Shown here in pieces: positions 1 through 32,158 of a DNA stretch of 32,158 nucleotides. Source of the stretch: Pelomyxa schiedti. Taxonomy: Eukaryota > Protista > Evosea. Each line of letters opens with the position of its first letter. Position 1 is the first letter of the stretch. The stretch is taken from positions 1 through 32,158 of the forward strand of contig JAHLWZ010000994.1 in assembly GCA_020536535.1 (NCBI GenBank). The letters run 5' to 3'. The position numbers and the translations under genes are program-made. The notes under the pieces were generated by a model. That model did not search any database. It worked only from the letters and a program-made list of their open reading frames with translations, and was not told the DNA's origin.

Positions 1-762
1 ATGAGCAGTTCTCCCACAATTGAGCAATTCCGGTCCACACTGCAATCCTTCGCCGGTATGTGTGACTGTTAATGGCTCTTTTTTTTTTGTTTTTTCCAAA
101 CTTGTAGTGTGGTCAACTTGTTATCTTTTTTTATTATTTTTCTCCCATAGTGTAGATGACAGAGACTGGGAGAAGTACCACACCCCTAGGAATTTGGTTC
201 TTGCTATGGTACCACTTTTTCATTAGTATTGCCCTTTTTGTTTAGGATTAATCCGGATGTACACCACAAAACTTGTATGAGTGTAGGTTGGTGAAGTTGG
301 CGAGCTTGCTGAATGCTTTCAGTGGCGTGATGACATGACTGTTGGATTACCAAGAAAGCCTCTCCCTTTTAATGCAATATTAACGGAACCACAACCACAT
401 AAAATAAATCAGCACACCATTTTCCGAATAGCTTCTGCAACGCTTCTTGCATCACCCGCTTTTACTGAGTTTGCATTCTGTATCTAATAATGCTGTCCTC
501 AAATAGATTGCACACCGGAAGAGAAGGAACACATAGGTGAAGAGATAAGTGATATCTTCCTCTATCTGGTTCGGCTTGCTGACAAGTGCGGCATTGATCT
601 ACCAGCAGCGGCAGAAAGAAAGGTATTCCTGTTATACTTCAACTGAGAGCACCCACTCATTTGCCTTCTTTCCAGATTCGCCTCAATGGAATAAAGTATC
701 CAGCTGATGAAGTGAGAGGATCGAGAAAAAAGTACACGGAATATCACTCACACAAATCATAA
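1..762 (+). CDS. DCTPP1: dCTP pyrophosphatase 1-like (MazG-like all-alpha NTP pyrophosphatase), 5 exons
   Basis: Exons ~1-55, 156-208, 287-353, 507-622 and 675-762 splice to MSSSPTIEQFRSTLQSFADDRDWEKYHTPRNLVLAMVGEVGELAECFQWR...EEKEHIGEEISDIFLYLVRLADKCGIDLPAAAERKIRLNGIKYPADEVRGSRKKY. These are the RDWxxFHxPRNL, GEVGEL and EExSD motifs of the DCTPP1 family. The intron 3 donor is atypical. Confidence 0.92.
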
Positions 763-806
763 GAACTAATAACAAACGGGAATTTATTTCCCTATCTTCC
801 AAAATT

Positions 807-3568
807 TTACATTGTGCTACACTTGTCTTTTTGTGGTATTGGTTGTGATGTGGGTTTGGCTGCTTGACAGCGGTTCAGTTCATACAGTACCAATTCCATA
901 AAAGAGTCTGTCTTTGTACTGAGTTTATATTACCAGTCAGAACCGTAGAATGTGTAATAGAAATGAAATTACCGAGTCCGTGAACTTATTTCAATGAAAG
1001 AACAACCAATTGTTTTGGAAAGAGCAATGCCATCGGATCTGGGTACTTGCCGTAAGGGTTCAAGGTCAACCTAAATGTGTGGCTTGGTACTGGAAACCAC
1101 AATATATTTCCACATCCCTATCTACCTTTGTGCCGCAAATTATGAGTGCCGGCCAGTAGGAGGGATAGGAAGAGCACATATCTCGGATTCTTCTAAGCCC
1201 ACCTATGTACTTGGCTAGGTTTTTAAAAGATTGCATGTCTGTTATGCTGTAGAGGAAGACCCAAGCATCAGCTCTGGTAACGTCATATTCTCTAAATGGA
1301 CTTCGAAACCTGTTAGTATTTGAATTCTCTCACAAGTGTAACCTGATCGCAAACTCGTCAGTTGTATCATAAATTATCCACCTAGTTGAGGGCTTGTCAA
1401 TATCAAAGGACTTAGACTGGATGGACATAACTTGATTGTGGTAGAGTCGGGGCAAGTCATGGAACGACTGAAAGTGTCATCAATGTCACTATCCCAGTTT
1501 TCAACACTGGAAATTTATGAGTACAAGAGCATGCAATCTTTAGAGTACAATTTATCTGTGGCCAATAAAATCGCCAGTGCTGACTACAAGTTATTAGGCA
1601 AGTGGGTGTCCCATGAATTTAGTAGTTCGAACCTTTCCAACACCGCAGCTTCCTACGAATATTTCCTTAGGATTCCAATTACTTAGAAAAAATTGAACTC
1701 ACCTAAGAAACTCACTTTGACACCCTCGGAATAGTTTGCGTCGATCTAAAAGGAATGAGGAAAAATGATTGTGGTTAGACACTGATGTTACTGGTTTTAC
1801 TATCGACTCAGGTTTTCCCTTGATACGGACAGACTCCCTCTTCATTGAAAGCTGATAATATACCTCTTTCCAGAATGAATATCTTCGAGATTTCGTTGCA
1901 CTTTGTTCATAATAATCCATGGTGTCTTCTGAGTGTACCTGTAACTTTAATGAACACCGAGTACATTACAACGATAACTCCCAACCAAAAACGCAACATG
2001 AGGTTTCCATAAATGCGGCTGAATGCCGATTCGCCTCAAGTTTCTTGACACGCGAAGCACTCTCCCAAGGTCACCCGCTCTAGGGCACAGTCAATAATAA
2101 GAAGTGAGGAAGCAATCCCTACCCAAGGTATGATAAAATTTTTGCAAGAATGTCACCAGGAAAATCTATGAAGTCCCCATTTGGTGTGCCAGATTCAACT
2201 CCGCCATAATAGTTTATTTTTAAAAGAGTTGAGGTGCTGGTGGTGGAGTTCAAACTCCCACCAAATATCCAAGCAGTGTTGTTATGCTGAACTGTGGATG
2301 CAAAGGAAATAGGGATATATCTGCTTCCTTCCAACTCGATATGGAACCATAATCTGGTCAATGGGAAATACAAGAATGTAACACCTTTTTTTTAAAAAAA
2401 ACAATGAGAAGAACGAAAATGTGGAGGTTAAAACTTGCTCCAATAAAGCAAATGCAATCGGAAAAAGCAATTGCTGTTACTCCCTCAAGTAAACAGTTTG
2501 TTGGAAGTGGAAGTGCCTCCCAGGACATGTGTTCTGGGTCAAGTGATAAGGAAACTAGTTCTTGTTTTGACCCGGGAGTGGGAACTGGGGCAATTTTAGA
2601 GCTGCAACAACCTCGTAATAAAGGAAACTACAGAAGAGTACAAAGAGTCGGGACATGAAATACGAGGCTGTGAAATTCGGATGAAAATTGCAAATGCCAA
2701 TTGGGTGCAGTTGACACCACTTCATGGTTTCCAAATTGAGTTGGTATAAGTCCGCGCAAGCTCCGGAAGTTGTAAATCCACCATATGTGTACATACATTC
2801 CTGGTGTATTTGTGATTAGGTGCAGAAACAAATCCACAAGTCCCCTTTCTAGAGTGAACACATAAAGGTCAAAAAATGGAACGGGAATCGCCCAAAGAAA
2901 GAAAGAATCAAAGAATAGACAACCAAATGTCGCCAACCAACCTGGTGCACAAAAGCATAGTGCCCTGATAGAACAGGAGGGCTATTCTTTGTCTTAACAC
3001 CACGCCAGACCCCTGTCCCATAATACACCCACACCATCACCCCTCTCTCACTTTCCTCGTCGCTTTTCACAGTCCCAACCAGACTCTCAGCATCAGCTGC
3101 TTGGGGGCGAGGGAAGCCGCCCCAAACGTACAGACGCGAATTATGGGAGACGCAGCTCGAGCCCACCAGGCCCGTGGCCGGGCACCCTGCGCCTCGGTCC
3201 CACCGAGGCACCCACAATTTGGTGGCGAGGGAGCACTCCCACGTCGCCTCCGTGCTTCTGCCCCCAACCTGCGACGCAGTGTCTGCATCTGCTTCCCCCG
3301 ACGTTGCGGGATCCCCTTTGGTTAGCGCCGCGATTGGTCCCCAGGAGGTACTAGGCGTGTCCCACCGGTGGCCCCCGCAGACCACCATGCAGTCAGATTG
3401 GAGGAGACCAGCCACCTAGACCCGTTGGCATGTTGTTCCCATGATGGGGAAATTGGCAACAAACAGTAAGTAACTTACATGAGAGTGACAACGGGGAGGC
3501 GAAAACAACGACCAGGCCAACGACTCCTCGGTCTCGTCGGTTACCCACACCGACCCACAACTGGTCAT
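807..3568 (-). CDS. Kelch-repeat + F-box + divergent Ras-like GTPase + CaaX fusion protein (multi-exon)
   Basis: ATG at 3568 (MTSCGSVW...PPRCHSH|VAGLLQSDCMVVCGG). Kelch blades: RLYVWGG, MYTYGG..DLYQLNLETMKW, TAWIFGG. F-box: FIDFPGDILAKILSYLGAGDLGRVLRVSRNLRRIGIQPHLWK (~2180-2005). Ras-like domain: VKVSFLGSCGVGKS...DAWVFLYSITDMQSF...LIICGTKVDL...FIEISSRT, ending KDKCSTM-stop at 807-809. All junctions I traced are phase-compatible GT-AG. Confidence 0.85.
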
Positions 3569-3618
3569 TATGCGAAAAAATCGACAGAGTAGAAACGGAA
3601 AAACCAAAAAAAACTTTT

Positions 3619-5301
3619 TCAGTAATTGTTCCTCCTTTTCTTTGGTAGTGGTGGGCATGGAGTGGACGGTGTTGAAGCGGCGGTGGATGTGTTTGTGCTC
3701 GATGCTTGTGATACACTTGGGGTATGTTGTGTGGTAGTGGTGGTGGTGGTTGTTGAGCCATGGGAGGCTGAGTGGGGGAAACACATAGATAGAAGCTTGA
3801 GCATTGCCTGCTGATTACCGGCCAGGGCGGCCTTCTCCCAAAGTGCACGTGCTTTGTCCATATCTTTAGGTACATATATTCCGAGTTCAAACAGAAGCCC
3901 AAGCCTGAGGATGGAGTCTGAATTGCCGCTATTAATGACTTGGTCATAGAGGAAGTTGGCTAGGCTCAGGTTTTTCTCTACACCCAGGCCGGATTCATAG
4001 CACAAAGCCATAGTAACTTTTGCGTCTGGGTTGTCAGCATCCACAGCCTTCTTCAGAATAGCTATTGCTTTGTTTATGTCACGAGTTACGTTGGGAGCAC
4101 CCATTAAGAGACGCAGGCCCATTTTAGCCATCGCATCATCATTACCCTCGTTGCATGCCCTTTGGAGGAGTGACAAAGATTTGTTCATATCCGCTGGAAC
4201 TCCAATGCCAGTCTGATAGTAGTCACTCAGGGTAACCATGGCATCAGTATCTCCCACCTCAACGGCCTTGTTCAGGAAAAAAGCTGATTGATTGTAATCT
4301 TTTTCAACTCCTGTACCAGCCCTATAGTATCGAGCAAGCCGACGCATTGCAGGCGCGTAACCGCAGTTTGAAGCTCTGAGTAATAACGACACTGCTTTTG
4401 TTGGATTGGTTGGAACTCCGTCGCCGGTCATATAGTGCTCCCCAAGCTGATCCAATGCTTTTACACTCCCTGCTTCTGCAGACCTCTCATAAAGCTCGAT
4501 TGCCTTTGCAACATCTTTGTCAATTCCTTCTCCTTCCTCATAGCAAAGGGCCATATTCCACATTGCATCTGCATTGCCTGCTGCAACGGCCTTTCGCAGG
4601 AGTGCAAAACCTTTGACAAGATCCTTGGGTACTCCTTCGCCGCGCAGATAATATTTACTGAGATAGAGCTCAGAACGCCACCCAATTTCTGGGTCCCAAT
4701 ATTTTGTAACAGCAGCTCTCTGGAATAAATCAATTTCCTTTGCTACATCACGTGCAACTCCTTGGCAAGTTGCATAAATCACCCCAAGGTTAAGCATTGC
4801 AGCAGCATCTCCCATATCGATAGCTTTCTGCAGTAAGGCAACCGCTCTGCCCGAATTGAAACCAACGCCTTCACCACGCAAATAGCACATTCCCAACACC
4901 TGCAGTGCTTTGCTATCTCCAGCATCCGCAGCCCTCTGAAGATAAGGAATCGCGCTGGCCGGATCTGCCCGCACCCCTTTGCCATGAAGAAAGCATTCAG
5001 CAAGAGCCACCATTGCCTTTGCGTTTCCAGCGTCCGCTGCCTGGCGGTAATACTGCAAGGCCATGGCAGGATTCGAGGCAGTTCCGGCGCCTTCCATGTA
5101 CGCGCGCCCGAGCTCATACATCATTCCTGGGTCACCATTGGCCGCTGCAATGTGATACATGGCGAGTCCCAGGGGCTCGTTCGTGCCAATCTCCATCGTC
5201 AGGTTCAAGTTGACATCCTGGCCAGTCTCCTCACATTGCCTGAAAAGTCCCTGTATTTGACGCTCAGCTTGCTGAGCAAGTTCCTGCATGTGTGCCTGCA
5301 T
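3619..5301 (-). CDS. Sel1-like repeat (SLR) protein, about 12 repeats, with Thr/Ser-rich tail
   Basis: Uninterrupted 560-aa ORF with ~36-aa repeats of the form AMxxLGxxYxxGxGVxxDxxKAxxLxxKAAxAG. An acceptor-like 'cacag' just upstream of the ATG means an additional 5' exon is possible. Confidence 0.93.
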   Translation of the reverse strand: MQAHMQELAQQAERQIQGLFRQCEETGQDVNLNLTMEIGTNEPLGLAMYHIAAANGDPGMMYELGRAYMEGAGTASNPAMALQYYRQAADAGNAKAMVALAECFLHGKGVRADPASAIPYLQRAADAGDSKALQVLGMCYLRGEGVGFNSGRAVALLQKAIDMGDAAAMLNLGVIYATCQGVARDVAKEIDLFQRAAVTKYWDPEIGWRSELYLSKYYLRGEGVPKDLVKGFALLRKAVAAGNADAMWNMALCYEEGEGIDKDVAKAIELYERSAEAGSVKALDQLGEHYMTGDGVPTNPTKAVSLLLRASNCGYAPAMRRLARYYRAGTGVEKDYNQSAFFLNKAVEVGDTDAMVTLSDYYQTGIGVPADMNKSLSLLQRACNEGNDDAMAKMGLRLLMGAPNVTRDINKAIAILKKAVDADNPDAKVTMALCYESGLGVEKNLSLANFLYDQVINSGNSDSILRLGLLFELGIYVPKDMDKARALWEKAALAGNQQAMLKLLSMCFPHSASHGSTTTTTTTTQHTPSVSQASSTNTSTAASTPSTPCPPLPKKRRNNY

Positions 5302-5956
5302 GTACGCCTGTGCACGGTAAGAAAGAAATAGAGCAATTTAATTAACAAGGCATATGTCGCCGTTACTAGTAGCACTTATATTAAAATTATTGATACAAAG
5401 CATTGTTAACGGCAAACCCTAGATCGTAGTCTCGCTGCGGAATTATGCTACAATGTATAAATGTGTGCTAACGCTGTAAAAGCAATTAGAAAATAAAAAC
5501 GGTCACGAAGAAACTACCTGCAGTGGTCGTCCTCGACAATTTATTAATTTATTTGATCTTTGTTGAGTATTTAAGCCCGAAAAACGTTGGTACATTATGT
5601 GGTCAGGTCACCGCATCATTTAGTTTTGGCCCTTCTTCCAAGAACAATAATCGGACAAGAGACAGCTTGAGACCAGAAGCACCGCATTCTGGAGAAAACA
5701 ATTCTCATGAACGCTGGCTACTATTGGTGCTTCTTCAGTGTCAAAGGATTGTGGATTTGCAAGGTGAGTCGGTCTGAGAAAAAGGACTCACCCCGACCAG
5801 GGTTAGTGCACCATTGTCAGATTCAGTGGCCATGTGTGTCAATAGCAAAAGCCCGGTTTGAGGGCTGTTAGGCCATGCTTGGCCAAATGAACACTTTTTT
5901 TTGACTCAAAAAAAATGTTGGGTTGTAGGATTGGAGATTCATGCTTTATACAACTT

Positions 5957-6760
5957 TTATGATAGAATACCATGCAATTCATGGTTTTTGAGAATCACAG
6001 CAATACTCAGTGTCACACCCCCAGTGGAGACTGTGTGAAGTTGTGACCGGTCAAGAGGTGATGTTACAACATTGTCATTGGTGAGTTGAACAGCTCCTCC
6101 AACAAAATATGCTATTTGAAATAAACAAAGGGAAAAGAGTGGTGGAGTTACATGTTAGCTCTTCAAACCAGGTCCCTTTTGGTCTCCAAGTAGGGCATGT
6201 GATTGTATGGTACCCAGGGGAACACGGCAGATGCACAAACCCATAGCCACCTAGAGAAATACATATAAATTAGCAGAGTTCCCCACAAATTACTGGCATA
6301 CACAGTTGATTTGTTGCAAATTCATCATGGTGGAACACAGTCAGTTTAATCTTTGGCCAGTGTGCTACAGACTGAGTCCTAAAGTGTAGGTCCAATGGGT
6401 GATCCCATGTGCTCATATCACTATCCTTGTTAGTGGATGTGGTCAAAATAGAGTGTGTCAAATTCCTTACTTATTTACTTTTCATTCCCATAATTTAGTA
6501 CCAACATCATGTCAATCGATTTGACCAACACAACGACAGCAGCCTCCCCACAATTCATTTCTCCTTGTTTTGGTTTTGGGTCGCACACTTACCACAGGAA
6601 CATCGACGTGGGTTTGGCCAACAGGGGTGCCCTCAATGAGAACCCATCCGGCCCCAGGGTCGTGCTCGACTTCGAATTTACAAAACAGCCCACTGCCGCC
6701 GCCCTCCACGCCTCCGAAGCCACGGCCCCCGACTATCTGCCCTATGAAGTGCACGTCCAT
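5957..6760 (-). CDS. B9D2: B9 domain-containing protein 2 (MKS ciliary transition-zone complex)
   Basis: Spliced product: [15 protein letters not shown]...LFCKF...GQTHVDVP|...[20 protein letters not shown]...|[31 protein letters not shown]|..FVGGAVQL...[29 protein letters not shown]. This is collinear with B9D2. Confidence 0.92.
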
Positions 6761-6952
6761 GCTCCCCCCACCCCTCGTGTTATTCTCTCTATGTAATTAT
6801 GGGACAAATACACGCCCAGCACCAACGATACGTCTCGTGTTGGTTTGTTGCTTGTCTGATTACGTGAAAAACAAAAACCTCTTTTTTTTTTCCAAGCGAT
6901 AATATACGATCTGGTAGTGAGAGCCATCGGCGGGGTGTTTGCGCGCAGGAAA

Positions 6953-7714
6953 ATGAGCCGAAGCACAAGCACAACTACAAGCACGCACCGACACCACCAC
7001 CACGACACCACGTCACCCTCAACAACTGCCTCCACTTCCACACCCACATCCACTTCTACCTCAGCGTCCTCACCCTCACCCTCGGCATCGGCGACAACAA
7101 CAACAACTACTAGTAGTACTAGCACTAGTGCAACATCAAGTAGTAGTTCAGCAGGGGGGAAGTACAGGGGGCAGGGAGGCGGGGGCGTGGGCGTGTCGTC
7201 AGGGGGCGGGAGAAGGCACCCCACCACGAGGAAGCTGGTGCGCGACAAGGTGTTCATGGTCACGTCGCCCGCGCTCAGGAGGCTGGCCAGGAAGGCCGGG
7301 ATAACGAGGATGGCCGACGACGCCATTTGGGTAAGTTAGTTCTCATGCTCACGCAAATGCCCGATTGTTATAATTGCGTTAATCTGTCATTGCAAATTGA
7401 CACCCACCAACCCCTCTGTCTATATATATACATGGCATTTTGGCCTCATGCATGACAGAATAAACAATTAAACGTATAAATGGTGGTTGAATAGAAGACT
7501 GACTAAAGTGAAAATTAGATGGCTGGGTAAAAGTGTTCACTCCTCTTATTGATTTCGATAGGTAACAAGAGGTGCCCTGTTTACGTTTGTCACGCATGTC
7601 ACTCGCGATGCTCTGGCCTACTGTGACTTCGCTCAACGCAAGACTGTTATGGTCAGTGATGTCCTCTACGCCCTCAAACGGCAAGGCCAGACTGTATATG
7701 GCTTTGGCCTCTAA
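6953..7714 (+). CDS. Divergent histone H4 variant with long Ser/Thr/His-rich N-terminal extension (2 exons, ~176 aa)
   Basis: Exon 1 is 6953-7330, the GTAAGT..AG intron is 7331-7561, and exon 2 is 7562-7714. The core [34 protein letters not shown]|[50 protein letters not shown] aligns without gaps to the H4 histone fold. Confidence 0.9.
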
Positions 7715-7997
7715 GCAGGGACACCTATACCCCATAGCCATATAAAACCCGCTGCTGATGTCATGGCCAACTTTGGCACCCCTCTTGCTTTCTTGAAGGC
7801 ACTGATTGTAATATGATGCATGGAATCGGTTCTGGCAGGCATCCTCCTGCCCATGTTTGTGTCAATCAAAGAACTCCAAAGATACCCACCCATATCTTTT
7901 GTATAGAGACAAGAATTCAAAAAAACAACAAAAAAAGAACTCTTTTTGGATTTAAACAAAGGGTGTATGTTGGTGTTGTGCAATTCAAATACAAGTG

Positions 7998-9469
7998 TCA
8001 TGATTGGTCCCCTGTTTCTGTGGGGGGAGCTTGATTGGGGTTAAAGTGCTCACTTTCACGGAATGCTGAGAAAAGTGAGAACAGGATGTGCAGTGATTCA
8101 ACAAGGTTGTCATATACAGGTATATCCAAAATAGCGCACAAGATTTTCACATAGTCCTTGAGTTCAATGTCAAGGGAGCCATTGGGTATTGTAATCTGTT
8201 TGATTAGTTTAGACATAACTACATCCTTTTTTTACAGAATTATTGAGAAGAGGAATTTTAACCTTCTCAAGGAGTTCCTCTACTTCAGGAGGCCATTCTT
8301 GCATCAAAGACTCAATGGAAGGCATTGGATGAGAGAGATTGGCTTGTGGTGAGGGATGTTCTGCATGTAGTTTGGCTATTTTTTCGATCCATCCAGTGAT
8401 TTCCTTTGGCTTTTTCTCGGCATTTTCTATTCCCCGGATTTCCATGGTGGGCAAGCCTGTTTTCTTTGAGGCCATTCGCAAGGCCATTTCCAGAACTTGT
8501 TTAACGGGGTTGGTAACTAGTACCAGTAAAGAAGGTGAGAAAACCTGTTGTATCAGACTGTTTTCCGGGTTCATCTAGGGTAGTTATCCCTAAAACATCA
8601 CTTGCATCACCTAATATTTCTTCGTTGGAGAAGTCCTTTTCTTGCCCAGGTGGGGGGGGAGGTAATGGAACCTTTAAGACTTTCAGGAGTTTAAAAAGAA
8701 AAATAATAAGGTACCTTGATGAAGGCATCTACTTCCCCTACTGCTGGAATGTAATCGGGGATAAATGGTTTAAATGTTGTCTCCAGTTGGAATTTTGGCA
8801 GATTGTAGCTGTCAATGAACTGAAAAATACTTGCAACCTCAGCTGAAACATTGAGTTTTTGGTAGGCTTCTTTGTTGTACACCCTATTTTGCAATAAGGC
8901 GCAAACTAAGTCACCCAGTGTAAATGCCTTGGTTTTGGTGCTGGCTGTTGCTCTTCTTCACTCTCATGTTCAGGATATCCATCATAGCCCCTGCAAGGGG
9001 GGGAAAAGAATCACTGTCAGACCTGTTTAAACATATAAGAAAAACACACTCATCACTATCAGCAGCTCCTCCAAATCCCACCTACAATTGGGGAATTATG
9101 AATTGTTTCACACCAAGCAAAAAAAAAAAAAAAAACACAACAAAGCAAGTGACAGGACTATTTTAAGTACTTCAAATTAAAAAACGACACATAGCCACAA
9201 GTAAAGGGAGGGTGATTGTTTTGCCCAACCGGTTTTGTCAGAGGGTCCTCATCACTCCCTCCCTCGGGTGCATTTCGTGGAGTCGTCTCTCGTGCAGTTG
9301 CTCCCCCTCCCCCTGCATTCTCTTCCTCGTAATTTTCGTCTCCTTCACTGCATGCAAATGGTAGAAGAAGCAAAAAAGAAAAAAGGGAACAGACGGGTCA
9401 GCCACCAGTGTGGAAGAAAATGTGTCAAAAAGAAAAGAAAACAAACCCAGGGAGTGGGTCATTTTCCAT
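7998..9469 (-). CDS. IFT46: Intraflagellar transport protein 46 (IFT-B)
   Basis: Acidic N-terminus (MENDPLPG|EGDENYEEE), then YNKEAYQKLNVSAEVASIFQFIDSY...KPFIPDYIPAVGEVDAFIKVP, LGITTLDEP..QSD, MPSIESLMQEWPPEVEELL and LCAILDIPVYDNLVESLHILFSLFSAF. The start codon is inferred. Confidence 0.92.
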
Positions 9470-9602
9470 CTCGGAGCAGTCTCACCCTCTTTGTCACTGA
9501 AACAACCAACGAATCTCAATCAAAACACGAAGTACGGAAAAAAACAACGCCAGCGAAATCAATCTCTTAGGCGTAACTTGGTTTTTTATGGTGTTTTTTC
9601 CT

Positions 9603-12600
9603 TTAGTGCGCATTTGGGGTGCTTGACATGTAGAATTCAATAGTGGATTCAGTTTGGGCATACAGGTCGGCGTGGTCAAATGTGGGTTCATTCCATAGAA
9701 CACCATTGATGTAAACTTGTGATACATACACCTGTTAGAAAAGGGATGAGAACCTGTTCAAGTGTGGCAATGAGTGCTTACATTTGTGTCAGAATTATCG
9801 TTAGCGGTGATAGTGAGCAACCCTCCGTCCGGTCTGTGGAAAACAACCTTGTCGAACAGCGGTGATCCAAGAAGATAGGTGGAGGACCCGGCAATGGGGA
9901 AAAATCCAAGGGCTCCGAATGTGAACCACGCAGACATAGTGCCTGTTTTTGTTGGGAAGGAGTCAGTCGGGAACCGAATTGGGTGGTTGTCAACCATAAT
10001 CGTCGTTTCCTGGAATTCCTTCTGGGTAGGCAGTGAACCGGTGGTCAAGAAGCCATCTAACATGCCTGAATAATGGAGATGAGTCAGCAGGAAGCGGTTG
10101 TGGAGTAAAAGGCAACTTTTGTGTTAAATCTGTCCGGTTTGCAAAGTTGAAGAGATAGGGATACTGGATGTTGTGCTCGTTTCCAGCCCAGTAGTAAGGA
10201 TTTGGAGCCGTGTGAACGGGATCACTTTTGGATGATTCCATAAAAATGTCAAGTTGCTCGGCGAAAACTTCTGTTGAACCAAATAGGGCTATTAGGCCTT
10301 CAGGGTCCCAGGGGGCATAAAATCTGTAGTGATTTATACTTTTTTCCTTAAGGGAGAATGGCTCTGTACCTGTAATGCCATGCATCCCCTTCCACGTAAC
10401 GAGAATCTGCAGGGTCCAGGTACTGCCAGTCATACTTAGGGCAATCCCATATTCCATTGGTTGATTTTGGGCAGAAAAACCTACAAGGTAAGGTACTATT
10501 GTAGTCAACAGCCAAGATATCTGAATACTCACATGGTCTCGGGATTCCACACGTTTTTATAGTTTTTAGACCTGTTTGTGAATGTAGTAGCATCTTCTGC
10601 TTCTCCGATATCTGCTGCAAACGATCCCAGTGCCCAATCATCATAACTCAGAGGTTGTTGATTTCAAAAGCTTGAGTAAAGGAGCATACGAATAATCCTG
10701 TGTCAAAACGCAACCCACATCCTTTACGTCGCCAGGGATGTACCCAAGGTTTATCCAATCGTTGATGTCTATTAAAGGGAAGGAAAAATGGAAAAAAACA
10801 CTCCGAACTCACCAACTCTACTGTCGTATTGTTGAGTTTCAGTTGCTGCGTATTTCATTGCTGCATAGGTAGCCTCAACATCGAAGTCTTGCACACCTAA
10901 AGTTACAATAAATCTACTATGTGGAAATATCATAGAAAGGTTAACCTTTCTTCCATGCATCAACAATGACTATGATGGCATGTGTTCCACACACTGGATT
11001 TCGTTAAATGGGAGAAGAAAAAAAAACTGTATTTAACTGCATCCAGTGTATCCATAAGCCATGGGCCACCTACCAATGATTGGAAAAAGTAGGGGAAAAA
11101 AGGATAGAAGAAACCTCGGTAAACTTCCACCTTGCTGATACATTAGTGTAAGTGATCTAACGGAATCCCTGGCAACATCAGGAGCCACAAGTGTAAGCCA
11201 AGGTGCTTCCCTTTGGAAGATCAGAGAAGCTCTGTATTAGATGGGTATTAACGTTCGGAATGTGTCCCAAATAGACATGTCACTAAGAAATCTATCCTGG
11301 CCACTAGGCAATTGGTGCAGTGACTTGTCAAATCCAATGTAGTTTCCACCTTAAAATTGTATTTATTTCTTTCGTTTTTCACAGCAATACCCTCTTCAGA
11401 AAATGTTGTTGGTGCAAGTAAAGTATGGTATAAAGCCGTATAAAACTATAAAAAGTGACAAGGTCTTCTGTAAAATAAAAGTAAAACCTTTATTTTATTT
11501 GTGTGGGTGCCATCAACTTCAAACATATTGAGGTAATCTCTCCAAACACCCTGCACTTGTGAGAATCGGGTAGAGCAAATACCTGCGTACCTGAGTCTGA
11601 TCTAATGCAGAATCAAAAGATAGGCCATTGATTTGTTTGAGATTTAGTCTTGCTTGTTCTATGCTAATTGACGAAATGCCAACATAGATCTACAGATTGT
11701 TACGTCAAATTACAATTCCACTCTAGATACCTCAACAGTTGAAACATCTTTTGGGAACACAATATAGGCTCCACTAATACAGATTATTCTATTGCGGTAC
11801 TGGTTTAGCCTACCTACTATTCAGTTGTTGTCTTCCACAACCGGAAGTGTATGTTGCGCCCTCTAGAACCTGGGAAAATGAGATCTGAAGTACTTATGGT
11901 ATAGGTGTTACCTGATTTCCATCCCATACTCCATAAAGCTCAAAAGGGAGGTTGGATTGAGCAACGAAATATGTTGTAAAGCCACCATATCGGCCAGAAA
12001 GTTCTCCAATCTCCTGAATCCACCCTGATATCTTCACATAGCGGATAAGAGTGGTGGTGTCATTGTGATTCCTACCTCATTATTTAATGGATCAATGAAA
12101 GTTTCTGTGTCACCACAGGTATTGTCACTCCAAGCGTCTTCAGAAAGAGTATACCTTTTTGCATGTATTTGTTGATTTCTTTTCCAGTATTCTCCAAAAT
12201 TCTTACGTAGTATCAAATAAAACAACTCGCTCAGTGGTGGAGTCACCAAGATACGAGTACCTGATCACTTGTCAGTTGCAATTTTTAAGAGAGACTTTAA
12301 CCTGTGGAGACCAACATAATCTGTAGCAGTAAGTTCTACCCTGCAGTCTCGTTACTAAGACATAAAAGTTGAAGAGAGTACTTGATGTTTGGATCCTCCA
12401 AAGTAACAGAATAATAACCGGGTTCAATTGTTTCTGAAGAGTGGGAGAAATTGGATCGAAACCCAAACCTCGTCAAGTCCTGGAATATGTCAGAGAGATG
12501 ACGAAATAGAAGGCTATAACATCAGAGGTAGGCAAGCGATTCATTGGCATCACGCCAATAGAGCCTTTTTGAGGGGAGTGACCAAATGAAAGGGGAATTC

Positions 12601-13048
12601 GCTATTAGTACCGTAATCTGGAAGCCCAGCACCAACCAAGTGTGTATGTGAGAATATACGAATGTAGTTGTCTCCCCAATAATATCCTCCTGCAAGTGTA
12701 CAAAGTATGTGAGTATGTTACTTTGGTTGCCATTGGGCAATAGTAATTGATACCATTGTGCCTCCACACAACATTGAAGTTATCCATTTCGCAGGTGTCT
12801 GGCCCAAGACGAACCAACCCAAAAGGTGTCTGTGGTCCTGGTGGTAATGCTCCAATCCTGAACCAAACAAACAAGAAGGAAGCTCATTTAATAGGGAAAA
12901 AAAGAAAAAACCAAATTACAAACAAGGGAGTCTACCCGTATCCAGTCCCATAAGTTCCAATCAAGGTATTGACGTAGGTAAGAGGATCGATACCCACCGC
13001 AACCACAGCCACAATCCCAGTCAAAACTACCACCCAACGAACCGTCAT
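9603..13048 (-). CDS. Glycoside hydrolase family 92 alpha-(1,2)-mannosidase, secreted, many short introns
   Basis: Signal peptide MTVRWVVVLTGIVAVVAVG, then DPLTYVNTLIGT, PGPQTPFGLVRLGPDT, FSHTHLVGAG, SIWDTFR, YVEGDAWHY, YWAGNEH and GIPGNDDYGTMSAWFTFGALGFFP. Stop at 9603-9605. Confidence 0.93.
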
Positions 13049-13267
13049 GGGTTTGTTTTTTTCGTAGTTACCCCTTTTCTCAGATTGATTGTTGCACCTT
13101 CTCCTGTTTGGGACTAATCGAGGAACTGGCCAAGCCTCAGCGTCATGAGCAAGCTGATGTGTCACTCCCCATCGAGCCTCGATGTATCCTTCAGAAGACT
13201 GAATCGGAGAACGTGCGCGGATCTGGTTAATCCCAGTTTTCACACTAAAAGAAGGGGCTCGGAATAA

Positions 13268-13507
13268 ATGGTGCGTATAAGCAGACAACTACGCTCAAAA
13301 TGCTCGGCCACGTCCATCAAACAACTCGTCATTTTTTTGTCATAGAATAGGTCGTTGTAACACAGTCCCCCTTTTTTTTTTCTTTGTGTTTTGGCAGGCC
13401 CGAAAACCGGAAGAAGTCATAGCGACCTTTATCAGTGAAGACACTGAGGTACTTAGATCTCTTGTTGCTTCTTTCCATCCTATCAGACATGGTGACTCTC
13501 TTGTTCT

Positions 13508-13548
<41 letters not shown>

Positions 13549-16500
13549 TTGCTGCAATCACTAGATGTTGTCAATTGGGTCTCAAAACAGATAACCATTG
13601 AGGGTGATGTTACGTTTGCAATGGCTGTATACCTGCACCATGCACCAGTAGAAATGGGAGCACTACCAGCCAGTGAGCCACACTCTCACTCAGATTCACC
13701 CCAACCATCTGCATCCACTCTGCGTTCTTCATCCCTCTTTCGTGGTGTTCAAATGGTGGTGTTCATTGTCAACTTAGCACATTTGGGGTGTTCTGCTGGA
13801 ATTGCCGCAATGGAGCACAGACTGGAACAGTTGGAAGAGGCAATGCCTTCAAAATGCAAACTTGTTTTGTGTGGCCTGGATTTCAGACCTGCAGACGAGA
13901 CTCAAACAACTTCATCAACCACGACAAATTCAGATGCGGCACAATACCCTTGTGTGGGCATTGATGGCAGAGGGGATACTGATTGCTGGAATGATGTCAA
14001 GGAAGTGTTGGACTCGTTGGATCATCAAACTTGCAACATGCTCAGGTTTTTCAATGTTGGAGACCAACTTGCCACATTGGAGTTTTTTGAGGATTTGTAT
14101 TATCTATCCAAGACCTCCAAGAGGTAGTCTGTGTCACATCTTTACATCATTGCTGTATCCCTCAGGAATAACATTTAAATAAAAAAAAGGCGATCATGGA
14201 CTTACACAATGCCAGGATTGCTTAAAGAACGTGTACCTCATTTCTCCGAAAAATTAAACACACTTCTCAAGCACAAATCGCACCCAAATCACTATGAGGA
14301 ACTTGACAAATTGATCCATGAGGCAATTTTCTCTGAGCACATAAAACTCAGTGACTTAATTCGTCTATTTATAAGTATACTTCAAGTAGATTTCTTTCCA
14401 ATCTCATTACTCCTTTTCAAGTGAAAAAACTCGATCGGAAATCATTTGCATATCTCTTCAGCCATTTTCCTCATATTCAAAATTGGCCTGTTGCACAGCC
14501 ACCAACATACCAGTTTATGTTTCACTCACAACTTATTAAATCAACTTTCGACTGGGCTTCAGGTTTCCTATTTGCAAGAAGTTTATGTATTCTCATTTCT
14601 TACAGAAAATGTTCCTCAGTACTCGAAAGTGCCGGCTGAGGTTTCAATGCCTTTCCTCCTTTTATCTGTGGTCCCTGTAGGTAGGTTTCCGAAAACCAGA
14701 GGTTTTTTTTTAATGCATCCACATCAGAACAACTTTTTGGAACACAGATAACAACATTGAATTTATCTCACAACAGACTTTCCCAAGTGCCACACAATTT
14801 TTTCCAGGAAGCAAAGTGCCTGAAAGTTTTGGATTTGTCATGTTTGTTCCTCCCTCTAACATACATACCTAATATTTTTGAAGGGAACAAGTTGATTTCC
14901 CTGTCTGAGACCATTTCGAAATGCCTTGAACTTACCGAACTGAATGTTGCATGCTATTGCCATTGCCATTCTAATTTCCCTAGGTTGAGCACAATGACCT
15001 TACAAGTTTGCCAGATTCTCTTGGTGACTGCCTTCAACTGACTTTATTATGTGGTCACAATAAAGTGTGTACTACGTTGCATGAAATACAACTCACTTGA
15101 TCCAATTAGTTGCCTTCTCTGCCATTCACCCTTGCTGGCCATGTGCGTCAGCACAAATTACATTACCTTCCAAACCCACTTGAGAACATGCGAAAATGTA
15201 ATTCGTCAGAAGAAATGGCTGACTATTTAGATGAACTTGCGGCTAGTGGAATAACCCGCTGGAATAGAGTGAGACTCATGATTGTGGGATCAGTGAGCTC
15301 AAATTACTATGGCTTCTTTGTCACTTCCAGTACAGGAAAATGTTGGAAAAACGACTTTAACCAAGAAATTTCAGGGTTTAACACATACTGGCATTTCAAC
15401 AGGTACTATGGTGAAGTAAATTATGGTCTTACATGTACAGATGGCATAGAAATAACAGATCTTCAAATAAGAGATGTTACCTTCACTGTTTGGGGTATTT
15501 TCGCAATTTCTTACTCTTTTACTCTTAAGCAGCTTTTTTTTCACAGATTTAGGAGGTACTGTTCCACATCTCAGGCGAAAATAATTCTTAAAAAAAAAAA
15601 AGGTCAGAGTGTCTTTTTACCTACCCACCAGGTAATACCAAGCTTCCATGATCCTTCAATAATCCCTTATAGTTCTTCCTTACTGGTCGTGCTCTATACC
15701 TTGTTCTTTTCAATCTCCAAACCCCTGACACACTTCGGATTGAGTACTGGTTGAGGTTGGGACTGATTGTAACTATCTGTTTAACTCTCCACACAGACAA
15801 ATTGCTCGTACTGTAAAGCAACCTCCTTCACCTCCTGTTATATTAGTAGGAACACATGCCGATCTTTTTACAGAAGAATCTGCACGTATTTCTTGCCAGT
15901 CAATATTCAAATTATTCCGCTGTATTGGATCCCTGGTGGACTGTGTTCCTGTCAGCACCCTGGAGGGGAAAATCGGAGAATTGCAGAATTCTATCATAAA
16001 AACATCTATTTCCAAACAGATGTTGCTTAGAGAGCGGGTCGACTTCTTCCACCACAACACATTTTTCCAACTACAAGCAGGTTCCTGGTAGCTGGATTCT
16101 CCTCGATAAAGAAATTACCAAAAAGCGTGCTACTTGCAATACCCTTCAATGGGGAGAGTTTGTTGAATTGGCAAATCAAGTTCAAATAACTGAGGAGTCC
16201 AAAATCAAACAGGCAGGCATTGAAATTTTTTTTCAAACTAATGAACCAAGGCTGCCCAATTTCTTCACTCTGTTGGGTCTCTGATTTTTTATGAAAACAG
16301 TTATTCTGACCTTGGCAAACTTGTGGTCTTGAATCCGCAGTATTTAGCTGGTATTTGCTTAATGACATTGTACTCTACACTCTAACTTGAGGTTAAGATT
16401 TGATGTGCACCATGATAACATTTAAGGTAGCTTTTCCTAATGTAAAACGCCCAAACAAATAAAGACTACCATGATTATTAATGGATTCATCCCCCGTGAT

Positions 16501-19500
16501 GGTTTACTCCACATATGGAGCAAGTATGATCTCAAAGATCACAATTCCTTGATAGGTTAGATACTTGTGATATTTCACTCTTACATAGTTTTTCATTCAG
16601 ATCTTTTATCTTTGTACCTTATTATACATCCAATAACGTTGAATGATGGGAAAGAAGGATTTTTAGTGCCTTGGTTTTTTCATAGTGGTTTTTGCAATCA
16701 GTTTATTTGCCTTTAGTGCCCTTCCTGAGGAAGAACCTGCTGATGCAGTGAAAATATGGCCTCCTTTACCTCCTGATAGATTTATACAATACGGTTTCAT
16801 ATCTTACCAAAATTTAACTAATTGGGAGCAGAACGTACATTCATATTCCCATGTTTACCTATGGGCATATTTGGAAGACTTCTTGTCCGAATCCTTCATT
16901 TTAATGGAATTGGAAGAAAAGCTTTTTGGAAAAATAATATCCGTTTGGAAATCATGACTGCATTTGGTAAACAAATTTCCGTATTGGGAAGAAAATCATA
17001 TAATTCTTTCAAGATGCTAGGTGTCAGAGTCTGTCTGTCTTTTTTGATTGCACTTCAGGAAACAACCCAGGGCTTTTCATTAGAGTTCGTGCTCATCAAG
17101 ATTTAGTATTCTACTTGCCCATTCACATCCATTTTACCTAATGGATCTGAAAGAGACCCGACGTACTTTCAGATGTTTTGGAATGTGTGGACACAACTGT
17201 GGAATGCTTCTATAAGTAAGCTCATAATCGTCTCAATTTTCATATTGAAAATCTGAAGATCACTCGAGCTGGACATTCACAAATTCATAACGTGCAATCA
17301 CTGCCCCCTTCCAGTTAGCCCCACCACACCACAGCCATACCAATTTACTTTAGCGGAAGTCATTGAATCCATATCAGGTCATAAAACACTTGTTTGCAAA
17401 GTAACTTCCTTTTTGGCTCCTCAAAAAAATAATAGCACATTAGAATGAAAGTATTCAACTGAGGTTAGACAAACTTGCACCAGAACTGACATTGGGCAAC
17501 CAAAGCCAAATCACCAAGGAAAGCATAGCAAATCTTACAATGATTGCTTCTGGAGGCTTTGGAAAAGTCTACAAAGGTTCTTTCTCCCTCTAATTGTAGA
17601 AATTAGGTGACGACAATCAGGAGAAATGAATGGGGAAGTTGTGGCAGTAAAAGAGCTTCTCTTTCATGAGGGTGACGATCCCAAAGAAAAATTTGCCGAA
17701 TTTAGAAAAGAAGCTATGTTGATGAGGTAAAAGTTGCAAAAGCTTCACTCCTTCAACCATCTTTCAGTTCGCTTGATAACCCCTATGTTGTCAAACTTTT
17801 TGGGGTATGCCTTACACCTCCAATGATGGTGATGGAATTCATTCCCAATGGGACACTTTTTGATCTCCTGCACAAACCTTCAACAACTCCACAAAGTACA
17901 GCCTACTTCCTTTATTAATCTTACATCCCCAGCTTTTGAATCATCATCTGCGTCACCACTGGATGTGTTTCCTAGCAAAGATGAAGATTTTCATTTCCCT
18001 ATGAAGTATTTCCCATTCTTCAATCACAATATCTTAATAACTTTTAATGTCTCCAAACCCAGTTGGAGATTTCGCCTACTCCTTGCCTTGGATATTTCCC
18101 GAGGGATGAATTATTTACATTCTCTGAAACCACCAGTTGTGCATAGAGATTTACGGAGCCCAAATATATTTGTAGTTATTCATTGTTCCCTAACACTACT
18201 GATGTGATGCAGATCTTATCCCTTGATCCAACAGCTCCTGTTAGAGCTAAAGTTGCTGACTGTATGCCCCTTTTATTTTAAGGACTACAAGCAATTCTTT
18301 TTTCAAATTATACCCTAATATTAATGTCCTTTCTTTCATTTTCAGTTGGGCTAAGTGTCAGAGCAGCGGGGAAGGTTGCTGGAAATTTAAGTACCTGGCA
18401 GGTTCACACCCAATAAAGACTTCTACCTTGTTCATTATTACAGTGGTTAGCTCCCGAAGTGATTGATTGCCATGCAGAAGACTATGATGAAAAGTCTGAT
18501 ATATTCAGCCTTGGTATTGTATTCTATGAACTCGCAACAAGAATGTATCCCTATGATGGCATGTAACTTTCTAGCCCTCCTTAGTGGTAATAAATATCAG
18601 AATATGCTGAGAATCCCAAGTATTCTCGGAAAAAAGGTACCAGTATAGAATGGCGGGAACAAAATATCAAGATTGCTATATCACAAGAGGGCTTGCGTCC
18701 TACAATCCCTGAAACTGCCCCAAAGTATGGGTCCACTGCACTCTTTAACTTAACAGTGCACATTAGAATTTTCGGGGAAATTATGCACAAATGTTGGAAC
18801 CGGGTGCCAAATTTGCGGCCTTCAGCTGAGGAAATCGCCTTTCAACTTGAGGGGATGCTTGAAATTCCACATACACCCACAGAAGAAAAAGAAGCTGAGC
18901 AAGGTTTATTTCTCTTTCTTTGTATTAATACTGAGTTATACACAACAAACAAGGCCCCGAACTTCCTGAGTTACCAGAAGAATCTCCTTTATGGCAGATT
19001 TTTGACGAGGCCAAGTCCTGGTGTATAACTGAAAATGCTGGTGCCCTATGGGTTAATATCACGCTTTCTTTTTTCCCTTACTGATAACACTTGCAAGCTC
19101 TCATTTGCTGATGGAACAGTGAGACGATTGTCTAAAACCAAGGGAACCATTATTGGTTCAAGTCTGGATTTGGAGCACAAAACTAGGATATACAGTATTA
19201 TTTTCGTCAACAATGAATTGTGGGCAAGCACTGAACTCGGGATTGTAATGATATTTGACTTGGAGGTGCATGTCCAAAACTCGCTATTCTTTCTCTAACA
19301 GCCAGAAGACAATGAAAAAAAAGGAAGAGCTTCCTCTGCATAAGTTCAAGCAGTCCATATCCCAACTACTGTATGTATCTGTAAAAGACACACACCGCGT
19401 GTGGAGCTCCTGTCCAACTGAATATACAATCGTGGCAGTTGAGCCATTGGTAATATTGAAGACACCTTGAAGTTGATAACTTTTTTCTGCAGTCTCGTGA

Positions 19501-21905
19501 GGTTGTCAATAGAGTCACCTTTGATAAAACTGTTAACGTCCACTTTCTCGTGTTCTGTGATTGTGATGAGACAATCTGGGTTGGTTGCTTGAATAAAATA
19601 GTGATTCTGGATGCCTTAACAATGACCATTCAACGATCGATCACTGGTTTTGTTCTTATGACGAACGGAACCTATTAATTACCCTTTGCAGATATTGTCA
19701 GTAGATTTTCATCATGTGTTTATCTGAATAAGCAAGTATGGGGTGCAACGAAAGGGAAAATTCTTGTTTTTGACTGTGAACATAAAGTAAGGCTTTCACA
19801 TATTCATTCCTCTAACTTGGCGTTAGAATCTTGTTGCCACCCTTGTTGGTCATGAAACGGACATTTCGTGGCTTCAAACATGTGAAGGGTATTACGTTTT
19901 ACATGGAAATTCTATAACGTTCATGGAAACAGGTATATGTGCTCATGTGACCAAGAGGGCTCGATAATTTTCTGGCATCCAAGACACTTTACCGCTGTTA
20001 AAACTATAACAATAAAAGGTTGTTTTATTACCAGAATGTTTTATTTTTCCAGGTAATCCTTGAATTATTTTTGTTACCTGAAATTCATTTAGCCTCCTAT
20101 TTTATACGTTTGTTCATCCCAACTCTGGTGTTGGTTGTTACTTGTTGGGAAAACTTCCTTGTAAGTTCTTGACTTCTGTACATAATAACTAACAAATCTT
20201 AAGCTTTTCCAGAGGAGGATCCTCTTTTGGAGATAACTTCTTTAGGCAGTAGTACTGATGGTACCATCCGACGGAGGGTACCTTCTTCAGAAATTACTCC
20301 TTCTTTTTGGCAGGAGACTCACCAACCAAGAACATCCCCCCCTCTGCATGATCCTGAAGGGCTTTCTGTCTCCGCCCCTGGTGCGAGTACGCCACCTCAT
20401 TCAGCTACATCCGCACTTGCTCAGGTTCGGCGGCGGGCCACATTTTTAAGTCTTCGTCATAGCCATGGTCACACCAAAAGTATGTCTGTTTCAGGTCCAA
20501 TTTTCAGTTGTACCTCACCCCCAAATAACCTGTCACCACCATTATCCACTTCGTCCTCTTCTCTATCCCCCAGGAATGGGGAACCTACAGATCAATTTTG
20601 TGCCCCCGCAAAGCCCTTACCTACAAAAATTGGCCACACACACATTTCACAAATACCATCATCACAGAGTTCTCCAACCATAAGTACAACCAAAACCCGT
20701 GCACTAGGGTCTTCGTTTTTCCTCTCAATGAGGAAAAAGGCTCCAACTCCTCCACCGTCAGAAAGGATCACCGGCGAGCCTCCCTGTATTCCTGAGACAC
20801 TAAGAAATCACCCAGAGAGAGATGAGATCAAACCAATTCATCTAGATACTACTAAGCAATCTCGGCACAGTACTGAAAATCTGGAAGCCAAACTCGATTC
20901 GACAGTTCCTGAGAAGCTTCCGACACCTGATACTAGCCCTGAGCCAGAAACAAAAAAAGAATCACCAAAAAGAGGGCGAGCACTGTCGAGACATGAAATT
21001 GAGCCGTTAGAAACAGGGGAAAAACCAGTTTCAACACAAGGAGAGAGTGAAATGAATAGTGGTGAAAACACTACCAAAGTTGAGAAGCAGCTACTACGAG
21101 AGACAAGAATGAAAGCAAGGGATATTGAACGAGCTCTCTCAGAACTTCGGGCTTCTTCATCTCAGGAACCAATTGACGTGCTTGCAGTGCTTTATGGCGA
21201 TGGTACTCACTTGGAAGAAAGAGTCACAAAAAATATTGAGAGGGAAGAAAGAAAGAAAGCGAGAGAAGAAAGAAAGAAACAAAGGAACAAAGAAAGAGGA
21301 AGTGAAACAGGGGGAGGAACAGATGGCAGGACAACACCTTCAGACGATATATCTACAGCAAGCTCTGTGACAAGTACACTGGAGAGCAAACCGGATTCAC
21401 CAAGAGAGAGCGAGGGAAATACCGAGTTGGAAAAAAAACCCAAAAAACGGCACCACCGGCAGCACTCACGTGACCATTCACACGATGAAACACCCAGTGT
21501 CACACCCGACACCCAAGGAATCCCTGGAGGGGAACCGAAGCCACAGCCTGACCAGCCTGGCTCTGAACCTACTGAAACAACATCACCGCGAGAGGCTACT
21601 GAACCAAGCGGCGATGGTGCATCACTGCTTTCACCCAGGACACCACGCTCACACGGCCACACACACAGCCATTCCCACAGCCACACCCATAAAAAGGCAC
21701 ACCACTTCAAGTCTACCACGTTGACAAGTGACACACCCTGCAAGCACTGCAGCGGCACAATAACAGGTCAATCCCGCGACCTTGTTGCTTTACTAACTTG
21801 AAATTAGGTTCTGTGGAATCAAAAGTTTATCTCTGTACACTATGTGGGTTTGCTTTCCACAAGGAATGCATGGAGTCGGCTAAAGCCACAGCATGCGATT
21901 CCTGA
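13268..21905 (+). CDS. Roco/LRRK-family protein: degenerate GTPase-like N-terminus, LRR, Roc, COR, TKL kinase, beta-propeller-like region, low-complexity linker, C1 domain
   Basis: LRR: LNLSHNRLSQVP. Roc: RVRLMIVGSENVGKTT...STDGIEI...VWDLGGQSVFLPTHQFFL...VILVGTHAD. COR: LPMGIFGRLLVRILH. Kinase: IASGGFGKVYKG, VAVKEL, HRDLRSPN, DFG, WLAPE. C1: HHFKSTTLTSDTPCKHCSGTITG|SVESKVYLCTLCGFAFHKECMESAKATAC, stop at 21903-21905. The start codon is uncertain and not every LRR, COR or propeller junction was resolved. Confidence 0.88.
13510..13544 (+). repeat. Poly-T homopolymer (35 nt) inside an intron
   Basis: Directly visible. It lies between the GTGACT donor (~13492) and the CTAG acceptor (13564). Confidence 0.9.
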
Positions 21906-22076
21906 GATTTCCCTCACGCAAGAACCACTGTCTCCCACAATTTTGTGCTCTACACCACCTGTATAAAACTTGTGGTGATAGGTTCATAATGTACAGGATT
22001 TCCGTCTAGTGGTGTATGATTTTTGACCGTTTTATTTTTAAACAAACTCTGGCCCTTGGCTTCTTTTTTTTTTTTC

Positions 22077-24069
22077 TCACTCGTTTGGGCTCTCTTCAGT
22101 CACAGGGTACACCAACTGATTAACAAACCGTGAATAAAGCGCACTGGGGAAACATCTCTGAGCAAAAGTACTCAATGAAGCAACAGCACATCCACCTGTA
22201 TCAACAACAAATAAGGAAAAAACCAAAGTCATGGGGGAGGAAGAAAAGAAGAAAGGGAGAAACCTATCCATGTGGCAAAAGACCGGTTCGGGTGTGCTGT
22301 TATCTTCACCTTTGTGGGAAAAAAAATTGGTTTGTGGGGTTGTCACATTGAAAGGGGGAAAAGAAACAAACGTTGGTGCCGAGTTTGGTCATTTCTCTGG
22401 TGAGTCTCTTGGCAAATCCCGGAAACATCGAGTTTCCACCAGCAAGAACTTTGTTGGAGAAAAGGGAAAAAGGGAAGTGCGTTAAAACGCGTGGCACGTG
22501 GCCACGAGTTCAAAAGATACCAATGTTGTGGCTCATCACTTCTTGGAGCTCAGGGCTGCAACTGAGAATTGAACTGCGGCACATGCCAGGAACACCTTCC
22601 TGCGGAGGTCTCCAAGAACCGTTAAATGAACTGCAGCTCTCAAGCAAAGATGGTGTGAACATAGGTTCCGCCGTCCTGTGTTGGCATCAGCAATTTTGGG
22701 TGTCGGCACTGTTTGTGGGATGTGGAACCGTATCAATTCGGGTCCTAGCTCCACTGTTTGTCCATCAGGAAGGGAATAAGTGGTTCGTCGCTTCTCCTTT
22801 GTGAAAAACTGTGAACAACAACAAAGAATACCCGCAATCCCACCCCACTCTGGGCTGGCATTGAGTGTGTTGAATACCTGCACCTCAGTTTCAAAGTTTT
22901 GGGCAACATATGCCAGATTGTGCTTGATGTAATCTATTGATTCAGTGGAGAGTGACAAGGTTTCGCGTAGGTGTGTCAAGATATGCCTGCCACCCAGGTT
23001 TATACTCCTGTAGCTTGCTTTGATCACTTGACCTTTGTTTTGCTTTTGAACAAAAATATAAATGGTGGAAGTGCATGTATAAACTGAAGAATTAAAGCAT
23101 TGAATCAATCACATACCTTCGGAAATGGGTGTTACCCTTGTGTAATGTTCTCCACAGTCCACAACAAGGCCAGAAGTTCTCCCGGTTGAATACAGGGCCA
23201 ACAGTTCTGAGGGCACCATTAACACTGCAGCAGCTGTATAGTCCGCTTCTAGCATGCCATTAACCAATCTTTCACGCTCTGATTTCTCCATCTCCAGTGT
23301 AGATTGTTCAGCGAAGATGATTGGTGAATTCTCTGCACCCAGGAATTTGACACCATGCTTGACCATCTGTTTGGTTTTTTTCAGTCGCATTGTCACTTGA
23401 CACTCCTCCCCACTTACCTCCAAAACTCTTCCTGTATTCATGACTCCGTCACTCTCAACTAAAAAGTTGGTGATGCCAAAGTTCCTGCCCCAGTATTGAT
23501 CCGCTGAGTGGTGCAGGTGTGAGTTGATTGACAGAAAGTCAAATGGGGGCACCGCGTCACAGCTGTATCCCATTCGGGACCGTGCTGCCCCAATGTCAGC
23601 AACAACAGCAGGGCGGTGAGATTCGCCAGCCCAGGCGTCCATCCAGTCCTTCACTGGGTTCCCACTTATGTCTGCCAGTTCTCCACAAATGACAGTCTCA
23701 ACACCACCATCATCAGGCACATCAACAACATTTCTGTATTCCCCATTCTCTAGCACCCATGGTCTGGAAGCTGTTGTGTGGTGTGTTGTTTCAGAGCATG
23801 AGTCCCTGATATCTTCACCACAAAAAAACACAAAAAAAAAAAAAGGGGACCCACACACAATCACAGTGAGGATCGCCATCCAGAAAGAACATGTATTGGT
23901 GTTTGCCAGGAGGCAGTGACAATTGGAGCGACGGAGTTGGGTCCGTGAACCACCGGTGGCGCATCAGTCGTCGCTCCCAGTTGTCGAAACTGCATGCCAG
24001 CTCCACCCGTACCCAATTCCCCTGCTGTTCACCCCATGATGGTGCTCGAAACGAAACAGAACGCTTCAT
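22077..24069 (-). CDS. CBM48/AMPK-beta-type glycogen-binding domain fused to a divergent actin-related protein
   Basis: N-terminal VELACSFDNWERRLM...LQLSLPPGKHQYMFFLDG. Actin fold follows: AVVADIGAARSRMGY, LALYSTGRTSGLVVDCGEHYTRVTPISEG, INLGGRHILTHL, YSLPDGQTVELGPELIR|TAEPMFTP, VLAGGNSMFPGFAKRLTREM, WIGGCAVASLSTF. Stop at 22077-22079. Confidence 0.87.
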
Positions 24070-24649
24070 GGCACTCACTGCTCGTTCTCAATTCCGTTTG
24101 GTGAGGGACGGTGGGTTTGGTTGATGTACTGTTTTTGAATCAAAGGGTCTTCGTCGTTGGGGCTGGTAGCCCCCAACCCGGTCATGGACCCTGCGCCACA
24201 ACAGACGTCATTCCTGTGTGAGGGCCACCAAGGTAGTGACCCGCAACAAAAATAGGTGCCGATCTCTAGGTGTGAATCGCAACAAAGTAATCAACAATAA
24301 ACTCTTGTGTTCGTATTCGGGCTTCTTTCTCCCTTACTACACAAGTAAAACAACACCCCAGCACACCTCACAGTGTGGTGGTCACTATCCAAACCCAATC
24401 TACCTCAGCACAGACTCCATCCCTTTTTGTCTTGTTACAAATTCCCTTTTCTCTTGGAAAAACAAAAAAAACACTTGTGTAGTTACTTAGACCACACCAA
24501 ATGCCACGTGTCATAGCCAGCCAATCTACTCTGTCCAATGTTGTTGTGCTTTCCCAACAGCCACTTCGAGTTTACAAGAAAAAAACAGTTGGCGTACAAG
24601 ATGACTGACAGGTTGCCGCTCTCCGGCAGGTGCTTTTTTTAGTGGGTTA

Positions 24650-26394
24650 TTTTCACAGTTTCATGTATGCTTGGCGAGGCATTCCCGTTCTTAGTGCCCC
24701 TGAAATGTGGGGGGGAGTTTGATGATTTGGTCTGGTTGCAGTGTGAAAGATTACACGACAAAGGAACACTCAAACCTGTCAGAGACAGAACCTTGTGTTT
24801 TTGGGGGCGTTTCAAAAGTCTCGTGCGGCGCAGAACCGCGTCAACATCCTCAAGACTGTGAACCTGCAGAGAGTCAGGGAGAAGCGATTTTGCTTTAATC
24901 CCACCATTTGGTTTCGTTCCGTATTGATTTGCATTATAGATTCACATTCCTCAAATGAAAGTGCATACAACTCAAACAACTTTCCCTTGAATGCTGGTTC
25001 CCTATACCAGTCTTCCCCTAAAATACAATGGTGGTAAGTAACCAAGCAACTGTAACATCGTTTATGTAAATTGTTAAACTTGCATTGTCGATTAGTTCCA
25101 TTGGCCTCATTCAATAGACTTCCAATATGTACACACATTCGTGTGACCATTTCGGCGATGGTTATTCTTTCTTTCATTACATTCTTATCGTTCTGCGATT
25201 GATTAATATTGTTTGTATGAAGGAGGCTCGTACCTCTAAAACTTTGATACGTGCATTCAACCCACGGGGATTTACCATCAACTCAGCAATTTTCTTTTCC
25301 ATTTTTTTGATCTTCGCATCAGTACTTTTTCTCCCTTTCTGGCATCTCTTTAGCTCTTCCTTACAGCTTTTCAATAGTTCTTCAAAATTCGTAGCCAAAA
25401 GGGGGTAGAAAAAGATGTTAGCCCAGGTCACTTTTGCTAAGAACGTACCTGAGAGGCTTTTATTATCTTCGACCCTTTGTTTATTTTCAGCAGTCAGCTC
25501 GTCGTTTCTTTCCTGTCAAAGCAGTGACCTTGGGTGGCAGGGGAAAAGGGAAAGTATACTTTAAGAGCGTCCGCTTCTTTGTTTTTCTCTTTCTGTTCAA
25601 GTAAATAGTTAATGACTCACTGGCTTTTAAGCAGGAGCATACCAACTTCATGAGTTGTGCTTCGATAGTCGTGCACTTGAGGTGTTCTGATACTTCACAG
25701 GAAATAAATGTAGGTCGCTTAATGTAGTTGTAAGGTGTAAGTTACCGTTCCTTCGACGAGTTTTCTGCGCGCACAGTGCATTTGGCACTGAAAGAGTATC
25801 TTTTACGCAGACATCTAAACGCCCTCCGCTGTCGATCAACTGGCGCCAGGAAAGTTCCCCTTCCTCTTCCGGCAGGACCTTTCGAAGCAGTCCATCATCC
25901 GGTATCAAATACGATATTGAAATGTGCTCCCAAGGGGGTATCTTCTTTGTGGTCCCAAGGATCAAACGCACCTGTTTCGATATGGCACGCCAGACCTCCT
26001 TCTTGTTCAATTTTGACAATTTCTTGGAATTTGCAGGATCAATGTCGATTGCCACGGTCATCTCGTAGACTTCAGCATAGAGCACAAGGATTGTGGGTAC
26101 GGATGCACATGACGCAGCTGTAGTTGAAGTTGTGGTTGAAGTTAAAGTAGTTGTTGGAGAGGGGACGGGAGCAGCTGATGCCCCGACCAACGTGGGGCTG
26201 GTTGTGTTGGGGGTAGAAGCGGCACGCGACGTTGTGGTAGCAGCAGGTCCTGGGCTTGGCGGCGCAGCGGGGGGCGGAGCGGCGGCCGCGGGCAGCACGA
26301 GCGAAGAAGCAACAGGCTGGGTTCCTTGCTTGGATTTTTTCTTCCTCTTGTCGTTGTGTCGCTGCTGGTGTGGTCGTTTGTGCTCCACGTCCAT
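24650..26394 (-). CDS. Hypothetical protein: basic and Pro/Thr/Ala-rich N-terminus, central coiled coil, unidentified C-terminal domain
   Basis: Long first exon (MDVEHKRPHQQRHNDKRKKKSKQ...) followed by GT-AG-bounded Lys/Glu-rich exons (KEKNKEADALK|ERNDELTAENKQRVEDNK; EELLKSCKEELKRCQK). The 3' end is approximate and I recognised no family. Confidence 0.6.
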
Positions 26395-26606
26395 GGTTTT
26401 TTTTGTAAGACGAAACAATACTGAGAGATCTCTCTTGTAGATCTCGATAAACTTGAAAACAAAGCGATTTGATTTCCGAGAGACGAGAACTATCAAAATC
26501 AAACGAAATGCACTGGGTGCGCCCAGTGGATAAACTTGTTTTTTGTTGGTTGTTTTTATTTTTCATTCATTATGCCGTTTTTTGACTGAAACGTCCAATA
26601 CCAAAT

Positions 26607-28870
26607 TTAAGAGTCTTCTGTAAGAAGGCCGCTATTGATGGCTTGAATCCGTTTAAGTTCCGCTGTAATTGCGGTTAGTTTGCACGGTTAAGTATCTAGT
26701 GGGAGGGTACCAAGTGCATCGACGAGTGGTTCTATGTTGGCCAAGTCGGGCCTGTAAAAACGGTTGGGGGTTTTCGTGTTGTTTGGAACGGGATTACCTG
26801 GACGCCAGTTCTGCTTGTATGGCAAACACTACCCTCTCGAGTCGTGTTGCTGTATGCTGTTGGGCTAACTTCAGTGCTTGAACTTGTGCTTGTAGGTGCT
26901 TGTTTTCTTCCAAGGCTGCATTTGCCACTGTACTGGGTGGTGAGGTAGGTGAGGATGGTGAAACAATAGGTAGAACAGTGGCCCGAAACTGTGTTGCAAC
27001 CGTGGCTGCGGCTGCAGCTAAGGATGGCTTTGATGGGACTGGATTTGAATTCAAAGGATGGGTGTTATTTGTTGGTGTGGTTGAAGTTGCTGCAGAAGCT
27101 GTGTTTTGGGGTGGTGTCTGAAGGGGGTGCTGGGCTTGAGTTTGTTGATGTAAAACAGCAATAGGGGATGTTGTTGTGGAAGCAACAGGTTGGGAGGGTT
27201 TCTTTGGGGTACCAAGGCTTACAGCCATCTCCACAAAGAGGGTAATGTCCTCCACGGGAGGGTACCGCAACAGTCTTCTCATTGCAGTGACTTGATCTAA
27301 CTGCAGCACTACAGCAAATCAAAAAATCAGCCAAAAAGGGTGGGATCTATACACTCTGTTCTAATATATATCAACATCGCAACACAGATGAAGTCCACAA
27401 GTGCACAAGAACGACCATAGGCGAAGATGGCATCCCAGAGAACCTGCCTGTCTGTGAGTTGTATTAACTCATACGAACAGATACAGTTAAATCACGCAAT
27501 TTGAATTCACGTCCAAATAACAGCTTTAACCAGCGCCTGCGGTATTGTTATTTGCTTTGAGGGGTGCAAATAATAGCGAGGAAAAATACAGTGCATAAAG
27601 TTGGGGCTCTATTTGAAGTTTGGAAAAGTGTTCAAAAAGTGACGGATCCTTTTGTTTGAGAAGTATGTTTTGGATTCGTATACACCGACGTACAACCGGA
27701 GTGAGTGCCTGGCATATTATTATTAACCTTTAAATTTACACAAAGCGGGAAAACCTCAGATTGATCTGCAGGAGTTGACTTCTCGGCAAATAGATCTTTT
27801 GGAGGTGGTTTTGACTGAAAGAATTACTCTCTTAGAATTAACTGGGAATGAAGGTAGACAAACTGGTGTTGGCATCATGAAGAATTCAGCAGTTGAATTC
27901 ATGAGGTTTGTGAACAACAGGAAAGCATCATGCTCAATAAAATTAGCGTCGAAGAAGAAATCTATTGCCTAGGGCCATTAACTTAATATAACCTCTAAAG
28001 AAAAGTACTTCTTGTTCTGTGGAGATCGGGGTAAAGGTTGTTGGTGTCACAGGAGGGTACTCCAGCAGAGTAGAAGTTTCTCCTGTTATAGGCTTTTCCT
28101 CAGAGGGAGGGGTCTCCAACTGGCTAGAGGAGAGAATATCAACTGGTCCTGAGGCTGTTTTGCCATGGACATCCTCCCATAAAACAAAGAAAATCGGAGC
28201 CAATAGTTCATGCATTCCTTGGCGATACCTAAGAGGTTGGTGCTAAAACCGTTATTAGTTTCACTTACGATATATTTGGGTGTTCCCTGCTGTATATAAA
28301 TAATACCCTCCTGAGGGCTGCTTGAACTTGGGGTAACTGGAAAAATGGATACTCTGGGTACCTGTTAAAGTGTGGGTTAGAAAAAATAGAAATAAACGAG
28401 GACAAACGTTCGTTCTAGATCGCGCTTGATTTCTTTTTCAAGCTCAATATTTTGGAAGAATTTATTCCAGGGACTCTCATTAGTTGTAGAAAGTGGATCA
28501 AAGAAAGTGGAGGTTTGAGGCTGAAGAGACCGAGGATCAACAATGTGCCTTCAAAAAGAGTACGTGTAAGCTCCATTGGCTTTCAACCAACCCAAGTCCC
28601 CTTTTGTACTTGTTACATAGCCCTCTGTACTCCTTTCTCATTTCATGCAATCTAGCAGGCCATTCAGTGTAAGATACGTACGGAGGTAAAACTTCCAGGT
28701 ACAACTACAAGGAAGTGACAAAAAGCAAGGGCGTTGCGCAAGCAAACCTTCCAAGCCAGACTTCGTGTAGTCGTATTATGTATTCCACACTGTACGCCCT
28801 TCTCCTTAATGGTACGGTGGTTCGCCACGCAAAACAGAGTGCGGTACTCCTCCAACCTTAGTGTTGTCAT
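26607..28870 (-). CDS. TBC1D5: TBC-domain Rab GTPase-activating protein, TBC1D5-like
   Basis: RSLAWK, EIKRDLERTYP (IxxDxxR finger), YRQGMHELLAP (YxQ finger), IEHDAF, IEPQLYALRWLKLLFGREF, LWDAIFA, RRLLRYPPVEDI and C-terminal LAELKRIQAI. The orthology call rests on motif recognition. Confidence 0.85.
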
Positions 28871-29129
28871 TTGCGAATAAATTTAGTTATGAAATTGACA
28901 TCTCATATTGTTATTGGCTGGAATTTTGACATTCCCGCCGGTAACTAGTGCCATACGCACCTCTTTGTGGCGTCCATTGCCCTCCCCAAACGGTGTCACA
29001 AAAATGCAAATCTGATCACTGGTTCTTCAGATTTCTTTTTCAACCATGGATTCTTCTCACTAACACTTCACTTCTGAAGTGCGCGTGCAAGCAACAACCG
29101 GAAAAAAAAGTGACCAGGGGAGTGATCTC

Positions 29130-29900
29130 CCAAGTCGAGATCGATGGGGAGGGTTTCTAGGAAAGCCATCAAAAGGGAGTTGGAAACCGGAAGCCACAAA
29201 GTTGTGGGTGACCCAAGTCGCTGGTTCTGCACTGGTGTGCTCCTTTTTCTATGTTCTCAAGTACCAATAACAAACTAGTCAGTGATATAAAAAAGCTGGT
29301 AACTGCCGGATGGCAGGTCTAACTTCCCAAGTATGCTGCTTCATCCTTTTCCTTGTACTCTCCACCGACGTTCCACACTGGATCACGGGACCGTTGCATT
29401 ACTCATCATTCCGACCATTCTTTGGCAGATTTCTGATTTCGGCCTTGGAATGTGGATCACCGACGGACCCCTTGGGCAGATACTGGAAACTGCAGACCGC
29501 GGCCCTGAAATAGTCCTGAAGGTCTCGTACAAGTCGGAATGCAGGACTTCCTTTTTTTTCAGATGGTCCTTCGCACCGAGATACTTTCACAGGAGGTTCC
29601 ATATGCCGAGTGGAGTGGTGCTTTCAACCTGAATTCCCCGGTTCAGCCAAGCAGGCAGACCCTTGAGCTTCTTCGCACTTGGTGAACCCCCGCAATTCCT
29701 GAGGATTCCCACGGGGAGCCGATTCCCGAACCCCTGTTGACTTTAATGCGAAACTGTTTCGAGTATGACCCACAAAAGGTGTGTGCCACTCACAGGTTTT
29801 CTAATTTAATTTCTCGTTATAGAGGCCCGACTCTATGCAAACAGTCAGCTGCATCCTACATGAGGTCAGGATGGAGCTCCTGAGCCCATGCCAAAGGACT
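29130..29900 (+). pseudogene. Decayed protein kinase fragment
   Basis: Fragments lie in different frames: Gly-loop-like GEGF*/GGFLGKPSKGSW...QVA, then ISDFGLG, SFAP, and PAIPED...LLTLMRNCFEYDPQK|RP (subdomain XI). I found no HRD segment and no continuous splice path. Confidence 0.6.
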
Positions 29901-30603
29901 TTGGGGTGGTGGAAGATAGCTGGGGGGGCCTCAAATGTCCTGGAAGAACTTGTGCTCCAGCGTTCCAGACGCGGTTGCCCTAGATGTGATGAAGTGCGAC
30001 TTCTGTGGTGTGTAGTGGTCATTGATCATCCCTCCTCCTCTTTTCCTCTTTCTCCACACACGCACCGCACACAGGCTCACTCTACTCGTCACCATCACCT
30101 TCTTCTTTAAAAGACCTAACGTTATTATTGTCTCTCCCACACAAGACAATCCCGGGTTCCCTTGGCGAAGCTCAGCACTATGAAGGCACTGGGATACTAG
30201 ACAGAGTGCTTTTGGGAACAAACAATACAAAACAAGACTCCCTGCCACTTCCTTCTGAAATGATTGTGTTTGTTGTTACACTGTACTCACACAGGCAGTT
30301 CTGGTGTGGTGATGGAGTTTTTCAACTTGGGTATGAAAATTGGTACTGTTTGAATTTTCTTGCAAAAAGAAACATTTTATTATGACAACCACCCCGTGGG
30401 GGGATGATGTGGGAGCAGGAGAGTGCATTCATTTGCACTCTTGGATGTTCCTGCGATAGCGTCTGTTGATGATGTTCCTTGAGGTGTGTGAGTGACTCCA
30501 TTGCCGGGCTGTGTGTTCTCTGTTTGTCAAAAGCATATACCTTGAGGTGGGTAAGCGTGCAAACAGTGACCCACCAGAGGGAGGATTACCTTCGGAACGT
30601 TCG

Positions 30604-32114
30604 TATCTCACGGAACAGTTAGTAAAACTGCATGAAGGGATTGGATATACTGCCGAAGCGCAATCGACTCCACAGTGTGAGTGTGAGAGAAACCCAAGAG
30701 GACCCCTTTGAGTTCTAGCACTGGGTGTATCTGATGGATGGGTGCATCCTGCGGGCGAAAAGGGGAGAGCCCAACACATCCATGCCGCCGCTGCAGATCG
30801 AGCACACGACATTAAAAGTGGCTGTGATGAGCCCAAGGGGGAGCCCGCAGAATGCACCGCCATCAACCCACGCTATGGGGGTCCTCAAGGACGAGAAGGG
30901 GGAAATGAAATCTATTTTTAATGATGAGAACAAAATTTGGAAGGAAATGCCCCAATAGTATTCGAGCCTTCGTTGAGAGATATCTCACGGAACAGTTAGT
31001 AAAACTGCATGAAGGAATTTGGATATACTGCCGCCAATATATGTATTGTGACAAGTCCTCATAAATATACGAGTGCCCAAGGTGTGTGAAAATCATCATA
31101 GCGTCAGGCAAAGAGAGAGTGTACGCGGCGGACAGCCAAGTCTTCACCGCCACCCTCAAAAACGACCACTTCTCTTGCTCCCCAAAGCAAAGTGACTCCT
31201 CGGTGAGTAGTCTCCAAGTCAGTGCCAGTACCAGTACCACTGTTGGAGTGAGTGCATGCATTGCATTGCCGGGGAGTTTGAGTTTTTTGGCGGCGGACAG
31301 AACTGTCTCACCACCCTCCCCCGAGAAAAGCCAAACACGAGTCTGCTTCAGATATTAAAGTACAATCCTCCTTCACGTCATGTCATGTCATATAATATCT
31401 CTGAACCTATATCGTTTTTAGTAACGAGATGGATTGGATTTGATACTGCTTTGTTTTGAGACTCTAGACTCCACAGTGAGACCCAAGAGAGACCCCTTTG
31501 AGTTCTAGCACTGGGTGTATCTGATGGATGGGTGCATCCTGCGGGCGAAAAGGGGAGAGCCCAACACAGCCATGCCGCCGCTGCAGATCGAGCACACGAC
31601 ACTGAAGGTGGCTGTGATGAGCCCAAGGGGGAGCCCGCAGAATGCACCGCCATCAACCCACGCTATGGGGGTCCTCAAGGGAAAAAGCACCTATTGGGAA
31701 AAAATGAATATATGTTTAAAACGGGAATGAAATGCCCCAACAGTATTCGAGTTTCGCGAAAGGTCGGGAATTTGTATCTCATGGAACAGTCAGTAAAACT
31801 GTATGAAGGGATTGGATATACTGCCGCCAATTGATAGATGTGTATTGTGACAAGTCCTCATTCCTGTACGAAGTGCCCAAGGTGTGCATAAATTATCGTA
31901 GGTAGGTAGTCCCATATAGCCCTTTGCTGCATTGCGGGGAAGAGAGTGTACGCGGCGGACAGCCAAGTCTTCACCACCACCCTCAAAAACGACCACTTCC
32001 CTTGCTCCCCAAAGCAAAGTGACTCCTCAGTGAGTAGTCTCCAAGTCAGTGCCAGTGCCAGGGAGTTTGAGTTTTTTGGCGGGGGACAGAACTGTCCCAC
32101 CGCCCTCCCCCGAG
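30604..32114. repeat. Imperfect tandem duplication (~790-830 bp period) with nested internal sub-repeats
   Basis: 30701-30890 is near-identical to 31491-31680. 31113-31229 matches 31941-32057, and 31271-31325 matches 32060-32114. A ~50-bp block (tatctcacggaacagttagtaaaactg...ggatatactgccg) occurs at 30604, 30981 and 31775. Confidence 0.9.
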
Positions 32115-32158
32115 TCTATGCTTCCTTCCGCGAGGTGCAATAGTCTTTCTTCCACTGG

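Follow-up and report, generated by a model that had tools for sequence, protein, structure and literature searches.

The animal Kelch-BTB/BACK protein LZTR1 is a CUL3 adaptor for RIT1, MRAS and RAS. FBXO42 and the plant F-box/Kelch proteins combine an F-box and a Kelch propeller in a single SCF substrate receptor, in which the F-box lies N-terminal to the propeller and both a GTPase domain and a lipid anchor are absent. In RhoBTB and Rab40, a small GTPase and a cullin-docking module share one chain, with a prenylated GTPase in Rab40 and an atypical one in RhoBTB (PMC6744581, PMC6088270). The docking module of these proteins is a BTB domain (CUL3) or a SOCS box (CUL5) rather than an F-box, the GTPase is N-terminal and of Rho/Rab type, and there is no propeller.

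Here we describe a gene, found in a 32,158-nt window (the whole stretch of DNA analysed), which belongs to a family whose proteins combine, in one chain, a Kelch propeller with an F-box, a Ras-like domain and a CaaX box at the C-terminus. The host, Pelomyxa schiedti, is an anaerobic amoeba. In the family, as in LZTR1, a propeller is coupled both to a cullin ligase and to Ras proteins; unlike the family, LZTR1 engages its cullin via BTB (CUL3) and not an F-box (CUL1), and has neither a fused Ras domain nor a CaaX box. A preliminary description of the locus held that this architecture is not known from characterised proteins. That claim stands, as no description of a Kelch-F-box-Ras-CaaX architecture was found in the literature; the design is nevertheless present in sequence databases.

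Gene model and RNA contigs

The gene of the window (the window copy) lies on the minus strand at 807..3568 and comprises 15 exons and 14 introns. The predicted product is 657-666 aa, depending on the cut chosen for intron 12 (phase/stop check). Six Kelch blades come first; then follow an F-box shared between two exons, a linker, the Ras-like domain and CSTM at the C-terminus. The four parts (Kelch, F-box, Ras-like, CaaX) are colinear and phase-compatible. Homology searches were run exon by exon, the joined frame being a matter of the phase and stop check only, and the single-exon Pfam matches are weak yet consistent. The features are as follows.

3479..3568, minus: exon 1, 90 nt, ATG at 3568; predicted, outside RNA cover; exon 1/2 boundary motif and phase as in paralog P0008
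3478-3416, minus: intron 1, predicted, 63 nt, GT-AG, directly after exon 1
2942..3415, minus: exon 2, 474 nt, blades 1-2 of the Kelch propeller, the beginning of blade 3, and an insert rich in GC; weak Pfam Kelch_2 and Kelch_6; RNA contigs over the region at 2941-3048 and 3149-3299
2632..2800, minus: exon 3, 169 nt, a length shared with P0003 and P0001; blades 3-4 of the Kelch propeller; Pfam match to a Kelch-repeat domain at E=3.9e-6; KLHDC10 the top solved match, E=2e-6; introns on both sides confirmed by RNA
2435..2584, minus: exon 4, 150 nt if the in-frame GT donor at 2434 is used; in the RNA contig 146 nt with a GC donor at 2438
2123..2384, minus: exon 5, 262 nt, covering Kelch blades 5-6 and, after them, half one of the F-box (~2178-2123); Pfam Kelch_6, E=0.007; aligned with six paralogs; RNA contigs at 2276-2383 and 2123-2271
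1986..2079, minus: exon 6, 94 nt, remaining half of the F-box; Pfam F-box-like, E=0.0027; introns on both sides confirmed by X3 record 8
1792..1938, minus: exon 7, 147 nt, linker from F-box to Ras-like domain, weakly homologous to paralog linkers; X3 record 8 at 1873-1936, X1 record 1 at 1792-1933
1703..1745, minus: exon 8, 43 nt, opening beta strand of the Ras-like domain plus the first P-loop Gly; RNA and frame
1633..1652, minus: exon 9, 20-nt micro-exon, P-loop core; 17 extra letters within the X1 joint map to 1635-1651
1549..1583, minus: exon 10, 35 nt, P-loop Ser and helix 1; paralog exon equally long
1432..1506, minus: exon 11, 75 nt, switch I region, including its conserved Thr, and beta 2; RNA and frame
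1343..1381, minus: exon 12, 39 nt (as in P0003), beta 3 and degenerate G3 DTTD at 1368-1357
1310..1342, minus: putative intron 12 with an in-frame TGA at 1332-1330; donor position and phase as in P0003 intron 12
1126..1309, minus: exon 13, 184 nt (33-nt cut of intron 12) or 166 nt (51-nt cut), helix 2 to beta 5, family-specific insert before G4, G4 Thr-Lys; Pfam Ras, E=1.9e-4; 91 bits against the family profile
973..1070, minus: exon 14, 98 nt, G4 Val-Asp and degenerate G5 SSR at 986-978; Pfam Ras, E=0.0096; flanking introns 13 and 14 both spliced in three RNA runs
807..918, minus: exon 15, 112 nt, final helix, then a short two-Lys tail, CSTM at 821-810, TAA at 809-807; from frame; RNA contigs extend to 782 and 814

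RNA contigs confirm the splicing of 11 of the 14 introns, and all introns other than intron 12 and that between exons 4 and 5 have canonical signals. Between them the contigs give continuous cover from the F-box exons, by way of the linker, as far as the stop codon: X3 record 8 bridges the F-box to the linker, X1 record 1 bridges the linker to the Ras-like domain and the stop, and the two share 61 nt in exon 7. All RNA for the locus comes from one sample, and rare forms are dropped by the contigs. A third contig, X2, retains three introns besides intron 12, which shows that unspliced RNA is common in these libraries.

Two adjacent genes, one for Kelch and F-box and a separate one for Ras, could in principle have been misread as one, given that each RNA contig covers only part of the model and that contig X2 begins at 1978 with a template-switch oligo. 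The oligo, however, recurs at 4879, within the reading frame of the Sel1 neighbour, and is therefore not a mark of a transcript start. The linker exon shared by the two contigs joins the F-box to Ras and the stop, no ATG-led start or upstream stop pattern marks off Ras as a gene of its own, and the P-loop, spread over three exons, continues the linker frame. The three domains also occur together in seven paralog models and in an independent transcript from Soliformovum irregulare. The two-gene reading is the least probable of those weighed here, and the single gene of the preliminary description is supported. An exact look-up of public gene calls found no record for the Sel1 neighbour.

The Ras-like domain begins with an intact G1 P-loop (GxxxxGK[ST]). 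Exons 8, 9 and 10 each supply part of it, and X1 record 1 contains their junctions. In place of G3 DxxG and the catalytic Gln, the window copy reads DTTD and then Glu, and in place of G4 NKxD and G5 SAK it reads TKVD and SSR. The Ras-like fold had been called complete; by its motifs it is not, with only G1 kept intact among these four. Paralogs are themselves variable, with NKCD in 5/7 and TKCD in 2/7, SAK kept in only 3/7, and the G3 Gly lost in most. The profile of exon 13 has M-Ras/RIT1 as its top solved matches; a specific M-Ras/RIT1 tie to LZTR1 substrates was nevertheless dropped, since whole Ras domains match H/K/N-Ras best.

The terminal CSTM reported previously was confirmed, its codons being followed directly by TAA. 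It has Cys at position -4 and a farnesyltransferase-selecting last residue; the two residues between, Ser and Thr, are non-aliphatic, so that prenylation is predicted less securely. All seven paralogs and the S. irregulare protein also end in a CaaX box.

The F-box motif is split by an intron, and its second half, searched by itself, reaches 17.9 bits, below the Pfam cut-off of 24.3, while the F-boxes of whole paralog proteins score 35-46 bits. This half is 39-52% identical to the paralog halves, with invariant Val-Ser and Leu-Trp columns. The Kelch exons give weak, generic Kelch matches only, and two blades have lost the Gly-Gly motif. Among solved structures, KLHDC10, KLHDC3 and KLHDC2 are their best matches, all weak, and the LZTR1 Kelch domain was not found as the nearest solved relative of these exons.

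The Pelomyxa family and its counterparts in other organisms

Exactly eight Kelch-F-box-Ras-CaaX loci are present in the assembly, scoring 87-97 bits with a family profile that was built on the Ras piece and includes the window copy; the next locus scores 41. The window copy (91 bits) carries the family signature, a Tyr..Trp-Pro insert before G4, and keeps all eight invariant columns. The other seven loci correspond exactly to GenBank proteins that contain Kelch, F-box-like and Ras domains in single models (KAH3745746.1, KAH3745773.1, KAH3761179.1, KAH3767027.1, KAH3766918.1, KAH3743125.1 and KAH3757801.1), automatically named GTPase KRas, Rit2, ras family small GTPase or hypothetical.

The window copy shares with these paralogs, in the same genome, its domain order, its exon plan, the insert before G4 and the C-terminal CaaX box. 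Tblastn searches of its exons against the seven loci gave ordered Kelch, F-box and Ras matches, and exon lengths of 169, 20, 35, 39 and 98 nt are common to the window copy and paralogs (the 20-nt and 98-nt exons each being kept in 5/7 mapped paralog models). Identity to the paralogs is, however, only 25-33% in the Kelch and Ras pieces, and the degenerate G4/G5, the two blades without Gly-Gly, the exon 4/5 phase shift and the intron 12 TGA are further differences of the window copy.

A search with the Ras-piece profile among 1.84 billion representatives gave high scores in Pelomyxa only, the other long matches being tandem-Ras proteins without Kelch or F-box. A whole-length homologue search with paralog P0003 was dominated by generic Kelch and Ras proteins and did not return the paralogs themselves.

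The same design occurs in a different amoebozoan lineage. The S. irregulare protein EP01119_P002187 (EukProt; Trinity ORF P0200), which derives from an assembled mRNA, has 621 aa with Kelch repeats, an F-box at 329-368, a Ras domain at 439-593 and a polybasic CaaX end. In contrast to the window copy, its Ras domain is near-canonical, with G1, G2, G4 and G5 intact and only the catalytic Gln replaced. Because the seven GenBank models and this transcript carry the same design, the architecture is real and already in databases. It is confirmed in two species rather than in several, since a region search with P0200 gave only a second Soliformovum isoform.

A parallel to LZTR1 had been drawn for the locus. 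It applies at the family level, the LZTR1 Kelch domain being the top solved match of both P0200 (E=7.5e-40) and P0003 (E=4.7e-27), but does not extend to the window copy's own exons. FBXO42 is also among the solved matches of P0003. The Besnoitia besnoiti 'Ras family protein' (P0181) and an environmental protein (P0179) carry a Ras domain C-terminal to a propeller, as in the family; no F-box was detected between Kelch and Ras in these two proteins (the gap in P0179 is 19 residues) or in an ESM Atlas cluster. This cluster of ~600-aa proteins, mostly from haptophytes, is a Kelch-Ras match (score 0.83) and a lead only.

Two splicing problems of the window copy

The putative intron 12, its in-frame TGA included, stays unspliced in each of the three RNA contigs over the site, giving a stop at codon 537. 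Four in-frame GT..AG excisions of the TGA segment are possible (24, 33, 42 and 51 nt, the longest extending down to 1292). A 33-nt intron would be shorter than every family intron (n=91, minimum 36 nt). TGA as a sense codon or selenocysteine was rejected: TGA terminates 3/7 paralogs, and the neighbouring 560-aa frame has none.

The second problem concerns exon 4. The one contig that spans its junction with exon 5 uses the GC donor at 2438, which shifts the frame so that a stop falls at codon 302; the in-frame GT alternative, at 2434, is 4 nt distant. In the paralogs, the exon 4/5 intron is in phase 0 and follows a 158-nt exon.

The transcripts visible from the window copy are thus all shortened by stop codons, and the splices for the full-length 657-666 aa product (GT donor at 2434; removal of the TGA segment) were not seen in the available RNA contigs. 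The preliminary description overlooked that the visible transcripts are non-productive. Of its single phase-consistent spliced frame from Kelch to CSTM, the parts, their order, the phases and 11/14 introns were borne out, but the TGA segment is retained in 3/3 contigs and the exon 4/5 contig is frame-shifted.

The retained-intron RNA might itself be the intended product, a 536-aa protein with the propeller, F-box and half of the Ras-like domain and without the lipid anchor. This form is present in all three contigs over the site, with its stop at codon 537. Half a G domain, however, would not fold, and the 120-130 codons downstream are open and conserved to the CaaX box, with introns 13 and 14 spliced in all runs. 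We consider this reading very improbable.

A far more serious possibility, if still a somewhat doubtful one, is that the window copy is a transcribed but recently disabled paralog, long a working member of the family and now producing early-ending RNAs and no full-length protein because of a one-base phase change at exon 4/5, as compared with the paralogs, and an unremoved intron 12. The TGA segment is kept in all contigs that cover it, with the other introns mostly spliced; the GC donor seen in RNA corresponds to the ancestral phase 0 of the paralogs, yet leaves exon 5 out of frame; and a 33-nt intron would fall below the family minimum. The window copy is also the most divergent of the eight, with a mean Ras-piece identity of 29.6% as compared with 31.5-38.8%. 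It is the sole locus without a matching protein among the 1.84 billion representatives searched: no annotated protein with its exon 13 was found there, whereas all seven paralogs were. Against disablement, ~660 codons over 15 exons are open, with correct phases and otherwise canonical introns, and the invariant family residues, P-loop, F-box core and CaaX box are all kept. Either problem could be bypassed in frame, by the GT donor 4 nt from the GC donor and by any of the four TGA-segment excisions, and the contigs, from a single RNA sample and lacking rare forms, include X2 with its three other retained introns.

We lean slightly towards reading the locus as a single transcription unit, the eighth in the family, that shares the family mechanism. 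With every exon open and the phases compatible, it was a coding gene until recently and may be one still. The two states considered for the window copy are leaky splicing in a gene that still codes and recent disablement.

Proposed mechanism and significance

From sequence, the family is best read as encoding a farnesyl-anchored SCF substrate receptor with an intact P-loop and, in the window copy, degenerate G3-G5 motifs. Farnesylation of the C-terminal CaaX box would hold the protein at the membrane, while the F-box would dock it on Skp1-Cul1. The six-bladed propeller would recruit substrates, possibly Ras-type GTPases, by analogy with LZTR1. The kept P-loop and the loss of the switch II Gly and Gln suggest that the fused Ras-like domain is a nucleotide-bound, poorly switching module, which would position or regulate the adaptor rather than act as a normal timer. 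The host genome encodes Skp1, cullins and three prenyltransferase beta loci, which makes a prenylated SCF adaptor a reasonable proposal. It was also considered that the family is a natural 'Rosetta stone' fusion, in which an LZTR1-like propeller reads its own fused Ras-like domain, or an adjacent membrane Ras, by nucleotide state and thereby gates a farnesyl-anchored SCF ligase, although we regard this as unlikely.

F-box/Kelch receptors were known already, as were small GTPases fused to cullin adaptors (RhoBTB, Rab40). The combination of a propeller, an F-box and a lipid-anchored Ras in one chain had not been described, although it recurs across the eight Pelomyxa loci and in another amoebozoan lineage. 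The window copy adds little beyond its membership, its value lying in a possible example of decay or of splicing control in a family member. As the better-kept members pair an LZTR1-like propeller with a classical Ras, the family could provide a simple, genetically linked model of propellers reading membrane Ras. If the reading of a propeller-gated SCF ligase were true, propeller-mediated Ras turnover would predate animals, with CUL1 used before or beside CUL3.

Gene layout and transcripts

Three-frame translation of the minus strand from 3700 to 700 gives a series of short open pieces that starts with Kelch blades and an F-box, continues through a linker into a Ras-like domain and closes with a tail whose last residues, CSTM, precede TAA at 809-807. 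Pfam searches were run exon by exon, and the joined frame was examined for phase and stop codons alone. At single-exon level the matches are weak yet consistent: Kelch families on four pieces, F-box-like on 1950-2090 (E=0.0027), and Ras on 1069-1329 (E=1.9e-4) and 972-1070 (E=0.0096). The G3, G4 and G5 motifs are degenerate, so in terms of motifs the Ras-like fold is not the complete one of the preliminary description, and the middle residues of the CaaX box (CSTM) are non-aliphatic. The gene and its neighbours are:

807-3568, minus strand: Kelch-F-box-Ras-CaaX gene, 15 exons and 14 introns
3619-5301, minus strand: Sel1-repeat protein, single exon, 560 aa, ten repeats (Pfam E=4e-84)
1-760, plus strand: small multi-exon gene upstream, on the opposite strand, resembling MazG-type nucleotide pyrophosphatase

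The exon piece 509-622 (plus strand) of the last gene matches MazG-like (Pfam E=1.8e-5), and none of the RNA contigs placed on 1-5600 covers this gene. The Sel1-repeat gene, which encodes a poly-Thr tract close to the C-terminus, is expressed (RNA contigs 3653-4879), and only 50 nt separate its TGA stop from the ATG of the Kelch gene downstream. GC content is 55% at 3001-4000 versus about 40% elsewhere in the Kelch gene. Two features fall where it is raised: the end of the Sel1 gene and, in exon 2, a low-complexity insert that separates Kelch blades.

RNA contigs from three runs (X1, X2 and X3) of a single single-cell sample were aligned over window 1-5600; the stretch is also present in the probable source DNA run. 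These contigs reveal 11 of the model's 14 introns by their splice joints, all of them short (42-55 nt, one 141), GT-AG and on the minus strand. The P-loop core is encoded by a 20-nt micro-exon (1652-1633), seen as extra letters within an RNA joint. X3 record 8 runs from the last Kelch/F-box exon (2271-2123) through the second F-box exon (2079-1984) into the linker exon (1936-1873), while in X1 record 1 the linker exon (1933-1792) is spliced via all Ras exons down to 814. The two records share 61 nt, placing the F-box and Ras parts on overlapping transcripts; no single contig from the three runs spans the whole gene. Because the overlapping contigs bridge F-box, linker and Ras exons, the locus is one transcription unit, as proposed earlier, rather than separate Kelch/F-box and Ras genes. 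The 5' end of an X2 contig at 1978 is template-switch oligo, which also occurs within the Sel1 reading frame at 4879 and thus does not mark transcript starts.

Splicing and status of the window copy

The single spliced frame described for this gene holds in domain order and phases, but the RNA forms visible here hit stops at codons 302 and 537. The first arises at the exon 4/5 junction, where the sole contig across uses a GC donor (2438) that shifts exon 5 off the reading frame. The frame would be restored by a GT donor lying 4 nt downstream, whose use is not seen in that contig. The paralog counterpart of this intron follows a 158-nt exon in phase 0; with the GC donor, exon 4 is 146 nt long and this phase is kept, so the window gene is off by one base of phase relative to its relatives at this junction.

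The second stop lies in putative intron 12. The stretch 1124-1379 is continuous in all three RNA runs and retains an in-frame TGA (1332-1330), a real stop in Pelomyxa schiedti since three of the seven paralogs terminate with it. The TGA segment has GT and AG ends, and by a local phase check each of its four possible cuts (24, 33, 42 and 51 nt) keeps the frame, giving 657-666 aa without internal stops. Its donor has the position and phase of intron 12 in the paralog P0003, and both genes have a 39-nt exon 12. The 33-nt cut leaves a 184-nt exon 13 (175-181 nt in paralogs) and would be shorter than any intron in the family (91 introns; shortest 36 nt, median 46 nt), whereas the 51-nt cut agrees with family intron sizes and separates a branch-like motif from the acceptor by 20 nt, and leaves an exon 13 of only 166 nt. 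From these sequence features, intron 12 may be excised by either the 33-nt or the 51-nt cut, neither being favoured. In the fetched stretch L012, the annotated, putative 42-nt intron 12 of KAH3745746.1 (4495-4536, switch II region) is in frame and without stop, and its 3' end is similar to the corresponding window-gene stretch.

Setting the frame-keeping cuts and the nearby GT donor beside the stops in the visible RNA forms, we lean slightly towards a coding gene with leaky splicing; that the window copy is a recently disabled paralog is a serious though somewhat less probable reading.

The family in Pelomyxa schiedti and beyond

The exon-13 peptide, searched against the Pelomyxa schiedti assembly (5337 contigs, 52 Mb), matches seven further loci; at each of these the window exons align in the order Kelch, F-box, Ras. 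A family profile built from the eight exon-13 pieces (window gene included) finds exactly eight loci at 87-97 bits in the assembly, the next scoring 41 bits. Among 1.84 billion representative proteins, its top group (82-93 bits) comprises seven Kelch-F-box-Ras paralogs, every one a Pelomyxa schiedti protein with an automatic name such as GTPase KRas or Rit2. These seven models map exactly to the seven paralog loci; of the eight loci, that of the window alone lacks a counterpart among the representatives. On single chains, Pfam detects Kelch in six of seven, F-box-like or F-box in six (none in the paralog P0001) and Ras in all; the annotation of another, P0002, shows F-box and Ras only. A CaaX box terminates all eight members, usually with Met as its last residue, and most have lost the G3 glycine. 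In the Ras piece, the window gene diverges most from the other members (mean identity 29.6%).

On the minus strand of L010 (G000:C795:26600-32600), KAH3757801.1 (312 aa) has F-box and Ras parts only; Kelch-like exon matches a short way upstream, on that strand too (L010 2862-2945 and 3259-3354), suggest that this model is probably 5'-truncated. P0007 (KAH3763732.1, Pelomyxa schiedti, 767 aa), also among the top profile matches and unrelated to the family, combines two WW domains with three Ras-domain stretches; it represents either a further unusual Ras fusion or gene models that were merged.

A search with the F-box, linker and Ras start of P0003 matched P0200, a complete 621-aa transcriptome ORF from Soliformovum irregulare:

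to residue 282: Kelch
329-368: F-box
439-593: Ras
C-terminus: polybasic CaaX end

P0200 independently confirms the design at mRNA level in a second amoebozoan lineage. The Ras domain of P0200 is close to canonical, in contrast to the Pelomyxa members. Some proteins from Besnoitia and from environmental sequences share the propeller and Ras, with no F-box detected; the nearest ESM Atlas cluster, a lead only, is also of this kind. The Kelch-F-box-Ras-CaaX architecture is thus real. It is undescribed in the literature searched, in line with the preliminary description, but is already in databases as uncharacterised entries, seven of them from Pelomyxa schiedti.

Structural relatives and proposed function

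The best solved-structure match of the propellers of P0200 (E=7.5e-40) and P0003 (E=4.7e-27) is the LZTR1 Kelch domain, followed by FBXO42 and KLHDC proteins. The parallel drawn earlier with LZTR1 is borne out for these two members, but not by the window gene's own propeller exons, which give weak, generic Kelch matches to solved structures. Whole Ras domains best match H/K/N-Ras; a tie to M-Ras/RIT1 suggested by a short exon profile was dropped on this ground.

Genes for Skp1, for several cullins and for three prenyltransferase beta subunits are present in the Pelomyxa schiedti genome and, with the LZTR1 and H/K/N-Ras matches, point to a farnesyl-anchored SCF substrate receptor as the likely function. 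Judged from sequence, substrate recruitment would fall to the propeller, with Ras-type GTPases on the same membrane as possible substrates, and the fused Ras-like domain, which may bind nucleotide and switch poorly, would position or regulate the adaptor.

Follow-up and report, generated by a model that had tools for sequence, protein, structure and literature searches.

H4 is the slowest-evolving of the core histones, and it has been stated that "H4 variants are few" (PMC3380720). Among divergent H4 variants, a function was only recently assigned to one, namely, the ATRX-deposited fungal H4v. This fungal variant, H4E/H4v, is represented by hheA in Aspergillus nidulans and by NCU04338 in Neurospora crassa and was demonstrated to bind H3 (PMC10878826). 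In Neurospora, H4v shares 62% identity with H4 and occurs in MNase-resistant nucleosomes, and the ATRX orthologue SAD-6 is responsible for its deposition (bioRxiv 10.64898/2026.08.11.744009). The H4 of Entamoeba histolytica shows 71% identity to the consensus and contains a 16-residue N-terminal insertion that is rich in Lys and Arg (PMC4393863).

Here, a variant H4 gene was studied that is located in a 32,158-nucleotide stretch of DNA (the window) of Pelomyxa schiedti (Archamoebae), where it occupies positions 6953-7714 of the plus strand and consists of two exons (6953-7330 and 7562-7714). P. schiedti is a giant multinucleate anaerobic amoeba, and histones were not mentioned in the Pelomyxa genome paper. 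The variant resembles the canonical H4 of P. schiedti in length, gap-free alignment, tail spacing and C-terminal signature. It differs from the canonical H4 in that lysines were lost, the basic patch is interrupted, the intron is inserted at another site, 67 extra codons are present and the neighbouring genes are ciliary. It is likely that this gene encodes a lineage-specific functional H4 paralogue of P. schiedti, and as far as the literature searched shows, it would be the first such variant noted in Amoebozoa.

A fourth H4-like gene in the P. schiedti genome

The gene had been noticed in a preliminary description made from the sequence alone. When the exons, the intron and the reading frame were read again, the coordinates and the translation given there were found to be exact. 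Exon 1 comprises 126 codons, which encode a 67-residue tract, a Gly/Arg-rich tail and the start of the histone fold, and the aligned start of the canonical H4 Met falls directly 3' of the extension, at codon 68. The positions of all features are collected in Table 1.

Table 1. Features of the variant H4 locus and related sites (positions without a prefix are those of the window)
Feature	Position	Strand	Remarks
B9-domain gene	5962-6760	-	ciliary
Upstream region	6761..6952		192 bp; divergent intergenic/promoter region, common to the minus-strand B9-domain gene
TATA-like ATAATATA	6899-6906		47 nt 5' of the ATG at 6953; by-eye reading
Ser/Thr/His-rich N-terminal extension	6953..7153	+	codons 1-67; low complexity; putatively translated
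H4 N-tail homologue	7154..7255	+	codons 68-101; gap-free against canonical residues 1-34; left out of the public model
Helix alpha1, loop 1, start of alpha2	7256..7330	+	codons 102-126; annotated Met102 at 7256; aligns with PDB H4 residues 30 onward
Intron	7331..7561	+	231 nt; GTAAGT..AG; phase 0; joint seen in RNA contigs
Exon 2: rest of alpha2, loop 2, alpha3, H4-type C-terminus	7562..7714	+	50 codons and TAA; RNA contigs of runs X1 and X3
3' UTR	7715..7909	+	RNA contigs ending at 7904-7909
IFT46 gene	8001-8811	-	ciliary
Canonical H4 locus	L002:1219-1635
Canonical H4 locus	L003:1192-1620
Canonical H4 locus	L004	-
Candidate hairpin	L003:1708-1720	+
Candidate hairpin	L004:1366-1379	-
Candidate hairpin	L012:786-799	-
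Candidate hairpin	L013:782-794	-
Related hairpin	L015:1517-1531	+

Sequence searches were performed with the two exons separately and with the public protein model P0001, and statistics were added up over codon blocks aligned exon by exon. P0001 is annotated as "core histone H2A/H2B/H3/H4 [Pelomyxa schiedti]", is 75 residues long and starts at Met102 (nt 7256). The best 60 solved-structure matches of this model were all histone H4 (E 8e-21 to 1e-19) and spanned H4 residues 30-102. In Pfam, P0001 matched CBFD_NFYB_HMF (6e-8) and CENP-T_C (2e-6), and the TAF, CENP-S, TFIID-31kDa and Bromo_TP folds were matched only below the cut-offs. Placement among the histone-fold families was made via relative E-values; the available relatives are near-identical canonical H4s, and the variant would be an uninformative long branch in a tree.

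Three canonical H4 genes were found elsewhere in the 52-Mb genome, two of them positioned head-to-head on contig C873 and one on contig C970. All three encode one identical protein of 109 residues. The two C873 copies differ at 2 of the 249 nucleotides compared; between C873 and C970, 52 of these 249 nucleotides (approximately 21%) are different, with the protein unchanged. The tail of this canonical H4 is lengthened and contains extra lysines (..GKGLPMGGKGGKGAKRHRK..). The introns of the canonical genes are inside the codon equivalent to Thr71, i.e., at a site other than that of the variant, whose intron is located between the equivalents of H4 E52 and E53. Because three canonical genes with differently placed introns coexist with the gene at 6953-7714, it may be concluded that the latter does not encode the standard H4 of the organism but is an additional, fourth H4-like gene. 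Its interpretation as an H4-derived paralogue was thereby upheld.

The variant is sited apart from the canonical histone genes and has its own gene structure. Both flanking genes are located on the opposite strand, and the minus-strand ORF that begins with the ATG at 6760 gave a B9-C2 Pfam match. Two irregularities were observed in these neighbours. A cDNA contig of the B9-domain gene terminates at 6731, downstream of the apparent ATG at 6760, with the Smart-seq template-switch oligo, and this end may represent a truncated cDNA or an alternative start. In the IFT46 region, an otherwise matching DNA-run contig contains one extra G after position 8651, which may be an indel of the assembly.

Residues 68-176 of the variant are collinear with the 109-residue canonical H4, with zero gaps and a shared C-terminal end point. 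Identity to the canonical protein is 50/108 overall (46%) and 43/83 (52%) from R19 to the end, and in the R19-to-end comparison, approximately 55% of the nucleotides are identical. Arginines were kept at 11 of 14 positions, whereas lysines were kept at 3 of 12 (9 of 12 lost; Fisher p = 0.016). The retained Arg positions include R35, R36, R39, R45, R55, R67, R78 and R92, of which R35, R36, R39, R45 and R78 are DNA contacts in canonical H4.

The lysine depletion of the tail, as described previously, was confirmed. K70 and the K20-equivalent K94 are the only tail lysines of the variant, and where canonical H4 has its five acetylatable tail lysines, the variant has Q, G, G, R and P. The equivalents of R3, of R19-K20 and of R23-D24 are kept in the tail. 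The contiguous K16-K20 patch is absent, and the basic patch of the variant reads RRH-PTT-RK. It had been suggested that the K16 position is occupied by Arg; this assignment requires a three-residue gap, and the gap-free alignment puts Pro90 at K16 and RRH three residues more N-terminal. Furthermore, K31, K44, K59 and K77 are replaced by S, T, F and Q, respectively; in helix alpha2, E52, E53, K59, E63 and N64 are replaced by W, V, F, T and H; and the equivalent of His75 is Phe. The core changes that had been pointed out earlier are indeed present, since the stretch IYEETRGVLK(V/I)FL(E/D)NV is altered and YTEHAKR is converted to YCDFAQR. The net charge of the H4-homologous part is +19 in the canonical protein and +13 in the variant. 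The RKT motif of loop 2 and the C-terminal strand (..TVYGFG; of the ..KRQG.T.YGFG type) are retained; in canonical nucleosomes, this strand of H4 docks H2A. The distance from R72 (R3-equivalent) to K94 (K20-equivalent) is 22 residues, as in Pelomyxa H4, which is five more than in universal H4. This shared lengthened spacing indicates that the variant descends from an H4 whose tail was already long.

Word-index protein searches with the exon 1 region 66-126 and with P0001 returned the variant itself and a few ordinary H4s and were too insensitive to argue absence. Therefore, 1.84 billion cluster representatives were also searched exhaustively with HMMER, which gave 3640 matches. The most identical match beyond the variant itself was P0022 (58%); this protein and all others inspected were ordinary H4 cores, many of them with mis-modelled ends. 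Some matches looked like N-extended H4s; on inspection, they were found to be mis-modelled or duplicated ordinary H4s. A relative closer than ordinary H4 was not found among these 1.84 billion representatives, which were clustered at 50% identity; the number of sequenced Archamoebae is small. A scan of viral contigs revealed no relative, and a search for contigs encoding P0001 found nothing on record.

Start of translation and the Ser/Thr-rich extension

The only in-frame ATGs are those at 6953 and 7256, and the frame is closed upstream by the TGA at 6857. The claim that no other in-frame Met precedes the fold is correct for the region upstream of M102; it overlooks M102 itself, which directly precedes helix alpha1. 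A consensus 5' splice site able to supply another first exon was not seen. Among the patchy, low-depth RNA contigs, none covers 6732-7284, and a gap there proves nothing.

The sequence between the two ATGs was compared with the canonical tail. The 34 codons upstream of Met102 share only 40% of their nucleotides with the codons of the canonical tail. Their BLOSUM62 score is 53, compared with -9.6 +/- 12.6 under neutral drift, and this score was reached in 0 of 5000 simulations. For the last nine codons before Met102, the score is 27, compared with a neutral value of -2.2 +/- 7.4 (0/5000), and the BLASTP alignment to canonical H4 begins nine residues before Met102. These 34 codons behave as coding sequence; therefore, the public start at Met102 is probably too short, and the 75-residue public model is probably a truncated annotation that lacks the tail as well as the extension. 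Translation most likely starts at the ATG at 6953, and it is fairly probable that a 176-residue protein is made from this position.

The tract of 67 residues consists mainly of 25 Ser, 23 Thr, 6 Ala, 5 His and 4 Pro, with Ser and Thr together accounting for 72%. Serine is encoded by TCN codons 14 times and by AGY codons 11 times, and threonine is encoded by all four of its codons. Tandem repeats in the tract are weak, and it is not a plain microsatellite. The amino-acid entropy is lowest in the coding frame (2.23 bits vs 3.12 and 3.87 bits), and frame 2 is also nearly open. No Pfam domain was detected in the extension, and when the genome was searched with the extension peptide, the extension itself was the only match.

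Tracts of the (ACN)6 type number about 6000 in the genome, and Ser/Thr-rich stretches were also observed in an H2B-like ORF on contig C1109 and in an H3-like ORF on contig C802. Because such tracts are abundant elsewhere, low-complexity Ser/Thr insertion should be regarded as a habit of this genome and not as a gene-specific mark. The preliminary description had already cautioned that Thr/Ser tracts recur in several proteins of the window, and thousands of Thr-type (ACN)n tracts were indeed counted genome-wide. The tract is probably one of the many low-complexity expansions of the genome. It is presumably disordered, and its regulation by phosphorylation or O-GlcNAc, which had been proposed, is pure conjecture.

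Several other histone loci of the genome were recorded. At C1109:8686-9207 (L019), an H2B-like fold is preceded by a long N-terminal part that contains Ser/Thr tracts, and at C802:78460-79060 (L016), tandem pieces of an H3-like fold are accompanied by a Thr-rich insertion. A divergent H3-like fold, possibly centromeric, was found at C817:103234-103548 (L021). H2B-like and H2A-like folds are encoded on one strand approximately 0.6 kb apart at C5:4549-5645 (L014) and in an inverted copy at C5:14837-15933. Two H3 loci are present on C137 (L010 and L011), and the H3 coding region of both is interrupted by runs of N.

Transcription, selection and signs of replication independence

The RNA data originated from single-cell libraries that all belong to one study and one sample, and the contigs were patchy and of low depth. 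The libraries had been prepared by Smart-seq2 with oligo-dT priming (PMC8887013). A contig of run X3 joins 7285-7329 to 7561-7692. A contig of run X1 covers 7561-7909, and its first nine letters are identical to 7321-7329. A contig of run X2 covers 7718-7904, which belongs to the 3' UTR. Thus, contigs from two libraries show the splice joint and a contig from a third library shows the 3' UTR, and it may be concluded that the variant gene is transcribed and correctly spliced. At position 7631, one contig of run X3 (depth 2.8) has A in place of G, which would convert Ala to Thr at the equivalent of H4 A76. Allelic variation, editing or an error could account for this A.

When the variant was compared with the canonical genes, dN was 0.43-0.48 and dS was saturated, so the dN/dS ratio was unmeasurable. 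Because dS was saturated, neutral drift was simulated instead. Canonical codons of the fold were allowed to drift neutrally to the observed nucleotide identity of 55% in 3000 runs. The simulated folds retained 22.8 +/- 3.1 identical residues of 83, with a maximum of 36, and 8% of the runs were stop-free. The observed fold retains 43 of 83 and contains no stop, which is approximately 6.6 SD over the neutral expectation. Together with the result for the tail (0/5000), these findings indicate constraint at the protein level and not neutral evolution; the fold has been under purifying selection.

The intron and the lack of a visible 3' stem-loop had previously been taken as signs of a replication-independent gene. 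The argument from the intron failed, since the canonical H4 genes of this organism also contain introns and the genome mean is 7.43 introns per gene (PMC8887013). With respect to the stem-loop, a scan of the variant locus and the three canonical H4 loci with Rfam detected no family at E <= 1 and no histone stem-loop at any of them. A hairpin of the form GTGTT-N(2-4)-AACAC was found approximately 90-150 nt after the stop codons of two canonical H4 genes, one H3 gene and one H2B gene. The whole 52-Mb genome contains 290 such sites, and 4 were seen in 3.15 kb of histone 3' flanks, where approximately 0.017 were expected (Poisson 4e-9). This element is a candidate for a lineage-specific histone mRNA 3' hairpin, which the Rfam histone stem-loop model fails to recognise. 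The variant has no such hairpin after its stop codon, but neither do one canonical H4 gene and two H3 genes. This line of evidence speaks only weakly in favour of replication independence. In Physarum, most histone mRNAs, including those of variants, have both a stem-loop and a poly(A) signal (PMC8600027).

Proposed role, alternative explanations and known H4 variants

The pairing of the variant with H3 was studied by complex prediction. P0001 and the organism's own H3 (P0168, residues 38-135) were predicted to form a histone-type handshake with a score of 0.75, compared with 0.01 for the best control. The mark of 0.75 is reached by 51 of 78 solved complexes and by 2 of 108 mismatched pairs. 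The runs agreed in at least 91% of contacts, and the partner pLDDT was at least 79. Because H3-H4 structures are abundant and the model may have remembered them, this predicted pairing was considered a likeness to H4 and not proof of binding.

The variant may act as follows. It would pair with H3 and enter a subset of nucleosomes, in which its tail would be unable to bear an acetylation code of the K5/K8/K12/K16 type. The Pro-Thr-Thr break in the basic patch would weaken the contacts of the H4 tail with the acidic patch and with remodellers. If translation starts at the ATG at 6953, a 67-residue Ser/Thr/His-rich tract would be placed ahead of the tail. Considering the altered surface of alpha2 (E52W, E53V, K59F and E63T) and the His75Phe replacement, normal octamer assembly is not guaranteed. 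It is conceivable, though somewhat doubtful when taken as a whole, that a full 176-residue, lysine-poor and acetylation-blind H4 with a disordered Ser/Thr/His arm marks specialised nucleosomes, that it is independent of the fungal H4v, and that it is part of an unusually wide histone repertoire that includes Ser/Thr-extended H2B-like and H3-like genes. If so, P. schiedti would provide a natural experiment on the need for the H4 tail code and the basic patch, in which the DNA-binding arginines were kept and nearly all modifiable lysines were shed.

Other explanations of the data were considered. Translation could start at Met102 and yield a 75-residue tail-less histone-fold protein, with the upstream sequence serving as a 5' UTR or promoter. 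The public model has exactly this start, the RNA contigs begin at 7285 with none further upstream, and the 75-residue product would hold a complete alpha1-alpha2-alpha3 fold. However, a 5'-incomplete transcript behind the annotation would result in the same start, and the missing 5' coverage has no weight in a contig set that is patchy and of low depth. Moreover, the 34 codons before Met102 are in frame, collinear with H4 1-34 and H4-like beyond what neutral drift produces, and the BLASTP alignment to canonical H4 begins upstream of this Met. Such a short isoform is considered unlikely. The heavy changes in the alpha2 surface, the Phe in place of His75 and the loss of the basic patch and of most lysines would also suit an H4-derived histone-fold subunit that was neo-functionalised outside nucleosomes, for example, as a member of a TAF/SAGA-like or CENP-T/W/S/X-like complex or as a chaperone decoy. 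The sub-threshold Pfam matches to the TAF, CENP-S and Bromo_TP folds and the many odd histone-fold genes in the genome are consistent with this possibility. Nevertheless, the Arg positions that in canonical H4 contact DNA, the loop-2 RKT motif and the H2A-docking C-terminal strand were kept, as was the length of H4 without any indel; H4 is the best match by far (E 1e-20 vs 1e-3 to 1e-8 for other folds); and pairing with H3 is predicted. A role outside nucleosomes seems even less probable than the short isoform.

An expressed but decaying duplicate, i.e., a transcribed pseudogene with a Ser/Thr tract that is a meaningless microsatellite-like open sequence, could account for an orphan with no ortholog found, for the low RNA depth and for an extension of low complexity whose frame 2 is also nearly open in a genome with abundant (ACN)n tracts. 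It does not agree with the 176-codon frame and the splice sites, which are intact, with the correct splicing, with the selective retention of arginines and the hydrophobic core, or with the amino-acid conservation far over the neutral level, at which few simulated folds stayed free of stops. It is very improbable that the gene is decaying. Amoebae host giant viruses that encode histones, and the protein is unusually divergent; both points could suggest that the gene was acquired from such a virus or some other organism, or that the contig is a contaminant. On the other hand, the variant shares the lengthened tail spacing and the 109-residue length with the host H4, and its spliceosomal intron is removed in host single-cell RNA. 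It is sited on a 32-kb contig between B9 and IFT46, which are intron-rich ciliary genes. In addition, no relative was found on viral contigs, and the nearest proteins are ordinary eukaryotic H4s. A foreign origin is therefore the most improbable of these explanations and can hardly be expected.

The interpretation of the gene as a functional H4 paralogue of the P. schiedti lineage was then compared with known H4 variants. Compared with the Pelomyxa variant, trypanosomatid H4.V and human H4G differ much less from their own canonical H4, and they are not known to have a long low-complexity N-terminal extension. They are similar to the variant in that they are single-copy and located outside the canonical arrays (PMC3380720, PMC13052989, PMC6895281). 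The H4 variants of dinoflagellates, Amoebophrya and Perkinsus are likewise deeply divergent and often elongated, and they coexist with more conventional H4s (PMC4751559). However, the lineage that carries them is not related to Pelomyxa and relies less on histones for packaging, and in the representative search no sequence tie beyond H4 was found. The H4 of Entamoeba histolytica is also archamoebal and has an unusually long, divergent N-terminus, but its insertion is part of the standard H4, whereas Pelomyxa keeps a normal K-rich H4 beside the K-poor variant.

The fungal H4E/H4v is the closest analogue of the Pelomyxa variant and not its ortholog. Orthology was rejected, since the best matches of the Pelomyxa protein are ordinary H4s with at most 58% identity and the protein ends at the canonical C-terminus. 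In both cases, an extra divergent H4 with its own intron/exon pattern is present beside identical canonical copies, the N-terminus is extended (in Pelomyxa, probably), and the distribution of lysines and arginines is altered. The fungal protein binds H3, and for the Pelomyxa protein such pairing is predicted. The fungal variant has an N-terminal extension of 25 residues and a C-terminal part of 35 residues and keeps the acetylated equivalents of K8 and K16. In contrast, the Pelomyxa variant is 46-52% identical to its canonical H4, has a probable Ser/Thr tract of 67 residues and no C-terminal addition, and has lost all five tail lysines.

Follow-up and report, generated by a model that had tools for sequence, protein, structure and literature searches.

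One gene of nine exons, located on the minus strand of Pelomyxa schiedti contig C994 (22077–24069), very probably joins a CBM48 of the AMPK-beta type to a divergent actin-like protein, as judged from its own sequence and from that of its paralogues. It is a transcribed member of a Pelomyxa-specific family of CBM48-actin-like genes. The fusion is a new combination of known parts, namely CBM48 and the actin fold. This architecture had been proposed in the original prediction and is borne out by Pfam and PDB matches, by the loci of the paralogues and by structural models of one of them, P0021. The motifs named there, SFDNW, LSLPPGKHQYMFFLDG, RNVVDV, DIGAARSR and DCGEH, all occur in the minus-strand translation where they had been placed. 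Furthermore, a glycogen-rich anaerobic amoeba had been guessed at as the host, which agrees with its identity as Pelomyxa schiedti.

Gene structure and the probable junction between the CBM48 and actin-like exons

Within the window (the whole stretch of DNA that was analysed, 32,158 nt) the gene runs from an ATG at 24069 to a stop at 22077, and its product comprises about 477 aa, by arithmetic from the exon map. An in-frame stop is present six codons upstream of this ATG. The annotated product of the locus is P0001 (KAH3743398.1, 'actin 2 [Pelomyxa schiedti]'). Exons 2–9 were placed by mapping P0001 back onto the window; the introns of this map are 51–84 nt in length and GT-AG throughout (Table 1). 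Introns are numerous in the published genome of P. schiedti, at 7.4 per gene (PMC8887013).

Exon 1 spans the CBM from its strand 1 through the FFLDG strand and is in phase 1 at its end. Together with roughly 18 codons at the start of exon 2 it encodes the CBM48 beta-sandwich, with which the product begins without any preceding segment. The linker within exon 2 measures approximately 35 residues and has a conserved W-x3-W helix, corresponding to the predicted helix at residues 110–120 of P0021. The actin fold beyond this linker is complete, though very divergent. Intron 2 mimics coding sequence in the raw ORF because it is in frame and stop-free; in the paralogues a TGA is present at this site.

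Table 1. Features of the CBM48-actin-like gene, in the direction of transcription (positions are those of the window)
Feature	Positions	Strand	Evidence
Exon 1: start codon and first 70 CBM48 codons	23859..24069	-	Pfam AMPK1_CBM, PDB AMPK beta CBMs
Intron 1, inferred, 88 nt, GT..AG, T-rich	23771..23858	-	paralogue indels and paralogue model introns
Exon 2, start: last CBM48 strands, ending NGEYRNVVDV	23718..23770	-	Pfam match and model of P0021
Exon 2, rest: linker, actin subdomain 1	23418..23717	-	Pfam Actin, P0001 exon map
Phosphate-1 loop DIGAARSR (exon 2)	23574..23597	-	
Intron 2, 51 nt, GTAAGT..CAG	23367..23417	-	P0001 exon map
Exon 3: actin fold	23117..23366	-	Pfam Actin, P0001 exon map
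Phosphate-2 loop DCGEH (exon 3)	23145..23159	-	
Intron 3, 84 nt, GTATGT..AAG	23033..23116	-	exact RNA contig
Exon 4: actin fold	22878..23032	-	P0001 exon map, RNA contig
Exon 5: actin fold, YSLPDG motif	22729..22796	-	P0001 exon map
Exon 6: actin subdomain 3/4, insertion in hydrophobic-plug region	22521..22675	-	P0001 exon map, alignment
Exon 7: VLAGGNSMFPGF adenosine loop	22372..22448	-	Pfam Actin, P0001 exon map
Exon 8	22264..22309	-	P0001 exon map
Exon 9: divergent C-terminal tail unlike that of actin, and stop codon	22077..22195	-	P0001 exon map, alignment

The gene is not alone in its genome. Also at the loci C1624, C983, C610 and C960 a CBM exon immediately precedes actin-like exons of the same strand, and two short contigs have further CBM exons at their ends. 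The family has three subfamilies and no fewer than five distinct copies, with an exon order common to all. The copy on C994 (hereafter the C994 copy) belongs to subfamily A, its closest paralogues being C983 and C1624, and subfamily B includes C610 and C935. For two loci the GenBank models join CBM and actin exons: C983, with the 483 aa protein P0021, and C960, with P0003. Both proteins carry PF16561 as well as PF00022.

In P0021 the Pfam match to the CBM crosses the exon junction, which lies between residues 70 and 71. It covers residues 21–91 and profile positions 13–81 of 85, and reaches 38.8 bits across the junction, compared with 27.9 bits when the exon is taken by itself. Therefore, the last CBM strands share exon and frame with the phosphate-1 loop. 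The N-terminal residues of exon 2 also form the last strands in the structural model of P0021 residues 1–100, and a phase-1 intron is present at the homologous place in three out of three paralogue GenBank models. At two of the loci, C960 and C610, no ATG precedes the actin domain within exon 2; nonetheless, the stretch from the acceptor to the actin domain is conserved as protein in both. A separate translation start at the DWMDAW Met of exon 2 was discarded, as that Met is missing from the same two loci.

Between subfamilies, the dN/dS of the CBM exon is 0.12–0.23 at a dS above 1.3, with a value of about 0.2 for the C994 copy against subfamilies B and C, and the start codon of exon 1 is conserved. 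Judged by such ratios, the CBM exon evolves as coding sequence under purifying selection.

The junction which fits the paralogues has its donor after 23859, placed by homology with P0021, and its acceptor AG at 23772–23771, so that exon 2 starts at 23770. A second possible in-frame pair consists of donor 23855/23854 and acceptor 23765/23764. Since a donor within a (GT)n run can be placed in any of the three phases, joinability in frame is weak evidence alone. From 23858 to approximately 23790, indels of 7, 2 and 5 nt distinguish the three close copies, and because these indels break the frame, the stretch around 23814 is to be regarded as intronic. The original prediction had set the junction at about 23859/23814. 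Its donor is the one supported by the paralogue models, but the acceptor is probably wrong and was given up in favour of 23771/23770: the paralogues have frame-breaking indels around 23814, and the equivalent AG is in another phase.

The two domains, their relatives and their transcripts

With the Pfam profile AMPK1_CBM (PF16561, cut-off 26.8 bits), exon 1 alone yields 26.2 bits and the exon-1 ORF running into the intron 27.2 bits. The match of exon 1 has an E value of 5e-6 to 9e-6 and covers profile positions 10–60 of 85; against the solved CBMs of AMPK beta1 and beta2 in the PDB, E is 3e-4. The paralogues P0021 (38.8 bits) and P0003 (34.1 bits) both score above the cut-off. Structures were predicted for P0021, which is 86% identical to the C994 copy in exon 1 and 79% overall. 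What is said here of the joined protein draws on such GenBank models of paralogues and on references for the single exons. When the AlphaFold2 model of its residues 1–100 (pLDDT 79.8) was submitted to Foldseek, the best PDB match was the AMPK beta1 CBM 1z0n_A (E 1.9e-7, TM 0.89, rmsd 2.1, about 33% identity), and approximately 45 matches ranked next are also AMPK or SNF1 beta CBMs. This result, obtained with the paralogue, supports the CBM48 fold that had been assumed for the N-terminal module. Pfam scans of P0021, P0003 and P0001 gave only AMPK1_CBM and Actin-type families; the AMPKBI C-terminal domain, by which AMPK beta binds the alpha and gamma subunits, was absent from these three proteins.

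CBM48 is a mobile module in the genome of P. schiedti. Seven of the twelve AMPK1_CBM matches in this genome belong to the CBM48-actin-like family. On other proteins of this species, one copy (64.7 bits) follows an HD-domain hydrolase, and a second one is situated in a long ORF without further Pfam match.

Pfam Actin (PF00022) matches P0001 with 190 bits and P0021 with 183.8 bits, in the latter over profile positions 3–394 of 410. The model of the full P0021 (pLDDT 80.1, pTM 0.75) consists of a strand-rich N-terminal domain, the helix 110–120 and a confident actin fold, which compares to G- and F-actin with TM values of 0.82–0.87. The last approximately 25 residues of P0021 are unrelated to actin and were modelled with low confidence, the pLDDT being below 50 over the last 15.

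All of the best 60 PDB sequence matches of P0021 are conventional actins (E about 3e-48, about 30% identity); no Arp is among these 60, though the PDB contains Arps. Because the best PDB matches are all conventional actins and the close relatives are restricted to P. schiedti, the actin-fold part is, by sequence comparison, an orphan actin-like protein outside Arp1–Arp11. The designation as actin-related protein (Arp), with which this part had been introduced, is not supported: conventional actin comes first, and no relative outside Pelomyxa was found among 1.84 billion representative proteins. When exon 2 was used by itself, the 'Actin, putative' chains of PDB 9e5c gave the highest score, and GenBank names P0021 a 'flagellar inner arm' actin. 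An axonemal actin-like reading was rejected, as the full-length paralogue puts conventional actins first by a wide margin.

In an alignment of P0021 to yeast actin, D11, G13, D154, G156 and G301–G302 are kept, and the replacements S14A, G15A, K18R, S155C, D157E and G158H are found. Q137 corresponds to P or S and H161 to R, with the same residues in the C994 copy. In actin, Q137 and H161 position the hydrolytic water. Compared to yeast actin, furthermore, the D-loop is shorter and there is an insertion in the hydrophobic-plug region. The phosphate-1 loop of C960 is canonical (DIGSGRTR). Judged by its residues, the actin fold of the C994 copy is probably non-hydrolysing. Nucleotide binding may be retained in a weakened form, and we infer that ATP is hydrolysed very slowly or not at all and that canonical co-polymerisation is absent. 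An actin-fold energy sensor, which had been offered as one possible function, is unlikely because the phosphate loops are degraded and both Q137 and H161 are replaced.

For exons 2–9 the dN/dS is 0.35–0.51. By this measure, these exons are fast-evolving and still constrained. Compared with its closest paralogues, C983 and C1624, the C994 copy has a dN/dS of 0.37–0.51, which indicates relaxed constraint.

A search with exon 2 in the representative proteins gave three matches with E<1e-10, all three from P. schiedti; the best representative match outside this species has an E of 7e-6. A word-index protein search adds only distant actin-like proteins with an identity of at most 33%. The same type of search remained without candidates for the CBM exon, a blank that says little, given its length window and word limits, and with residues 1–100 of P0021 it returned P0021 alone, which for these same limits carries little weight. 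In the ESM Atlas, the feature search had no usable match, and the nearest clusters of the structure search were Actin or ACTL7A_N + Actin, with a CBM in none of them. A literature search revealed no paper linking AMPK1_CBM or CBM48 to an actin-fold protein, and the fusion is absent from the papers that mention P. schiedti actin. As far as these searches reach, the family to which the C994 gene belongs is known from Pelomyxa alone.

Transcript data came from RNA run X1, a single-cell transcriptome from the study of the published genome. Its record 3 joins 22881–23030 to 23115–23181 with 0 mismatches, 84 nt being skipped, and intron 3 is the only intron of the C994 copy with RNA confirmation in this run. 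Other contigs of X1, about 90% alike and probably derived from paralogues, are spliced at homologous introns.

Sugar contacts and alternative explanations

For the contact residues the numbering of rat beta1 is used. N150 we take to be a further glucan contact of AMPK beta1, as in the structure 1z0n. Glycogen binding of AMPK beta1 is abolished by W100G and by K126Q and reduced by W133L (PMC6274970). W100 is kept in all copies of the Pelomyxa family. At the three other positions the C994 copy has M for K126, P for W133 and R for N150, as have C983 and C1624, which leaves it with one out of four contacts. In subfamily B (C610 and C935), K126 is kept, W133 is lost and N150 is K. C960 retains W100, K126, W133 and N150, four out of four.

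From the contact residues kept, glucan binding is plausible for the ancestor and for C960 and doubtful for the C994 copy. As C960 keeps all four, glucan binding is probably ancestral. For the family as such, canonical glycogen binding has roughly even odds, and C960 is the member most likely to be a true glycogen binder. For the C994 copy we consider canonical glycogen binding doubtful. This copy probably binds glycogen weakly, has a different ligand or reaches glycogen via a partner. The earlier suggestion of a glycogen adaptor is weakened for it, as only W100 is kept of the four contacts.

It is conceivable, if rather unlikely, that the CBM48 of the family, or at least of subfamily A, serves as a protein–protein docking module without glucan binding, like the AMPK beta CBM in its packing against the kinase lobe. 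In that case, the fusion would be real and glycogen irrelevant. The exchanges K126M, W133P and N150R, common to the C994 copy, C983 and C1624, would fit such a role, as would the lack of W133 in subfamily B, considering that W100G and K126Q suffice to abolish glycogen binding of AMPK beta1 (PMC6274970); moreover, the domain is still under purifying selection. However, this would not explain why C960 keeps W100, K126, W133 and N150 and why W100 is found in all copies, and no docking partner is known.

A further alternative takes the GenBank model of the gene as correct. This model starts with ATG 23879 in another frame (MAILTVIV) and has an intron from 23854 to 23771, and for these two reasons KAH3743398.1 is without a CBM. 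The join of 23855 to 23770 breaks the CBM frame. The product would be a 415-aa actin-like protein and the CBM exon a 5' leader or a decaying remnant. The pipeline behind KAH3743398.1 combined Augustus, PASA and EVM and made use of transcript data, and run X1 shows no RNA over exon 1, its depth being zero over 23328–24400, a span including exon 1 and intron 1. Yet the very same pipeline joined CBM and actin exons in P0021 and P0003. Moreover, the CBM frame is under purifying selection with a conserved start codon, whereas the MAILTVIV start, 8 residues long, sits in another frame of this conserved exon, and the last CBM strands, missing from exon 1, are encoded by exon 2. Thus, we regard the GenBank model as improbable; the N-terminus of KAH3743398.1 appears to be mis-modelled and the name 'actin 2' to be wrong.

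Least probable of all is that the C994 copy represents a recent duplicate in decay, transcribed and functionless, as its eroded sugar contacts, its degraded phosphate loops (S14A, G15A, G158H) and the dN/dS of 0.37–0.51 against C983 and C1624 might suggest, for the substitutions are common to C983 and C1624 and therefore predate the duplication, the reading frame is open in each of the nine exons and the introns are GT-AG, dN/dS stays below 1 and an exact spliced RNA contig exists.

Proposed function and comparison with known systems

The explanation which we favour as a whole, with chances slightly better than even, is that of a fused gene whose CBM directs a non-hydrolysing actin-fold scaffold to glycogen. 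CBM48 would be the targeting module, placing the actin-fold domain on alpha-glucan (glycogen) particles, analogous to the CBM48 of AMPK beta, of the phosphatase SEX4 and of the plant PTST adaptors. On glycogen, the actin-fold domain would probably act as a structural or adaptor subunit and not as an ATP-hydrolysing polymer, because Q137 and H161 are replaced, the loops are degraded, the plug region has an insertion and the C-terminal tail bears no relation to that of actin. Actin-fold proteins usually gain their roles via binding partners, not via fused targeting domains.

Pelomyxa species are known for their glycogen bodies. PMC10579272 cites a work entitled 'Pelomyxa doughnuta ... unusual nucleus-glycogen association'. 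A more far-reaching idea, which we put forward as speculation and consider quite unlikely, is a Pelomyxa-specific glycogen-anchored scaffold of actin-fold subunits, either a coat or a filament, that builds, positions or moves the large glycogen bodies. Sugar-binding members such as C960 would then be the anchors, and sugar-blind members such as the C994 copy would provide further subunits. If this scaffold reading were true, a cytoskeleton-type protein would for the first time be seen to connect directly with a storage polysaccharide. Already if the CBM targets glycogen, the family would offer a direct molecular handle on the organisation of Pelomyxa glycogen bodies and, furthermore, a natural case in which an actin fold has been put to new use as a non-hydrolysing scaffold.

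Among known systems, the CBM of AMPK/SNF1 beta (PF16561; 1z0n, 4yef, 4yee) is the best match in sequence and in fold. It has in common with the Pelomyxa module a beta-sandwich of the same length and the motifs FxxW, PxGxHxYxF and NN-I/V-x-V. Unlike AMPK beta, the Pelomyxa protein is without AMPKBI and without the kinase context, an actin fold following instead, and K126, W133 and N150 are replaced in the C994 copy. With conventional actin (PF00022) the family shares the complete four-subdomain fold, seen in the P0021 model (TM 0.82–0.87), but it differs in its identity of only about 30%, the shorter D-loop, the plug insertion, the unrelated tail and the N-terminal CBM48. ACTL7A (ACTL7A_N + Actin), represented by a cluster among the closest structures of the ESM Atlas (TM 0.70/0.76), likewise has a divergent actin fold after a separate N-terminal domain; however, this N-terminal domain is unrelated, there is no orthology and ACTL7A is a testis protein of animals.

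The plant phosphatase SEX4 and the PTST adaptors are CBM48-targeted proteins of glucan metabolism. In comparison to these, the Pelomyxa family differs in its partner domain, an actin fold, which according to the literature search has been reported for no CBM48 protein. The structure of SEX4 (PDB 3nme) is among the fold matches of the P0021 residues 1–100 model, and the likeness lies in the proposed principle: in SEX4 and the PTST adaptors, a CBM48 brings a partner domain which itself is not carbohydrate-active to glycogen or starch.

Database records and gene models

In GenBank the gene is represented by KAH3743398.1 ('actin 2'), which lacks the CBM because the model begins (window 23855-23879, minus strand) with an ATG that lies within the conserved CBM exon but belongs to a different frame. 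This record looks both mis-modelled and misnamed. For the paralogue model P0021, the name 'actin, flagellar inner arm intermediate chain' has no visible basis. Within the actin domain, one intron keeps the reading frame and contains no stop codon (Table), so that a raw reading of the open frame adds 17 false residues; at the place of this intron the paralogues have a TGA. The subfamily-B copy has its exon-2 segment twice, flanking a run of N (contig C610, 736-1751), and both segments were included in the GenBank model P0002. This doubling probably arose as an artefact when the single-cell assembly was scaffolded.

Table. Location of features in the window and on other P. schiedti contigs
Feature	Location	Strand	Remarks
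Intron, 51 nt	window 23367-23417	-	in frame, stop-free
Open frame, 524 aa	window 20227-21801	+	Ser/Pro/Thr/His-rich; convergent with gene 3' end
HD-domain hydrolase then CBM48, one open frame	C525 (L001), 916-1719	+	CBM48 strong, 64.7 bits
C-terminal half of CBM48, opening a 357-aa frame	C702 (L006), 724-1794	-	31.8 bits

Flanking sequences

Immediately upstream of the gene lies what looks like a high-copy repeat (window 24252-24400). Here the contig depth in X2-X4, three runs, probably of DNA, which cover the whole stretch, rises from about 30-100 to 1,200-7,600, and many of their contigs terminate. On the other side, the convergent open frame gave no Pfam match; its end is rich in His and contains a Cys/His motif.

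Other CBM48 proteins of P. schiedti

Twelve CBM48 matches were found in the P. schiedti genome, seven of them within the actin-like family. In the frame on C702, Pfam found nothing besides the CBM48 half. Like the CBM48-actin family of this genome, the hydrolase on C525 is an unusual fusion involving CBM48. As a module, CBM48 appears promiscuous in P. schiedti.
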